Shown one piece after another: positions 1 through 64,000 of a DNA stretch of 64,000 nucleotides. The stretch lies in NCBI GenBank assembly GCA_903917735.1, contig CAIXBR010000093.1, positions 72,227 through 136,226 of the forward strand. Direction: 5' to 3'. Made by a program: the position numbers and the translations under genes. The stretch comes from an uncultured Elusimicrobia bacterium. Its GTDB lineage: Bacteria > Elusimicrobiota > Elusimicrobia > Elusimicrobiales > UBA9959. Under the pieces are notes generated by a model, which saw only the letters and a list, made by a program, of their open reading frames with translations, did no database searches and had not been told where the DNA came from. How positions within the stretch are numbered: the stretch's first letter is position 1; each line of letters begins with the position of its first letter.

Positions 1-362
1 CCGTACTTAAGCCAGCGGCCAAAATAAAAGTTCTTCCTCGGGAGGTTAAACGCCGAAAAGCCGCCGGTTTCCGGGAGGACTTTAAGTTCTTGCGCCAGGA
101 GAGCGGGGATTTCTTCATCCGGGTCCAGGTAAAGCGTCCAGTCACCGGAACACTGATCAAGACCGAACTGTTTGTTGACGTTGATATTAAAATCGTTCGG
201 CTGCTTGAATATTCTTGCGTTGAAGCGCAGAGCTATTTCCATGCTCCCGTCAGTACTGCCGCAATCCACATACACTACCTCATCGGCCCAGGACACGCTC
301 GCAAGGCAGCGCGCAAGGTCCGCTGCATCATTAAAACCGATTACCGACACGGAAATCTTCAT
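1..362 (-). CDS. Glycosyltransferase family 2, N-terminal part (gene runs off the window start)
   Basis: Absent from the ORF track because no stop lies in the window. Own minus-strand translation from ATG 362..360 gives MKISVSVIGFNDAADLARCLASVSWADEVVYVDCGSTDGSMEIALRF...GDWTLYLDPDEE, a GT2-type N-terminus. It replaces plus-strand ORFs 90..386 and 172..453. Confidence 0.7.
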   Translation of the reverse strand, partial: MKISVSVIGFNDAADLARCLASVSWADEVVYVDCGSTDGSMEIALRFNARIFKQPNDFNINVNKQFGLDQCSGDWTLYLDPDEEIPALLAQELKVLPETGGFSAFNLPRKNFYFGRWLKY

Positions 363-449
363 TATGAGCCAATTTTATCATATTAACCGGTTCTTCCATT
401 TAAAAGGGGGAGGCCATTTGGAAGGCGCCGCCTTGGCGCAGGGCAGGAC

Positions 450-1787
450 CTAATCTTCAGGCGGCGCCGTCAGCTGTGAAGCGGACTCCAGGCCGGAAGC
501 CAGGGCCGGCACTATGCCCAGCCTGGTGTACACCGGGTGCACTTTGTCGCGTACCTCGCCCAGCTTGGTGAAAAAAGCCATAGCGCCGGCGATGGACAGC
601 ACGCCGCTGAGCATTATTGTGTGCGGCGCCCCTATGCGGCTGGCCAGCCAGCCGGCCATGATGGTGCCGAACGGGGCCATCCCCATGAAGGCCATGGCGT
701 AAATAGCCATCACCCGCCCGCGCTTATCGTCCTCTACCACGGTCTGGATGATGGTGTTGGAAGAAGCCATCTGGCTTATCATGCCGAAACTGGCCAGCGC
801 TATGCAGGCCGCCGAAACGGGAAAGCTGCGCGACAGGGAAAGAGCTATTATGCCGATCCCGAAAGTAAAGCCGGCCAGCGGTATGCGCCTTTCAAGTCCG
901 GCGGCACTCTTCCTGGAGGCCAGCGTAAGGGCCGCGGTCAGCGCCCCGACTCCGGAAAAAGCCATCAGGAAGCCGAGCGTCCTGGGCCCGCCGCGCAGTA
1001 TCACCTTCACGAAAACCGGCATCAGCACCGTATACGGCATGCCGGTCAGGCTGGTAAGCGCCAGCAGCAGGAGTATGTACCTGATAGGATGGAAATTATA
1101 GGCGTAGCTAAACCCTTCCTTAAGACGCTTAAAAACAGCCTCGCCCAACGGCTGTTTTTTGACGGCAGGGACGTGCATGGCCAGAAGGGCTGCGAGAACG
1201 GCCAGATAGCTTATGCCATTGAGGAGGAAGCACATCCCCTCCCCAACTGCGCTTATCAGGATGCCGGCCATGGAAGGGCCCAGCAGGCGCGCGCCGTTGA
1301 ACATCGAGGAATTCAGCGCTATCGCATTGCCCAGGTCCTCCTTTTTCTCCACCAGTTCAATCACGAAGGACTGGCGCGCCGGGATATCGAAGGAATTCAC
1401 AAAGCCGAGGAAGGAGCTGAGGGCGATTATATGCCAGACCTGCACTTTTCCGGACAGCACCAGGTAAGCCAACGCGAAAGCCTGCAGCATGGCCAGCGTC
1501 TGCGTAACGAGGAGGATCTTATAGCGGTTGACACGGTCGGCCAGCACCCCGGCGAAAGGGGAAAGGATAAAGACGGGGATCTGCGCGCAGAAGCCGACCA
1601 CGCCCAGCAGCAGCGCGGACCCGGTCAGGCTGTAGACCAGCCAGCCCATAGCGATGTTCTGCATCCAAGTGCCTATCAGGGAGATACCCTGGCCCCCGAA
1701 GAAAAGGCGGTAGTTGCGGTACTTGAAAGCCCGCAGTATCAGGGAGAGTTTTGAAGGGCCGGGGCGGCCATCTTCGGGATGCGTCAT
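450..1787 (-). CDS. MFS transporter (EntS/MFS_3-like)
   Basis: 445 aa, about 12 hydrophobic helices. N-terminus ...FKYRNYRLFFGGQGISLIGTWMQNIAMGWLVY is typical of this MFS subfamily. ATGA overlap with the anmK stop. Confidence 0.8.
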   Translation of the reverse strand: MTHPEDGRPGPSKLSLILRAFKYRNYRLFFGGQGISLIGTWMQNIAMGWLVYSLTGSALLLGVVGFCAQIPVFILSPFAGVLADRVNRYKILLVTQTLAMLQAFALAYLVLSGKVQVWHIIALSSFLGFVNSFDIPARQSFVIELVEKKEDLGNAIALNSSMFNGARLLGPSMAGILISAVGEGMCFLLNGISYLAVLAALLAMHVPAVKKQPLGEAVFKRLKEGFSYAYNFHPIRYILLLLALTSLTGMPYTVLMPVFVKVILRGGPRTLGFLMAFSGVGALTAALTLASRKSAAGLERRIPLAGFTFGIGIIALSLSRSFPVSAACIALASFGMISQMASSNTIIQTVVEDDKRGRVMAIYAMAFMGMAPFGTIMAGWLASRIGAPHTIMLSGVLSIAGAMAFFTKLGEVRDKVHPVYTRLGIVPALASGLESASQLTAPPED

Positions 1788-2893
1788 GAGCGGATAATTT
1801 TACCGAGTGTGCGCGCACCGCCGGCGCCGGTGGCGGACGGGCAATGGTTTACGCGGCCTTCCAGGGCCAGCCAGGCCAGCAGGGCGAAGCAGGCCGGTTC
1901 TTTAGCCAGCGGCTGCAGGCCCAGTTCGGAGCAGGACCTTACGTGTACTCCCGAAGGCAGAAGCAGGGCGGAGATATTGTCCATCAATACCGGATTAAGC
2001 GCCCCGCCACCGCTGATTATAAGCTCGCGGGTTCCGCGCGGAGCGTAAGTTCTGAAAGCGAGCGCGATGGACGCTGCGGTAAAAAGGTTCAGCGTGGCCA
2101 GCAGGCCGCCGGAACAGCGCCGGTTGAACTGCCCCGGGAAGTGCTTTTTGATAAAGCCCAGCGTGAATTCGCTGCGGTCCAGCGACTTGGGCGGCTTACT
2201 CCGGAAGAAAGGGGCTTCCAGCAGTTTATAGACTTTTGCCAGGTCGGGGGTCCCGCCGGCGGCCCAGGCGCCGTCCTTGTCATAGGCCAGTTTTCCGCCG
2301 GAGAGCTCACTGACGGCCGTATCCATGAGCGAGTTGCCGGGGCCGGTATCAAAGCCGAAGGTCTTAACGCCTTTCCCGACGAAAGCGATATTGCCGACAC
2401 CGCCGATGTTCTGCAGAGCCGCAGGCTCCCCCCCGCCGTACAGGTATTCGTCCATGAAAGGGATCAGAGGCGCGCCCTCGCCGCCGGCTGCCATGTCGGC
2501 CGGGCGGAAGTCGCAGACCACGGGGCGGCGGGTCTCCTCGGCGATGAAAGAAGCCTCGCCTATCTGCAGGGTATGACCTTTAGCTCCGGGAGCATGCCAG
2601 ACGGTCTGCCCGTGGGAGCCGATAACGGCGATATCCTTGTAGGCGATGCGGTTCTTTTTACAGAAAGCTTTCACCATGCCGGCCCACAGGCGGCCCAGCT
2701 CGAAATTAAGCGCTGAGAGCTCCTGTGCCTTCATGCCCCTGGCCGCGATTATTCTGGCCTGGAGGGCTGGCGAATAGGAATAATTGCCGAAAACTTTAAC
2801 CGTCAGGGAGCGCCCTCCGGCTTCGCAAAGCGCTATTGAAAGCCCATCGGCGGAAGTACCGCTCATCAGGCCCATTATGGTTGTCTTTTTCAT
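1784..2893 (-). CDS. anmK: Anhydro-N-acetylmuramic acid kinase
   Basis: 369 aa. N-terminal GLMSGTSADGLSIAL (AnmK MSGTSxDG motif) and ASKHA-fold length. Overlaps the NUDIX stop by 1 nt. Confidence 0.85.
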   Translation of the reverse strand: MKKTTIMGLMSGTSADGLSIALCEAGGRSLTVKVFGNYSYSPALQARIIAARGMKAQELSALNFELGRLWAGMVKAFCKKNRIAYKDIAVIGSHGQTVWHAPGAKGHTLQIGEASFIAEETRRPVVCDFRPADMAAGGEGAPLIPFMDEYLYGGGEPAALQNIGGVGNIAFVGKGVKTFGFDTGPGNSLMDTAVSELSGGKLAYDKDGAWAAGGTPDLAKVYKLLEAPFFRSKPPKSLDRSEFTLGFIKKHFPGQFNRRCSGGLLATLNLFTAASIALAFRTYAPRGTRELIISGGGALNPVLMDNISALLLPSGVHVRSCSELGLQPLAKEPACFALLAWLALEGRVNHCPSATGAGGARTLGKIIRS

Positions 2894-3351
2894 CAGTATT
2901 TTTCCACGCTGTATTTGGCAAGCCGGCCGTTCCTGTATTGGAATTTTCCGGAGAAATGTCCTCTGCGCTTCAGCAGGGGCAGAAAAAATTTATCCCCCTC
3001 CCACAGGTTCAGATGCAGCAGGTCGCGGTCCTTTATCCAGGCCAGGTTCCCCTCGTCCGAGTCCGACAACCGGCCCGTAAATTTAGAAGCGGTAAAAACG
3101 AAAACATACCAGTCCTCGCCTTTGGCGAAATCCGGGAAAGTCAGCACGCCCTTCAATACCGGAGCTTTTATTTTTAACCCGGCTTCCTCGAAGATCTCCC
3201 GCTTTACGCAGTCCTCTGGGCTTTCCCCGGGCTCAAACTTGCCACCCAGGCCGTTCCATTTCCCTTCATGTACATCATCCGGCTTCTTAACGCGGTGCAG
3301 CATCAGCGTGCGGCCGTTCTTCTTTACGTAGCAAAGGGTAGCGAGTTTCAT
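2893..3351 (-). CDS. NUDIX hydrolase (MutT-like)
   Basis: 152 aa with Nudix box GLGGKFEPGESPEDCVKREIFEEAGL (GX5EX7REUXEEXGU). Confidence 0.85.
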   Translation of the reverse strand: MKLATLCYVKKNGRTLMLHRVKKPDDVHEGKWNGLGGKFEPGESPEDCVKREIFEEAGLKIKAPVLKGVLTFPDFAKGEDWYVFVFTASKFTGRLSDSDEGNLAWIKDRDLLHLNLWEGDKFFLPLLKRRGHFSGKFQYRNGRLAKYSVEKY

Positions 3352-3356
3352 GCTTT

Positions 3357-4283
3357 CTATTTAATATCTTCAAACAGCCATGTGCTGAGATAGCGCTCGC
3401 CGGTATCGGGAAGCACTACTACTATCGTTTTGCCGGCGCTCTGCGGCCTTATGGCTATTTCCGCCGCCGCATGCATGGCCGCGCCGGAGGAGATCCCGGC
3501 CATTATCCCTTCTTCAGTCATCAGGCGGCGCGCCATCGCCCCGGCCGACGCCTCATCCACAGGTATTACTTCGTCCAGCAGCGCGCGGTCAACGTTGCCG
3601 GGGATGAAATTCGCGCCTATGCCCTGTATCTTGTGCGGCCCGGCCTTGCCGCCGGAGAGCAGCGGCGAGGCGGCGGGCTCCACGGCTACGATCCTGACTC
3701 CGGGCTTCAGTTTCTTAAGCGCCCTGGCGATCCCTGTTATAGTGCCGCCGGTGCCGACGCCGGCCACCACAATGTCCGCTTTCCCCTCTGTATCGTCCCA
3801 GATCTCCACGGCTGTGGTCCGCTCGTGAATGGCCGGGTTGGCCGGATTGGAGAACTGCCTGGGCATGAAAGCCCCCGGCATGGCGGCCAATATTTCCTCG
3901 GCCTTCGCTACCGTCCCGGCCATGCCTGCGGGACCGGGGGTAAGGACCAGCTCGGCGCCGAAAGCCTTAAGTATGCGCCGCCGCTCCACGCTCATGGTCT
4001 CGGGCATGGTAAGTATGAGCTTATACCCCCTAATAGCGCAGAGCCAGGCCAGGCCTATGCCCGTATTACCGCTGGTGGGCTCCACCACCACCGCTCCCGG
4101 TTTCAGCAGCCCGCGGTCCTCGGCGTCCTTTATCATACCGAAAGCGGCACGGTCCTTTACGCTGGAGGAAGGGTTGAAGAACTCGAGTTTGGCCAGCAGC
4201 AGGGAGGATTTCCCCGCCAGCCGGTTTATTTTTACTAGCGGTGTGCGGCCTATCAGGCCGCTCATATCTTGAGCGTATTTCAT
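3357..4283 (-). CDS. cysK: Cysteine synthase A (O-acetylserine sulfhydrylase)
   Basis: 308 aa. PLP-lysine motif [19 protein letters not shown] and [10 protein letters not shown] loops. Confidence 0.9.
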
Positions 4284-4900
4284 TTTGCGGCCAGTTCCTT
4301 TTTTAGTTCGTCGATCTCGGCCTGCACGCGGCGCATTTCCTCGCTGCAGTAGTCGGGCAGTTTATTGTGGTCAAGCTGTTGGCGGGCGGGAGCGCCGCCG
4401 CTGCCGCTGTGCGCCGGCACGCCGAAAACGGTAGTATCCGGCGGCACTTCATGCAGCACCACGGAACCGGCTCCTATCCTGGAGCGGTCGCCTATTTTTA
4501 TCGCGCCCAGTATGGTAGCCCCGGCCCCTACCACCACGCCGTTACCGAGGGTAGGATGGCGCTTCTTCTGTTCCAAAGAGGTGCCGCCAAGCACCACGCC
4601 CTGATAAAGCAGCACATCGTTGCCTATCTCCGTGGTCTCCCCTATCACCACCCCCATACCGTGGTCTATGAAGAAGCGGCGGCCTATTTTAGCGCCGGGG
4701 TGTATATCAACACCGGTCAGGAAGCGCGCGATATACGACAGAAAACGGGCCGGAAAATAGAAGCCCTTTTCCCACAGCCAGTGAGCGGCCCGGAAAAGCC
4801 AGATGGCGTGCAGGCCCGGATAGCAGAAAAGTATCTCCGCCGTGCTCCTGGCGGCCGGGTCTTTTTCAAAAACTGTCTTTATATCTTCGGTAAGGCTCAT
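4280..4900 (-). CDS. cysE: Serine O-acetyltransferase
   Basis: 206 aa. CysE pattern [29 protein letters not shown] plus hexapeptide repeats. ATGA overlap with the cysK start. Confidence 0.9.
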
Positions 4901-5112
4901 TTTTTCCTTTGGTACAGCCCGGTCAGGGCGGCTTTCCCCAGCGCATGGCCGTCCAGGTAATCTTCAGGCCTGGCCTGGCCGCCGGCGTAGGTGTCCACTC
5001 TCAGCGCGTAAAGCGTAAAAATGTAGCGGTGTCTCCCGGAAGGAGGGCAGGGCCCTAAATAGCCGGCCAGCGCGGCAGCGGCGCAAAGAGATATGAGCAG
5101 CCTTTTTGCCAT
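4897..5112 (-). pseudogene. Truncated YbhB/YbcL (PEBP) family remnant: signal peptide fused to the C-terminal motif only
   Basis: From ATG 5112 (GGAGG 8 nt upstream) the product is 71 aa: MAKRLLISLCAAAALAGYLGPCPPSGRHRYIFTLYALRVD... This carries the PEBP GPxPPxGxHRYxFxLYAL block, but the roughly 90 N-terminal residues of the domain are absent. No room remains upstream because argF starts at 5197. Confidence 0.6.
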
Positions 5113-5196
5113 AAGTTTGCCTCCCCGTTTTTTCTCCCCCCGCACAAAAGTATTATATAATTTTTATATTGCACAACCCGCTTAAGGAGAATTAAA

Positions 5197-6201
5197 ATGG
5201 GATTCAATCTTAGAGACAGGCACTTCCTAAAAGAACTCGACTTTACGAAAGAAGAACTGGTTTTCCTGCTGAACTTATCCAAAGAACTCAAAGCCGCGAA
5301 ATACGCCGGCACCGAACAGCCCAGACTGAACGGCAAGAACATAGCCCTGATCTTCGAAAAGACCTCCACCCGCACGCGCTGCGCTTTCGAAGTGGCCGCG
5401 CACGACCAGGGAGCCCATGTCACCTACCTTGAACCTTCGGGCAGCCAGATGGGCCACAAGGAGACGGTAAAGGACACCGCCCGCGTATTGGGCAGGATGT
5501 ACGACGGCATCGAATACCGCGGTTTCGGTCAGGCGATAGTTGAAGAACTGGCCAAGTACGCCGGGGTTCCCGTGTGGAACGGCCTGACGAACGAATGGCA
5601 CCCCACCCAGATGATGGCCGACGTGCTGACCATGACCGAGCACTGCCCGAAGCCGCTCGAGAAGATCTCCTACGCCTACCTGGGCGACGCCAGGTTCAAC
5701 ATGGGCCGCTCGCTGCTGGTGATAGGCTCTATCCTGGGCATGGACGTGCGCATCGGCGCCCCGAAAGTACTGCAGCCCGAAGCTGAACTGATAGCGGCCT
5801 GCAGGGAGATAGCGAAAGGCTCCGGCGCCCGCATTACCGTTACCGACAAGGTGGACCAGGCCGTGAAAGGCGTGGATTTCATACATACCGACGTCTGGGT
5901 CTCCATGGGCGAACCCAAGGAAGTCTGGGCGGAACGCATAAAGCTGCTGAAGCCCTACCAGGTCACCCCCGCGACGATGAAGAAATCCGGCAACAAGAAC
6001 GTGAAATTCATGCACTGCCTGCCCGCTTTCCATAACGCGGACACCAAAGTGGGCAAACAGGTCTCCGAGCAGTTCGGCCTGAAGAACGGCATAGAGGTTA
6101 CCGAAGAGGTGTTCGAGTCGAAAGCCTGCATCGCCTTCGACCAGGCGGAGAACCGCATGCACACAATCAAAGCCGTAATGGTCGCGACCCTCGGGCGCTG
6201 A
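5197..6201 (+). CDS. argF: Ornithine carbamoyltransferase
   Basis: 334 aa. [13 protein letters not shown] and HCLPAFH motifs. Near-colinear with E. coli ArgI/ArgF from memory. AAGGAG SD 8 nt upstream. Confidence 0.92.
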
Positions 6202-6233
6202 TACGACCAAGCGGGAGCATTGCAGCGATAAAA

Positions 6234-6261
6234 GGCCGGGGCTTGTCCCGGCCTTTTATTT
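6234..6261 (+). terminator. Rho-independent terminator after argF
   Basis: GGCCGGG-gcttgt-CCCGGCC hairpin followed by TTTTATTT. Confidence 0.75.
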
Positions 6262-6433
6262 CAGGACGGGTATATTCCTTTTTTAACACGGAACAAAGTC
6301 CTCCTTGCCGGAACTTGATGTTGCTAAAACACTTCGCCTACCGCTATAATAACAATACTTGCGCAGGCGCTTATAAGCGGCAGCAGCAAGGCAAAATACA
6401 TCCACAGGGCTGGAACTTTTCGCGGTTAGATCG

Positions 6434-7495
6434 ATGATATTCCCCAACATGACCGACAACATTCCCGTTAACGATTTAAACGGTTTTTTGCCGCCAGTAC
6501 GGATCAAAGTGAAGGCGATAGCGGTATTTATTGAAAAAAAGCCTTTCTTCGGAGCTACTCTCGTTAATATCCCGTTCCTGCACGCCCTGCGCGGGCTATA
6601 CCCGGGAACAAAGATAGTGGTTCTCTCTACGGAGCCGGCCGCGGAACTGCTGGCCAAAGCCGGAGTTGCGGACGAGTTCATCCTATACAAATGGGATTTC
6701 TTCGGCATAAGGCACACGCTGCGCGACATCTCCCCGGAGCTAGTGTTCGTGCTGCGCCCGGCGTCGCGCGGGCTGGACCTGGCGGTGGCCTCCTGCCACA
6801 TTCCCGAATCCGCCAGTTTTTATTCCTGGCTCGGCCGGCTGCTGTACTCGCGCATCGTGCCGCATAACAACGCCATATACCGGGCCCGCAAGTTCATGAC
6901 CCTTGTAATGGAACCGGCGGCTGCCAGGACCGCGCCGCTTGACGGGTGGTTCCGCGGGGCGGCGGCCCGCGCCGGGCTTTCCACTTCTTCCTGGGGCCGC
7001 ACGCTGGCGGTACTGCCCGGCGGCGGCGACGGGGCATACAAACTCTGGGGAGAGGAGAACTATCTTAAGCTGTGCGCCGACCTGGCCAGGCGCGATCCTG
7101 AATTGAGTTTTACCTGGATACTCGGACCGCAGGAAGCCGGGCTGGGGAAAAAGATAGCGGCCTCCGGCCTGGCCTCTAGATCGCGTATTTTATCTAACGC
7201 CAGTCTGCCGGACCTGGCGGCCGCGGCTTTCGCCTCGGCCGGAGCCGTCGGCAACGACTGCGGGCCGGCGCATCTCTTCCAGATGTGCGGCTGCCCGTTC
7301 ATCTGCGTCATGAGCGACGATACCGGCGTTATGCCGCAAGATATCGGGCGCGGCGCGCTCTGCGCAGCTGAATGGGTGGACGCCCCAAACCGGGCTTTTA
7401 TAGCCTTTAGCCGCCCCGGAGAACACATTTCTACCGTAAAAGTCGGGACAGTGCTGGACCTGGTCCTTAAAAGGCTTCCGCCCGTTAAAAGCTAA
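6434..7495 (+). CDS. Glycosyltransferase family 9 (heptosyltransferase-like)
   Basis: 353 aa. C-terminal GNDCGPAHLFQMCGCP resembles the GT9 GNDSGPMHLA motif, and the overall length fits. Confidence 0.6.
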   Translation: MIFPNMTDNIPVNDLNGFLPPVRIKVKAIAVFIEKKPFFGATLVNIPFLHALRGLYPGTKIVVLSTEPAAELLAKAGVADEFILYKWDFFGIRHTLRDISPELVFVLRPASRGLDLAVASCHIPESASFYSWLGRLLYSRIVPHNNAIYRARKFMTLVMEPAAARTAPLDGWFRGAAARAGLSTSSWGRTLAVLPGGGDGAYKLWGEENYLKLCADLARRDPELSFTWILGPQEAGLGKKIAASGLASRSRILSNASLPDLAAAAFASAGAVGNDCGPAHLFQMCGCPFICVMSDDTGVMPQDIGRGALCAAEWVDAPNRAFIAFSRPGEHISTVKVGTVLDLVLKRLPPVKS

Positions 7496-7520
7496 CGGAC
7501 ATCCTCCGACATTGACAATG

Positions 7521-7550
7521 AAAAAGGCCGGGAACGCTCCCGGCCTTTTT
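7521..7550. terminator. Bidirectional terminator between convergent genes
   Basis: AAAAA-GGCCGGGA-acgc-TCCCGGCC-TTTTT. The A and T runs flank an 8-bp GC stem. Confidence 0.75.
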
Positions 7551-7568
7551 CGTCAGCACCCGCCAGAA

Positions 7569-8453
7569 CTACAGCGTGTAGATATTAAGCACGCCGCCCT
7601 GCAGCATGAAGCCGTAGCGGTCCTCGAAAGAAGGGTACGCGGCGCCGGCTGGCTTTATGTCGGAAGCGTTAAGGATGAAGTACGAGGAGGCGTCCACCAC
7701 AGGGAACGGCAGCATCAGCACCAGCATCTTGTCGGTGAATTTGGCGCCCTGCGGGCCCTGCACTATCTCGTTGCCGTAGGCAAGTTTGTAGATCTTCGAA
7801 AGCGTCACGTCCACGCCTTTCTGAGCTACGGCGTCGCCTACAGCTTGCAGCGTGCTGTTAAGCGCCACGCCGCGGGGCCCCTTGACCTCGATCTTGCTGT
7901 CCGCCGGGGTAGAGGCGTTGGCATAGATCTTCACCACGTAGCTCTCGCCGTCTATCGTCACGGTCTTGGAGCCGCTGTAGAGGAAGCCCCAGTTGAGTAT
8001 TTCCACGGCCCTCACGAAATAACTCTGGTTCTTATCGGTGGTGAGCACCAGGAAGAACTTCTCCTTATCTTTGCAGGAATTCCCGCCGTCCGGGCAATTG
8101 GAAGCTTTGGTGCCGCTCACGTGCACGACCGTGCCCGCTCCGGTGGTGAAGGTCACTGAGGGTTTAAGGTACGCGTTCCGTATCGTTTCCAGGGTGATGG
8201 AGAACACCGGCTGACTTATCCCCTTTTCCTGGAAGAGCGGCGCAGGCCTGGGGGTTTTAGCGTAGCCAAAATAGCTAAAAATGTCTATGTCGGGCGCCGC
8301 CTGTCCGGCTGCGGCGGCCGCCGCAGCGGCAGGCACCGGAACCAGGCCGGGCTGTACGGTCCCCAGTTCATCGATGGCCGACTCCGCCGCCGAAGCGGAG
8401 CAGACAAGGCCGAGAGTCAAAAGCCAAGCCGAGGCAAAAGCGATAGTCTTCAT
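7569..8453 (-). CDS. Hypothetical secreted protein
   Basis: 294 aa. Signal peptide MKTIAFASAWLLTLGLVCSASAAES, poly-Ala linker, beta-rich remainder. No family recognised. Confidence 0.55.
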   Translation of the reverse strand: MKTIAFASAWLLTLGLVCSASAAESAIDELGTVQPGLVPVPAAAAAAAAGQAAPDIDIFSYFGYAKTPRPAPLFQEKGISQPVFSITLETIRNAYLKPSVTFTTGAGTVVHVSGTKASNCPDGGNSCKDKEKFFLVLTTDKNQSYFVRAVEILNWGFLYSGSKTVTIDGESYVVKIYANASTPADSKIEVKGPRGVALNSTLQAVGDAVAQKGVDVTLSKIYKLAYGNEIVQGPQGAKFTDKMLVLMLPFPVVDASSYFILNASDIKPAGAAYPSFEDRYGFMLQGGVLNIYTL

Positions 8454-8569
8454 TTTAATGCTCCTTGGAACAGGCGTCTACCCTGCTTTATAATTTATAG
8501 CACAGGACAGCCGCCGGCGCAAGGCCCTTAAGTCTTGGCCGCGCCTGGGCCCGAAGACCTATGCCCGCC

Positions 8570-9189
8570 CTATCTTACCTGCGGCTTGAATCCTGACATA
8601 AAAAGCAGCAGCTCCGCCGGCCCTATGGCTTTCACGGTGCGCACCTCGCGCACCATAAGGAACAGCGGTATAACGGCCAGCGCCCTCAGGAAAGCGGAGA
8701 TCGCCAGCAGGAAAATAAAAGCGCTTCCCCACAGGGCGGGAAGGCGTTCGTAAAGCCAGCCGCCGGTAAGCGCGCCGCCGAACTGGGCTATGCCGTTGGT
8801 AAAACTGAAGAAGGCGTTATAACCCGCTCTGGAATGGGGCGGGATGGTTTCGTAGATAAAGTTATTCATCCCTATCAGGAAAAGCCGCACGGAACGGAAG
8901 AAGGACGGCAGCGGCCGCGGCAAAAAGTGAAAGGGCTTGTATGAAGACGTTCAGCAGTATGGCTTTTTTGCAGCTGCCAAGGCCGCGCACCAGCCGCTCG
9001 CTGAAGAACTGAAAGAAAGAGGAAACCAGCGAAAGGCACGGAGCGCAGCACGCCCACGCCCATGGTGGAAGCGCCCAGCGCCATGGCGAAGGGCACGGCA
9101 TAGGGGTCGGAGAACCCGCTCATGGTGGCCCAGGCCACGCCATCTTTTATGGAGGCTCTTACGCTGGTTTTTACTCGCTGCTTTTGCAT
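8570..9189 (-). pseudogene. MFS-like 6-TM remnant, split over three frames
   Basis: Three overlapping minus ORFs (9189.., 9101.., 8923..) read as one MFS-like sequence if one base is skipped near 9033..9040 and again near 8886..8909. That gives about 205 aa, half the normal 12-TM length. Confidence 0.5.
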
Positions 9190-9242
9190 GTTGTTGATAA
9201 ATTATATAAATTATGCCTGTTTGGGGATTCAAAGGGGGCGGC

Positions 9243-17799: not shown

Positions 17800-18831
17800 T
17801 TACTTCTTTCTGCTACAAATATCAGCTAAATAAGCTTCAACCAGCTGCACGGTGGCGCGGATGCCTTTTAGGTGGGTGCGCTCTACTCCGTGGGAGGCGG
17901 AGACCCCGGGGCCTATCACGGCCACCTTTACGTCGTAGCCAGCGCCCATAGTGGCGTGCGCGTCCGAACCGTAGAACGGGAACACGTCCACCACATGCGC
18001 AATGCGCTTCTTTTCAGCCAGCTTCACCAGCCGCTGGCGCAGCTCATAGTCATGCGGCCCCGTCGAATCCTTCGCGCAGATGGAAACCAAGGTCTCGTGT
18101 CCGCAAACATTCTGCCCCACCACTCCCATATCCACCGCAATCATCTCGCTAACGCAGCGCGGAATACCCGCGCTGGCCCCGTGCCCCACTTCCTCGTAAT
18201 TAGAGAAGAAGAAAGCCACCGGCATCTTCTTTAACTTGGCCGCCGAATTCAGGATAACCTCCGCCAGCACCGCGCAGCCAGCCTTGTCGTCCAGGAAACG
18301 CGACTTAACGAACCCCGTCTCCGTAACCTCGAAGCGCGGGTCGAAAAACACATAATCCCCGGCGCAGACACCCAGTTTCTTCGTGTCGACCGCCGTTTTA
18401 ACCTGCGCGTCGAGGCGGATGTGCATATTCTCGCCCGAGCGCTCCGCCTTACCGATGTTCCGGTTCACGTGCGCCGCCGGGTTGTCGCTCAGGAAAGTCC
18501 CGCGCCATTTCCTCCCCGTAGAACTCAGCACCGTCACATATTCCCCCTCGAAAGAATTCCACGGCCAGCTGCCCACCTGCGTCACGCGCAGCGTGCCGTC
18601 CCCCTCCAGCTTGGTCACCATCGCGCCCAGCGTGTCCACGTGCGCCGCGCAGACCGTCACCGGCTCCGGGTGCTCGCACACCAGCAGCGCGCCCTTGTTC
18701 GTCAACTTGGGGCTAAGCCCCGCCGAGCGGAAAAGTTCCGCCAGGAAAGTTATCGCTTCCCCGGTGTAGCCGCTCGGAGAATTTATCGCTTCGAGTTTGC
18801 GCAGCAGTTCTATAGTTTCAGAGTTCTTCAT
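17800..18831 (-). CDS. M42 family metallo-aminopeptidase
   Basis: 343 aa. FrvX/M42-like pattern (AHVDTLG, FLDDKAGCAVL, EEVGHGASAG). Confidence 0.75.
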   Translation of the reverse strand: MKNSETIELLRKLEAINSPSGYTGEAITFLAELFRSAGLSPKLTNKGALLVCEHPEPVTVCAAHVDTLGAMVTKLEGDGTLRVTQVGSWPWNSFEGEYVTVLSSTGRKWRGTFLSDNPAAHVNRNIGKAERSGENMHIRLDAQVKTAVDTKKLGVCAGDYVFFDPRFEVTETGFVKSRFLDDKAGCAVLAEVILNSAAKLKKMPVAFFFSNYEEVGHGASAGIPRCVSEMIAVDMGVVGQNVCGHETLVSICAKDSTGPHDYELRQRLVKLAEKKRIAHVVDVFPFYGSDAHATMGAGYDVKVAVIGPGVSASHGVERTHLKGIRATVQLVEAYLADICSRKK

Positions 18832-18889
18832 CGGAGTCTCCGTACCGTGGTATCGCGTCTGAACTATGATACAAAATATGCGCTTTTTC

Positions 18890-19225
18890 TCAGGCCCGGA
18901 TCATCACCAGCGCCATCTTGAACCGTTTCTCCGCCTTCAGGGCGTGAGGCTTGCCCGCCGGCATAATGATGAATTCCCCCGCCTTTACGGTATTGGGCCT
19001 GCCTGAAATAAGTATTTCGGCCTCTCCGTCTATTATCTCGACCAGCGCGTCGAACGGCGCGGTGTGCTCGCTCAGGCCCTGGCCCTTGTCGAAAGAGAAC
19101 AGCGTGACGCTGCCGGTCTTATTTTCGAGTATCGTTCGGCTCACTACCGACCCTTTTTTATAATCCACCAGGCCTTTGGCTTTCATTGCCCTGCCCCTGA
19201 GGTCCGTTTTTTCCTCTTTTTTCAT
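18890..19225 (-). CDS. Cupin domain protein
   Basis: 111 aa. Cupin motifs G..LSEHTAPFDALVEIIDGEA and AGEFIIMPAGKPHAL. Confidence 0.75.
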   Translation of the reverse strand: MKKEEKTDLRGRAMKAKGLVDYKKGSVVSRTILENKTGSVTLFSFDKGQGLSEHTAPFDALVEIIDGEAEILISGRPNTVKAGEFIIMPAGKPHALKAEKRFKMALVMIRA

Positions 19226-19244
19226 AGTTCCCCCTTATCGATCT

Positions 19245-20345
19245 TTAATTCAGCGTCTGCCTGAACCGCTTGTAGGCCAACCCGGCGGCGAATGCCCCCA
19301 TAAGGGCCAGCGCGCCCAGGTTGGTCCAGAAAACATAGCTGTCCCCGCCTTTCAGCATGATATTGCGGAGCATCCGGACAAAGTACATCAGCGGGTCCAG
19401 GTAGGCGAAAGCTATTACGGCCTTCGGCATATTCTCCACCGGGTACATCACGCCGCTCATCAGTATAGCCGGGAACAGGAACATGAACCCGCCCAGCATG
19501 GCCTGCTGCTGGTTCTTTGAAATGGTAGAGATGAAGGTGCCCACGCTTACCGTGGTTATCACGAAAGCCAGCGCCGCCAGGGCCAGCTGCCACAGCGGCC
19601 CGCGCACCGGCACGCCGAAGATCAGGTAGCCCGCCGTAACCACCAGGGCGGCGTTGACGAGGCCCAGCAGGATGTAGGGCAGGGTCTTGCCCAGCAGTAT
19701 CTCCGCGTTAGAAAGCGGCGCCGAGACTATGGTCTCGAAAGTGCCGATCTCGCGTTCCCGCGTAAGCGACATGGCCGTAAGCAGGATGGTGATAAGACAG
19801 ACCAGCATACCCATAACTCCGGGCACCAGGAACACCGAAGACTCCATGGCCGGGTTATAGAGCACCCTTACGTCGAACTTAAGCGCCGGCTGTCCCGCCG
19901 CGCCGTACTCGCGCGCGGAAGCGGCCGCTATTATGTTCTTGGCGTAAGCCTCCACGGACCTTGCCTTGGTGGCGTTGGAAGCGTCAACCAGCAGCTGCAT
20001 CTTCCCGCCGCCGCGCTCTGCGGAACGCCGCAGGCCTTCATCAGGGGCTATCAGCACGGCGTCGGCCCGGCCCGAAGCGATAAGTTCAAAAGGATCCTCC
20101 CCCTGCGAGTAGTTTACGCGGTCGAACCAGCCCGAAGCGTAAAAATCCCCCGCAACCCGTTCGAACGCGGCGTCGTCAGGACGAGAGAAAGCCGCCAGCT
20201 TAATGTTCCTTATCTCGGTAGAAAGCGCCAGGCCAAAGATGGTCATCTGTATTATGGGGGCTCCGAACAACAGCGCGCGCATCCTGACATCGCGCAGCGT
20301 CTGCGTCAGTTCTTTGCGTATAAAGGCTTTCAGGGTAAGGTTCAT
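19245..20345 (-). CDS. ABC-2 type transporter permease
   Basis: 366 aa. N-terminal TM, large periplasmic loop, 5 C-terminal TM helices (ABC2_membrane_3 layout). Confidence 0.8.
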   Translation of the reverse strand: MNLTLKAFIRKELTQTLRDVRMRALLFGAPIIQMTIFGLALSTEIRNIKLAAFSRPDDAAFERVAGDFYASGWFDRVNYSQGEDPFELIASGRADAVLIAPDEGLRRSAERGGGKMQLLVDASNATKARSVEAYAKNIIAAASAREYGAAGQPALKFDVRVLYNPAMESSVFLVPGVMGMLVCLITILLTAMSLTREREIGTFETIVSAPLSNAEILLGKTLPYILLGLVNAALVVTAGYLIFGVPVRGPLWQLALAALAFVITTVSVGTFISTISKNQQQAMLGGFMFLFPAILMSGVMYPVENMPKAVIAFAYLDPLMYFVRMLRNIMLKGGDSYVFWTNLGALALMGAFAAGLAYKRFRQTLN

Positions 20346-20349
20346 GACG

Positions 20350-21468
20350 CTACGGCTCCAAGTCCGTCTTGAATTTTTTCAGCGCCAGCGCCAGCATGCC
20401 TGCACTCAAAAGCCCCAACGCTAAGAAAGGCACCGCCAGCTCTTCGAGGTCGGCCCCCTTCAGCGTTATGCCGCGCGCCGCCGCCATGAACCACCTCGGC
20501 GGCAGCAGCATAGTAAAGTACTGGAAGAATCTGGGCATGCTCTCAACCGGGAAAATAAAACCTGACAGCAGCATGGAAGGCAGCAGCCCGGTGATCATGC
20601 CGAACTGCATGGCTATCTGCTGCTGGCGCGTAATCACGGAGATCAGCAGCCCCTGGGAGAGCGCGGCGGTTATAAACAGCAGGCAGGCCGCCAGGTAAAG
20701 CAGGTGGCTGCCCTCGAAGGGCACGCCGAAAACAAGGCGCGACACCAGGTACACGAAAAACACGCCGGCCAGTACCAGCGCGCCGTACGGGGCAAGCTTG
20801 CCTACTATTATTTCAAGCGGCCGCACAGGGGTAGAAAGCAGCAGCTCCATCGAGCCATTCTCCCATTCCCTGGCCACGGTCAGAGCCGTAAGCAGTATGG
20901 CCAGCAGGCCTATTATGATAGCGGCAAGGCCGGGCACTATGAACCAGCGGCTGTTCAGCTCCGGGTTATAAAGGAAGCGGGTCTCGGCCGAGAAAGGCGC
21001 GCGCACCGCCTGTCCCGCCAGCCTGGCCTGGGCGGCCTGCTGTATGCCCGGCAGGTAGCCCATTATCGCGGCGGCTTTGGAATTATCGCTGCCGTCCAGC
21101 ACGAACTGCGCCTCCACCCGGCCGCCGCCCTTTATTTTCTTCGAGAAGTCCGGTTCTATGAAAAGCGCGGCGGAAGCGCGGCCTGAGTCGAGCATCTCCA
21201 CGGGCCCGCCGCCCGGCACGGGCTCCACGAGGCGGAAATAGCCGGAGGAGGAGAAGATCTCCTTAAGCCTGCGTGCGGCCGGACCGTTATCCCGGTCCGA
21301 GACGGCCAGACTGATATTCTTTACCTCGTAATCTATGGCGTAGCCGAAGAAGGTCACCAGCATAACGGGCAAGCCCAGCGCCAGCGTCAGCGTGAACGGG
21401 TCGCGCATGACATGCATGACCTCCTTGCGCGCTATCGAGTAAGCCCGGTATATATTGAAGCCGTTCAT
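20350..21468 (-). CDS. ABC-2 type transporter permease
   Basis: 372 aa paralogue of the downstream permease with the same topology. Overlaps the ATPase stop. Confidence 0.8.
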   Translation of the reverse strand: MNGFNIYRAYSIARKEVMHVMRDPFTLTLALGLPVMLVTFFGYAIDYEVKNISLAVSDRDNGPAARRLKEIFSSSGYFRLVEPVPGGGPVEMLDSGRASAALFIEPDFSKKIKGGGRVEAQFVLDGSDNSKAAAIMGYLPGIQQAAQARLAGQAVRAPFSAETRFLYNPELNSRWFIVPGLAAIIIGLLAILLTALTVAREWENGSMELLLSTPVRPLEIIVGKLAPYGALVLAGVFFVYLVSRLVFGVPFEGSHLLYLAACLLFITAALSQGLLISVITRQQQIAMQFGMITGLLPSMLLSGFIFPVESMPRFFQYFTMLLPPRWFMAAARGITLKGADLEELAVPFLALGLLSAGMLALALKKFKTDLEP

Positions 21469-22391
21469 CTTTCAGCTCCCTCTACCAGACGGATGAAGAC
21501 GTCTTCGAGCGAAGGTTTTATCAGCGAAACCGAGACGGAGCGCGGCAGCGCGGCCAGCGCGGCGTCCATAGCGGCCTTGTCCGAGAAAGCCGCGTGCCAA
21601 CGCATGCCCTGCGGGGAAAGCTCCAGCAGGCCGCCGGCTTTTCCCAGCCCGGAAATATAGCCGGCGGCGTCGGCGCCCTTAAAATCCAGCTCGGCCATCG
21701 GGCCGGGAAAAGCCGATCTTTTCAATTCCTCGGGAGAGCCCAGCGCTATCAGGCGGCCGGTGCGCATCAAAGCTATGCGGCCGCACTGCTCGGCCTCGTC
21801 CATATAATGGGTGGTAACTATCACCGTCTTGCCAAGGCCGGTTATCCTGCGTATCAGCGACCAGAAGCGCGCGCGCGAGGCCGGCGCCACCCCCGAGGTG
21901 GGCTCGTCCAGGAAGACTATCTCCGGGTCGTGCAGCATGGACGCGGCCAAGGCCAGCTCCTGCTTTATGCCGCCGGGCAGCGACGCCACTTTGGAGGAAA
22001 GCGGCTTGTTAAAATCTATCAGGTCAAAAAGTTCTTTGCGCCGCTTCTTGGCGTAAGCGGGTTCGAGCTTGCGCAGCCCGGCGGCAAACTCCAGGTTCTC
22101 GCCCACGGTAAGGTCATTGTAAAGAGTGAACTTCTGGGACATGTAGCCCACTATCTTTTTGATCCCCTTCCCGCCGTCACCGAAACCAAGCCCTCCCACC
22201 AGGGCCGAGCCGGAGGTAGGCACCAGAAGGCCGCAAAGCATTCTTATGGTCGTTGTCTTCCCCGCGCCGTTGGCGCCGAGGAAGCCGAAGATCTCCCCGC
22301 GGTTCACGCAGAAGGAAATATTGTCCACGGCGGTAAAATCCCCGAACTTGATGGAGAGCCCTTTTACCTCAAGAACGCAGAAGGCGGTCAT
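21465..22391 (-). CDS. ABC transporter ATP-binding protein
   Basis: 308 aa. Walker A GANGAGKTT, signature LPGGIKQ, Walker B VFLDEPTSG. Confidence 0.88.
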   Translation of the reverse strand: MTAFCVLEVKGLSIKFGDFTAVDNISFCVNRGEIFGFLGANGAGKTTTIRMLCGLLVPTSGSALVGGLGFGDGGKGIKKIVGYMSQKFTLYNDLTVGENLEFAAGLRKLEPAYAKKRRKELFDLIDFNKPLSSKVASLPGGIKQELALAASMLHDPEIVFLDEPTSGVAPASRARFWSLIRRITGLGKTVIVTTHYMDEAEQCGRIALMRTGRLIALGSPEELKRSAFPGPMAELDFKGADAAGYISGLGKAGGLLELSPQGMRWHAAFSDKAAMDAALAALPRSVSVSLIKPSLEDVFIRLVEGAER

Positions 22392-23110
22392 TTCTTCGCC
22401 CCCTTCTTTATGAAGAGCTCGTCGAAACTGGCGGCGCCGGTTTCCTTAAGCACGGCGCGCGGCTCGCCGGAGGCCAGCAAACTCCCGCAGTCAAGCAGGT
22501 GAACCCGGGCGCAGCGCTCGGCCTCGTCCATGTAGGCGGTGGAAACTATGATGAGTATCTTATCGGCGGAAAGAGTGTAAAGCAATTCCCAGAATTCCCT
22601 GCGGCTTATGGGGTCCACGCCGTTGGTGGGCTCGTCGAGAAGCAACACGGAAGGCGACTGCAGCAGCGCGCAGATAAGTCCCAGCTTCTTGTACATGCCG
22701 CCTGAAAGCTGGCCGGCGCGCCGGTCCCTGAACTTGGAGAGGCGGGTTATTTCCAGCAGCTCTGCCGAGCGGCGGGCGTAAACGTCCGGCTCCAGGCGGT
22801 AAAGCTCGCGGAAGAACTCCAGGTGCTCGTCTATAGAAAGGTCCGGGTAAAGACTCGCCTGCTGCGGCATATAGGCCAGGCTGGGCCTCAGCTCGGAGAA
22901 AGCCGCAGGCTTGCCGTCGCTAAAGTAACTGATCCCGCCGGCCGTAGGCTTAAGCAACCCGGCCAGCAGGCGCATCGTCGTGGTTTTGCCCGCGCCGTCG
23001 GAGCCTATCAGCCCGTGCAGCAGCCCCGCCGAGAAATCGAAAGAAACGTCGTGCAGGGCCGCGGTCCTGCCGAAAGACTTCTTCAGATTTTCCGTGCGTA
23101 TGGAGAACAT
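22388..23110 (-). CDS. ABC transporter ATP-binding protein
   Basis: 240 aa. Walker A GSDGAGKTT, signature LSGGMYKK, Walker B LLLDEPTNG. Confidence 0.88.
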   Translation of the reverse strand: MFSIRTENLKKSFGRTAALHDVSFDFSAGLLHGLIGSDGAGKTTTMRLLAGLLKPTAGGISYFSDGKPAAFSELRPSLAYMPQQASLYPDLSIDEHLEFFRELYRLEPDVYARRSAELLEITRLSKFRDRRAGQLSGGMYKKLGLICALLQSPSVLLLDEPTNGVDPISRREFWELLYTLSADKILIIVSTAYMDEAERCARVHLLDCGSLLASGEPRAVLKETGAASFDELFIKKGAKK

Positions 23111-23112
23111 AG

Positions 23113-23835
23113 TCAGTCCGGCAGCTTTACCTCAATGGTCATCCCCGGCTTCAGCGTCTCATCCTGATTGGGGAAGTTGACCTTCACCGCGAAGACTAGC
23201 CGCGTGCGTTCCTTGCGGGTCTGTACGTTCTTGGGCGTGAATTCAGCTTCCGAATAGATAACGGAGACGCGGCCGGTGAATTCCTTGTCGCCCGCTTCCG
23301 GCAGGAAGCCTTTGACCTCCATACCGGTCTTTAATTTAGCCAGCATGTCGTGCGGCACGTAAATATAGGCCCACACCTCGGACAGGTCGGCCATGGTGGC
23401 CAGCCTGGTGCCCGGCGCCACCAGCTCTCCGTTTTCCCTGAACTTATAGAGCATCCGCCCGCTGACCGGCGACTTTATGGTACACCAGTCCACTTTCAGC
23501 GCCGCGTCATTGCGCCGGTATTTGGCGCGGTCGTAATTTTCCCGCGACATGGACCCGCCCTTGTAAAGTTCCTCGGCGCGGCTGAAATCGTCGCTCGCCA
23601 GCCCGGCGGCCAGCTTCAGGTCGTCGCAGTCCAGGGAGGCTATCACGCTTCCTTTTTTTACCGCGTCCCCCTCCCCGGCGCCGTAGGCTTTTATGACCCC
23701 GGAAATACGCGCCGAGAGGTCGGTTTCAGTCGCCTCGATGGTGCCGGCGTAGCGGAAATTTCCGCCGTTCTTAAGGACCAGGTACGCCGCGGCGCCGGCC
23801 AGAATTATTATCACAGGGATCAGCTTCTTTTTCAT
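23113..23835 (-). CDS. HlyD-family periplasmic adaptor (short form)
   Basis: 240 aa. N-terminal TM anchor, lipoyl-like and beta-barrel segments (IKSPVSGRM..., PGMTIEVKL). Confidence 0.75.
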   Translation of the reverse strand: MKKKLIPVIIILAGAAAYLVLKNGGNFRYAGTIEATETDLSARISGVIKAYGAGEGDAVKKGSVIASLDCDDLKLAAGLASDDFSRAEELYKGGSMSRENYDRAKYRRNDAALKVDWCTIKSPVSGRMLYKFRENGELVAPGTRLATMADLSEVWAYIYVPHDMLAKLKTGMEVKGFLPEAGDKEFTGRVSVIYSEAEFTPKNVQTRKERTRLVFAVKVNFPNQDETLKPGMTIEVKLPD

Positions 23836-23836
23836 A

Positions 23837-25177
23837 TTATCTCCCGCTCAGGCTGTCCAGTATGGCCAGCTTCATAAGTATCTCCGCGTTGACCGAGGCG
23901 GCCGCTGTTTTGGCCTGCAGCGTCTTCAGGTTCGCGCTTTCCACGTCCAGCCAGGTGCTGCCACCGGCCTTGTAGGACTCGTAGGCCAGACTTCCCGCTT
24001 CCACCGCGTCGTCCACGGCCTCTATATTTACCGCCTGCTCGGAGAGCAGTTCCTTGTAGGCGTCGCGGGCCTTGTCAAAATCCCTGCCGGCCGCCAGCCC
24101 GGCTTCGTCCTTTCTGCGCAGCGCCGCCTCGGCGTTCAATTCGCTTTCTTTCTCCCGTTCGCGCGAAAGGTCCTTTTCGAAGAGCGGCAGGCTAAGCGAC
24201 AGCGAGGCGGAATTCTGCATGAAGGAGTAAATGTTGGGGCCGTTGGGATAGTCTATGGAGCTGCGCGCCCCCAGAATAAGGCGCGGCAGCAGGGCGGATC
24301 GATAGGAGCCGGCAGAGGCCCTGTAGGCCTGCGCGGCCTCGTACAGCGCCTTAACTGACGGCAGGTCCTTGTCCAGCCCCCCGTCGGCAGACGGCAGCAG
24401 GCGGCTGAGCATGGCCTCGTAGGGTTCCGCTTTCACTAACATAGTGGCCGGTTCTGCGCCGCCGTAATCCCGCCCGTCCATGCGGAAGTCCAGCGGCAGG
24501 GCGGGGTCGCCCGGCAGGGACAGCCCCGTGACGAAACTGAAGTCTCGCAGCGCGGCGGAAAGGTCGCTGCGGGCCTGCAGGAGGTCACGCTTGCGGTCCA
24601 GGGTTTCTTGGCTGGCGCGGATCTGGTCCAGGCGGCTGCGGGAACCCGCCTTCGCGCCCAGCGTTATATCCTTGAGCTGGCTCAGGGAAAGCTGCAGGTT
24701 CTCGCCTATAAGGTAGACCTTCTCAAGCGCCAGCTGCAGCCGGAAATAGGCTGTACGGGCGGACAGCACTACCTGCCGTCCGGCGTTCTGGACCTCGGCC
24801 GAGTACGCGGCGGCGTTCCTGTCAGCCCCCTCCTGCCCGTAGCGCAGGGCTCCGCCGTCGTACAGCGTCCAGGCGGCGGACGGGCCGATGGAATAGTTCC
24901 AGTTGTCTCCGAGCGGCCTAGCCCCACCCAGAGCCGGCGGCAGGTTCATTTCGGTAACCACGGAATTGTAGCGCAGGCTGCCCTCGAGGCTGAGCCTAGG
25001 GTAAAGCAGAGAACCGGCAGCAGCCGCCGCGGCGGCCGCGGCGACGGCGGAAAGTCTGGCGCTTTTATACTGGTTGGAGGATGCGACGGCGCTTTCCTCG
25101 GCGGTCTTCAGCGTAACGCTGAATTCCCCCGCGCGCGCCGGGCTGGCGAACATAAGGAATAATAATATAGCTCTCAT
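23837..25177 (-). CDS. TolC-family outer membrane efflux protein
   Basis: Start moved to MRAILLFLMFASPARA (ATG 25177), which forms an ATGA overlap with the tetR stop. Two OEP repeats with long helical segments. Confidence 0.8.
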   Translation of the reverse strand: MRAILLFLMFASPARAGEFSVTLKTAEESAVASSNQYKSARLSAVAAAAAAAAAGSLLYPRLSLEGSLRYNSVVTEMNLPPALGGARPLGDNWNYSIGPSAAWTLYDGGALRYGQEGADRNAAAYSAEVQNAGRQVVLSARTAYFRLQLALEKVYLIGENLQLSLSQLKDITLGAKAGSRSRLDQIRASQETLDRKRDLLQARSDLSAALRDFSFVTGLSLPGDPALPLDFRMDGRDYGGAEPATMLVKAEPYEAMLSRLLPSADGGLDKDLPSVKALYEAAQAYRASAGSYRSALLPRLILGARSSIDYPNGPNIYSFMQNSASLSLSLPLFEKDLSREREKESELNAEAALRRKDEAGLAAGRDFDKARDAYKELLSEQAVNIEAVDDAVEAGSLAYESYKAGGSTWLDVESANLKTLQAKTAAASVNAEILMKLAILDSLSGR

Positions 25178-25803
25178 AAGCCTATTCCCCTCAAAGCTAT
25201 CTCCGCCCTTTCGGCTATGCCCGCGTCGGAGAAGATCTCTCCGCGCAGTTCCGCCAGGCTTTGGCCGGCTAGCTTTTTTACGCCATTCTTTTCCATAACT
25301 CCGCCTATCAGCACCGGGAAGATCATCACCGGCACCAGGGCGGCTATAATAAAAGGAATGGAGCGGGCCTTTACGGCGCTGGCCGGGCGGCATTGGACAG
25401 CAAGCGCGGCGATATGACTAATATGTTCGGTAAAATTACCGCTTACAAAGGCGAAAGCCTCTTTTTTCCCGTAGGCCAGGTCGGCGAAGATCATAGGCGC
25501 GGCGTTGCGCACGCCCAGGCCGAATTTTCCCACCTCCACAAGCGCGGCCTTAAGCCGGGCGCGCGGAGTGCCTGCCACAGAAACCCCCGCCTTGAAATTT
25601 AGCATAAATTCGGCGTACATTTCCTTTAGTACGGCCTTAAGGTACTCGTCCTTGGAACCGAAATAGTAATGGAACATCCCGGTATTGACCCCGGCCACAC
25701 GGCAGGCCTCGCGCACGGTCAGGCCGGTAATGCCTTTCTCTTGCAGGAGCTTCCTCCCGGCGGTTTTAAGTTTCAGATCTGTTCCCGAGGGCGGTCTCGC
25801 CAT
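25174..25803 (-). CDS. TetR/AcrR family transcriptional regulator
   Basis: 209 aa. N-terminal HTH GITGLTVREACRVAGVNTGMFHYYFGSKDEY. GGAGG SD. Confidence 0.88.
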   Translation of the reverse strand: MARPPSGTDLKLKTAGRKLLQEKGITGLTVREACRVAGVNTGMFHYYFGSKDEYLKAVLKEMYAEFMLNFKAGVSVAGTPRARLKAALVEVGKFGLGVRNAAPMIFADLAYGKKEAFAFVSGNFTEHISHIAALAVQCRPASAVKARSIPFIIAALVPVMIFPVLIGGVMEKNGVKKLAGQSLAELRGEIFSDAGIAERAEIALRGIGL

Positions 25804-25817
25804 AAGTCCTCCAATAG

Positions 25818-25861
25818 TTATACGACTGTATAATTATACATCCGTATAAGTAAAATGTCAA
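25818..25861 (-). promoter_or_regulatory. Consensus sigma70-type promoter with two abutting 16-bp palindromic operators for the tetR-efflux operon
   Basis: Minus strand TTGACA (25861..25856)-N17-TATAAT (25838..25833). TTATAC-N4-GTATAA occurs twice in tandem (25818..25833 and 25834..25849), covering the spacer, the -10 and the TSS. Confidence 0.75.
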
Positions 25862-26023
25862 GGCCGGCGCAGCGGAGTCCAGGGCCCGGCGAAGGGTTGC
25901 CCTGGAGCCGCTTTGGGGAAGGGGGCCCCAGCCTAATTATCCCGGCTGGGGGGAACCGCGCAACGGTTCCTGCGCGGCGAAATGGGCAACCCCTTGCCGG
26001 GCCCGGAAGCGGCGGCCAAGCAA

Positions 26024-26056
26024 GAAAAAACCGCCGCCCTTTTCAGGACGGCGGTT
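26024..26056 (-). terminator. Rho-independent terminator after the RRM protein gene
   Basis: Minus strand AACCGCCGTCC-tgaaaa-GGGCGGCGGTT followed by TTTTTCTT. Confidence 0.75.
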
Positions 26057-26080
26057 CTAAAACCTTTAAAGGATTTTAAA

Positions 26081-26446
26081 TTACCACTTGTCGCCGTAGC
26101 CGCCGCGATCGCCGCCGCCGCCGCGACCGCCGCGATCGCCACCGCGTCCACCGCGATCACCGCCGCCGCCGCCGAAACCGCCGGTGCGGGGACGGGCTTC
26201 CATCGGGCGAGCTTCGTTAATGGTCAGCTTGCGGCCGCCGAAATCGGAGCCGTTCAGCTTTTCCATGGCCGCATTGGCCTCTTCGTCATTCGGCATCTCA
26301 ACGAAGCCGAAGCCGCGGGACTGGCCGCTGTACTTGTCGGTTATCAGCTTAGCGCTGGTAACCTGGCCGTACGTAGCAAAAAGGGTGTTCATTTCCTCTT
26401 CTGTGGTTTTGAAGGGCAGACCGCCCACGTATATTCTCTTGCTCAT
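26081..26446 (-). CDS. RNA-binding protein, RRM domain with Arg/Gly-rich (RGG) tail
   Basis: 121 aa. RNP2 IYVGGL and RNP1 RGFGFVEM. C-terminal GGDRGGRGGDRGGRGGGGDRGG. Confidence 0.88.
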   Translation of the reverse strand: MSKRIYVGGLPFKTTEEEMNTLFATYGQVTSAKLITDKYSGQSRGFGFVEMPNDEEANAAMEKLNGSDFGGRKLTINEARPMEARPRTGGFGGGGGDRGGRGGDRGGRGGGGDRGGYGDKW

Positions 26447-26609
26447 TTGTACTATCCTCCTAGCTATCTTTACCTGACCTCAACTCTTTCTGCGCTTTCC
26501 TTACTCTACTGCCAGCAGGATAGGCTTCAAAAACTTGAGTTCTCGGTTTAACTACCCCAATATTATGACATTATAGCCGCTAAAAGGTCAAGAAATATCT
26601 ACTCACTAT

Positions 26610-27059
26610 CTACTCACCGATGTCTTCATTCCAGAGCTCCGGCCTGGCCTCTATAAAATCAGCCATAAGGCCCTTACATTCTGCCAGATCCAGGTTTATC
26701 AGTTTCACGAACTTTTTGGTGTAGCTTTCCGGGCCCTTGAAGGTTTTGTTCTCACCTATTACCACTTTGGGGATCTTATAGAGCAAGATGGCCCCGGTGC
26801 ACATGGAACAGGGAGAGAGGGTGGAATAGATGACGCATTCCTTATAGTCAGCGGCCTTAAGCCGGCCGGCGTTCTCAAGGCAGTCCATTTCCGCGTGCAG
26901 TATGGCCGATTTCTTCTGCACCCTGCGGTTATGGCCCCTGCCTATTATTTTCCCGCCCTTCACCAGCACGGCGCCTATGGGGATGCCCCCCTCTTTAAGG
27001 CCTTTGCGGGCCTCGGCTATGGCCGCTTTCATAAATTTCGTGTGCACTGTATTGTTCAT
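26610..27059 (-). CDS. CDA-fold deaminase, Fcy1-type cytosine deaminase-like
   Basis: 149 aa. HAEMDCLE and SPCSMCTGAI zinc motifs. The C-terminus FIEARPELWNEDIGE closely parallels yeast Fcy1 FIDERPQDWFEDIGE (from memory). Confidence 0.7.
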   Translation of the reverse strand: MNNTVHTKFMKAAIAEARKGLKEGGIPIGAVLVKGGKIIGRGHNRRVQKKSAILHAEMDCLENAGRLKAADYKECVIYSTLSPCSMCTGAILLYKIPKVVIGENKTFKGPESYTKKFVKLINLDLAECKGLMADFIEARPELWNEDIGE

Positions 27060-27061
27060 GT

Positions 27062-27598
27062 CTAGTTCTTCCTTGCTTTCAAAGGCGGCATGGAGAGGCC
27101 CTGTATACCGTTGTCCCTTTTACTACCGTCAGTTTTTTCGTTCTTCACGCGGTAAAGCACCCCGGACAGGTTGCCGGACATACCGGAGAGGTTCACTTCG
27201 CAGCGCCTGAATTTATCCGAAAAAACAAGCGTGCCGCGCCCCATGGCCGAAGTGATCCTCAGGGTTTCCAGACCCGCCGGACAGGCTGAAGCGTCATATT
27301 CCACCTGCGGCTTGGCTAAAACTTTAACTTTTACCTTATAACAGGCGCCATCCCCGTTCAAGGCGCTGAATTCCCCGCTAAACCCGGCGCCTTTCCTGCC
27401 GGGCCCGGTAGCGGAATAAAAGCCCTTCAAGAACGCACTTTCCTTTTGAAGGAGGACCGAGACCTCGTACCTGACCCCCGAACTCAGAACCCGGCCGTTC
27501 CAGTCGCCCGCGGCATTCGCCAGCATGACCGGCTGCGCCGCGCGCGAACCAGCGGAAAAAAGGAACAGCAGTATTACTGTTAAAGCACTCTTGCCCAT
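27062..27598 (-). CDS. Hypothetical secreted protein
   Basis: 178 aa. Signal peptide MGKSALTVILLFLFSAGSRAAQP. No family recognised. Overlaps the upstream gene by 19 nt. Confidence 0.5.
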   Translation of the reverse strand: MGKSALTVILLFLFSAGSRAAQPVMLANAAGDWNGRVLSSGVRYEVSVLLQKESAFLKGFYSATGPGRKGAGFSGEFSALNGDGACYKVKVKVLAKPQVEYDASACPAGLETLRITSAMGRGTLVFSDKFRRCEVNLSGMSGNLSGVLYRVKNEKTDGSKRDNGIQGLSMPPLKARKN

Positions 27599-28779
27599 AT
27601 AGCCTTTAAATACTCGCCTTCAGGATAGTCCGCCGCCACGGGGTGGTCGGGGCCGGCGCCGGCCTTCTTGAATATCTGGAGCTTGCGCCCGGCATTGGAC
27701 GCGGCCCCGCGCAGGATGAAAGAGAATTCTTCCATGGAAACCATGCCGCTGCATGAGCAAGTGACGAAGATCCCCCCCGGCTCCACCAGCGAGAGGGCTA
27801 TGCGGTTGAAGTCGCGGTACTTGAAGATGCCCTTGTCACGCTCTTCGCGGTTGGACACCAGCTTGTACGGGTCCAGCACCACCAGGCCGTATTTCCTCTT
27901 AAGCTCCAGCATCTGGCGCATATAGGTGAAAGCGTCAGCGCAGACCGGGTCAATTTTTACCTTGTTGATATTGGCGTTGCGCTTGGACAGTTCGCTGGCT
28001 TCCGCATCCAGCTCCACGCAGGTCACGGCCGAGGCCCCCGCCTTGGCGCCGTAGATCCCGAAGCCGCCGGTATAGGCGCAAAGGTCCAACATCGTCCTCC
28101 CCGCGGCGAAGGACGAAGTGTAAAGGCGGTTGTCGCGCTGGTCGCAGAAGAAGCCGGTCTTATAGCCGGACTTCATATTTATCTCGAACTGCACGCCGTT
28201 CTCGGTGATGCGCGTTTTGCGGCCGGGCCCGTCCTCGGGCTTCAGGGTGAAGCCTTCCATGTCCTGGGTGTAGGCGGTGGCACGGTGGTGGAAGGAGGCC
28301 TCCGGGAAATGTTTTTTAAAGGCGGCCTCTATGTTGGGCCACAGCCTGTACATCCCCAGCGAATAGAACTCCAGGGCTATCTGGTCCTTGTAGATGTCCA
28401 CGGTAATGCCGGGCAGACCGTCGGCGAAATCGTGGATAAGGCGGTAGGCGTCGGTCGTCTGGGGCAGCTTCAGCACGTCGCGCCGGAAAGCCACCGCGCG
28501 GCCGACCCGCTCCTCCAGGAAATCGTCTATCTGGAACTCCTCGGGGTTCTGCCGCGTGAAGATGCGCAGGGTTATCTGGCTGCGCGGGTTATAGATAGCC
28601 ACGCCGTAGGGGTTGTTGTTCTTGTCGTAGACGGCCACCATCTGCCCGGGCTCGGCGCGGTCGCAGGTGTCTATCATCCTTTTGAAAGCGTTGGGGCCCG
28701 CCGGAGCGTGCGAGAGCTTGACCTTGGGGAGACCACCCGCGGTTGAGAATATTTTTTCAGCCATAGGTAAATTATACAC
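27580..28779 (-). CDS. Class I SAM-dependent rRNA methyltransferase (RlmI-like, PUA + MTase)
   Basis: 399 aa. SAM motif VLDLCAYTGGFG and the catalytic region FVTCSCS, typical of m5C rRNA methyltransferases. Confidence 0.75.
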   Translation of the reverse strand: MYNLPMAEKIFSTAGGLPKVKLSHAPAGPNAFKRMIDTCDRAEPGQMVAVYDKNNNPYGVAIYNPRSQITLRIFTRQNPEEFQIDDFLEERVGRAVAFRRDVLKLPQTTDAYRLIHDFADGLPGITVDIYKDQIALEFYSLGMYRLWPNIEAAFKKHFPEASFHHRATAYTQDMEGFTLKPEDGPGRKTRITENGVQFEINMKSGYKTGFFCDQRDNRLYTSSFAAGRTMLDLCAYTGGFGIYGAKAGASAVTCVELDAEASELSKRNANINKVKIDPVCADAFTYMRQMLELKRKYGLVVLDPYKLVSNREERDKGIFKYRDFNRIALSLVEPGGIFVTCSCSGMVSMEEFSFILRGAASNAGRKLQIFKKAGAGPDHPVAADYPEGEYLKAIWARVL

Positions 28780-28804
28780 CTTTGCTAAAGCCGGTTAGTC
28801 GCCT

Positions 28805-30172
28805 TTAGCCTTTCAAAATATCTATCTTGCGCCACAGCCCGGAGCGGAAGCGCAGCGTAAAGAATACCGCCAGCAGGAAAACGTAGAAGCCGCCCCAGGC
28901 CCAGGCGTGGATCAGCTCCCCGCCGGCGCGGTGCGTGATGTACCAGACGCCGGGAACAAAAAGCAGCCAGGCCGCGGCGCTGGCGCCAAGCATCTGGAAG
29001 CGCGTGTCCCCCGCGCCGCGCAGGACGTCGGCGAAGATCATGCCGATGGCGTCGAAGAACACGAAGAAGGCCAGCACGTTCATGACCGGCCGGCTTTTGG
29101 CCAGTATTCCGGCGTACTCCGCCGAGTTGCCGGAGCCGAAGATATTGATAAATAGCCCGGGGACCGCCACGAACAGAACGCCGAGGCTCAAGGCGTACAG
29201 CCCGGCCAGCTTGGCGGCATTGTAGGCCACCCGCACCGAAACGTCCGGCTTCTTCTTGCCGATGTACTTGCCTACCAGCGTAAGGGCCGCCAGCCCCAGT
29301 CCTATCACCGGCATGAAGGCTATCATGTTTATCGAGGCGATGATGTTGCTGGCGGCCAGGGAAACCTTGTCCAGGCCGCCGATGATGAAGATGAACGCCC
29401 CGAAGGAAGCGATGTCCAGGAAGAAGCCGATGCCGTTGGGCGCGCCGTACTTTATCAGCCTTAAGAACAGCCCCTTGTGTATACCGACCAGGCGGGCGGT
29501 GCGATACCGCCTGCGGTTATAAGGCGAAAAAATAATTACAAGATAAAGCGCCAGCATCAGCAGCTGCCCCGCCAAGGCGGCGTAACCGGCCCCGCTTATC
29601 CCCAAAGCCGGCAGCGGCCCGGCCCCGAAGATCAGCAGCCAGGACAGCAGTGTACAGAGAGCGTTGCCGGCGATATTGACGCCCATCGGCACTTTTGTCT
29701 TCCCGCGCCCGGTAAAAAAAGCCGAAAGCGCGGTGTTCGTTATAGCTATTACCCCGCCCGCGTTCAGTATGAAGAAATACTGTTTTTCCAGCACGATCAC
29801 CGCGGCGGGATGACCTGAATGGGCGATTATATAGAAACCCAGGGGCGAGAGGACCAGCAGTATTATCCCGGAAGTCAGGCCAAGCCAGACTCCCTGCCAT
29901 ACGGCCACCGACACGCTGGCGGTCTTGCCCTTGCCGTGGTACCTGGAAACGAAGGCGTTGGTATAGCTGGCCGTGCCTATAAAAAAACAGCCGAAGACAA
30001 AGGCCAGCAGTCCGCCGGGCACGCAGGCCGCCAGCGCGTCCGGGCTGTAATGGGCCAGGAACACCCGGTTAATGAACTGCATTACGGTATTGGAAGCGGT
30101 GGAAAGTATCAGCGGGTAAGCTACGGTCAGAAGTTCGCCCGCGCCGCCTTCGCCTCTTGTGAAAAATTTCAT
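28805..30172 (-). CDS. MATE family efflux transporter
   Basis: 455 aa, 12 TM helices. N-terminus LLTVAYPLILSTASNTVMQFINRVFLAHYS. Confidence 0.85.
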   Translation of the reverse strand: MKFFTRGEGGAGELLTVAYPLILSTASNTVMQFINRVFLAHYSPDALAACVPGGLLAFVFGCFFIGTASYTNAFVSRYHGKGKTASVSVAVWQGVWLGLTSGIILLVLSPLGFYIIAHSGHPAAVIVLEKQYFFILNAGGVIAITNTALSAFFTGRGKTKVPMGVNIAGNALCTLLSWLLIFGAGPLPALGISGAGYAALAGQLLMLALYLVIIFSPYNRRRYRTARLVGIHKGLFLRLIKYGAPNGIGFFLDIASFGAFIFIIGGLDKVSLAASNIIASINMIAFMPVIGLGLAALTLVGKYIGKKKPDVSVRVAYNAAKLAGLYALSLGVLFVAVPGLFINIFGSGNSAEYAGILAKSRPVMNVLAFFVFFDAIGMIFADVLRGAGDTRFQMLGASAAAWLLFVPGVWYITHRAGGELIHAWAWGGFYVFLLAVFFTLRFRSGLWRKIDILKG

Positions 30173-30190
30173 ATTAGCGGGCCGCCAGCG

Positions 30191-30478
30191 TCAGATCCTT
30201 TCGATCACATACGGCGCAGCCATCAGGGCCGCGCCCAGCAGCACGATATAGAAAGCGTTGGAGACGAAGTAGGGATAGAGCATCATGGCTATGCCGCAGC
30301 TTAGCTTAACCATATCGCTTTGTTCACGGCCGCGTTTATAGTAGAAATAGCCTATGCCGGAAAACACCAGGGAGGCCATTATCCCCCACATGCTCAAGCC
30401 CATCAGCAGGGATTTGCCGCCGGAAGAACCCAGGCCGGTAAGACTGGAGGAGGCTCCCGCAAGATCAGCGTTTTCCAT
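30191..30478 (-). CDS. Small membrane protein, unknown function
   Basis: 95 aa with 3 hydrophobic helices. Codon usage is consistent with its neighbours. Confidence 0.45.
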   Translation of the reverse strand: MENADLAGASSSLTGLGSSGGKSLLMGLSMWGIMASLVFSGIGYFYYKRGREQSDMVKLSCGIAMMLYPYFVSNAFYIVLLGAALMAAPYVIERI

Positions 30479-30514
30479 TATTCGGACCTGCTCCTTAAGA
30501 TGCGCACTAACGGT

Positions 30515-31834
30515 CTACCTGGCCGGCGCAAGCCCGGTAAGTTCCATGGCCCTGAGCGGCTCGGGATTGGACATGAACCACCGCCACACCGCGCCAGAGC
30601 GCAGGTTCTCGGCGCTCAGCAGCGTTATCCCGGCGTCTATGCCCAGAGTATTAGCGTCATACCAGCCCGAGACCGGGTTAAAAGCGTCCACAAACCCGTA
30701 ATGTTTCCAGATCTTTGCGCCCCAGCGCGCCTGCATCGCCTGAAGGGCCGGCAGGGCCAGGCCGGGGGTGAACATCAGCGAACCGCCGGCGGCGCAGGGC
30801 ACCACCGTGCCGTCTATGTCCGGAGTGGCGGGCGGGCCGCCCCAGGCGTGGTAGCCCTCCTTGCCGTCGGAAGCCGTTATCCCCCAGACCTGCGGAGTAT
30901 AGGAGGGAAAGCGGGAGGATATGTCCACGCAGAACTGCTTATGGGCCGCCGTCGCCACGGCCGAGTTGAGGAACATATCCTCCCCCGGGGCTGCGCTGTC
31001 GCGGACATGACGGAGGTCCAGCCAGGCCTGCGGATACTGGTGAACAAAAAGAGGCGCGGCGGCCCCGACATAAGTGTAACCGGAGTACGAGCGGACCTCG
31101 CGCTTCCAGGCTTTCCAGGTCTCGGGCGGCGCGGCGTTGCGCGGAGCCCCTATGGCAAGCAGCGTAAGGAACAGATGCTCGCTGTAGGTATCCCAGTTTC
31201 CGGCCAGGAAGCCGCTCTCTGGGTACCAGCCGTGGGAAAGCGTATTGCCGCCGTTGAGCATCCATTTGAAATCGATGCGCGCGTAGAACGCGTCAGCCAG
31301 CGAAACCAGCGCCGCGTCGTCCTGGAAACAGCCCTTCGCCGTCAGCACGCCGGCCAGCAGCAAGCCGGTGTCTATGGAGGAGACCTCGCTGTTCCAGACG
31401 CGGTTCCCGGCTTGGTCGGTAAAATGGTACAGCCATCCGTGCACCGAGGTGGAGCGTTCCACCAGGAACTGCAGCGTCCTGCGGGCCCTGCTCTCGGCTT
31501 CGGGCCTGGAGAGCCAGCCGTTCTCCGCGCCGACGCAGAGCGCGCTCAGACCGAAGCCTGTGGCGGCTATGCTGGCCACATCCGCGCTGCCCGCCCCTGA
31601 ACCGTCCGCGGGGGACCTGTCTTTCACCAGGCCGGTGCGGGTATCGGTGTTCTCCGCGAAGTAGAGGAAACTCCGCCGTTCCAGCTCCAGAAGGAACTTG
31701 TCGTCGGAGTAGTTCTCCCCCCCGCCAGGATAGACGCAGTCCGCCGCGGCCTGGCCGAAGGAGGCGGCGCAAGGCGCCCCGGCGGAGGCCAGGGACGGCA
31801 GAAATAACAACAACGCGAAACTAAGGAATCGCAT
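30515..31834 (-). CDS. Glucoamylase-family protein (PF10091/GH144-like, candidate beta-1,2-glucanase)
   Basis: Start set at MRFLSFALLLFLPSLASAGA (signal peptide). (alpha/alpha)6-type pattern ...ASIAATGFGLSAL...WLYHF...SIDTGLLLAG. Adjacent to a GH3 gene. Family assignment is from memory. Confidence 0.5.
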   Translation of the reverse strand: MRFLSFALLLFLPSLASAGAPCAASFGQAAADCVYPGGGENYSDDKFLLELERRSFLYFAENTDTRTGLVKDRSPADGSGAGSADVASIAATGFGLSALCVGAENGWLSRPEAESRARRTLQFLVERSTSVHGWLYHFTDQAGNRVWNSEVSSIDTGLLLAGVLTAKGCFQDDAALVSLADAFYARIDFKWMLNGGNTLSHGWYPESGFLAGNWDTYSEHLFLTLLAIGAPRNAAPPETWKAWKREVRSYSGYTYVGAAAPLFVHQYPQAWLDLRHVRDSAAPGEDMFLNSAVATAAHKQFCVDISSRFPSYTPQVWGITASDGKEGYHAWGGPPATPDIDGTVVPCAAGGSLMFTPGLALPALQAMQARWGAKIWKHYGFVDAFNPVSGWYDANTLGIDAGITLLSAENLRSGAVWRWFMSNPEPLRAMELTGLAPAR

Positions 31835-34025
31835 AGAACCTGCCTTCAAGCCCGCCCTCGGAACTGGTGCCCAGCCAAAGAGTGAACTCACCCGGCTCAA
31901 CCCGGTACTTCATATCCGTACCATGAAAGCCCAGCGCCGGGAGCGGCACTTCCAGAGAAACTCTCTGCGAAGCGCCCGGCTCCAGCGTAACGCGTTTGAA
32001 AGCCTTCAGTTCCCTCACTGGTCTGGTCACGCCAGCGGACAGCTGCCTGACATAGAGCTGTACCACTTCGTCCGCCCTGACCGCGCCTTTATTCGAGAGC
32101 AGCGCTGAAGCCTCTATCTTCCCGGAAACCGTCACCGTGCTGCGAGACAGCTCCAGGCCGGTGAGGGTAAAGGAGGAATAGGTCAGCCCGTAGCCGAAAG
32201 GATAGAGCGGCGAATTCGGCAGATCTATGTATCTCGAGGCGTAGCGGTTCTCCGGATTGGCCGGGTCCACCGGGCGCCCGCCGTTCTTATGGTTGTAGTA
32301 GACCGGTATCTGACCCACGGAACGCGGCCAGCTGACCGGCAGTTTCCCGCCGGGAGAAACGTCGCCGAACACCGCCGCTCCGGCCGCTTTCCCGGCCATG
32401 GTGCCGGGGAACCACAGTTGCAGCAGGGCGCCTGCGTTCGCGTCGGCCCAATTCATATCCAGCGGGCGGCCGCTCATTAGCAGCACGGCCAGGGGCTTGC
32501 CGGAAGCGGCCAGGGCCCTCAGAAGTTCCTGCTGCCTGCCGCTAAGGGAGAGGTCCGCGCGGGAAGCGGCTTCGCCGTTCATATAAGAGGGATCCTCTCC
32601 TACCACGGCTATCACCAGGTCGGCGCCTGCGGCGGCGGAGGCGGCCGCGGAGATGTCGTCGGATAGGTCCGCTTTAGGACCCGCCCCGCGCACGTAATCG
32701 ATCATGATGCCTTTCTCGGCGGCGCGCGCCGAAAGCCCTTCCAGTATGCTTACGGCGTCGGACGCGGAACCGTCGCCGGACCAGGGGCCAAGCGCGGCGG
32801 CCTTGTCGCCGGCCAGAGCGCCCGCTACCAGTATCCTTTTCACCGTACGCCCAACCGGCAGCGTACCGCGTTCGTTCTTGAGCAGCACGAAGGACCTTTC
32901 CGCCAGCAGCCGGGAGAGGTCCAGAAATTCGGGTTTCAGCAGCACGTCCTTTTCTCCGCCGGCCGGGGTAAAGGGATCTTCAAAAAGACCGGCGCGCAAT
33001 TTGATGCGCAGCACGCGCCGCACGGCTTCATCCAACTGCGCGGGGGCGATAAGCCCTTTGGCAAGCAGGGCGGCCGCGTTCCCGGCGTAAAGGCGGCTGA
33101 CCATCTCCATGTCCACACCGGCCGCTATGGCAGCCCGAGCGGCCCCCGCCCCGTCGGCGGCGATGCCATGGTTGATCAGCTCGGCCACGGAAGTGTAGTC
33201 GCTCACCACAAATCCGTCAAAGCCCCACTCCCCCTTGAGGACGTCGCGTATCAGCCAGCTGTTGGCTGTGCCGGGTGTCCCGTTCAGGTCGGCGAAGGCG
33301 CTCATGAAGGTGGCGGCCCCCGCTTCGGCGGCGGTCTTAAAAGGCGGAAAATAGACATCGCGCAGCGTGCGCTCGGAAACCTCTGCGGTATTATAATCCC
33401 TACCGGCTTCCGCGGCGCCGTAAGCGGCCCAATGCTTGGCGCAGGCGGCGATCCTGCTGCCGCGGGAATAATCCCCGCCCTGGTAGCCGCGCACCTGGGC
33501 GGCGGCCATGACGGAACCGAGATATGGGTCTTCCCCCGCACCTTCCACTATGCGCCCCCAGCGGGGATCCCGCGCTATGTCCACCATCGGAGAGAAAGTC
33601 CAGCGTACACCGCAGGCCCGCGACTCGGCGGCCGCGGCCGCGGCCGCGCGCTCTACCAGGCCCGGATCGAAAGAGGCGGCCCCGCCGAGAGGCACCGGGA
33701 AGATAGTTCTGTAGCCGTGTATAACGTCGAAACCGAAAAGCAGGGGGATATGCAGGCGGGAGTCCATGGCCGCCTGCTGAAGTTTATTGGTTTCAGTGGA
33801 ACCCCTGACGTTCAGGGTGGACCCGAGCAGGCCACCGCGGGCAAGACCGTAATGTTCGCTGCGCGCATGCCCGTCGGCCTCGCCGTCCAACTGCTGGAGC
33901 TGGCCCAGTTTTTCCTGCGGCGTCATGCGTGCTATGAGGCCGTCTATAAACTTCTCCTGGTCTACGGAAGCGGAAGCGGTCCCGCCCGCGCAGAGAAAAA
34001 GCACCGCTAGCAGTATTTTTGTCAC
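31821..34025 (-). CDS. Glycoside hydrolase family 3 beta-glucosidase (BglX-like)
   Basis: 734 aa. Signal peptide, GFDVIHG, KHW/GYG region, GFVVSDY nucleophile motif, C-terminal Fn3-like domain. Confidence 0.88.
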   Translation of the reverse strand: MTKILLAVLFLCAGGTASASVDQEKFIDGLIARMTPQEKLGQLQQLDGEADGHARSEHYGLARGGLLGSTLNVRGSTETNKLQQAAMDSRLHIPLLFGFDVIHGYRTIFPVPLGGAASFDPGLVERAAAAAAAESRACGVRWTFSPMVDIARDPRWGRIVEGAGEDPYLGSVMAAAQVRGYQGGDYSRGSRIAACAKHWAAYGAAEAGRDYNTAEVSERTLRDVYFPPFKTAAEAGAATFMSAFADLNGTPGTANSWLIRDVLKGEWGFDGFVVSDYTSVAELINHGIAADGAGAARAAIAAGVDMEMVSRLYAGNAAALLAKGLIAPAQLDEAVRRVLRIKLRAGLFEDPFTPAGGEKDVLLKPEFLDLSRLLAERSFVLLKNERGTLPVGRTVKRILVAGALAGDKAAALGPWSGDGSASDAVSILEGLSARAAEKGIMIDYVRGAGPKADLSDDISAAASAAAGADLVIAVVGEDPSYMNGEAASRADLSLSGRQQELLRALAASGKPLAVLLMSGRPLDMNWADANAGALLQLWFPGTMAGKAAGAAVFGDVSPGGKLPVSWPRSVGQIPVYYNHKNGGRPVDPANPENRYASRYIDLPNSPLYPFGYGLTYSSFTLTGLELSRSTVTVSGKIEASALLSNKGAVRADEVVQLYVRQLSAGVTRPVRELKAFKRVTLEPGASQRVSLEVPLPALGFHGTDMKYRVEPGEFTLWLGTSSEGGLEGRFYAIP

Positions 34026-34093
34026 AAATACCTCCCGTGCGTATTAGCCGCGAACCCCGTACGCGGCTGCGCCCCCGGCGTGCCCGCCGGCGG

Positions 34094-35932
<1,839 letters not shown>

Positions 35933-36002
35933 GTAGTGAGTTCTCCTTAACAGATCCGAAAAACTAAAATTAAGAACCGCGAGATGCCCAGTCGGGCGAT
36001 GT

Positions 36003-36278
36003 CCGGGGTGCTACCCTGCTCACCCGGGCCGAGGAAACCGTTGCGTCGGTTTCCCCCCGCCTTGGGAATTTATGGCGGGGCCCCCTTTCCGCAACGGGTG
36101 CTCAGGGTAGCACCCCGGCCATCCCCCTCCATTAACCAGCCGCATTAGGCCTGACGAGGGTATGGTCCCGGCGGGCCCTAACGGAAGGCGAGGCTTGCGT
36201 AAGCGCCGAGCCTGAGTGGGGAGCGCGGCCACGGTGTGGCCGACGCGGTGCCCGCCGGGCCCATACCCTCGCCAGGCC
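36003..36278. repeat. Two adjacent long inverted-repeat structures in the ABC-F/typA intergenic region
   Basis: Element 1: 16-bp perfect arms CCGGGGTGCTACCCTG (36003..36018) / CAGGGTAGCACCCCGG (36103..36118), plus an inner CACCCG/CGGGTG pair and two internal hairpins. Element 2: 29-nt arms 36148..36176 / 36250..36278 (27/29 paired) around a 73-nt interior with further hairpins. No credible ORF. Confidence 0.7.
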
Positions 36279-36284
36279 GGCAAA

Positions 36285-38102
36285 CTACTGTGCAGTCACT
36301 TCGCCGGCCGCTTCCAGCGCTTTCAGCTCTTCGGTGTGGACGGCTATTTTGGCTTCCATGGCGGCTATTTTGTCGCCGAGCTCTTTTACCTGCTTATAAT
36401 CGGAATGGATCTCGGGAGCCGACATTTTGGCGGCCAGGGACTCTACCGTTTTGCGGGAGTAGGCTATCTCTTTTTTGAGCGTCTCGGCGCGGCGCGTCTT
36501 TTTGCGGCTTTCGGCTTCCTGGCGCTTTTTCTCTTCCCAGTCGGCATTATCGGCCCTAGGCGCTTCTTTCGGCGCTTCTTTCTTCCTGGAGGCCGCGGCT
36601 TCCTGGTGCATCTGGTCCTGGCGGTAGCTGAAATAGTCGTAGTTGCCGGGATAGACGGTGGTCTTGCCCTGCTCTATATACACCACGGAGTCGGCCAGGG
36701 CGTTTATAAAATAGATGTCATGGCTGATGAAACAGAGCGTGCCTTCGAAATCTTTCAGGGCGGCTATCAGGGCGTCCACGCTGGCCATATCCAGGTGGGT
36801 GGTGGGCTCGTCCATCAGGATCACGTTGGGCGGGTCCATCAGGAGTTTCACCAGCATCAGGCGGCTCTTTTCTCCGCCGGAGAGCACCTCGGTCTTCTTG
36901 TAGACGTTGTCGCCTGGGAACAGAAAAGTGCCCAGCACGGTCCTGACCGCCAGCTCCGGGTTCATCCGGTCGTTGTCCATGGCTTCCTGCAGTACGGTCT
37001 TGCGCGGGTCCAGTATGCCCTCTCGGTGCTGCGAGAAATAGCCGGTCTTCACGTTCAGGCCCAGCACGCGCTCGCCGGAGTCAGGCTCTATCACGCCGGC
37101 CAGCATTTTTAAAAGCGTGGACTTGCCCGCGCCGTTATGGCCGAGGAAGGCCATCTTCTGGCCGCGCTGCAGCTCGAAATTAAAATTCTCGTAAACGCGG
37201 ATGGGCTCGTGGCCGGGAACATTATAGACCTTGCTGATGTCCTTCAACTCCAGCACCTTGGTGCCGGTGCGGCCGGGCTGGGGAAAGCGCATCTTAACGG
37301 TCTTGGTTTCCGCGATGAGCTCTATGCGCTCGAGTTTTTCAAGGCGCTTTATCATGCTCTGCACGCGCGACGCCGTAGAGACGCGGGCGCGGTTGCGGGC
37401 GATGAAATCTTCCATCTGGGCTATATCTTCCTGCTGCAGGCGCCAGGCCGAGTAGGTCTTTTCCTTTTCCGCCTGCCGCTGGGCCTGGAAATTCTCGTAG
37501 TCGCCGTGGTAGACGCGCAGGGTCTTATCCTGCAGCGAAACAATGGCGTTGCAGATCTTATTTATGAAGTCGCGGTCATGCGAGATGACAAAGATGGCGC
37601 CCTGGTAGCGGCCCAGGTATTCCTCCAGCCAGATGAGGGAGTCCAGGTCCAGGTGGTTGGTGGGTTCGTCCAGCAGCAGCAGGTCGGGCTTCTTAAGCAG
37701 CAGTTTCCCCATGGCCACGCGCATGGCCCAGCCGCCGCTGAGCGTGTTGACCTTGCGGGTAAAATCGGTGACCTTGAAACCGAGCCCCATCAGGATGGAC
37801 TTGCCTTCGGCCTCGATGCGGCCGTCGTAGTCTTCCACGCCGTCCAGAGTTTCCTCTATCACCGAGCGCTCGGAGACAGGCGGGTTCTCCTGCGGCAGGT
37901 AGCCCACCACTACGCCCTTCTTGAACTGGATCTCGCCGTAATCCGCTTCCTCGGCGCGCAGCATCATCTTGAAAAGGGTGGACTTGCCGGCGCCGTTGGG
38001 GCCGACCAGCGCGAAGCGCTCGCCCTCGTTTATCTGCAGCGAAGCGTCCTCGAAAAGGACCTGGTTACCAAATGATTTATTTACGTTCCTGAGGGTTATC
38101 AT
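36285..38102 (-). CDS. ABC-F family ATPase (translation factor type)
   Basis: Start moved to MITLRNVNKSF (38102). Two NBDs (GPNGAGKST / GHNGAGKST, LSGG x2), inter-domain linker, and a Lys/Glu-rich coiled-coil C-terminus. Confidence 0.88.
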   Translation of the reverse strand: MITLRNVNKSFGNQVLFEDASLQINEGERFALVGPNGAGKSTLFKMMLRAEEADYGEIQFKKGVVVGYLPQENPPVSERSVIEETLDGVEDYDGRIEAEGKSILMGLGFKVTDFTRKVNTLSGGWAMRVAMGKLLLKKPDLLLLDEPTNHLDLDSLIWLEEYLGRYQGAIFVISHDRDFINKICNAIVSLQDKTLRVYHGDYENFQAQRQAEKEKTYSAWRLQQEDIAQMEDFIARNRARVSTASRVQSMIKRLEKLERIELIAETKTVKMRFPQPGRTGTKVLELKDISKVYNVPGHEPIRVYENFNFELQRGQKMAFLGHNGAGKSTLLKMLAGVIEPDSGERVLGLNVKTGYFSQHREGILDPRKTVLQEAMDNDRMNPELAVRTVLGTFLFPGDNVYKKTEVLSGGEKSRLMLVKLLMDPPNVILMDEPTTHLDMASVDALIAALKDFEGTLCFISHDIYFINALADSVVYIEQGKTTVYPGNYDYFSYRQDQMHQEAAASRKKEAPKEAPRADNADWEEKKRQEAESRKKTRRAETLKKEIAYSRKTVESLAAKMSAPEIHSDYKQVKELGDKIAAMEAKIAVHTEELKALEAAGEVTAQ

Positions 38103-38431
38103 AGAAGCACGGCCCGCCTTACGGGGTTTTTTAGCAGTGAAATTTGCCGGGAACTGACAGGGTCGGAAAGTTTCGAACGAAACTTTCCCCTCGCATAGCG
38201 AGGGCGCCTGCGGCGCGGCATACGCCCTCTCGGGCCTGACGCGCATAGCGCTTGGCCCTCGCCCCGCTATTGCGGGGAATCCTGCCGGATTAGGGCTAAC
38301 TGCGGGATCAAGCTGCCGGATCTGCCTACGCCTTTATTTTACCATTTTGCCCCCCCTAACTAAAAGCCCGAAGCGCTCTTTTTACTTTAAAGTATAAAAA
38401 ATATACACTAACCCGATAGTCTGGAGGCACC

Positions 38432-38701
38432 ATGTCACAAACCATTATAAATATCGGCTGGGCTTTGGTTTTCTCGTTAGTAGGCGGGACGGCCGGGGCG
38501 CTCCTGCTGATTTGGCTCTCTTCGCACATCCCGGCTATCTTCGATAAAATGACGCCGGACATAAACGAGGGCAAGGAAATAATACGCGGCAACCGGGCGG
38601 TAGCGGATTATTTCGGTCGGATAGTTTCAGCCGCCATACTGGGCGTCAGCATAATAATAGCGGCCGCTGTCCTTGGCGGCCTTATAGCGGCCCTCCACTG
38701 A
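38432..38701 (+). CDS. DUF350 (YjfL-like) small membrane protein
   Basis: 89 aa, 3 TM helices. The central EGKEIIRGNRAVADYFGG-type segment is characteristic of DUF350. GGAGG SD. The stop overlaps the next ATG (TGATG). Confidence 0.65.
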   Translation: MSQTIINIGWALVFSLVGGTAGALLLIWLSSHIPAIFDKMTPDINEGKEIIRGNRAVADYFGRIVSAAILGVSIIIAAAVLGGLIAALH

Positions 38702-40533
38702 TGAAATATCTGCTGCTTGCGGTTTTATTGTCGGCCCCTTTCTCCGCCGCCTGGCCAAGGGCGGGAGGCGGAGGTGGCGGCTGTTTCCCGGCCGGCACCA
38801 TCATCCAGACCACCGCCGGCGGCATCCCCATAGAAAAAATACGCGCCGACGACAGGGTGCTGGCGTTCTCCAACGACCGCATAGTGCAGGCGGACGTGAA
38901 AAATGTTTACGAAAAGGAAGACCGCCTGCTGGTGATCCGGACAGCGAAAGCCAAACTGACGACCACCTCGGAGCACCCTCTGCTGACCAGGGACGGTTTC
39001 ACCGAAGCCCGCAACATAAAAAAAGGCATGGAAGTAGCTATCCTGTCCGAAGGACACAGGGTGTGGACAAGAATAAGGTCCATAAAACCCGGCGGAGTAA
39101 GCACGGTCTATAATCTTGAAGTAGCCCCTCCCCACACCTTTATAGCCGACGGGTTCATAGTGCACAACAAAGGCGGCGGCTTTTCCGGCGGCGGCGGGTA
39201 TTACCACAGCAGCGGGTATTATGGCAGCGACGGCCTCTATCATTCCGGCAGCAGCCCCACCGAGAATTACTTTATGTTCGCGCTTATCGCCGTTGTCCTC
39301 CTGATAAAAGGCATCTCGTTCTTTTCCGAGCAGAAAGCCTCCGCCCCCAGGAAGAATTGCCTTATGGATGGCGGCTCCGTGGCGCCCAGGGCGGAGACTA
39401 CCCTCGCCATAATGAAAAGTCTAGCCCGCGGAGACGCTGCCTTCAACCCGGACGAGCTGGAAGGCTTCGTGCGCAACGTTTTCATGCGGGTCGAACTGGC
39501 CTGGCAGGCGCGGGACTACAGCACGGTGAGCGACGTCATGCTACCGAATATACTGGCCGAGCACAGCGCCCAGGTAGAGAACATGAAGCAAAGACACGAA
39601 GTGAACATGATGGACGACCTCAAGGTCCTCAAGATAGACTTCGTGCACGTGCGCTGCCCCCGGGAAAAAGAGGGGCGTTCTTTCACCGTGCTTATAACCG
39701 CTTCGGCATGCGATTACACCATAAACGAGGACAGCGATCCGGCCGCCAGCCCGGGCGCGGAAGCCGCCGCCTTCCAGGAATACTGGACTTTCTACCAGTA
39801 CAACGGGAACTGGGCCCTGGCCCGCATAGACCAGGTTGGGGCCCTGGACATTCTGGGCGCGCCCAACCTCCCGGATAAGCCCGAGAACGCGCAGGCGTTC
39901 GTCCAGCCCGGCGCCGCGGCAACTGGCTACAGCATCGAAACCGCGACGGGGATCATGTCCGCGGCCGCCGACGCCTCCGGTGCCCTGGCCGTGGCCGCGG
40001 TCACGCTGCCGGAGGCGGCCTATGCGCCGCCCCCCGCACCGGAACCGGACGGCACCTGGAACAGGCAGAAAATGGAGATAGCCGCCACGCTGGCCTTCGA
40101 GAGCGTCTACGCGGCCTGGGGCGCGAACGACAGTTCGCTGCTGAAAGGGGAGTTCGTTTCGGCGGAGGCGCTGGCCAGGCTGAATAATATCATGGAAGCG
40201 AGGAAAGCCGAGGGTTTTACTTTTGAATTCAGGAGCCTGTTCACGCGCAGGGCGGAGGTAGTGCTTACCAGCCCCGCCGGAAAGAACGATCTGAAACTGG
40301 ACGAGTTTACGGCCAGGATAACCGCCACGGCCGTGCGGGCCATGCTGCGTAACGGCAAGCCTCTTCACCGCGACGAAGCTCCGCATCCTTTCACCGAATA
40401 CTGGGTTTTCGGCCGCCAGAATGATGAGTGGAAGCTGCGCGACATCCTGCCGCGCATGGACAAGGACAACCCGGCCAGCGCACAGGACGGCGAACCGAGC
40501 CCGGTGCAGATAGAATGGTATTGGGAAACCTGA
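38701..40533 (+). CDS. Signal peptide + Hint (bacterial intein-like) domain + TM + two Tim44-like domains
   Basis: 610 aa. Hint blocks are C28-FPAGTIIQT (block A), TSEH (T89xxH92, block B) and VYNLEVAPPHTFIADGFIVHN156 (blocks F/G); the domain spans 38782..39168. It is flanked by GGGGGG and KGGGFSGGGG. TM helix at about aa 189-208. Two Tim44-type modules follow (...YWTFYQYNGNWALARIDQ and ...YWVFGRQNDEWKLRDI). Confidence 0.75.
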   Translation: MKYLLLAVLLSAPFSAAWPRAGGGGGGCFPAGTIIQTTAGGIPIEKIRADDRVLAFSNDRIVQADVKNVYEKEDRLLVIRTAKAKLTTTSEHPLLTRDGFTEARNIKKGMEVAILSEGHRVWTRIRSIKPGGVSTVYNLEVAPPHTFIADGFIVHNKGGGFSGGGGYYHSSGYYGSDGLYHSGSSPTENYFMFALIAVVLLIKGISFFSEQKASAPRKNCLMDGGSVAPRAETTLAIMKSLARGDAAFNPDELEGFVRNVFMRVELAWQARDYSTVSDVMLPNILAEHSAQVENMKQRHEVNMMDDLKVLKIDFVHVRCPREKEGRSFTVLITASACDYTINEDSDPAASPGAEAAAFQEYWTFYQYNGNWALARIDQVGALDILGAPNLPDKPENAQAFVQPGAAATGYSIETATGIMSAAADASGALAVAAVTLPEAAYAPPPAPEPDGTWNRQKMEIAATLAFESVYAAWGANDSSLLKGEFVSAEALARLNNIMEARKAEGFTFEFRSLFTRRAEVVLTSPAGKNDLKLDEFTARITATAVRAMLRNGKPLHRDEAPHPFTEYWVFGRQNDEWKLRDILPRMDKDNPASAQDGEPSPVQIEWYWET

Positions 40534-40539
40534 CGGACC

Positions 40540-40899
40540 TCAGCCGATAAGTTTTACTTTATAGCCGGCCGCCTCAAGCTCCGCTTTTATGAAATCGCGG
40601 CGGTCGCCCTGTATCTCCAGTACGCCCTGCTTTACCGTTCCCCCTGCTCCAAGCCGCTTCTTGAATTTTTTAAGAAGCTCCTCTTTCCCCGCCGGGTGCA
40701 TGGGCAGCTTCTCCACCAGCGTAAGGCCGCTGCCTTTCCCGCTTTTGCGGAAAGAAACGCGGACGGGTTCGGTCTGCGTCCGCTTGCGAAGCTCGCCCGC
40801 CAGGCCCTCCGGGCAGACGCACGGCGTTTTGCCACAGTTCGGGCAGTTAACTTTCCCGTCGGGCCCCGTGGAATATACCAGTCTGTCGTTGTCCGTCAT
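40540..40899 (-). CDS. yciH: Translation initiation factor SUI1/YciH family
   Basis: 119 aa. C-terminal SUI1 fold pattern KKFKKRLGAGGTVKQGVLEIQGDRRDFIKAELEAAGYKVK. Confidence 0.85.
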   Translation of the reverse strand: MTDNDRLVYSTGPDGKVNCPNCGKTPCVCPEGLAGELRKRTQTEPVRVSFRKSGKGSGLTLVEKLPMHPAGKEELLKKFKKRLGAGGTVKQGVLEIQGDRRDFIKAELEAAGYKVKLIG

Positions 40900-40904
40900 A
40901 GCGC

Positions 40905-41573
40905 TCAGCGGGGAACCGCCGCCTCAGCCAGCTGACCTTTCAGTATCTTAATGTCGGCGCGAAAGGCCGGGCTTTTTTCATAGGCCCGGTAGACCTTTTC
41001 AGCCAGCTTCCTTCCGGCCTCTATGTCGGACGGATAGTGCACGCCGCCGATAACCCGGTAAAGGGCGGCCTCATCGGCGCGGGCCAGGAATTCCTTTTTC
41101 CTGGAGGGAACAAGGTCGGCCAGGATCAGGGCGAACAGCCGGGATATGGTGGCGTGTCCGCTGGGATAGGCCAGGCCGCCCACCCTGCCGAGACACGGCT
41201 CCAGCGCGGCGTCCCTGGCGAAAGGGCGCGGCCTGCGGAACCGCTCTTTCAACTGGGCGGCTACCGCGTCGGTCTGCGCCTTCACACGCCTGAAGACCTC
41301 GGCCGCCGGGGCCGGCATGGGCGCCGGGAAAGGACTTATATCCCCGAAGAACTCCCCATACGCGGTGCGTTTGCCCTGCCAGTCCTTCAGCGTTGCCATA
41401 TCTGCCCTGTCGGCTTCCGAGCCGGCCGCCGGCGGCGCGGGAAAATCGGCCAGTTCCTGCTGCCGGGCCGTCAGGTAATAGGTAGAACGCACTATTACAT
41501 AGTCGGCCGAAAAGCCGGAAAGGGGAAGGAACAGCGCTGCGGCGGCTATAAAAAGCGGGCGTTTGATATCCAT
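40905..41573 (-). CDS. PAP2 family (class A acid) phosphatase
   Basis: Start set at [20 protein letters not shown] (signal). Motifs [21 protein letters not shown]. Confidence 0.82.
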
Positions 41574-41665
41574 GCCTAAATTGTACAAAAACCTGCGCTT
41601 CCTATTCCCCCCCGCCATTGGAAAAAGTTATACTAATAGCAGATTTACAGAAACGGGAGGCAGCC

Positions 41666-43099
41666 ATGAACACAGCACTCAAGGAGAAAGTAAAAATCAT
41701 GAAGAACGACTTTAAAGTCAACGATATCAGCCTGGCAGCCCTGGGCCGCCGCGAAATAGAAATAGCCGAAAAAGAAATGCCCGGCCTTATGGCCATACGC
41801 GATAAATTCGCCGCCAGGAAGCCCCTTAAGGGCGCGCGCGTAATGGGCTCGCTGCACATGACCACCCAGACAGCCGTGCTCATAGAGACACTCTCCACCC
41901 TGGGCGCCGAAGTGCGCTGGTGCTCCTGTAATATTTACTCCACCAGCGACCAGGCCGCCGCAGCCATCGCCGCCACCGGCATCCCCGTGTACGCCTGGAA
42001 AGGCGAGACGCTGGCCGAATACTGGTGGTGCACCGAAAAGGCCCTTGATTTCGGCAATGGACGCGGCCCCAACCTTATAGTGGACGATGGCGGCGACGCC
42101 ACCATGATGATGCACCGCGGCTTCGCGGCGGAAGGCAACCCCAAAATACTCGACGCCAAGGCCGGCTGCGAAGACGAGCAGGAACTGAACAAGAGCCTGA
42201 AAGCCATCCTCAAGGCCTCGCCTAAGCGCTGGCACCTGGCCGTGAAGGACTGGAAAGGCGTCTCGGAAGAGACCACCACCGGCGTGCACCGCCTGTACCA
42301 GATGCATGAGGCGGGCACCCTGATGGTGCCCGCCATCAACGTTAACGATTCCGTGACCAAGTCCAAGTTCGACAACCTGTACGGCTGCCGCGAATCCCTG
42401 GCAGACGGCATCAAGCGCGCCACCGACGTGATGATAGCCGGCAAGGTAGTGGTGGTGTGCGGCTACGGCGACGTGGGCAAAGGCTGCGCCCGCTCCATGC
42501 ACGGCTTCGGCGCGCGCGTGATCGTGACCGAGATAGACCCCATCTGCGCGCTGCAGGCCGCGATGGAAGGCTTCGAGGTGAAGACCGTTGAGGATACCCT
42601 CGGCGAAGGCGACATCTACGTCACAACCACCGGCAACCGCGACATCATCAAGCTCGAGCACATGCTTAAGATGAAGGACCAGGCCATAGTCTGCAACATC
42701 GGCCATTTCGACGACGAGATACAGATGGCCGCGCTGAACAAGGCCAAGGGCGTGAAGCAGGTCAACATCAAGCCGCAGGTGGACCGCTACGACCTTCCCT
42801 CCGGCCGCGCCATCTACGTACTGGCGCAGGGCCGCCTGGTGAACCTGGGCTGCGCCAAGGGCCATCCCTCGTTCGTGATGAGCAACTCCTTCTCCAACCA
42901 GACGCTGGCGCAGCTTGAGCTGTGGACCAAGAAAATGGCCGTGGGCGTGTACCGCCTGCCCAAGCACCTGGACGAAGAAGTGGCCCGCCTGCACCTGGCG
43001 AAGATCGGCGTGAAGCTGACCACGCTGACCAAAGAGCAGGCCGAATACATCGGCGTTAAAGTGGACGGCCCGTACAAAGCCGACCATTACCGCTACTAA
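41666..43099 (+). CDS. ahcY: Adenosylhomocysteinase
   Basis: Start moved to MNTALKEK (GGGAGG SD). Contains [24 protein letters not shown] and the NAD motif [12 protein letters not shown]. Ends ...KADHYRY. Confidence 0.93.
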
Positions 43100-43120
43100 A
43101 CCGGCAAGGCCAGAACGGAA

Positions 43121-43150
43121 AGCCCGGGGCGAAAACCCCGGGCTTTTTTG
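43121..43150 (+). terminator. Rho-independent terminator after ahcY
   Basis: AGCCCGGGG-cgaaaa-CCCCGGGCT followed by TTTTTT. Confidence 0.85.
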
Positions 43151-43172
43151 TATTATAGGCGGAAGGGGAACC

Positions 43173-43934
43173 ATGAAACTAAGCTTTTTGACTATAAACG
43201 CGCACAAAGGGTTTTCAACCCTTAACAAGCGCTTCGCCCTGCCGGAGCTGCGCGACTGCATACATTCCACCGGGGCCGACATCATTTTCATGCAGGAGGT
43301 AGTGGGACAGAACCTCCGGCACGCGGAGAAATATTTCGGCTGGCCGGAAAAGCCGCAGCACGAGTACATGACCGAAAGGTCCGGGTTCAGCCACGTTTAC
43401 GGAAAGAATTCCGTCTACACCGCCGGCCACCACGGCAACGCCATCCTTTCCCGCTTCCCCATACTGCATTCGGAAAGAGTGGATATTTCCACCAACAGGC
43501 TGGAAAAACGCGGGCTGCTGTACGCGAAAATAAAGCTGCCTGAAGGCAAACTGCCGCTGCACTGCATCTGCGTGCACCTCGGGCTTTTAGGCGTCTCGCG
43601 GCGCAAACAGTTCACGAAGATACGCGAATACATACAACACGTGGTCCCGGACACGGAACCTGCGATAATAGCCGGCGACTTCAACGAATGGCGCAAGCGC
43701 AAAAAGAACGAACTGGAAACGCGCCTGCTGATGAAGGATGCCGGGCTCGAACTGTACGGCCGCAAACTGCGCACCTTCCCCGCCCTGATGCCTGTACTGC
43801 CCCTGGACCGCGTCTACCTGCGCGGCTTCAGGGTCGTTAAAGCGCAGGTGCTCAATAAAGGCCCCTGGAAGGACATTTCCGACCACGCGGCCTTCCTCGC
43901 TGAAGCCGAATACGACTGGCCCCCCGCCCGCTGA
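43173..43934 (+). CDS. Endonuclease/exonuclease/phosphatase (EEP) family protein
   Basis: 253 aa. EEP motifs IIFMQEV, GNAILSRFP, IIAGDFN, SDHAAF. Confidence 0.75.
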   Translation: MKLSFLTINAHKGFSTLNKRFALPELRDCIHSTGADIIFMQEVVGQNLRHAEKYFGWPEKPQHEYMTERSGFSHVYGKNSVYTAGHHGNAILSRFPILHSERVDISTNRLEKRGLLYAKIKLPEGKLPLHCICVHLGLLGVSRRKQFTKIREYIQHVVPDTEPAIIAGDFNEWRKRKKNELETRLLMKDAGLELYGRKLRTFPALMPVLPLDRVYLRGFRVVKAQVLNKGPWKDISDHAAFLAEAEYDWPPAR

Positions 43935-43962
43935 GCCCGCGCTTTTTATAGAATAGTACTGC

Positions 43963-46443
43963 ATGCTACCGATAATGCAAAGCGCGGAGCGTATCCTTAA
44001 AGCCGCGGCCAAAAGCCGCAGGCTGATAATTTCTTCCCCCCCGGGATCGGGCAAATCCACAAAAGTTCCGCAGTTGCTGCTGGACAGCGGCAAACTCGGC
44101 GGCAAGATAGCCGTGCTGGAGCCGCGGCGGCTGGCAGCGCGCATGCTAGCCGACCGCGTAGCCAAAGAACGCAGCGGCTCTTCCGGCGGCGAGGTGGGCT
44201 ACCGCGTGCGCTTCGAGGACAGGACCGGTCCTGGTAGCCGGATAATCTTCGAGACCGAGGGCATACTGCTGCGCGAGCTGGTTTCGGACCCGCTGCTGAA
44301 AAAATATTCCGCCATAATACTGGACGAGTTCCACGAGCGCCACATCCACGGCGACATAACCCTGGCCGCCTGCCTGGCGCTGCAGAAAGGCTCGAGGCCG
44401 GACCTTTTAATAGTGGTGATGTCCGCCACCCTGGACGAAAAATCGCTGGCCGCCTATATGTACCCCTGCGAGACGGTTCTGGCCGAAGGCACCGTTTACC
44501 CGGTGCGCACTCTTTACTGCGGCCCTGAACTAGCCAGACTGCCAGCCTGGGCGGCCGCCGCGAAAACCTGCCAGCAGGTGCTGGCGGCGGTAAAGGAAGG
44601 CCACGCGCTGGTCTTTATGCCCGGCACTTACGAGATAAACCGCACCGCGGCCGAGCTGGCCAAGATACCGTCCCTGTCAGATTTCTCCGTCATGCCCCTT
44701 CACGGGGATATGCCCCCCCGCGCGCAGGACGCCGCCGTTGCTCCGTCGGTGAAGCGCAAGATCATAATAGCCACCAATATAGCGGAAACCTCGCTTACCA
44801 TCGAAGGCGTCACCGCCGTCATAGACAGCGGCCTGGCCCGCATAGCCCGCTACGACGGAGCACGCGGCATAAACACCCTTTTCACCGAGGACATAGCCGT
44901 GCCCTCCGCCGCCCAGCGCGCGGGGCGCGCCGGCCGCACCGCGCCGGGGATCTGCGCCCGGCTCTGGACAGAACGAGAAAACTCCGGCCGGCCCGCTTCA
45001 CTCGAGCCTGAGATCCTCCGGCTGGACATAAGCGAAGCCCTGCTGACGCTGAAAGCCTGCGGCTTCAGGGATTTCGGCGCGCTGCGCTGGCTGGACCCGC
45101 CCGCCGCGCAGGACACCGCGCGCGCGGAAGCCCTGCTGCGCGACCTGGGCGCGGCCGGTCCGGATGGGGTGCTCACCCACATAGGCCGCGAGATGGCCAA
45201 ATACCCCCTTCATCCTAGGTATTCACGCATGATGGTGGAAGGCGCACGCCTCGGCTGCGCCTATGAATGCGCTATCATAGCCGCCTCCGCGCAGGGGCGC
45301 GGGATCTGGCTGGACGAGGGCGGCCCCGACACCCGTCGAGAGAGCGACACCCGCTCCGATCTGGCCGCGGTAATTAAAGCCCTGGAACTGTGCGCCGACG
45401 CTGATTTTGAACCTTACGCCTGCCAGCGCGCCGGGCTGAAGCCCGCGGCCGCCCGGGACACTGCGCGCCTGGCAAAAAGGCTTGCCGGAAAGGCGGAGCC
45501 CGGCGGCGTGCGGGAACTGGCGCTAGCCTCGCGATGCTTCCTGATGGCTTTCCCGGACAGGGTGGCCGCGCTGTTCTCGGCGGAGCGCGGCCGCTACCAG
45601 CTCCCCGGCGGCAGACGCGCGCGGTTGCATCCCAAAAGCGCGGCGGCGGGCGCGCGCATCATCTGCGCCGGTGAGGCGCTCGAAAGCCAGCAAAAAACCG
45701 GGGCTGACATAACCCTTTCTTTCGCGGCCGAGATCAAGGAAGAATGGCTCAGAGAAGCCTTTCCCGGTGACCTGGAAACGGTTTCCCGGCCGGCGCTGGA
45801 CGACAGCATGCTCACCCCGGTGACCGAGACCCTGACCCTTTACCGCGGCATCACCATACGCCGGGAGATCGCGGCGGCAAAACCCACCAAGCCCTCCTCG
45901 GACTTGATAGCCGAAGAGTTCAGCAGCGGGCGGCAGAAGTTGCAGCACTGGGACGAGGAAGTGGACGACTGGCTGGCGCGCGTGGAGTTTTTAGCGAAGG
46001 CCTGCCCGGACCTGGGCCTGGAACCTTTGACGGAAGAGGACACGAAGCTCATCATCGCCGACATTTGCGCCGGCGCGCGCAGCGTGGCAGAGGCGAAGAC
46101 CAGGCCGGTAATGCCAGCCCTGCAGGAGTGGTTCGGCTGGGACAAGACCCGCCTGATAGACCGGCACGCCCCCGCCCGCCTGGAAATGCCCGGCGGCCGC
46201 AGGGCGAAGATAAAGTACCCGCGCGGGCGCGAGCCCTATCTGGAGGCCAAGATACAAGACCTTTTTTCCCTGACGGAAACCCCCCGCATAGCGGCGGGCC
46301 GGGTCCTGTTGGTGGTGCATATACTGGCGCCTTCAATGCGGCCGGTGCAGGTAACGAAAGATTTGAAAAGCTTCTGGGCGGAGAGCTACCCCAGGCTTAA
46401 ACCGCAACTCGCGAGACGTTACCCCAGGCACAAGTGGCTTTAA
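43963..46443 (+). CDS. hrpB: ATP-dependent RNA helicase HrpB
   Basis: 826 aa. PPGSGKST, DEFHERH (DEAH box), ATNIAETSLTIEG, QRAGRAGR and the HrpB C-terminal domain. Confidence 0.9.
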   Translation: MLPIMQSAERILKAAAKSRRLIISSPPGSGKSTKVPQLLLDSGKLGGKIAVLEPRRLAARMLADRVAKERSGSSGGEVGYRVRFEDRTGPGSRIIFETEGILLRELVSDPLLKKYSAIILDEFHERHIHGDITLAACLALQKGSRPDLLIVVMSATLDEKSLAAYMYPCETVLAEGTVYPVRTLYCGPELARLPAWAAAAKTCQQVLAAVKEGHALVFMPGTYEINRTAAELAKIPSLSDFSVMPLHGDMPPRAQDAAVAPSVKRKIIIATNIAETSLTIEGVTAVIDSGLARIARYDGARGINTLFTEDIAVPSAAQRAGRAGRTAPGICARLWTERENSGRPASLEPEILRLDISEALLTLKACGFRDFGALRWLDPPAAQDTARAEALLRDLGAAGPDGVLTHIGREMAKYPLHPRYSRMMVEGARLGCAYECAIIAASAQGRGIWLDEGGPDTRRESDTRSDLAAVIKALELCADADFEPYACQRAGLKPAAARDTARLAKRLAGKAEPGGVRELALASRCFLMAFPDRVAALFSAERGRYQLPGGRRARLHPKSAAAGARIICAGEALESQQKTGADITLSFAAEIKEEWLREAFPGDLETVSRPALDDSMLTPVTETLTLYRGITIRREIAAAKPTKPSSDLIAEEFSSGRQKLQHWDEEVDDWLARVEFLAKACPDLGLEPLTEEDTKLIIADICAGARSVAEAKTRPVMPALQEWFGWDKTRLIDRHAPARLEMPGGRRAKIKYPRGREPYLEAKIQDLFSLTETPRIAAGRVLLVVHILAPSMRPVQVTKDLKSFWAESYPRLKPQLARRYPRHKWL

Positions 46444-46470
46444 AAAAGAAACTACAGTGAGGACTTAACT

Positions 46471-46887
46471 ATGCGAAACAAAATAGCGGACACTGTAAAA
46501 ATTTCGGCCCTGTCAGCCTGTATCTGCCTTTCCGCCTGCGGAAAAAAACCGGTAGAGGAGGTAGACCTGGCAAAGACCAGCCTTGGAGCCGTAAGATCGG
46601 CCCTTCAGGTTTACTACGCGGACCATGAAGGAAAATTTCCGGGAACGCTGACCGAACTTGCCCTGGACGGCAGATATTTGAAGGCGATCCCTGAAGTCAA
46701 GCTTCCGGGACACCCGGCCACCAGCGCCGTGATCTACATAGCCGCTCCGTCTGTGAACCCCAAAAGCCTGACCGACTCCGGCGGCTTCGCGTACTACAAC
46801 TCCGACAAGTATCCCGACACAAAGGGGATAGTGCTTCTTAACTGCACCCACGCGGACAGCAAAGGCTCGCCGGAATACTTATATTGA
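46471..46887 (+). CDS. Hypothetical lipoprotein (pilin-globular-domain-like)
   Basis: 138 aa. Lipobox LSAC-G. The segment VRSALQVYYADHEGKFPGTLTELA...YLKAIP resembles the head domain of type IV pilin-like proteins but lacks the prepilin N-terminus. Confidence 0.45.
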   Translation: MRNKIADTVKISALSACICLSACGKKPVEEVDLAKTSLGAVRSALQVYYADHEGKFPGTLTELALDGRYLKAIPEVKLPGHPATSAVIYIAAPSVNPKSLTDSGGFAYYNSDKYPDTKGIVLLNCTHADSKGSPEYLY

Positions 46888-46900
46888 AGCGGCTGCCGCC

Positions 46901-48416
46901 TTAAACGCCGAAAAAACCCTTTATCTTTGAAAGCAGGTCCTGCTCTTCTTTTTTAAGTCCGAGAAGCGCGGCGTCGCCCGCCAGCTTCTCTTTTACTTCG
47001 GCCAGCTCCAGGCGCCTTTTCGCCAGCAGCGCCGCTATAGAACCGGCTATCTCAGGGCGGCTAGCAAGGACGCCGCGGAAGCCTTCCCTGTCCAGCCGGT
47101 AGCAGCGGACTTCCCCTTCGGCCACTACCGTCGCCGAGCGCGGCTCGCCTGTAAACAGCCCCATTTCACCCAGGAAATTCCCCTGGCCCAGCGTCTTTAC
47201 CACCCGGTACGCGCCGACTGTCCCTGAATACAGGCGGATCTCGGCCGAGCCCTCGTAAATTATGTAAAGCCAGTCGGCCACGGTTCCCTGCCTGGTGATA
47301 ACTTCACCTCCGGAGAACGGGGTGGATCTGAGCCTGCCGGCCAGCACGGCTCTTTCCTCCTCCGTTAGCGCCTGAAAAACATAAACGCCTTGCAGCGCCG
47401 CAAGGCGCCTTTCCCGCTCGGCCTTGAAACTCTTTTCCGCTACAGCGTCAGCCTCCTCCGTAATAACCACCGACCTGGACGGAGTAGACAGATTTATCCC
47501 TGCCCTGGAAAGAGCGTAATAGATCTTGGCGCGGACATTAGAGTCGGTCCGGCCCGGAGAGGAAAGGTCGGTAAGATAATAGCGGACTTCGTAAGTCACG
47601 CCATTCGTATGGAACTCCTTTATGGCGCAATATGGTGCAGGCAACGCCGCTACGCAGGCCGGCGGGTCTTCGCGCAAAGCCCCGCCCACCGCGTCCATGA
47701 CCTCACCCGGGGCACGGTCGTAATAAACGCTGAAAGAGACCGCGCGGAAGCGGGTATTCTCCGCAGCGCGCCCCAGCACGGTAACGGGGCTCTTCATAAG
47801 TATGATGTTGGGGATCACCACCAGGTCGCCATCGAGCGTTTCTATCGTGGTCTGGCGCCAGCGGATCTCGCGCACCACCCCTTCGTACTTGTCTATACCT
47901 ATCCAGTCTCCGGGCTTAAAAGAGTCTTCGAGGTGCAGCACCATGCCGCCGATCACATTGCCGAGCGTGTCCTGAAGCGAGAAAGCCACCACGCCGGTGA
48001 CCAGCGCGGAAGTGGCCAGCACCCCGCTCAGGTCGGCGCCGGAAGCTGATACAACCGCAAGCCCCGCCAATATATAGGCGCCGGCCAGGATCAGGTCCTC
48101 GACGAACCTGGAAACCCCGGTCTTCAGTTTAGGCATGACTATTGAAAAGCCGAGGACCCCGGCCACGTTTATAGCCGCTACCACGGCGAGCAGGCGGGAC
48201 ATCAGCTCAACCAGTTTGGCAAGGCCTCCCGCGGCCACTCCCCCCCAGGAGTTTAACGGCCAGAATTCCCGCTAGCGAACCGACGGCCATAAAAACCGTT
48301 CCCCCCAGCCTTTTGCGCGAAGCCGGGCCGGAGAAGTAAAGCAGCGCGATAGAAACAAAAAGGACCGAATAAAACCCTATTATCCAGGAACCGAATAAAG
48401 CCGAGATATTTTGCAT
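46901..48416 (-). CDS. MscS-family mechanosensitive channel with C-terminal cyclic-nucleotide-binding domain; N-terminus out of frame at a C7 run
   Basis: The MscS core (GNVIGGMVLHLEDSFKPGDWI) and a cNMP-binding domain (GNFLGEMGLFTGEPRSATV) are in ORF 46901..48238. ORF 48207..48461 encodes two more N-terminal TM helices. Removing one base of the C7 run at 48240..48246 joins them (...AVKLLGGVAAGGLAKLVEL...). Confidence 0.75.
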
Positions 48417-48579
48417 GCGTATATTGTAGAAAATACCAGCCCTCGCCCCAAACCCATACATATCCGTTCAGACGGACAGACCTGAGCGGGAAACGCTTCT
48501 TTGGGAATGGAAACGGAGCGAAGTTTATGCTAGGATGATAATAGAAACGTACGTTATAAACCACTAGGAGAATAAACGA

Positions 48580-49011
48580 ATGAAAACCATAGCAGCATTA
48601 GCACTTGTAACCTGCCTCGGCGCGTTTGCCGCCGCGCAGACTAATCCCGCTTCAGCGCAGCCCCAGCAGGCCGTAACGGCCCCGGCGCAGCAGGCAGCCG
48701 TCCCCGCGACGCCCGCCCAGCCCGAGAATAAAGTGACCATGGAAGACCTGAAGAAGAAGCACATAGACTCCGTGGCCCAGCTCAAGAAAACCCATGTTGA
48801 CGAAATGAAAGCTTTCAAAGAAACCCTTAAGGGCAAAAATCCTAAAGAGAAGAAAGCGGCCGTAGAGGCCAAGAAAGCGGAACAGAAAGCCGCCGTCAAA
48901 GAACTGGAAAAGACCAACAAGGCCGAAATGGAGCAGTTCAGGAAAGACCACCCCCGGACTCACAACAAAGACAAGAAGCACGAGGGCAAGAAAGAAGAAG
49001 CGAAGAAATAA
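48580..49011 (+). CDS. Hypothetical secreted Lys/Glu-rich helical protein
   Basis: 143 aa. Signal peptide MKTIAALALVTCLGAFAAAQ, a Pro/Ala/Gln linker, and a charged helical C-terminal half. Confidence 0.55.
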   Translation: MKTIAALALVTCLGAFAAAQTNPASAQPQQAVTAPAQQAAVPATPAQPENKVTMEDLKKKHIDSVAQLKKTHVDEMKAFKETLKGKNPKEKKAAVEAKKAEQKAAVKELEKTNKAEMEQFRKDHPRTHNKDKKHEGKKEEAKK

Positions 49012-49034
49012 GCACGCGCCCCGTACAGTAAAAA

Positions 49035-49066
49035 GCCCGGCCGGACAAAAGTCCGCCGGGTTTTTC
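49035..49066 (+). terminator. Rho-independent terminator
   Basis: GCCCGGCCGGAC-aaaa-GTCCGCCGGG followed by TTTTT. Confidence 0.8.
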
Positions 49067-49095
49067 ATTTTATCCGCGATAACAGGAGGCGAACC

Positions 49096-49623
49096 TTAAC
49101 GATATGCCAGCTGGCAAAGCAGGCCGAGCTGGACTACTCCTGTCAGAAAGCATGCGGCAAGGAAGAGCCGGTGCTTGCGCGTAGCTATACGCGCGCTGAT
49201 AACTATCTGCCCCACTATGTCCTCGTAATAAGGCGTCGCCGTGACGCCTCCGCCGAGATATTTATCAAGGCGGATGACCAGTTCTATCTGGGGATACTTC
49301 GCGATATCATGAGCCGAGATCAGGCAATCTCCGTCATGCCTCTTATCCATACGCGGATCGATAAAAGGGATCTGCCGGACCGCTTCTATTATCGGCGAGA
49401 GAGCAAGAAGGCCTACAGGCAGCACCACCGCCAGCAGCGCCATAGCCGGGTAAGCGAGCGGCCCGCCGGGAACCACTATCTTGATGAGAACCATCTGGCC
49501 AGCGGCGAAAGCCGTGAGGGCGCCCAGCTTTATATCCGTCCATTCCACCGAACGGCGCACTTTCTCGTATATGATCCAGAGCCGCCGTTCCGGTTCCGGG
49601 TTCAGGTGCGAAGACACGCTCAT
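49096..49623 (-). CDS. Hypothetical 3-4 TM membrane protein (possible DUF5706/Pycsar-effector-like; tentative)
   Basis: 175 aa. AGGAGG SD. Topology: a short cytosolic N-terminus, two adjacent TM helices, a soluble segment, and a C-terminal TM. The family resemblance is from memory only. Confidence 0.5.
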   Translation of the reverse strand: MSVSSHLNPEPERRLWIIYEKVRRSVEWTDIKLGALTAFAAGQMVLIKIVVPGGPLAYPAMALLAVVLPVGLLALSPIIEAVRQIPFIDPRMDKRHDGDCLISAHDIAKYPQIELVIRLDKYLGGGVTATPYYEDIVGQIVISARIATRKHRLFLAACFLTGVVQLGLLCQLAYR

Positions 49624-49667
49624 TTCTGCCTCCTGGGATAACCTCGTGATCCTGTACGACCTGGTTT

Positions 49668-49700
49668 ATTATAAATAAAAAGCCCCCGCTGCGGGGGCTT
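49668..49700 (-). terminator. Rho-independent terminator ending the NRPS-like operon
   Basis: Minus strand AGCCCCCG-cag-CGGGGGCT followed by TTTTTATTTAT. Confidence 0.8.
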
Positions 49701-49716
49701 AATACACCATGATGGC

Positions 49717-50500
49717 CTATTTATTCACGGTTTTAGGCGGCGAGGCGAGCGTTACCCGTATCCAGAGAGCGAGGGGCGTCAGATCCTCGTCCTGCTTGAC
49801 TTTGGAGCGCTGGCGCCCGCCCCCGCGGCGCCCGCCGCGCTTCATACTTAGGCCCGTAGAACCCGGATCCGATCCTTCGCCCTGAGAACCACCCTCCTGC
49901 CAGGTGTTGGAAGTCTTTCCAGTATGCGGAGGCGCTTCTCTGACCAGGGACGTTTCTATACCTACGCTGATCTTTTCCGGCAGGACCGCCCCAAAAAAAT
50001 AGGACAAAGGGATCCGCGCCTCTAAGATACCGCGCTGCTGTACCGGCCCGACATCTATCTCCGCGGCTTCGGTATCCGAAGATGCCGTGAAGGCCGCAGT
50101 ATCCAGCCCGACAAGTTCTACCTGCTGGGCCGCCCGTGACCACTGGCTCTCCGGCGCCGGAAGGCGGAAGCCCAAAATTTTCCCTTTCCCCGCGGACGAA
50201 TCGAGCCAGATGGTGAAATTCTGGCCATAAGAGCCGGCCAGTTCGTCTTTCACGGATTTAGTATGCGGGGACAGCATGATGTAAAGATATTTAGGATCGT
50301 TGGCGAAAGCGTAGGCCAGACCGGAATCCTCGTCCCCCTCCCGCAAATGCCATTTTCTGGATACTGCCGTCCAACACGAAAGATTGCCCCGCCCAGCGGC
50401 TGTTGGTTTTAGGGCCCAGCCAGAAGGCGCGGCCCGGCACCGTCAGAAATAAAGCCGCCGCCGATAATATCCCTGCGCGGACTATTCTGTTTTTGTTCAT
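49717..50500 (-). CDS. Secreted protein (CBM9/DOMON-like, tentative), translationally coupled to the NRPS-like gene; frame broken at a C5 run
   Basis: ATG 50500 overlaps the NRPS stop (ATGA). The product starts MNKNRIVRAGILSAAALFLTVPGRA (signal) ...WAGQSFVLDGSIQKMAFAGG and continues in ORF 49717..50346 (DEDSGLAYAFANDPKYLYIML...) if one base of the C5 run at 50334..50338 is removed. Arg/Gly-rich C-terminus. Confidence 0.6.
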
Positions 50501-53500
50501 AAAGCTCCCTGACTTGCGGCCGGGCCCTGCCGGCGCGCCGGTATGCCGTGCCAGCGCGTACCCGAAGCCAGGCTTTCCCCTTTCATAACAAGGGACAGGT
50601 CGCCCAAGGCCGAACCCTCGCCCATTTCCGTATCGTAAAGGACGGTGGACATGGTTCCCACGGCGCAGCGGCTGCCGATGCGCACCCCGCCCATTTTCAT
50701 CACCCTGTCCTCGAAAAGATGGGTCTGTATGTTGGCGTTCTCGTTCAAAGAAACCTCGTCGCCGATCTCTATAAGTTCGAACTCCGTGAACCAGGTGGTG
50801 TCCAGGTAGCACCGTTTGCCGATCTTAACCCCGAAAGCGCGCAGTACCCCGGACAGGAAAGGGGTGCCGCGCAGCAGGTCCAGGAAGAAAAGCACGGCCA
50901 GGTTCTCGTAAACTCCGGTGACCAGTTCGCTGCGCCAGACGAAATCGCACCAGAGCGGCTTTCTGCCGGGAGAATAACGCCCTATCAAAAGTTTTTTCAG
51001 GGCCAGCGTAGCAGCCACGGCTAATATGCCCGCCGCTATATACAGGAACGGCAGCGCGAACAGCCATTCGCGAAGTTCTATATAGTCCTGCAGGATATCG
51101 GTAGCGTTTATTATAGCCGAGGCCAGCACCACGAAGATGGTAGAAGGCAGTATCACCCGGAAAAATTCTATAAACAGGCGCAGCGCTACAAGGCGGCGGG
51201 GCGGGTTATAGGTCTGCAGGTCTGTAAAGCCCTCCGGCTTCTGGCGGGCCGGCAGGTTGAAGGCAGGCGAGCCCAGCCAGGAGGTGCCGTCGGGGACTGG
51301 CGACGGGACGGCCGGCGGCGCCGAAAGCACGCCTATCAGAATATTGCTCCCGAGCGAGGCCCCGGCCGGGATGTAAGCGCTGTTGCCCAGGAAGGTCCGG
51401 TCCCCGACCTTTGTGGACCCTATGGTCAGCCACCCGTCCCTCACTGTGGGCGCGCCCACCGAGGCGTCGTCGGCCATAAAGCATTCCGCGCCGGCCTCCA
51501 GTAGGTCTGGGTGTATGAACCGTATGGTGGAGATCTCGGAACGCGGCCCCAGTTTCGCGCCGAGAGCCTTCAGCCAGGGCGGCAGGTAAAGCGTGGTGTA
51601 GAACGTGCCGATAACTTCCAGGCTGAGGCTCATCAGCTGGTCGAAGAACCACTTGCGGACGTAGAACGAGCGCGCCACCGGATAACGCCCTGCGCGCATG
51701 CGGCCCAGGAAGAGCCATTTTACCGCCCAGACTTCCGCGCACAGAAGCACTACGAAAGACAGCGACACCAGCGGCGCCACAACCATGAACGAAAAGCCCT
51801 CGTCCAGGTGCCCAAGGTGCGTTATCAGCATAAGCCCGGGGAAGATAGCGCCCAATGTTACAAGCGGGAACACGAACACCCCTGCCGTATGAGCAAGGAC
51901 AGAAAGCGCGTTCCACGGCGGGCGCGGCGTTCCCGGCTCCAGCCTGCCCGAAGGCGCCGCCGGCGAACCGCGCCACAGCTCCCCGGCCGGAACGCGCGTT
52001 CCGTCCGGCAGCATGGAGAGGTCGTCAAGTCCGGCGCCGTCCTCTATCACGGCGCGGCTGCCCACAGAGCAGCGATTCCCGACCCAGCAGCCCCGCCCTA
52101 TGGAGATCGGCGCTATTTTAAGCAGGCCGTCCTCTACGGTTACCCCGTCCACCGTAGTGTCCACACCTATACTGGAACCGTCGCCTATGCTGAACGCGTC
52201 GAACGAGGTAAGACCGTGCTCGCCTATAAATACGTCCTTTCCTATCTTCGCGCCCATCAGTCTGTAATAGGCGTTAAGCAGCGGCGTGCCGTCCAGGTAG
52301 GAAACCGGGGCTGCGCGCATGACGGCGCGCACGAACCAGAAGCGCAGGTAATACCAGCCCCAGAGAGGGTGCTCCCCCGGGCGTATACGCCCGAGCAGCA
52401 GCCATTTGAGCGCTATGGAAAATGCAAGCACTACCGGGGCCGTGACAAGGTACACCAAAAGCGCGAACACAAGGGCCTCTTTAACGGGCCAGTCCGCCAC
52501 CACCAGATAGCCGTAGGCGAGGAAAGCGCCAAGCCACTGCCACGCGTACACCCCGGACAGGAAGACTATCGCCAGCGCCTGACCGGCCATACAGGCGCCG
52601 TAAACGGCCCTGGGAACGGAGTGGAACGGCCTGGGCTTTTCATCCGCAGCAGCGCCGCCGGCGGCCAGTGCGGCCAGCTTGGCTGCCGTCGGGTTGGCGT
52701 AAAGATCCGCCACCGAAATACCGCCAAACCCTGGCAAGCGCCTCAGTCTGGAAACGGCCAGCGCCGCCAGCATGGAATGCCCGCCGAGGTTCAGGAAAAA
52801 GTCGTCGTTTATGGAAATGCCGCTGCGCTCCAGCACCTCTTCCCAGACGGAAAGAACCGTGCCCTCGGCGGCGTTGCGCGGGGCTTCCTTCGCCCCCCCT
52901 TCCGCGCGCAGCGGTTCCTTAGGCGCCGGAAGGCGTTTGCGGTCTATCTTTTTCGACTGCGTAAGAGGCAGCGTCCCGACTTCGTCTAGGAAAGCCGGCA
53001 CCATATAGGGCGGAAGCCTGGAGGAAAGGAATTCACTGATGGCCGCGCGGTCCGGCTTCTGTCCCGCGCGGGGCACCACGTAAGCGGCCAGTTGCTGCGT
53101 TTCGCGGTGCAGGGCTACGGCGGCGGCCAGCACGCCCCGGCACTGCATCAGGAGCGACTCTATCTCCGCCAGCTCTATGCGGTACCCGCGCAGCTTTACC
53201 TGTTCGTCGGAGCGGCCGAGATATTCTATTTCTCCGTCGGAGTTGAACCTGCCCAGGTCAGCCGTGCGGTAAAGCCGCTCCGGAGGGCCTCCGAGCTTAT
53301 CGGCCAGCACGAATTTTTCTTTTTGAAGCTCAGGCCGGTTGAGATAGCCGCGCGCTACCCCTTCGCCGCCGATGCAGATCTCCCCCTCCGCTCCCGGGGG
53401 AACGGGTTGCAGGCGCTCGTCCAGCAGGTAAACCCTGTAATTGGCTATCGGGCGGCCTATAGTAACCGGGCGCCCGGGCTCAAGAACCGCAGAAGTTGCG

Positions 53501-54501
53501 ATTACGGTGGCCTCAGTAGGCCCATAGGTATTAAAAACCGTGCGGCCGGTCCGGCACCAGCGCTTCGCTATGTCCGGCGGGCAGGTTTCCCCGCCGAGGA
53601 TAAGCAGCCGCAAGGCCGGGATATCCCCCTCGAGCATCAGAAGGAAGGTCGGCACGCAGGAAAGTACCGTTACGCCAAGGCCTGCCAGTATGGCCGGGAA
53701 CTCGTGGCCGGAGCGCATTATTTCTTTTGTACCGGTCACCAGGGCCGCGCCGTGGAAGAAGGCCATCCAGATCTCCTCCACGGAAGCGTCGAAAGCCACA
53801 GAGGCCACCTGGAAAACGCGATCGTCCCGGTTCACGCCGTAAAGCGCGGATTCGGCGCGGACAAGGTTAGTGGCGTTGCGGTGCTCTATCTGGACGCCCT
53901 TGGGCCTGCCGGTGGTGCCGGAAGTATAGATCAGGTAGCAAAGGTTTTCCCGCGCCGCACCCGTCTCCCCCCGCGGCACACGCGCGGCGGGCATGGCGGC
54001 TATTTCTTCCCGGTCCGAGTCCAGCTTTACCACCTTGACGCCGGCAGGCAGGACATGCTCAAGCAGCGAGGCCATCTCGGACAGGGTAATAAGACATTTC
54101 GCTCCGCAGTCTTCCAATATGAAGGCTATTCGGTCGGCGGGGGTTTCCGGGTCCAGCGGCACATAGGAGGCCCCGGCCTTCAGAACACCCAGGATAGCTG
54201 TGTAGACTTGTTCCGAACGAGGCAGAAAGATCGCTACACGGTCTTCTTTAGCGGCGCCTAGCCGGCGGAGATAGCGGGCAAGCCTGTTGGCGCGCTCATC
54301 CAGCTCGCGGTACGTCAGCCTGGCCCCGCCGCAAAGCACGGCCAGGCGTTCCGGGCCTTTGTCCGCAGAGGTCTCGAACAGTTCGTGCAGCAGCTCGTCC
54401 CGCGCCAGTGAAGGGTCGTATTCCGGCCCGCTCCACGATCCCAGGAGCAGGCCGAACTGTTCGGGGGTTATAGTCGTTTTATTTCCGTCTGGTAATGTCA
54501 T
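50497..54501 (-). CDS. Single-module NRPS-like poly(amino acid) synthetase (Pls/PosA-type: A-T-[TM2-LbH]x3)
   Basis: 1334 aa. A-domain cores LIYTSGTTGRPKG, FDASVEE, NTYGPTE, GEICIGG and YRTADLGR. PCP motif LGGHS(576)ML. Then three repeats of two TM helices + K(W/K)LLxGR + hexapeptide (LbH) domain at about aa 640-850, 865-1085 and 1105-1320. Confidence 0.82.
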   Translation of the reverse strand: MTLPDGNKTTITPEQFGLLLGSWSGPEYDPSLARDELLHELFETSADKGPERLAVLCGGARLTYRELDERANRLARYLRRLGAAKEDRVAIFLPRSEQVYTAILGVLKAGASYVPLDPETPADRIAFILEDCGAKCLITLSEMASLLEHVLPAGVKVVKLDSDREEIAAMPAARVPRGETGAARENLCYLIYTSGTTGRPKGVQIEHRNATNLVRAESALYGVNRDDRVFQVASVAFDASVEEIWMAFFHGAALVTGTKEIMRSGHEFPAILAGLGVTVLSCVPTFLLMLEGDIPALRLLILGGETCPPDIAKRWCRTGRTVFNTYGPTEATVIATSAVLEPGRPVTIGRPIANYRVYLLDERLQPVPPGAEGEICIGGEGVARGYLNRPELQKEKFVLADKLGGPPERLYRTADLGRFNSDGEIEYLGRSDEQVKLRGYRIELAEIESLLMQCRGVLAAAVALHRETQQLAAYVVPRAGQKPDRAAISEFLSSRLPPYMVPAFLDEVGTLPLTQSKKIDRKRLPAPKEPLRAEGGAKEAPRNAAEGTVLSVWEEVLERSGISINDDFFLNLGGHSMLAALAVSRLRRLPGFGGISVADLYANPTAAKLAALAAGGAAADEKPRPFHSVPRAVYGACMAGQALAIVFLSGVYAWQWLGAFLAYGYLVVADWPVKEALVFALLVYLVTAPVVLAFSIALKWLLLGRIRPGEHPLWGWYYLRFWFVRAVMRAAPVSYLDGTPLLNAYYRLMGAKIGKDVFIGEHGLTSFDAFSIGDGSSIGVDTTVDGVTVEDGLLKIAPISIGRGCWVGNRCSVGSRAVIEDGAGLDDLSMLPDGTRVPAGELWRGSPAAPSGRLEPGTPRPPWNALSVLAHTAGVFVFPLVTLGAIFPGLMLITHLGHLDEGFSFMVVAPLVSLSFVVLLCAEVWAVKWLFLGRMRAGRYPVARSFYVRKWFFDQLMSLSLEVIGTFYTTLYLPPWLKALGAKLGPRSEISTIRFIHPDLLEAGAECFMADDASVGAPTVRDGWLTIGSTKVGDRTFLGNSAYIPAGASLGSNILIGVLSAPPAVPSPVPDGTSWLGSPAFNLPARQKPEGFTDLQTYNPPRRLVALRLFIEFFRVILPSTIFVVLASAIINATDILQDYIELREWLFALPFLYIAAGILAVAATLALKKLLIGRYSPGRKPLWCDFVWRSELVTGVYENLAVLFFLDLLRGTPFLSGVLRAFGVKIGKRCYLDTTWFTEFELIEIGDEVSLNENANIQTHLFEDRVMKMGGVRIGSRCAVGTMSTVLYDTEMGEGSALGDLSLVMKGESLASGTRWHGIPARRQGPAASQGAL

Positions 54502-54633
54502 CGTAAAAAAGCGTTCCTGGGCGGCAAATATAAGTTCTCCGCCTTGCGCGGGCAGCGGGCCCGCGACCTGTCAATTATATAACGTATTTATCGGAGTGTT
54601 TATTGCCTACCCGAATTCATCACGGGCTGCTTG

Positions 54634-54666
54634 CCTTTAAAAGGAAGGGCCCCGTGAAGGGGCCTT
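54634..54666 (-). terminator. Putative terminator/attenuator between the Cys-rich gene and the NRPS-like gene
   Basis: Minus strand AGGCCCC-ttcac-GGGGCCC followed by TTCCTTTTAAA. Confidence 0.5.
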
Positions 54667-54691
54667 GCCTCACAACTCTGGTCCCCCCGCC

Positions 54692-55204
54692 CTATTTAAG
54701 GCGCGGCATGTTAGCAGGCGAAGGCTGTATCTCCAGCGGCTCCAGCTTCCTTCCCGACGGCAGAGTAAGCAACCCCTGCGCGGCTACGGGAACGCACAGC
54801 GCGTTGGAATAGGTGGTGTGAACGGTCTGAAAAATGCGCTTCGAAACGCACATATAGCTCCAGCAGGCCTTGGTAGCGGGATCGGCCTGCACGCAGGGAT
54901 ACCAGTCGCAGACCTCGCTGGAATCCGTGTCTGGTTCGTCCGGAACCCCGGCCTTGAAGACGGCCTTTTTGCCGCAGTTGGCCACCCGGGTGCAGCCGGT
55001 TGTATTGGCGTCGATATATTTGCTGGTCTGCGTTTTGCTGCAGGTCCACATTACGCAGTCGCCGTTAGACTGCTGGACGCAATCGAACTGGGTGCAGACC
55101 GTGGTGATGACGGTGGTCGTGGCGATATCCACACAGCCCTGGTTGCAGAACGCCGGGGCCGACGCCGAAACCGCCAGCGCGCAGGCTAAAAATAGTTTCC
55201 TCAT
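54692..55204 (-). CDS. Secreted cysteine-rich protein, unknown function
   Basis: 170 aa. Signal peptide MRKLFLACALAVSASAPA and about 13 Cys in the mature part (CNQGC, TVC, FDC, GDC, WTC...). ATGA overlap with the TPR gene stop. Confidence 0.6.
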   Translation of the reverse strand: MRKLFLACALAVSASAPAFCNQGCVDIATTTVITTVCTQFDCVQQSNGDCVMWTCSKTQTSKYIDANTTGCTRVANCGKKAVFKAGVPDEPDTDSSEVCDWYPCVQADPATKACWSYMCVSKRIFQTVHTTYSNALCVPVAAQGLLTLPSGRKLEPLEIQPSPANMPRLK

Positions 55205-56016
55205 TTCTTCTCCCCTCCGTTTTCGGGCGCCGCGCAGCCTTCAACGGCGAAGCCTCGCTTGCGCAAACCCGCGCAGATGCGGGAAGCGGCCACAGACCGG
55301 GAATATTCCTTGTCGGTATTGAGCTTGAAGAACTGCTCGAGATCTTCGGCGGCGCCGGCGTAGTCGTCTTTCTTGAAATAAGCCACGGCGCGCGAGTGGT
55401 AGAGCGGGGCCACACCCCCGGCTTTTATCGCCCGGGAAAAATCCTCAATCGCCTGGTCGTACTTATGCTGGCTTAGATACAGCTGCCCCCGGTGGCGCAG
55501 CAGCTCGGCCTCCGGTGCTATGGCGATGGCTGCCGTCAGATCCGCCTCCGCCTCGGCTTTTTCTCCGGTGATAACCTCGGCCTGTGCCTTGTAGAAGTAA
55601 GCCTCGGTGGATTTGTATATTTCAAGCTCGCTGGAGAAAATATGCGCCGCTATTTTGGGATGGGAGTAGATCAGTTCGTGTATCTCCGCATCCAACGCCC
55701 CGATCAGAGGGATCGGGGCTCTCTTGTGCAGCATGTTGTGATATTCTATAGAGAGGGTTATGGCTTTTGTCCTGAACTGGCCCGCTTCCTCCGGTGTGGA
55801 GCCGCGCTTTTTGGCAAACTCGTCGTGCAGCTGCGCTTTGAGGTCGCGCACTTTTTCTATCAGGAGCGGGTCGCGCTCGGCGCCGGACGGCTCCGCGATA
55901 GTTTGGGCGGAAGGGGCTACATCTCCGGAGGCCGGCTGCTGCGCGAAAACCCAGACGCCCGCAGCCAGCCAACCGAACAGCGCCGCAAAAACCGCGTATT
56001 TTGTCTTCATGGCCAT
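55201..56016 (-). CDS. TPR repeat protein with N-terminal signal/anchor
   Basis: Start set at MAMKTKYAVFAALFGWLAAGVWVFA. The C-terminal half holds TPR units (AYFYKAQAEV..., RGQLYLSQHKYDQAIEDFSRAI, SRAVAYFKKDDYAGAAEDLEQF). Confidence 0.7.
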   Translation of the reverse strand: MAMKTKYAVFAALFGWLAAGVWVFAQQPASGDVAPSAQTIAEPSGAERDPLLIEKVRDLKAQLHDEFAKKRGSTPEEAGQFRTKAITLSIEYHNMLHKRAPIPLIGALDAEIHELIYSHPKIAAHIFSSELEIYKSTEAYFYKAQAEVITGEKAEAEADLTAAIAIAPEAELLRHRGQLYLSQHKYDQAIEDFSRAIKAGGVAPLYHSRAVAYFKKDDYAGAAEDLEQFFKLNTDKEYSRSVAASRICAGLRKRGFAVEGCAAPENGGEKK

Positions 56017-56077
56017 ATTATATAGCTTTTTACCCGGCTGGCGACACAACCTCCCAGGCCCCAACGACAATCCCCCC

Positions 56078-56101
56078 ATGGTTCTGGGAATGGTTCTGGG
56101 A
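56078..56101 (+). repeat. Perfect tandem duplication of a 12-mer
   Basis: ATGGTTCTGGGA at 56078..56089 and again at 56090..56101, immediately upstream of the first TTGACA box. Confidence 0.9.
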
Positions 56102-56102
56102 A

Positions 56103-56164
56103 TTGACAAATTATAACCAATAAACGATAATTAAATTGACAATATAGGTATAAAGCAAAAGAAT
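56103..56164 (+). promoter_or_regulatory. Two tandem sigma70-like promoters upstream of the amidohydrolase gene
   Basis: P1: TTGACA (56103..56108)-N17-GATAAT (56126..56131). P2: TTGACA (56136..56141)-N17-AAGAAT (56159..56164). Both -35 boxes sit in the repeated context AATTGACAA. Confidence 0.5.
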
Positions 56165-56183
56165 CGCTGGCATTTACAAAACC

Positions 56184-57506
56184 ATGATCTTACTGAAAAA
56201 CCCGGTTATCATAACAATGGACGGCGGCCGCAGCATATTGCGCGGCAGATCTATATTGATCGACGGCGACAAAATAGCCAGGATCGCTGAAGAAAGCGTC
56301 ATACGCAAAAGTTTCGGCCTGCGGCGCTGCAAGGTGATCGACTGCCGCGGCCGCGTGGTTATCCCCGGCCTGATAAATTCCCACACCCACGTGGCGATGT
56401 CGTTCTTCAAAGGCCTGGGCCACGCCGACTGGCAGCACATTTACGAACTGATGTTCCCTATCGAACGCCAGCTCACCGGGAAGGATGTCTACCAGTTAGC
56501 CCGGCTGGGCATCCTTGAAATGATAAAGGGCGGGACCACCTGCTTCGCAGACCACTATTATTTTATCCGCGATATCGCGGCAGCCGCCGAGGAATTCGGC
56601 ATGCGGGCGGTTTTAGGGCATACCCTGATGGACATAAAAGGCCCCCACCGCGGGCCTAAAGAGTTCGCCCAGGCAATGTCTTTTGCCGAAGATTACGCCG
56701 GCAACGGTTTAATAACGCCCTGCCTTGCCCCCCACGCCACGGAAACCGTCTCGCCGCGGTACCTGAAAAAGATCATTGAGACCGCGCAAAAAAAGAACGC
56801 TCTTATCCACATGCACGTGGCCCAGACGGAATCAGAATACAACTATATCCGCAAAACCTATGGCTGCACCCCGGTTAAGTATCTGCTGGATTCGGGCGCG
56901 TTCCAGGGAAAGTTCCTAGGAGCGCACTGCATTTACCTTACGCGGGCGGACGTGCGCATACTGGCCAAGAACAATGTCAGCGTCGCATTCACACCTTCTT
57001 CGGAAATAGTTTTCGAGAAACTCCCCCCCATAAAGGACATGCAGGAATGCGGCGTGAACATCGCCCTGGGAACGGACTGCGTCGGCACCGCGGACCTGAT
57101 GAGCCCGCTGCACGAGATGAAAAAAGCTTTTTACGCTATCGTCCAGGAATATGGGCCGCGCTACCCGGTGCAGCCGATGCAGATGCTTGAGATGTTCACT
57201 ATCAACGCCGCCAAAGCCCTTGGCCTGGACGACCGCATAGGGTCCATAGAAGAGAACAAACTTGCCGACCTGGTGATCCTGAACACCAGCGATCCCGCCT
57301 TCACTCCCATCCACGACATCGCCGCAAACACCGTTTTGTGCGCGCACGACGGCATGATAGAGCACGTTATTATAAACGGGAAGATCATGCTGGCCGACCA
57401 CAAGCTCGCCGCGGTAGACGAGGACGAGGTGATGCGCTCCGCCGTGAACTGCAGCAACAGCCTGATAAACAAACTGCCGCGCAAGTACGCCCACCTGAAA
57501 CAATAA
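56184..57506 (+). CDS. Amidohydrolase, MTA/SAH deaminase (MtaD)-like
   Basis: 440 aa. PGLINSHTHVAMS (HxH metal motif), later HMHVAQT and GTDC. Layout matches chlorohydrolase/MtaD family enzymes. Confidence 0.75.
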   Translation: MILLKNPVIITMDGGRSILRGRSILIDGDKIARIAEESVIRKSFGLRRCKVIDCRGRVVIPGLINSHTHVAMSFFKGLGHADWQHIYELMFPIERQLTGKDVYQLARLGILEMIKGGTTCFADHYYFIRDIAAAAEEFGMRAVLGHTLMDIKGPHRGPKEFAQAMSFAEDYAGNGLITPCLAPHATETVSPRYLKKIIETAQKKNALIHMHVAQTESEYNYIRKTYGCTPVKYLLDSGAFQGKFLGAHCIYLTRADVRILAKNNVSVAFTPSSEIVFEKLPPIKDMQECGVNIALGTDCVGTADLMSPLHEMKKAFYAIVQEYGPRYPVQPMQMLEMFTINAAKALGLDDRIGSIEENKLADLVILNTSDPAFTPIHDIAANTVLCAHDGMIEHVIINGKIMLADHKLAAVDEDEVMRSAVNCSNSLINKLPRKYAHLKQ

Positions 57507-57516
57507 GCCGGTCCGG

Positions 57517-58554
57517 TCAGGACAGCCAGCTCTCGGTCAGCCTGACGCTTTTGGCGGAACAATTGATTTCGGCTTTTATTCCCAAAGGGAGTACCACCTG
57601 CGGATCGGTATGCCCGATGTCGAAGTTAGCCACTATCGGCAGGTCCGGCCGGCCGAATTCCTCCCCCGCCACGCGGAGCAGGGCGGCCTCCAGGTTCGTT
57701 TTTTCCTCGTCCGAATAGCGCATAGGCCGGGAAAATATCAGGCCGTTTATCCTCTCGAAGACCCCGAGCATGCCGTAATTGCGCAGCACCTGGTCTATAT
57801 ACCAGAGCGGCGGCTTATCCTCGGAAGTCTCCAGGAAAAAGATCTTGCCTTTCCAGAATTCCCGCGCCGGCCAGAATTCCGTCCCCTTCAGCATTTCGAG
57901 GACCTCCACGCAGCCGCCGAACAATTTACCCGAAACGGTCCCCGTTCCCTGAAGCCAGCGCCAGCCCTCGCTCGCGCGCAGAGGATTCACCTTTCCGAGG
58001 TTCGCCTCATTTCCCCAATCCGGATAGCCTTCGCAGTACTCTTTGTAAGGGGAATAAGCGTATCCGTCTTCCGGCTCGAACAGCATTTTCCGCACGTGCT
58101 CCTGAAAACCTGCGGGCAGGCTTTCCGCCTGGGAGAGACCGCCCATAACCGATGGCCCGTAAAAACTTGCCACCCCCTGCAGGTTCAGAAAGACGTGCAG
58201 CGTTGTAGTATCCGAATATCCCATAAGTATTTTGGGATTACCCGACACGACCCGTTTATCTAGGAAAGGCAGTATCCTGACGGAATCGTTGCCGCCGATG
58301 GAGGCTATGACCGCCTTTATTTCAGGATCGGAAAAAGCGGCGTTAATGTCCTCCGCGCGGAACCGCGGATTCGCCCGCAGGAACGCGGCGTCGCGCCTGG
58401 CCGACGGGAACTCCTTTATTTTAAGGCCCCAGCCGCGAAGGACTTTAAGACCGTTCTCGTAGACGCGCGGGAAGCGGGATGGCCCTCCCCACGAGGGAGA
58501 CACTACGGCTACGGTATCTCCGCGTTTAAGTCTTTCAGGTTTTTTATATTGCAT
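57517..58554 (-). CDS. S66 family LD-carboxypeptidase (MccF-like)
   Basis: 345 aa. LKRGDTVAVVSPSWGG, GYSDTTTLH (nucleophile Ser) and FDIGHTDP (catalytic His). Confidence 0.8.
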   Translation of the reverse strand: MQYKKPERLKRGDTVAVVSPSWGGPSRFPRVYENGLKVLRGWGLKIKEFPSARRDAAFLRANPRFRAEDINAAFSDPEIKAVIASIGGNDSVRILPFLDKRVVSGNPKILMGYSDTTTLHVFLNLQGVASFYGPSVMGGLSQAESLPAGFQEHVRKMLFEPEDGYAYSPYKEYCEGYPDWGNEANLGKVNPLRASEGWRWLQGTGTVSGKLFGGCVEVLEMLKGTEFWPAREFWKGKIFFLETSEDKPPLWYIDQVLRNYGMLGVFERINGLIFSRPMRYSDEEKTNLEAALLRVAGEEFGRPDLPIVANFDIGHTDPQVVLPLGIKAEINCSAKSVRLTESWLS

Positions 58555-58573
58555 ATAAGCTCGGTTTGTCAGG

Positions 58574-59299
58574 CTATTTTACAGCTACGAAGTAAACCCG
58601 GGTAGAAGAGTCCATAATCTCCCGCGTTTTCCCCTCTATACTCATCATTTTGTACTCTGAAAACCCCGCGGCTTTAAGATTCAGGCCGATATCGCCCAGA
58701 TCGTACATTTTCTGCTCATGAACTTCTTTTGCCCGGTCGGCGCCGGACACGATATCGATCTCAAGCCTTTTAATATTTGAGGTTTGGTCGTAATGCGGGA
58801 CCATCTCCAGCCGGACATCTTCAAACTCTTTTTTAAAAGGATTCACATAGTTCTGCGCTTGATATTTCGTCACCACATCGAAGGCGAAAACTCCGTTTTC
58901 CCTTAGGATAGCGTGAACGTTCTTAAACAGCCTTTCAATACCCTCTATATCCATAACATAATTTACGCTGTCAAAATTAGAGGTGACGAGTTCAAATTCT
59001 CCTTCGATATGGAAATCTGCCATGTCTTTCTGGCATAGAACGCATGGGATGCCGGCAGCCTTGAATTTTTGTCCCGCACGCTCCAGCATCCCGGAGGAAA
59101 TGTCCAGCCCGGTTATCTCCCATCCGCGTTCATGCATGCCAGCCAGAAAAGAGCCAGTCCCGCACCCGAGATCCAGGACCCGCGGCTTAGTCCCGATCTT
59201 GTTTTTTCCGGCAAATATCTCGTCTATCAGCCCCCAATACTTATTGGGAGTGTGGATCCGGTCATAGACCATAGAAAACTTTTTATATATTTCATCCAT
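58574..59299 (-). CDS. Class I SAM-dependent methyltransferase
   Basis: Start set at MDEIYKKFSMVYD. SAM motif I VLDLGCGTGSF and post-I DISSGML. Confidence 0.8.
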   Translation of the reverse strand: MDEIYKKFSMVYDRIHTPNKYWGLIDEIFAGKNKIGTKPRVLDLGCGTGSFLAGMHERGWEITGLDISSGMLERAGQKFKAAGIPCVLCQKDMADFHIEGEFELVTSNFDSVNYVMDIEGIERLFKNVHAILRENGVFAFDVVTKYQAQNYVNPFKKEFEDVRLEMVPHYDQTSNIKRLEIDIVSGADRAKEVHEQKMYDLGDIGLNLKAAGFSEYKMMSIEGKTREIMDSSTRVYFVAVK

Positions 59300-59668
59300 A
59301 GCAACAATAATCCTCGGCCCGCAGGGAACTGCTCCAACTATACCAAACAAAAAAGAGCCCGGCAAAACACTGCACCTGAATTTTTTATATACAATACCTT
59401 AACACAGCTAGCCGGCGCCCAAAGCGCAGGCGCGGGGGACCCAACTCCCCGGCATATCCGGGGACGGGGCGCAGATAACAGCAAACCCGTTGTCAGGTCA
59501 CTTTCAAGACCCAGCCCGTCAGCTAACCTCGCAGGCATTTGGAAGGGTGATCCAGCCGATCAGCTTCATTACTTGATTGACGGGTCTCCCGGAAGAGACT
59601 GTAACGAACTTATAAAAGCGTCGCCGCTTTCGCATGTTCATATGGACTTTTCACTTGCGAGGAGACCT

Positions 59669-61574
59669 ATGCACAGTTGTATGCCGTCTAAATACAAGCA
59701 GATCCTAGTCCTGAGCACCGCCATGCTCACCTTCATCTCATTCTGGAGAGCCTCCGCCGTGGTCCTCTGCGACATGGGCTCGAGCGCCTATTACTCCGGC
59801 GGCATAGCCATGCACGCCTCCGGCCCGGCCTTCCCATGGTACGTGCTGGCGGTTATGGTATTCGCGGGACTTATGCTGATGGTCTACGTGGAATCCTGCG
59901 ACATGTTCGTGCGCGGCGGGGTCTACAAAGTGGTGAAAGTAGCCATGGGCCCCTCGATGGCGAAGATTTCCGTTTCCGCCCTTATTTTCGACTACATGGT
60001 GACCGGGCCCATAAGTTCGGTGAGCGCCGGGCTTTACGTTTAAAGCCTGCTGGCCAGCGTCCTGCCGCTGCTGCGCGTAAATTGGCGCGTGTCCCCCCAG
60101 CTTTTTTCCGTCTTCTTCGCCGTGGCCGTTACAGCGTATTTCTGGCGTGAGAACATTAAGGGGATAGAGGAATCCAGCGACAAGAATTTAAAGATCATGG
60201 GCTTCGTCACCGTGGTCGGCGCGGTGCTGATAGCCTGGGCGCTGGTAACGGTCTATATCCGGGGCTTTAAAGTTCCGCCTTTCGACCTTCAATTAACAAA
60301 AGCATCCCTGGGCTGGATGACGAATTTCCCGTACCTACAGACCATTGGCCTGGTCGGGATCTTCATGGCCTTCGGGCATTCCATCCTGGCCCTGAGCGGG
60401 CTAGAAACCCTGGCGCAGGTCTACCGGGAGATAGAGGATCCGAAGATAATAAACCTAAAGAGGGCCGCATTAGCGATATTCCTGTTCAGCCTCGTATTCA
60501 ACGGCGGACTAACTTTCCTCGCCTCTTCCATAATCCCCCCCGACCTTATAGGGACCAAGTACCTGGACAACCTTCTCAGCGGCCTGGCGCGGCAGGCTTT
60601 CGTGGTGGCATCCGGCAGCCTTATGCTGGTGGGCCGCGGTCAACACGTCTATGGTGGGCGCTAACGGGGTGCTGAACCGCGTGGCCGAGGACGGCATACT
60701 GCACGACTGGTTCCGGCGTCTGCACCACAAATACTGCACCACCTGCCGCATAATGAACCTGGTGGCCATTATCCAGATAGCGGTCATCATACTTTCGCGC
60801 GGGGACATTTATCTTATCGGCGAAGCCTACGCCTTCGGCGTGCTCTGGAGCCTTGTTTTTATGACGCTCTCCCTTATACTTCTCCGTTTCCGGGAAGATA
60901 TGCCCAGGGATTGGATGTTCCCTTTGAACATCAGGACGGGGAAATACGATTTTCCCGTAGGCATGTACCTTGTGCTGGTCGTCCTGATAACCGCCAGCGT
61001 AACGAACCTGATGACCAAGAAGATAGCCACCGTCTCCGGCCTGATCTTCACCGCCGTGTTCTACGCCATCTTCCAGATCTCCGAGAACATGAGCAGGAAG
61101 AAAGCGCAGCTCTACCTGCAGGACTACGATTCGGAAGAGAAAATGAACATCCGCAAGGAATCGGACATCAGCCGGATCGTTCCGGAACTATCGAAGCCGA
61201 ACAGGATACTGGTGCCGGTCCGAAATCCCAACGATCTGCTGCATCTCAAGCACGTGCTAGAGACCGCGGACTACGAGACCACGGACATTATCGTACTGTC
61301 CGCCAAGATAGCCAAGGGGTTGCAGCTAGAAGGAGAGACGGGCGAGATCATGCCAGAGGACAAAGATCTTTTTACTTGCGTGGTCCTGATAGCCGAAGGC
61401 TACGGCAAGACGCTGAAGCCGCTGATGGTATTTTCCAACGATCCTTTTTATTCGATAGCGCAGGTGGCCCAGGCCACCGGCGTGTCGGAGATAGTAATGG
61501 GGGTTTCAGGCTCTACCGGCGCCGAAGTGCAGCTTGAGCGCCTCGCCATGGCCTGGGGGCATGCTGAAAAATGA
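59669..61574 (+). pseudogene. APC-family amino acid permease with C-terminal Usp-like domain, disrupted by an in-frame TAA and a 1-nt frameshift
   Basis: Three consecutive ORFs read as one about 634-aa permease. TAA at 60041..60043 is in frame (...SAGLYV*SLLASVLPLL...). Skipping one base at 60631..60635 restores ...GSLMLVGAVNTSMVGANGVLNRVAEDGILHDWF. The C-terminus RILVPVRNPNDLLHLKH...VSEIVMGVSG is UspA-like. GAGGAG SD before ATG 59669. Confidence 0.7.
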
Positions 61575-61651
61575 AGACAGCGCGCGCGCCGTAACGGCCA
61601 AAGTGGTATGGGAAGGGCGGGAGCTATCGTATAAGCTGCTATAGCCGAGGC

Positions 61652-61915
61652 CTATTTATCTACCGTCGATATGGCTTCTATCTTGGCCCAGTCGATGTAG
61701 GCGTGGCTGCCCTGGCCCCTGTTAACTATCAGGCATTCCTCGGTATCGGTTATTGACTCGGCCCTGAGCGCGCCGCCAGGAGTGAGCGCTCTGATCAGAA
61801 TTACAAATTGCTGATCTTCGAGTTTGTAGGTAGACTCTCCCGGTTTGGAATACTTGCTGTCCGGGTCCAGTATGAACCGTTTTTTGAACAAATTCAGCCA
61901 CGCTATTCTATCCAT
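61652..61915 (-). CDS. Hypothetical small protein (low-GC island)
   Basis: 87 aa ORF with no recognisable motif. Its GC content is visibly lower than the window average. Confidence 0.4.
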   Translation of the reverse strand: MDRIAWLNLFKKRFILDPDSKYSKPGESTYKLEDQQFVILIRALTPGGALRAESITDTEECLIVNRGQGSHAYIDWAKIEAISTVDK

Positions 61916-61995
61916 AGTTTTACCCTTTAAGTGCCCTTCCGCCTGGAAACTTGTACTGTTCAGTTGTTAAATGGTGTAAGTAACTTCCAAACCGA

Positions 61996-62607
61996 CTAGC
62001 TTTCAATAGAATGCTGGAATATTGGAGCAAATAGCCCGAGGACAATTGACACAGTTAAAACTACAATACCTGCCACACTCGCAGAATACCAAGAAAGCTG
62101 GGTAAAAGGATTAGTCGGGAGAGTAAATGCCCAGGCAACGTAGGCAAATGCCGCCGCAAACATTTCCCAAAGCGGCCATTGCTTGGGTTTCCAGGGGATA
62201 TTCTTGTTGGCGGCCTTTATTTTCCCTGCAAAGACCAGCCATACTACTGCTGGAGTTGCAAACAAAAACACGTTAAAGATGAACCACCCATTTCGTATGT
62301 CTTGACCCGACTGATGTAGCGCGGCTAAAACAGCAACATAAAGAGTTAGGATTTCCGTTGGGATATATGCCGCAACTACCTGCAGGGCATTCGTCGCATT
62401 ACCAGCAGCTTTGGCGACAGAATTGGTAGCCGCAGGCGCAGCGTCTTCAAGAACATTCAGAAGCTCATGACCTATGATATTTGGGATGCTACTAGGAGGG
62501 GTTGATGCAGCCTTTGCTATATGGCCCAAATTCTTAGAAACCTTACCGGCCGGCGCAAAGTCAGTGCGCCGTGAAATTGCTACATTTGACATAGAACTTA
62601 TACTCAT
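61996..62607 (-). CDS. Hypothetical membrane protein (low-GC island)
   Basis: 203 aa. Soluble Ala/Ser-rich N-terminal region of about 75 aa, then about 4 TM helices. AGGAGGG SD. Low GC. Confidence 0.5.
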   Translation of the reverse strand: MSISSMSNVAISRRTDFAPAGKVSKNLGHIAKAASTPPSSIPNIIGHELLNVLEDAAPAATNSVAKAAGNATNALQVVAAYIPTEILTLYVAVLAALHQSGQDIRNGWFIFNVFLFATPAVVWLVFAGKIKAANKNIPWKPKQWPLWEMFAAAFAYVAWAFTLPTNPFTQLSWYSASVAGIVVLTVSIVLGLFAPIFQHSIES

Positions 62608-63125
62608 GATTTACCCTCCTAGGATTAAGCTTCTTACATAAACATATTTACTGACACACCCCTAAGCCAATAGCGCATCTGCTTGCATTCTATAAAGGAA
62701 CTTGGTTAGTCATATCTTTTAATGGATATACTGCCCAGGTTAGCAGAAACGCCCCCCCGCAAAACACCAACAACACCGCCTCCGCATGCAAAAAAGGCGC
62801 AAAAACATTTGAACCTCCAGAAAGATATATCGAAAACAGCAATCAAGAAAAAAACAAGCAATTGTTTAATAATATAACCTCAACTATCACATCCTAGGCT
62901 GTAACAATAATATACCAAACATAAAGGCCCCGGCAAAATTGTCAGGGCCTTTAGGAAATTTTCTCCCCCAACGGAACACAGCGGGGTAACTATTTAACTA
63001 TTATTAGAGATATTCGGCCAGGATAGGCGAGAATTAAAGTCGCTATAGTTATACAGAAAGCGTCTTAACTATCCTTTCCACAAGTTGCAACAGATCTTTA
63101 CTGCTGTTTTTGCACGCATCGCCAG

Positions 63126-63578
63126 ACTGTATTGAGCTGGCGGCTGTCCAACACGATGGAGAGCGATTTCTGCGTGGAGGCGCTTGAAGAAAGCCTGGCG
63201 CTGTATGGGAAGCCTGAAGTATTCAACAGCGACCAGGGCAGTCAGTTTACGAGCGAGAGTTTTACAAAAGTACTCATTGATGAAAAAAGTGTTAAAATCA
63301 GTATGAACGGTCGCGGAAGGGCTTACGACAATATTTTCGTGGAACGGTTGTGGCGGTCTGTGAAGTACGAAGATATATTCTTGCATCAGTACCAGAATAT
63401 CCCAGAATGCAAGGTAGGCTTAGGCAAGTACTTCAGGTTTTATGACATGGAGCGGCTGCATCAGGCGCTGGACTATAAAACCCCACGGGAAGTATATTTG
63501 GAAGGAATGAAGAAGCGCGGCGTCAGCAGCAGGGATAGCAAAGCAGTCCACCTTAAGAAGTGCCTGCAACTGGTCTAG
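63126..63578 (+). mobile_element. IS3-family transposase remnant (C-terminal part of the rve integrase core only)
   Basis: ...SWRLSNTMESDFCVEALEESL..., FNSDQGSQFTS (second catalytic D) and NIFVERLWRSVKYE (catalytic E). The N-terminal HTH/orfA region and the first D are missing. Homology stops at about 63126. Confidence 0.8.
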
Positions 63579-63656
63579 TCTATCCCGACCACCTCAGAGG
63601 AAAGCAATATAGATCCGTCCTGGCTGACCGCCTCCAACACCGCTGGAAAGTCTAAC

Positions 63657-64000
63657 TTATGGCTGACCTCCTCCCTGCTGGTCCATCTCTATTTTTGCTA
63701 GAGAGTAAATGGTACCGTCAGCGGCCTGATAATGTTCGATAATCTGTGCCATGGAAATTTCCCCGCTTTTAAAGGTAGTCCGGATACGTTCCACCCTCTC
63801 ATCGCCCTCCGCAGTGTGAGTAGTGGTCCGGGTGCTTTTTGTTGAAGTGCTAAAACCATTCTGAATATCAGTCCTGGCCCGGTTATCAGCCGTGTCACGC
63901 CTTAAATACTCATCGCTGATAGTTGGTGGAGCACTCCCCACCCCATAAAACGCATGTGTGCCGCTATTCTTAAAAGCCCCGCCACCCTTAAGAACCCATT
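63657..64000 (-). CDS. Hypothetical protein, partial (frame stays open to the window end)
   Basis: The ORF track gives 63657..63941 from a GTG. My own translation shows the frame is open upstream to 64000 (...WVLKGGGAFKNSGTHAFYGVGSAPPT...), so the gene probably starts outside the window. Confidence 0.4.
   Translation of the reverse strand, partial: WVLKGGGAFKNSGTHAFYGVGSAPPTISDEYLRRDTADNRARTDIQNGFSTSTKSTRTTTHTAEGDERVERIRTTFKSGEISMAQIIEHYQAADGTIYSLAKIEMDQQGGGQP

Follow-up and report, generated by a model that had tools for sequence, protein, structure and literature searches.

Why does a membrane protein of an uncultured Elusimicrobia bacterium carry a Hint domain in its exported tail, and what becomes of that domain once the protein has been made? 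The question is raised by two overlapping genes in a 64,000-nucleotide stretch of contig CAIXBR010000093.1, hereafter called the window. The original prediction, made from the letters of the window, described a Hint domain of the bacterial intein-like (BIL) kind within the Gly-rich N-terminus of a double Tim44-like protein that is coupled to a DUF350 protein. Here we report a computational analysis of this locus and of its relatives.

The gene pair and the DUF350-like partner

Both open reading frames were verified in the ORF list of the window. The first (38432–38701, + strand) encodes an 89-aa membrane protein with hydrophobic segments at about residues 8–30 and 57–89. It is preceded by a ribosome-binding site, GGAGG (38423–38427, +), that can be read directly from the sequence 5 nt before the ATG at 38432. 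The second (38701–40533, +) encodes a precursor of 610 aa. The predicted overlap between the stop of the first gene and the start of the second is present as TGATG (38699–38703, +, by direct reading); the junction reads ...CAC TGA TG AAA, and thus one base is common to the stop codon and the ATG. This overlap suggests translational coupling of the two genes. The further proposal that they form a unit is well founded, since the small gene adjoins the Tim44-like gene in 33 of 34 distinct loci from several phyla, whatever the number of Hint domains.

The next gene in the window is a convergent SUI1 gene, as judged from the ORFs and Pfam. Scanning the intergenic region (38247–38431) for promoters and terminators gave nothing informative. 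PADLOC returned no defense-system match at the locus, and no immunity-like gene was identified there.

The DUF350 identity of the small protein is the one weak element of the prediction. The window copy has no Pfam match of any kind at E ≤ 1, none to DUF350 even at E ≤ 10, and none in NCBIfam. Its orthologues (55–84% identical in the aligned set) score 23–24.6 bits on PF03994, just below the cutoff of 26, and several relatives have a precomputed PF03994 match or bear a DUF350 or YjfL name in NCBI or JGI. The label is therefore carried over from the orthologues. There are 132 homologues, and identity to the window copy is 57–100% among the 120 listed. Unlike YjfL proteins, which have 4–8 TM helices, the 89-aa partner is a divergent protein with a single two-TM repeat. 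YjfL proteins are found in PspA-type envelope-stress operons (PMC11237479); no PspA gene was found near the Tim44-like/DUF350-like locus. A coupling of this gene to the Hint domain itself was rejected. The pairing with the Tim44-like host recurs in other genomes, and Hint is not needed for it: Hint-less orthologues keep the partner, which therefore belongs with the Tim44-like host.

Anatomy of the precursor and class of the Hint domain

The 610-aa protein (100% identical to relative P0001) has the domain order originally proposed, as confirmed by the ORF, its motifs, Pfam, NCBIfam, and an AlphaFold model. A Sec signal peptide is predicted at residues 1–17 (MKYLLLAVLLSAPFSAA; 38701–38751, +) from Lys2, a hydrophobic core, and S-A-A, and across the family an AxA-type site precedes a conserved Arg. 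The N-extein WPRAGGGGGG (residues 18–27; 38752–38781, +) contains the conserved R(A)G(n) motif. It is followed by the Hint domain (residues 28–156, 129 aa; 38782–39168, +), Lys157 at position +1 (39169–39171, +), and a Gly/Tyr/Ser-rich disordered tail (residues 158–186; 39172–39258, +; pLDDT <50 over 159–185) that can be aligned with the tails of Hint-less orthologues. A single TM helix (residues 189–210; 39265–39330, +) coincides with a hydropathy peak and is helical in the model. In the membrane topology predicted from the sequence, the tail is periplasmic and the remainder of the protein, beyond the TM helix, is cytoplasmic.

This remainder consists of two alpha+beta domains in the AlphaFold model. 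Tim44-like domain 1 (residues 224–379; 39370–39837, +; Pfam stretch 239–378) is joined by an Ala/Pro-rich disordered linker (residues 380–454; 39838–40062, +; pLDDT <50 over 404–449; GC content 0.74) to Tim44-like domain 2 (residues 455–583; 40063–40449, +; pTM of the C-terminal model 0.72). The Tim44 profile (PF04280) matches the protein in two stretches with 76.7 bits against a cutoff of 29.6. A sequence search of the PDB with the Tim44 half gave no match, and a fold search was needed: Foldseek matched the C-terminal half to the human and yeast Tim44 C-domains (2CW9, 3QK9) and to chain d of the mitoribosome large subunit, which we take to be mL45, a Tim44-like protein. The predicted Tim44 folds are thus supported by profile and structure. 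Relatives are labeled "predicted lipid-binding transport protein (Tim44 family)" by JGI. The closest known proteins are the Tim44 C-terminal domain and mL45, with their NTF2-like membrane-binding fold, and the bacterial COG4395 "Tim44 family" proteins. In contrast to these, the domain is duplicated here, shares its chain with a TM helix and a Gly-rich, exported tail, and is accompanied by the DUF350-like partner gene. The protein ends with a conserved motif, PVQIEWYW (residues 601–608; 40501–40524, +), whose alignment columns are invariant and which served as the search pattern for family members.

The Hint fold that had been proposed is also upheld. PT-HINT (PF07591) is the only Hint model above threshold in Pfam (35.2 bits against a cutoff of 27.7, residues 34–156), with Intein_splicing, Hint_2, and Hint falling below theirs. 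NCBIfam matches both the N- and the C-terminal intein motifs, the latter (TIGR01443) at residues 136–156 with a score of 25.3 against a cutoff of 15.6. Residues 28–156 are all-beta in the AlphaFold model (pLDDT >90), and Foldseek matches them to mini-inteins and BIL domains with target-normalized TM-scores of 0.77–0.90 among the top matches. The best PDB sequence match is the BIL domain of Clostridium thermocellum (2LWY), which aligns over the full length (E = 2.8e-8) and is 29% identical in the structural alignment.

The motifs of this fold were located in the sequence. Cys28 (Cys1; 38782–38784, +), within CFPAGT, is the predicted thioester nucleophile and the only Cys upstream of the TM helix, that is, in the exported part. 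Block B is T89-S-E-H92 (38965–38976, +). The domain closes with VYNLEV...FIVH155-N156, where His155-Asn156 (39163–39168, +), inside the TIGR01443 match, is the predicted site of Asn cyclization; K157-GGGFSGGGGYYHSSGYYG follows. Loss of Cys1 and His-Asn among homologues had been named as an outcome that would speak against the prediction; both are conserved, Cys1 in 231/238 family units and the terminal His-Asn in 238/238. In block B, His is invariant (238/238), Thr is present in 233/238, and an acidic residue, Glu or Asp, in 226/238. Complete Cys1-bearing units of Tim44-like hosts have Lys at +1 without exception (360/360; 231/231 and 140/140 in smaller sets), and Gly occupies position –1 in nearly all of them. 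The N-extein has Arg in 138 of 139 family proteins and is exactly RGGGG in 81 of the 139, across phyla. Its R(A)G(n) motif also begins the tail of Hint-less orthologues, and in single-Hint forms of Elusimicrobiota the Gly run varies from about 5 to 11.

The domain is of the A-type BIL/PT-HINT kind. The A-type pattern claimed from the sequence stands: an N-terminal Cys, TxxH, a C-terminal His-Asn, no Cys/Ser/Thr at +1, and a length of 129 aa with no endonuclease domain. C. thermocellum BIL4 (2LWY) is similarly about 130 aa long and has the same Cys1, TxxH, and His-Asn. By location the resemblance is mixed. A-type BIL domains, like this Hint, occur in exported, variable parts of bacterial proteins, and according to reviews the described BIL domains lie in hypervariable regions of non-conserved, often secreted proteins. 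Here Hint lies in an exported, low-complexity segment, and, unlike in the described cases, conservation across phyla extends to the host family, to the site of insertion, and to both flanks (Gly–1, Lys+1-Gly+2). In the nearest neighbors of the PT-HINT class, His-Asn is commonly followed by Lys. Unlike the PT-HINT domains of polymorphic toxins, this Hint occupies the N-terminal part of its protein, just after the signal peptide, and is followed not by a toxin domain but by a TM helix and two Tim44-like domains.

Two other relationships were considered. The Hedgehog junction is G|CF. The same Gly|Cys-Phe junction is found here, with a weak match to the Pfam Hint model (PF01079) and an exported location; unlike Hog, the window Hint ends in His-Asn followed directly by K-G(n), has no sterol-recognition region, and follows an N-extein that is not a signaling domain. 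There is also a structural match to BIL2 of the Tetrahymena thermophila BUBL locus (6Y75/6TMM), where BIL domains stand in series in one polypeptide, as Hint units do in relatives of the window protein. The N-exteins of BUBL and of the Tim44-like Hint both end in Gly-Gly. In contrast to BUBL, which is eukaryotic and cytosolic with ubiquitin-like exteins, the exteins here are [R/K]-G(n) peptides of 2–10 residues, with Lys157 as the candidate nucleophile.

Hint-less, tandem, and Cys1-less relatives

It had been suggested that Hint interrupts a continuous Gly-rich segment, and this is what the syntenic Hint-less orthologues (L004/P0058, P0047, P0048, and P0055) demonstrate. They are missing exactly C…HN-K, Lys157 being absent together with Hint, and their tails run unbroken as RAGGGGG-GGGFSGGGGYY.... 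The flanks RAGGGG and GGGFSGGGGYYHSSGY are conserved in Hint-bearing and Hint-less forms. With an indel of exactly C…HN-K between conserved flanks, excision and joining would yield the Hint-less protein with one additional Lys.

A search for the same architecture elsewhere found it in relatives, including the cultured Legionella massiliensis. These relatives have 2–5 tandem Hint domains separated only by spacers of K-G(1–6), or 2–7 residues, and the lengths of the mini-exteins are position-specific (K-G, K-G-G(G), or K-G-G-G). Identity is about 30% between units at different positions and 42–62% within a position across phyla. Judged by these sequence identities, the tandem units are ancient position-specific paralogues, and the single Hint of the window lies at the reduced end of a range from 0 to 5 units. 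Stable arrays of this kind, in which short linkers separate up to five units, also set the family apart from the described BIL domains, as does the divergence of Hint in step with its host. The divergence of the two is correlated with r = 0.83, and mean identities of 0.62 for Hint and 0.58 for the host indicate that Hint evolves no faster. We therefore regard Hint as domesticated and not mobile; co-divergence at the host's rate indicates selection on function.

In principle, a mobile class-1 mini-intein could persist here by invasion and splice canonically. The sporadic presence and absence of Hint among close orthologues, with the exact boundaries seen in the orthologue alignment and at the syntenic Hint-less locus L004, is the polymorphism expected of such an element. 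The intein N- and C-terminal motifs are matched, and the fold is closest to those of mini-inteins (DnaB, gp41-1, and RecA; target-normalized TM-scores of 0.82–0.90), with blocks A, B, and G in common. We nevertheless rejected this explanation as very improbable. The +1 residue is never Cys, Ser, or Thr in the 360 units, no endonuclease domain or other sign of mobility is seen, the insertion lies in a low-complexity, disordered tail and not at a conserved active site, Hint and host co-diverge, and the tandem arrays consist of ancient paralogues. Composition also argues against it, since the GC3 of Hint (0.68) is only mildly below that of the rest of the gene (0.76–0.78 in the Tim44 domains and 0.73 in the linker/TM segment). 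Nor is the composition evidence of a recent transfer of Hint, its GC3 being close to that of the linker/TM segment and of the DUF350-like gene (0.63). Given the 0–5 tandem copies in relatives, Hint looks like a host-kept, extracytoplasmic self-processing module and not a selfish intein.

Some lineages retain Hint without Cys1. They have also lost Lys+1, the Gly at –1 with its Gly run, and mostly the block-B Thr; His-Asn is kept. These proteins have no N-extein whatever, and their conserved Hint evolves at the host's rate. The joint loss of Cys1 and Lys+1 probably reflects few independent events, in one to three lineages. In variant P0289, Cys1, TxxH, and His-Asn are all lost and the Hint is still recognizable. 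Variants of this kind would be expected if Hint simply stayed attached as a structural or binding ectodomain in the periplasm, its intein-like residues inherited and unused. Near-invariance of Cys1, the block-B His, and His-Asn over phylum-level divergence would be surprising for unused residues, and Hint has been lost cleanly in several lineages, so that a non-catalytic domain is quite improbable. These losses were read from a neighbor-joining tree of the family, in which the Hint-less forms are nested among Hint-bearing ones; since the tree is based on simple p-distances, the count of independent losses is approximate.

Proposed processing of the Hint domain

The anatomy and the folds, the conserved catalytic residues, the gene linkage, the exact indel, and the divergence of Hint in step with its host are established. 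We tentatively favor a model in which Hint is a domesticated, A-type-BIL-like module that excises itself from the exported tail at the N-terminus of the Tim44-like inner-membrane protein, whose partner is the DUF350-like protein, the ends being joined. Self-excision in the periplasm is the most likely fate of Hint, and the near-invariance of the catalytic residues over 238 units would count for it. All of the following steps are proposed from computational analysis. The precursor would be exported by the Sec pathway and its signal peptide removed, after which Hint would fold in the periplasm. Cys28 would attack the carbonyl of Gly27 in an N–S acyl shift to give a Gly thioester, and cyclization of Asn156 would break the Asn156–Lys157 bond. 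An amine of Lys157 would then resolve the thioester, either the freed alpha-amine, as proposed for the C. thermocellum BIL, or the epsilon-amine, joining RAGGGGGG to KGGGFSGGGG... and releasing Hint. The mature protein would have a short, disordered periplasmic tail rich in R-G(n), like that encoded directly by the Hint-less orthologues, with the TM helix and two cytoplasmic Tim44-like domains acting together with the DUF350-like protein at the membrane. In relatives, this reaction would take place at each of the 2–5 tandem units.

For BIL domains, cleavage needs no +1 nucleophile, and splicing is possible without one (PMC7664689, PMC5874633); a further precedent is the Lys isopeptide formed by BIL2 of BUBL. 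The original prediction had suggested release or transfer of a tiny peptide or thioester, which may occur; regeneration of the tail fits the comparative data no worse. The exact indel and the co-divergence of Hint with its host count for the favored model. Conservation of the N-extein appears to favor joining, since such constraint is hard to account for in a discarded peptide, and from the pattern of joint loss Lys+1 appears to be tied to the thioester half-reaction. Against joining, the products of BIL domains are predominantly cleaved, not spliced, according to reviews. Lys+1 is often seen, too, where the nearest Hints sit in unrelated hosts and their flanks are not Gly; it may therefore be a general trait of the subclass, for instance an aid to Asn cyclization, and not a ligation nucleophile. 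Probably few independent events lie behind its joint loss with Cys1. The Cys1-less lineages keep Hint without an N-extein, so both ligation and the R-G(n) N-terminus are dispensable, and Hint must have some value that is independent of the thioester. It would also be unexplained why 3–5 ancient tandem units are kept up merely to be removed.

Cleavage without joining is therefore to be weighed against the favored model. Both junctions, or only Asn156–Lys157, might be cut and the thioester hydrolyzed, so that the mature protein begins at Lys157 and the N-extein and Hint domains are released. The free peptide and Hint in the periplasm might be by-products or the functional products. PT-HINT domains are thought to free downstream domains by autoproteolysis, and the above-threshold PT-HINT match speaks for this possibility together with the cleavage products mainly reported for BIL domains. 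The K-G-G-G N-terminus left by the C-terminal cut would resemble the N-terminal R-(A)-G-G-G found in Hint-less forms, and the retention of His-Asn and a conserved Hint in Cys1-less lineages fits C-terminal cleavage as the core activity. The frequency of RGGGG is unexpected for a peptide that is thrown away. In addition, Lys+1 was lost alongside Cys1 while His-Asn was kept, which argues that Lys is not needed for Asn cyclization. We consider cleavage alone somewhat unlikely.

The invariant Lys+1 raises another possibility, namely that thioester chemistry is itself the purpose and that some amine other than the +1 alpha-amine receives the Gly thioester. The acceptor could be the epsilon-amine of Lys+1, giving an isopeptide "splicing" of the BUBL kind, an amine of Lys or another group on a second molecule, giving cross-linking or attachment, or the amine of a mini-extein, giving cyclic peptides; a K-G linker, with an Asn cleavage site on one side and a Cys thioester on the other, could form a diketopiperazine. 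Besides Lys+1 and the nearly universal Gly–1, the position-specific mini-extein lengths, the Hedgehog-like G|CF junction, and the structural match to BUBL BIL2 point this way; in BUBL the epsilon-amine of a Lys resolves the thioester to an isopeptide (PMC8616854). Several observations make such chemistry an unlikely purpose. Only 5–10 residues lie upstream of the first Hint, with no ubiquitin-like or other cargo; the variable Gly run of the Elusimicrobiota is a poor fit to a defined peptide product; and orthologues without Hint or without Cys1 are viable. When Hint units with Lys at +1 were compared with those having Cys/Ser/Thr (496 units), no charge-complementary or otherwise convincing position co-varied with Lys+1. 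The strongest difference, F/W at residue 100, is probably phylogenetic.

In its most specific form, the Gly(–1)/Lys(+1) pair would mark a bacterial, extracytoplasmic, amine-directed splicing in which the epsilon-amine of Lys+1 replaces the +1 Cys/Ser/Thr and an isopeptide is formed. This proposal, too, is improbable. If true, as many as five tandem Hints would each react in this way, and the outcome would be a branched Lys/Gly tail, covalent cross-links to other molecules, or released activated or cyclic [R/K]-G(n) mini-peptides. It would be an ATP-independent conjugation chemistry documented so far only for the Tetrahymena BUBL locus.

Literature searches on tandem Hint/BIL arrays, on bacterial Tim44-like domains, and on Tim44 combined with DUF350 or Tim44-like domains with Hint turned up no relevant work, in agreement with the earlier statement that this architecture has no described function. 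On the favored model of self-excision with joining, the module would be a compact, 129-aa self-processing unit, apparently extracytoplasmic as predicted, with Gly/Lys junctions. Such a unit is of interest in practice for ligating proteins and for self-cleaving tags. Lys+1, being invariant, bears on the long-standing question of how exteins come to be joined by BIL domains in the absence of a nucleophilic side chain, and whether by an alpha- or an epsilon-amine. The family would stand as a clear example of a Hint/BIL domain that its host retains, as opposed to one that survives as a parasite, with vertical inheritance, purifying selection, a fixed site, and arrays of up to five units, and its natural series of forms (0, 1, Cys-less, and 2–5 units) can be used to ask what BIL domains are for. 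It also offers a first handle on an uncharacterized and widespread inner-membrane pair, the double Tim44-like protein and its DUF350-like partner, which is present in the cultured L. massiliensis.

The gene pair and the class of the Hint domain

The two open reading frames originally described were both present on the forward strand, one of 89 aa at 38432-38701 and one of 610 aa at 38701-40533. The two overlap by a single base (TGATG), and upstream of the first gene is a GGAGG. The 610-aa protein begins with a signal peptide and WPRAGGGGGG, after which the Hint motifs are found in the order Cys28…T89-S-E-H92…VYNLEV…FIVH155-N156. After the Hint domain come K157-GGGFSGGGGYYHSSGYYG… and a hydrophobic helix, and the protein continues with two Tim44-like domains.

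Profile searches, the AlphaFold model, and Foldseek agree on the Hint and Tim44 folds. The profile searches returned two Tim44-like matches (76.7 bits versus a cut-off of 29.6), PT-HINT above threshold at residues 34-156 (35.2 versus 27.7), and the TIGR01443 intein C-terminal splicing motif (25.3 versus 15.6). The Hint (residues 28-156) was modeled as all-beta with pLDDT >90 between disordered Gly-rich flanks, and the remainder as a TM helix (189-210) and two alpha+beta domains. Using the Hint as the query, Foldseek retrieved mini-inteins and BIL domains, with target-normalized TM-scores of 0.77-0.90 among the top matches. The C-terminal half, modeled separately (pTM 0.72), matched the C-domains of human and yeast Tim44 and chain d of the mitoribosome large subunit, which we take to be mL45, a Tim44-like protein. 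The signal peptide and the positive residues after the TM helix suggest that the Hint is exported. The fold and a COG label point to a putative role for the Tim44-like/DUF350-like pair at the cytoplasmic face of the inner membrane.

The closest solved structure to the Hint by sequence is 2LWY, a BIL domain from C. thermocellum, which aligned end to end with an E-value of 2.8e-8, followed by the mini-inteins of RecA, DnaX, and DnaB. The Hint shows these features of A-type BIL domains from reviews: it starts with Cys1, carries TxxH, ends in His-Asn, lacks a nucleophile at +1, is small, and occurs in an exported bacterial segment. The assignment to the A-type BIL class is therefore supported. A canonical intein was rejected because the +1 residue is Lys, and a polymorphic-toxin module was rejected because the 610-aa protein contains no toxin domain.

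Elsewhere in the window, the sole Rfam match was a full-length c-di-AMP riboswitch (RF00379) at 59400-59552 (+), which scored 62.9 bits versus a gathering score of 38. The GC content in 2-kb bins is approximately 0.52 at 10001-12000 and 58001-60000, 0.46 at the right end (62001-64000), and 0.58-0.65 across most of the remaining window.

The Tim44-like family, its tandem arrays, and its partner gene

The architecture was found to recur in other genomes, with 245 detectable relatives of the 610-aa protein. Those with names are mostly from Elusimicrobiota MAGs, and others are labeled Planctomycetota/Phycisphaerae or Thermodesulfobacteriota. A genome scan also located the Tim44-like/Hint/DUF350-like system in a cultured gammaproteobacterium, Legionella massiliensis LegA. 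The locus is complete (L035, 2201-5077; NZ_CCVW01000002.1), with a 91-aa DUF350-like gene followed by the gene (2489-5077) for an 862-aa protein that contains three tandem Hints, a TM helix, and two Tim44-like domains in the layout RGGGG/C..HN/KG/C..HN/KGGG/C..HN/KGGGG. The longer relatives carry 2-5 Hints in tandem (SP-A/RGGGG/C…HN/KG/C…HN/KGG(G)/C…HN/KGGG/C…HN/KGGGF…-TM-Tim44x2), and the linkers between units consist of K and then 1-6 Gly. Hints at different positions of one protein are approximately 30% identical, whereas those at the same position are 42-62% identical across phyla. The tandem units are ancient position-specific paralogues, and the Hint in the window falls in the last-position class.

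The catalytic and flanking residues of the family Hints are essentially invariant, including Cys1 and His-Asn, on whose conservation the original prediction had been staked. Cys1 was found in 231 of 238 units and the block-B Thr in 233, while the block-B His and His-Asn were found in all 238. Lys at +1 was present in every Cys1-bearing unit of Tim44-like hosts in three counts (231/231, 140/140, and 360/360), and Gly at -1 in 129 of 133 units of a representative set. In unit 2 of P0329 and unit 1 of P0281, Ser replaces Cys at position 1 and Lys+1 is kept; an oxyester variant of the module may thus exist. A further family member from the representative search, P0340 (670 aa), has Trp where all relatives have Gly (ARGW/C, HNKGW/C, HNKWWSSS, and "HWWD" in place of "PGD"). 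This pattern would be expected if the organism reads UGA as Gly (genetic code 25, Gracilibacteria/Absconditabacteria) and its gene was translated with Trp at that codon; if so, the family reaches that lineage.

The 89-aa protein had been labeled DUF350. The window copy has no Pfam match, its orthologues score 23-24.6 bits, just under the DUF350 threshold of 26, and several relatives match PF03994 or are named DUF350/YjfL. A divergent DUF350-like protein with a single repeat is the most fitting description. Among 34 distinct family loci with upstream sequence, a small DUF350-like gene lies directly upstream on the same strand in 32. In the Hint-less locus L033 it is directly downstream of the Tim44-like gene (3777-4115), so that the two genes adjoin in 33 of 34 loci and the proposal that they form a unit holds. 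At the remaining locus (L006, encoding P0113) synteny is kept, but there is no DUF350-like gene, no Hint, and no RAGGGG tail. The linkage was observed with 0, 1, 3, and 4 Hints and thus belongs to the Tim44-like host; the proposed coupling stands for the host and is not specific to the Hint, as Hint-less loci keep the partner. The DUF350-like protein is more conserved than the Tim44-like protein, with the listed homologues 57-100% identical to the window copy and the copy at the four-Hint locus L003 55% identical.

The remaining neighbors of the pair are inconsistent among loci. A Bax1-I (BAX inhibitor/YccA-like) gene adjoins the Tim44-like gene at three loci in two distant lineages (L001, 7817-8479; L002, 2501-3163; L003, 9301-10029), and a LemA gene precedes the DUF350-like gene at one Thermodesulfobacteriota locus (L007, 4035-4592). 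Neither is present at the corresponding position in the window. DUF350/YjfL proteins have been described in PspA-type envelope-stress operons (PMC11237479). Our literature search returned no paper connecting DUF350/YjfL with Tim44-like proteins.

Inheritance, loss, and degeneration of the Hint domain

The Hint had been described as interrupting a continuous Gly-rich segment, and this was borne out by orthologues that lack it. One of these, P0058 at locus L004, has the same neighbors as the window gene (BipA, ABC-F, the 89-aa gene, Tim44-like, SUI1, MatE, PAP2, AdoHcyase, Exo_endo_phos, and HrpB). In the alignment, Hint-bearing and Hint-less orthologues differ by exactly the block C…HN-K, with the flanks RAGGGG and GGGFSGGGGYYHSSGY conserved on both sides. 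Lys157 is therefore part of the inserted unit, and the Hint-less tails have no Lys at all. In an approximate NJ tree the Hint-less forms are dispersed within the single-Hint Elusimicrobiota clade, and the host part of Hint-bearing P0017 is 83% identical to Hint-less P0047. It follows from this scatter that the Hint has been cleanly lost more than once and that the protein works without it.

A selfish intein was rejected. Hint identity follows host identity across 55 single-Hint proteins (Pearson 0.83, 1485 pairs), no endonuclease domain was found in the Hint, and its composition is only mildly unlike that of the remainder of the gene. Conservation within the same 55 proteins is no lower for the Hint than for the Tim44 part (identity 0.62 versus 0.58). 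Unlike a selfish intein, the Hint is inherited vertically under purifying selection.

One clade (P0039-44 and P0049) has no Cys1, and the signal peptide runs directly into GG-LPAGT. Lys+1 is replaced by Tyr or Arg, the Gly runs are lost, and the block-B Thr is lost in five of seven members. His92 and His-Asn are retained, and the Hint evolves at the rate of the host. The same trend was found in variants taken from 50%-identity representatives: P0297 retains Cys1 with Ala at -1 and Tyr at +1; in P0302, P0339, P0270, and P0272 Cys1 is missing and the +1 residue is Tyr, Arg, or His; and P0289 has lost all catalytic residues. From these variants we infer that it is the thioester half-reaction, and not Asn cyclization, to which Lys+1 and Gly-1 are tied. 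The Hint, and probably also its C-terminal cleavage, would be of value even without the thioester. The independent degeneration events are few, probably in one to three lineages.

Lys at +1 and the fate of the flanking segments

When the Hint alone was searched against 1.84 billion representatives, 5362 Hint proteins had E <= 1e-3, and 288 of them reached E <= 1e-10. Among the best 150, in hosts without a detectable Tim44 domain, the +1 residue was Lys in 86 units, Cys in 37, Thr in 15, Ser in 8, and others in 26. Part of the 86 are probably truncated fragments of Tim44-like family members, as approximately 40 have Gly at -1 and +2. Unrelated hosts, including PKD-/Ig-domain secreted proteins, a STAND NTPase, and large repeat proteins, have Lys+1 followed by Pro, Asn, Ser, Thr, or others. 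The module SP-RGGGG/C…HN/KGG-low-complexity tail was found on other membrane-anchored proteins (P0328, P0342, P0303, and P0350), and Hint arrays precede collagen-like tails in P0290 and P0327. Since Lys+1 and the module also occur in other hosts, Lys+1 is a trait of the BIL/PT-HINT subclass, and its uniqueness to the Tim44-like family was rejected. The Tim44-like family stands out in that its Gly/Lys-Gly context is fixed, its Hints can form tandem arrays, and its host is conserved.

The hosts themselves are varied. P0328 and P0342 (435-487 aa) carry a single SP-RGGGG/Hint/KGG module on a different membrane protein, and P0303 and P0350 (about 600-630 aa), which lack a signal peptide, are Ser-rich proteins with a C-terminal anchor and three Hints. 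In P0290 (1285 aa) and P0327 (624 aa), many tandem enlarged Hints precede a Pro/Gly collagen-like tail. Two terminal Hints are found on P0322 (1438 aa), which is large and secreted and has Ig- and cadherin-like domains, and one Hint lies at the end of P0373 (843 aa), a STAND NTPase. In several proteins among the Hint neighbors (P0279, P0295, P0308, P0311, P0321, P0333, and P0337), there are 2-4 Hints that have Cys at +1, and the flanks recur (…NDNW/C…HN/CGG… and GCSW/C…HN/CSAY); these resemble either several canonical inteins or Cys-rich repeats within a single host family.

By sequence, the Hint is catalytically complete and A-type-BIL-like; the N-extein before it is a conserved R-G(n) segment, and the C-extein after it has the form K-G(n). 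Self-excision of the Hint would proceed through an N-S acyl shift at Gly27-Cys28 and cyclization of Asn156. Ligation of the exteins is slightly favored over hydrolysis because the N-extein is tightly conserved (exactly RGGGG in 81 of 139 proteins, with Arg in 138) and equals the N-terminus of the Hint-less orthologues, because the indel is exact, and because Lys+1 tracks Cys1. By analogy, BILs can ligate without a side-chain nucleophile, and BUBL BIL2 uses the Lys epsilon-amine. Cleavage without joining of the exteins is slightly less favored; however, BILs mostly cleave, the Cys-less lineages manage without an N-extein, and Lys+1 is also found elsewhere in cleavage-type contexts. It is possible that free Hint domains or activated (R/K)-G(n) peptides are released.

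The original observation is confirmed and its interpretation is supported and extended by the comparative data: the Hint domain is A-type-BIL-like, and its arrangement is new, conserved, and sometimes tandem. Its chemistry is directly testable, and L. massiliensis LegA offers a cultured and ready experimental host.

What the first reader, a model, noticed from the sequence alone, without database searches (positions are those of the whole stretch)
50497..54501. Pls-type membrane NRPS predicted to polymerise a basic amino acid (hand-derived code DAESIGTVIK)
Architecture:
- One adenylation domain and one PCP (GGHS, Ser576, codon 52776..52774).
- No condensation or TE domain.
- Instead, three tandem units of two TM helices plus a left-handed beta-helix domain. 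Each unit is introduced by K(W/K)LL(L/I)GR.
- This is the domain logic of epsilon-poly-L-lysine synthetase and related homopoly(amino acid) synthetases.

Specificity code:
- I aligned the A4-A5 region by hand to GrsA-PheA. D235 corresponds to D238 here, and the NxYGPTE anchors are conserved.
- This gives specificity residues D A E S I G T V I K.
- That matches the Lys code as I remember it (DAESIGSVCK) at 8 of 10 positions and differs clearly from the Orn code (DVGEIGSIDK).

A cationic polymer synthetase in an hgcAB-bearing diderm lineage, with unknown product length and linkage, is worth experimental follow-up.
Basis: partly seen in the sequence, partly recalled or inferred. Interest (0 to 1): 0.7.

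Follow-up and report, generated by a model that had tools for sequence, protein, structure and literature searches.

The report
Polylysine-type membrane peptide synthetase gene
This gene encodes an intact member of the already known Pls/PosA family of membrane-bound enzymes that string one basic amino acid into a cationic polymer; lysine is the most likely substrate, and it is an ordinary new member of the family, not a new kind of system.

Summary
ORF 50497..54501 (-) encodes 1334 aa with one adenylation domain, one carrier domain (GGHS, Ser576) and no condensation or thioesterase domain. Its C-terminal ~700 aa match NCBIfam TIGR02353 "Pls/PosA family non-ribosomal peptide synthetase" at 613 bits (cutoff 423).

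The C-terminal region has three units that are 25-30% identical to each other. Each has two long membrane helices followed by a left-handed beta-helix. An AlphaFold model supports this (pLDDT 92).

The same alignment reproduced the known or published codes of three control enzymes. The code matches experimentally proven Pls (DAESIGTVVK, Lys) at 9 of 10 positions and PosA (DMEHNGTVSK, Orn) at 6 of 10. All five residues that contact Lys-AMP in the Pls crystal structure are conserved, as is the Ala at position 2 that goes with lysine.

The case is not novel. NCBI has a curated model for this family. The identical code was already tabulated as "Lys" for an Acidobacteria homolog (Patel & Gulick 2023). 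It occurs in 60 of 70 homolog-bearing species genomes examined, across many diderm phyla. Gene context is not conserved, so the gene stands alone.

Substrate, linkage and chain length remain predictions. Verdict: new member of a known kind, interest about 0.3.

The parts
50497..54501 (-). Complete Pls/PosA-family single-module NRPS gene (1334 aa plus TGA stop)
   Evidence: ORF list and translation. TIGR02353 at 613 bits against a cutoff of 423. The same protein at 100% identity is on 7 public contigs.
52948..54378 (-). Adenylation domain (residues 42-518). Core motifs: A3 YTSGTTGRPKG, A5 NTYGPTE, A7 YRTAD, A8 GRSDEQVKLRGYRIELAEIE, A10 K518
   Evidence: Pfam AMP-binding and AMP-binding_C. TIGR01733 at 442 bits. 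Motif scan. PDB hits to NRPS A domains, including 7WEW.
53500..53790 (-). Stretch holding specificity-code positions 1-9: D238 A239 E242 S281 I301 G303 T325 V333 I334. The tenth, K518, is at 52948-52950. Code = DAESIGTVIK
   Evidence: MAFFT alignment to PheA, with Pls and PosA as controls.
52666..52857 (-). Carrier (PCP/T) domain, residues 549-612. The phosphopantetheine attachment site is Ser576 in GGHS, codon 52774-52776
   Evidence: Pfam PP-binding, E 1e-7. Motif and codon check.
51922..52626 (-). Polymerisation-domain unit 1 (residues 626-860): membrane helices ~631-668 and 673-703, KWLLLGR at 699, then a left-handed beta-helix
   Evidence: Hydropathy and unit alignment. AF2 secondary structure. 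Hexapep at 799-823. LbH PDB hits.
51202..51921 (-). Polymerisation-domain unit 2 (residues 861-1100): helices ~865-899 and 904-932, KWLFLGR at 928, then a beta-helix
   Evidence: Hexapep_2 at 1030-1057. LbH PDB hit 4n27.
50500..51201 (-). Polymerisation-domain unit 3 (residues 1101-1334): helices ~1102-1137 and 1143-1172, KKLLIGR at 1169, then a beta-helix containing the THLFEDR motif
   Evidence: Galactoside O-acetyltransferase hits by sequence and by fold.
54574..54602 (-). Sigma-70-like promoter match (TAAACA-17-TATAAT), 73 nt upstream of the ATG
   Evidence: Consensus scan, 10/12 matches. Consensus match only; this lineage's promoter type is unknown.
54648..54664 (-). Terminator-like GC hairpin just after the upstream 170-aa ORF. 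It separates that ORF from pls
   Evidence: sequence.
49717..50500 (-). Downstream gene. Its ATG overlaps the pls TGA (ATGA). It encodes a signal-peptide protein of an uncharacterised 12-member family and is frameshifted at the A4 run 50353-50356. It may be co-transcribed with pls; a functional link is not established
   Evidence: Strong terminator-like hairpin after it at 49680-49700.

Best explanation
The gene encodes an intact cationic homopoly(amino acid) synthetase of the Pls/PosA family, most likely specific for lysine.

Proposed mechanism, by analogy with Pls:
1. The A domain adenylates L-lysine and loads it as a thioester on the phosphopantetheine arm of Ser576.
2. The carrier domain delivers it to the membrane-embedded C-terminal domain. 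This domain has six membrane helices in three hairpins, carrying three left-handed beta-helix lobes on the cytoplasmic side.
3. There, the side-chain (epsilon) amine of a free lysine or of a non-covalently held growing chain attacks the thioester.
4. Repeating this gives an isopeptide-linked polylysine without any condensation or thioesterase domain.

Shown here: the domain architecture, family membership, carrier serine, intact adenylation motifs, specificity code and predicted fold.

Inferred from characterised relatives: L-Lys as substrate, epsilon linkage, iterative chain growth, cytoplasmic orientation of the lobes, and export. Chain length and physiological role are unknown.
For: - Family: TIGR02353 at 613 bits (cutoff 423) over model positions 3-695 of 695. 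Colinear full-length alignment to proven PosA, 34% identity, E=0.
- Architecture: Pfam domains, six membrane segments and three homologous units, AF2 model with pLDDT 92.3 and pTM 0.92 showing the threefold helix-pair plus beta-helix pattern, and only LbH acyltransferases as fold neighbours.
- Substrate code: DAESIGTVIK matches Pls DAESIGTVVK at 9/10 and PosA at 6/10, with three controls reproduced. The A-domain region is 45% identical to Pls_A and 37% to PosA.
- Contact residues: the Pls_A residues that contact Lys-AMP (D213, E217, S256, T301, K495; PMC11253843) correspond to D238, E242, S281, T325, K518, all conserved.
- Position 2 is Ala, as in the Lys enzymes. Met goes with Orn, and the M218A change in PosA raises Lys efficiency about 10-fold (PMC10522769).
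- The identical code in Acidobacteria PYV28785.1 was already assigned Lys.
- A fungal enzyme about 51% identical to Pls, with the same pocket, makes epsilon-PL (PMC7179176).
- Mechanism of Pls: PMC9205021.
- The code is conserved in 71 of the 121 retrieved sequences (query included) and in 60 of 70 species genomes, which points to selection on the pocket.
Against: - No assay exists for this protein or for any enzyme with Ile at code position 9.
- Code-based prediction failed for PosA: its nearest code was a Lys domain, yet it uses Orn.
- The 34-residue pocket signature hardly discriminates: 23/34 to Pls, 21/34 to PosA, 20/34 to PheA.
- Overall identity to Pls_A is only 45%.
- The catalytic residues of the polymerisation domain are unknown. 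No His is invariant; H1261 is His in 57 of 66 sequences.
- No Sfp-type phosphopantetheinyl transferase or exporter was looked for or found nearby.
- Linkage and length cannot be read from sequence.
Confidence: 0.72

Rival explanations
1. It is a genuine Pls/PosA-family polymer synthetase, but the A domain prefers another cationic building block. Candidates are L-ornithine, D-lysine, beta-lysine, a hydroxylated or methylated lysine, or arginine. The product would then not be epsilon-poly-L-lysine.
For: - PosA's closest Stachelhaus match was a Lys domain, yet it is 160-fold selective for Orn.
- A Bdellovibrionales homolog unexpectedly preferred Arg.
- Position 9 is Ile rather than the Val of Pls. 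This side chain lines the pocket; Ser313 at this position hydrogen-bonds the substrate amine in PosA. A bulkier residue could shorten the pocket.
- The 34-residue signature is nearly as close to PosA as to Pls.
Against: - Position 2 is Ala, not Met, Phe, Gly or Ser. That is the residue shown by mutagenesis to set chain length.
- All five Lys-AMP contact residues of 7WEW are conserved.
- Ile and Val alternate at position 9 among close relatives. For example L001, 66% identical, has Val, which suggests the two are interchangeable.
- No lysine 2,3-aminomutase, racemase or other tailoring gene is adjacent.
Confidence: 0.15
2. The enzyme does not release a free long polymer. It transfers one or a few lysyl units to a membrane or envelope acceptor such as a lipid, glycan or protein, changing surface charge in this diderm anaerobe.
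For: - The catalytic domain is membrane-embedded and built from acyltransferase-type LbH lobes.
- The physiological role of the family outside actinomycetes is unknown. PosA made only 7-12-mers in vitro, and its knockout had only a mild biofilm phenotype.
- The clade is widespread in non-antibiotic-producing anaerobes, including gut Bacteroidota.
Against: - Every characterised family member makes free isopeptide homopolymers.
- No conserved neighbouring gene suggests a dedicated acceptor pathway.
- There is no direct evidence for this reading.
Confidence: 0.08
3. The gene is an inactive relic. Examples would be a crippled A7 motif or a missing phosphopantetheinyl transferase, in a region where neighbouring genes carry frameshifts.
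For: - The A7 motif reads YRTAD instead of the usual YRTGD.
- Two other genes in the window read as frameshifted: the gene immediately downstream, and hgcA.
Against: - The 4-kb reading frame is uninterrupted, with all other core motifs, the carrier serine and K518 intact.
- YR[TS]AD occurs in 15 of the 121 retrieved sequences (query included), so it is a normal variant.
- The sequence is 100% conserved across assemblies from different samples.
- 57 C-terminal positions are invariant across 66 sequences.
Confidence: 0.03

Closest known systems
[quoted passage not shown]
   Same: - Same A-PCP-(6 TM / 3 tandem domain) layout with no C or TE domain.
- Code identical at 9 of 10 positions (DAESIGTVVK vs DAESIGTVIK).
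- All Lys-AMP contact residues are conserved.
- A-domain region is 45% identical.
   Different: - Val to Ile at code position 9.
- Different phylum: probably Elusimicrobiota, an anaerobic diderm, versus Actinomycetota.
- No peptidase gene directly flanks pls here. S. albulus encodes epsilon-PL-degrading enzymes; that pldII lies next to pls there is my recollection and was not checked.
PosA, delta-poly-L-ornithine synthetase of Acinetobacter baumannii (ATY43264; PDB 8G95-8G98)
   Same: - Colinear over the whole length (34% identity, E=0).
- Stand-alone gene in a diderm bacterium.
- Same predicted pseudo-threefold LbH-on-helical-bundle model for the C-terminal domain.
   Different: - Code DMEHNGTVSK versus DAESIGTVIK (6/10).
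- Met218, which excludes Lys, is Ala here.
- Ser313 is Ile here.
Uncharacterised Acidobacteria bacterium homolog PYV28785.1 (Patel & Gulick 2023, Supplementary Table 2)
   Same: Identical 10-residue code DAESIGTVIK, listed as predicted Lys. Homologs in Holophagaceae and Geothrix also carry this code.
   Different: Different phylum. Neither protein has been tested. Sequence identity to PYV28785.1 itself was not measured.
Epls, fungal epsilon-PL synthetase of Epichloe festucae
   Same: It shows that the Pls architecture plus a conserved Lys pocket predicts epsilon-PL production even at about 51% identity to Pls.
   Different: Eukaryotic, and makes a short-chain product. It was not aligned here.
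Hexapeptide-repeat (left-handed beta-helix) acyltransferases, e.g. galactoside/maltose O-acetyltransferase, serine acetyltransferase
   Same: - Each of the three soluble lobes has this fold.
- These enzymes use a pantetheine-linked acyl thioester donor at the interfaces of a trimer. That is a plausible model for how PCP-bound Lys is used.
   Different: - Here the three lobes are fused in one chain and anchored by six membrane helices.
- The donor is carrier-protein-bound, not CoA.
- No conserved catalytic His was found.
- Fold matches cover only one lobe (TM-score on the query <= 0.15).

Membership tests
Pls/PosA family NRPS (cationic homopoly(amino acid) synthetases; NCBIfam TIGR02353) | The C-terminal ~700-aa domain matches the family model above its curated cutoff | tested here: met
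   613.2 bits against a cutoff of 423.1; residues 641-1322 cover model positions 3-695 of 695.
Pls/PosA family NRPS (cationic homopoly(amino acid) synthetases; NCBIfam TIGR02353) | Single A domain plus single carrier domain, with no condensation or thioesterase domain | tested here: met
   Pfam and NCBIfam scans. No HHxxxDG motif.
Pls/PosA family NRPS (cationic homopoly(amino acid) synthetases; NCBIfam TIGR02353) | Six transmembrane helices in three pairs, separating three homologous soluble domains | tested here: met
   Hydropathy and 25-30% inter-unit identity. AF2 model with pLDDT 92.3 shows three helix pairs, each followed by a beta-helix. Real membrane insertion was not tested.
Pls/PosA family NRPS (cationic homopoly(amino acid) synthetases; NCBIfam TIGR02353) | Asp at code position 1 and Glu at position 3, which bind the alpha- and side-chain amines of a diamino acid | tested here: met
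   D238 and E242. Defined as family-conserved in PMC10522769.
Pls/PosA family NRPS (cationic homopoly(amino acid) synthetases; NCBIfam TIGR02353) | Iteratively forms isopeptide-linked homopolymer from a PCP-bound monomer and a free acceptor | not testable with these tools
   Needs holo-enzyme assay and LC-MS. Mechanism known for Pls and PosA.
epsilon-poly-L-lysine synthetase (Lys-specific Pls sensu stricto) | Specificity code DAESIGTVVK, with Ala at position 2 | tested here: met
   DAESIGTVIK, 9/10, with Ala239 at position 2. The only difference is Val to Ile at position 9 (table).
epsilon-poly-L-lysine synthetase (Lys-specific Pls sensu stricto) | Residues contacting Lys-AMP in PDB 7WEW (D213, E217, S256, T301, K495) | tested here: met
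   They align to D238, E242, S281, T325, K518, all identical.
epsilon-poly-L-lysine synthetase (Lys-specific Pls sensu stricto) | Adenylates L-Lys preferentially; the product is epsilon-linked polylysine | not testable with these tools
antiSMASH and NRPSpredictor were not available.
epsilon-poly-L-lysine synthetase (Lys-specific Pls sensu stricto) | C-terminal domain aligns with Pls C1-C3 of S. albulus | tested here: inconclusive
   The full-length Pls sequence was not obtainable (only 7WEW residues 147-505). It was tested indirectly through TIGR02353 and PosA, both positive. The AFDB fold library was not available.
delta-poly-L-ornithine synthetase (PosA type) | Code DMEHNGTVSK, with Met at position 2 and Ser at position 9 | tested here: not met
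   6/10 identical; Ala239 and Ile334 instead.
Poly-Dap / poly-Dab synthetases | Phe at code position 2 (DFE...) | tested here: not met
   Ala at position 2.
Canonical NRPS elongation/termination module (C-A-T-TE) | Condensation domain and thioesterase or reductase release domain | tested here: not met
   No PF00668 or PF00975 hit; the A and T domains only resemble those of such modules.

The most novel reading that the evidence does not exclude
The large DAESIGTV(I/V)K clade of Pls homologs is found in anaerobic and host-associated diderm phyla: Elusimicrobiota, Bacteroidota including Bacteroides and Prevotella, Planctomycetota, Verrucomicrobiota and Acidobacteriota. No member has been characterised. 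The clade may make something other than Streptomyces-type secreted epsilon-PL. Possibilities are a short or cell-bound polylysine, or lysylation of an envelope component, with a physiological role in surface charge, biofilm or metal handling rather than antibiosis.
Probability: 0.15. Interest if true: 0.55.

Novelty: new member of a known kind. Interest (0 to 1): 0.3.

Why it matters
If expressed and active, this would add a polylysine-type cationic polymer to the repertoire of an uncultured lineage, probably Elusimicrobiota, that also carries hgcAB (hgcA reads as frameshifted here). It would also give a first biochemical data point for the very common Ile-9 variant of the Lys code.

No enzyme of this clade from diderm anaerobes has been tested. 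One assay would therefore calibrate substrate prediction for hundreds of homologs, including those in gut Bacteroidota. The polymerisation domain also has no solved structure or known catalytic residues in any family member. This gene offers nothing special for that question compared with the many cultured-organism homologs.

Tried and rejected
- **Solved structure of the polymerisation domain.** Sequence search and fold search found only single-lobe LbH acyltransferases. No cryo-EM paper was found. The AFDB library was unavailable.
- **Conserved gene neighbourhood.** Neighbours differ completely around the 80% and 69% identical homologs, so no accessory pathway can be inferred.
- **Downstream ATGA-coupled gene as an accessory factor.** It is adjacent to pls here and in Elusimicrobia locus L060. 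Four other family members are not next to pls, and the gene is frameshifted here. I rejected it as a general partner.
- **34-residue pocket signature as a stand-in for NRPSpredictor.** It did not discriminate: 23, 21 and 20 of 34. The position list was recalled from memory.
- **Invariant catalytic His in the C-terminal domain.** None exists; H1261 is His in 57 of 66 sequences.
- **A7 YRTAD as a sign of inactivation.** Rejected, because 15 of the 121 retrieved sequences (query included) share it.
- **Full-length S. albulus Pls sequence.** Not obtained. Only 7WEW residues 147-505 were recovered, using a chimeric query. The PosA sequence came from OCR text with small errors. I chose not to spend a third large protein search on this.
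- **Hamano 2014 paper.** Not held in the library.
- **Taxonomy.** The window's own genome is not among the species representatives. Assignment to Elusimicrobiota rests only on the best-hit names.
Full report

Yes. A single ATG-initiated ORF runs 54501 to 50497 on the minus strand and encodes 1334 aa.

- Pfam finds AMP-binding (residues 42-387, E 6e-95), AMP-binding_C (446-518), PP-binding (549-612) and hexapeptide repeats. There is no condensation or thioesterase domain, and no HHxxxDG motif.
- The carrier motif GGHS is at 573-576.
- A 19-residue hydropathy scan finds six strongly hydrophobic segments in three pairs: about 632-662 and 672-704, 865-897 and 899-935, 1104-1138 and 1143-1174.
- When the C-terminal region is cut into three units, they align with each other at 25-30% identity. 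Each has the order helix, helix, K(W/K)L(L/F)(L/I)GR, helical linker, beta-helix, W-G-(S/I)-PA.
- Two details need correcting. The second motif is KWLFLGR. The motif ends the second helix of each pair rather than opening the unit.

**2. What is it?**

NCBIfam TIGR02353, named "Pls/PosA family non-ribosomal peptide synthetase", matches residues 641-1322 over essentially the whole model at 613 bits (curated cutoff 423). The generic amino-acid adenylation model TIGR01733 is also passed.

The whole protein aligns colinearly with PosA (residues 27-1322 against 15-1310, 34% identity, E=0). PosA is the delta-poly-L-ornithine synthetase of Acinetobacter baumannii, shown to make polymer in vitro; I took its sequence from the paper's supplement.

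An AlphaFold2 model of residues 616-1334, built with a 66-sequence alignment, is confident (mean pLDDT 92.3, pTM 0.92). It repeats three times the pattern of two ~30-35-residue helices, short helices, then a run of short beta-strands.

Foldseek against the PDB returns only hexapeptide-repeat acyltransferases: galactoside and maltose O-acetyltransferases, serine acetyltransferases and sugar N-acetyltransferases. Each covers just one lobe (TM-score on the query <= 0.15). Sequence search of the PDB agrees for all three lobes.

So no structure of the whole polymerisation domain is available. The model matches the AlphaFold and RoseTTAFold description published for PosA: six bent membrane helices under a pseudo-threefold bundle of three left-handed beta-helices (PMC10522769).

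**3. Substrate**

I confirmed my copy of the PheA sequence against PDB 1AMU; it is identical over residues 1-556. I then aligned it with the query, with PosA, and with residues 147-505 of the Pls A domain. The Pls fragment was recovered from PDB 7WEW using a chimeric query.

The ten Stachelhaus positions give:

| Enzyme | Code | Note |
|---|---|---|
| PheA | DAWTIAAICK | known code |
| Pls | DAESIGTVVK | published code |
| PosA | DMEHNGTVSK | published code |
| Query | DAESIGTVIK | this gene |

The first three are controls and all came out correct. It corresponds to D238, A239, E242, S281, I301, G303, T325, V333, I334 and K518.

- The code matches Pls (experimentally Lys) at 9/10 and PosA (experimentally Orn) at 6/10.
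- In the Pls_A-Lys-AMP structure, D213 and K495 hold the amino acid backbone, E217 salt-bridges the epsilon-amine, and S256 and T301 hydrogen-bond it (PMC11253843). The equivalents here are all identical.
- Patel and Gulick showed that code position 2 tracks side-chain length: Ala for Lys, Met for Orn, Phe for Dap/Dab, Gly for beta-Lys. They also showed that M218A raises PosA's efficiency for Lys about 10-fold. The query has Ala.
- Their Supplementary Table 2 already lists the identical code DAESIGTVIK for an Acidobacteria homolog, with the prediction "Lys".

Caveats:

- PosA itself shows that nearest-code prediction can mislead.
- No Ile-9 enzyme has been assayed.
- A 34-residue pocket signature, with positions recalled from memory, does not discriminate (23/34 to Pls, 21/34 to PosA, 20/34 to PheA).

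I put L-Lys at roughly 0.75-0.8, given family membership.

**4. How it most likely works**

By analogy with Pls (review PMC9205021), the steps are:

1. The A domain forms Lys-AMP and loads Lys onto the phosphopantetheine of Ser576.
2. The C-terminal domain catalyses attack of the epsilon-amine of a freely diffusible Lys, or of the non-covalently held growing chain, on that thioester.
3. The cycle repeats, with no covalent chain tethering and no dedicated release domain.

Each helix pair is a hairpin, and the basic motif follows the second helix. The three LbH lobes should therefore sit on the cytoplasmic face, where the PCP can reach them. This orientation, and export of the product through or alongside the helical bundle, are inferences.

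LbH acyltransferases bind a pantetheine-linked acyl donor at lobe interfaces. That offers a plausible picture for the PCP arm, but the active site is unknown. In a 66-sequence alignment, 57 C-terminal positions are invariant (for example K699/K928/K1169, D768, E989, N1253, R1266). No His is invariant; H1261 in THLFEDR is His in 57 of 66 sequences.

The adenylation motifs are intact. The unusual A7 YRTAD (or YRSAD) is shared by 15 of the 121 retrieved sequences, query included. There is no sign of decay.

**5. Context**

- Upstream (minus strand), a GC-rich hairpin with a T-rich tail (54664-54648) follows the preceding 170-aa ORF. A TAAACA-17-TATAAT match lies at 54602-54574. These are consensus matches only.
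- The neighbours have no evident link to the polymer. They are a TPR protein, an amidohydrolase, an S66 LD-carboxypeptidase, a methyltransferase, an MscS-type channel with a cNMP-binding domain, and an HrpB helicase.
- The neighbourhoods of the 80% and 69% identical homologs are entirely different. As with A. baumannii posA, this is a stand-alone gene.
- The protein itself is 100% identical on seven public contigs from several samples.
- The best named relatives are Elusimicrobiota MAGs from peat and fen (58-66% identity). The window is therefore probably from that phylum. This rests on best hits only.
- hgcB is present and hgcA is recognisable.

**6. How common is it?**

- The C-terminal domain alone finds 744 clusters (50% identity) at E<=1e-30 among 1.84 billion representatives.
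- Of the 121 retrieved sequences (the 120 listed hits, whose top hit is the query's own protein, plus one more member of its cluster), 71 carry exactly DAESIGTVIK and 19 carry the Pls code.
- Of 70 species genomes for which the A domain could be read, 60 carry DAESIGTVIK. They include Bacteroides, Prevotella, Paludibacter, Schlesneria, Isosphaeraceae, Pirellulales, Verrucomicrobiota, Holophagaceae, Geothrix limicola and Bacillus rhizoplanae.
- NCBI already names close relatives "Pls/PosA family non-ribosomal peptide synthetase".
- Patel and Gulick had reported the family in many bacterial phyla, archaea, fungi and some lower eukaryotes.

**7. Comparison and novelty**

- The protein works like Pls, and it is a member of the Pls/PosA family by every sequence-level criterion I could test.
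- Calling it a Lys-specific epsilon-PL synthetase remains a prediction.
- It is not a PosA-type (Orn) or a Dap/Dab-type enzyme by code.
- It is a new member of a known kind.
- The only mildly new aspects are the host lineage and the fact that nobody has assayed the Ile-9 clade. The literature searches found no characterised member from these phyla.

**8. Side observations**

*Downstream gene.* The gene immediately downstream starts with an ATG that overlaps the pls TGA (ATGA at 50500-50497). It encodes a signal peptide (MNKNRIVRAGILSAAALFLTVPGRA...). It then needs a +1 shift at an AAAA run (50353-50356) to continue into the 209-aa ORF.

- The same four A's are present in four independent assemblies that are 99.98-100% identical to the window.
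- Removing one A gives a 260-aa protein, like its 244-281-aa relatives.
- The family has only 12 members in 5.8 billion proteins and no Pfam match.
- One homolog sits directly upstream of pls in Elusimicrobia locus L060, with a TAGTG stop/start overlap.
- Four other homologs are not near pls. I therefore do not regard it as a general partner.

*Other items.*

- The next ORF (49096..49623) matches PADLOC PycTM / 2TM-effector models (E about 1e-9), with no cyclase nearby.
- hgcA is split between two frames near 16601-16606.
- Some pls homologs carry a fused phosphopantetheinyl-transferase domain.

**9. Verdict**

It is ordinary in kind. Interest is about 0.3.

Noticed in passing
window 49717-50500 (-), frameshift at 50353-50356; L060:9075-9989: The gene right after pls starts at an ATG overlapping the pls stop codon (ATGA). 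It encodes a signal peptide, then needs a +1 shift at an AAAA run to continue into the 209-aa ORF. The same AAAA is present in four independent assemblies. The family is rare (12 proteins, no Pfam). One homolog abuts pls in another Elusimicrobia MAG (TAGTG overlap), but four others are not near pls.
   Followed up: yes
window 16439-17439 (+), frame switch near 16601-16606; hgcB 17430-17738; ArsR 15979-16425 (-): hgcA appears frameshifted. Its N-terminal ~55 residues are in one frame. The corrinoid and cap-helix part (NVWCAAGK) is in another (NF040863 at 270 bits, just under the 275 cutoff). hgcB is intact (124 bits, cutoff 99). This is either an assembly error or a pseudogene.
   Followed up: partly
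window 49096-49623 (-): A 175-aa protein with predicted membrane segments matches PADLOC PycTM (E 1.9e-9) and CBASS 2TM-effector (E 7.8e-10) models. No cyclase gene is recognisable next to it. It is separated from the upstream gene by a strong terminator-like hairpin (49680-49700).
   Followed up: partly
window 46901-48238 (-): An MscS-type mechanosensitive channel fused to a cyclic-nucleotide-binding domain, about 1 kb from the PycTM-like gene.
   Followed up: no
proteins P0078 (1745 aa) and P0086 (1759 aa): Some Pls homologs (~49% identical) carry an extra 4'-phosphopantetheinyl transferase domain (PF01648) fused in the same polypeptide. This would be a self-priming variant of the family.
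   Followed up: no
window 53269-53283 (residues 411-415): The adenylation core motif A7 reads YRTAD instead of the usual YRTGD. The Ala variant recurs in 15 of the 121 retrieved sequences (query included), so it is a clade feature and not damage.
   Followed up: yes
L085 6405-7793 and the P0273 contig: A ~465-aa POTRA-domain protein lies directly upstream of the 80%-identical pls homolog. A similar POTRA protein lies next to a homolog of the 209-aa protein in another contig. This hints at local rearrangement of one neighbourhood within the lineage.
   Followed up: no
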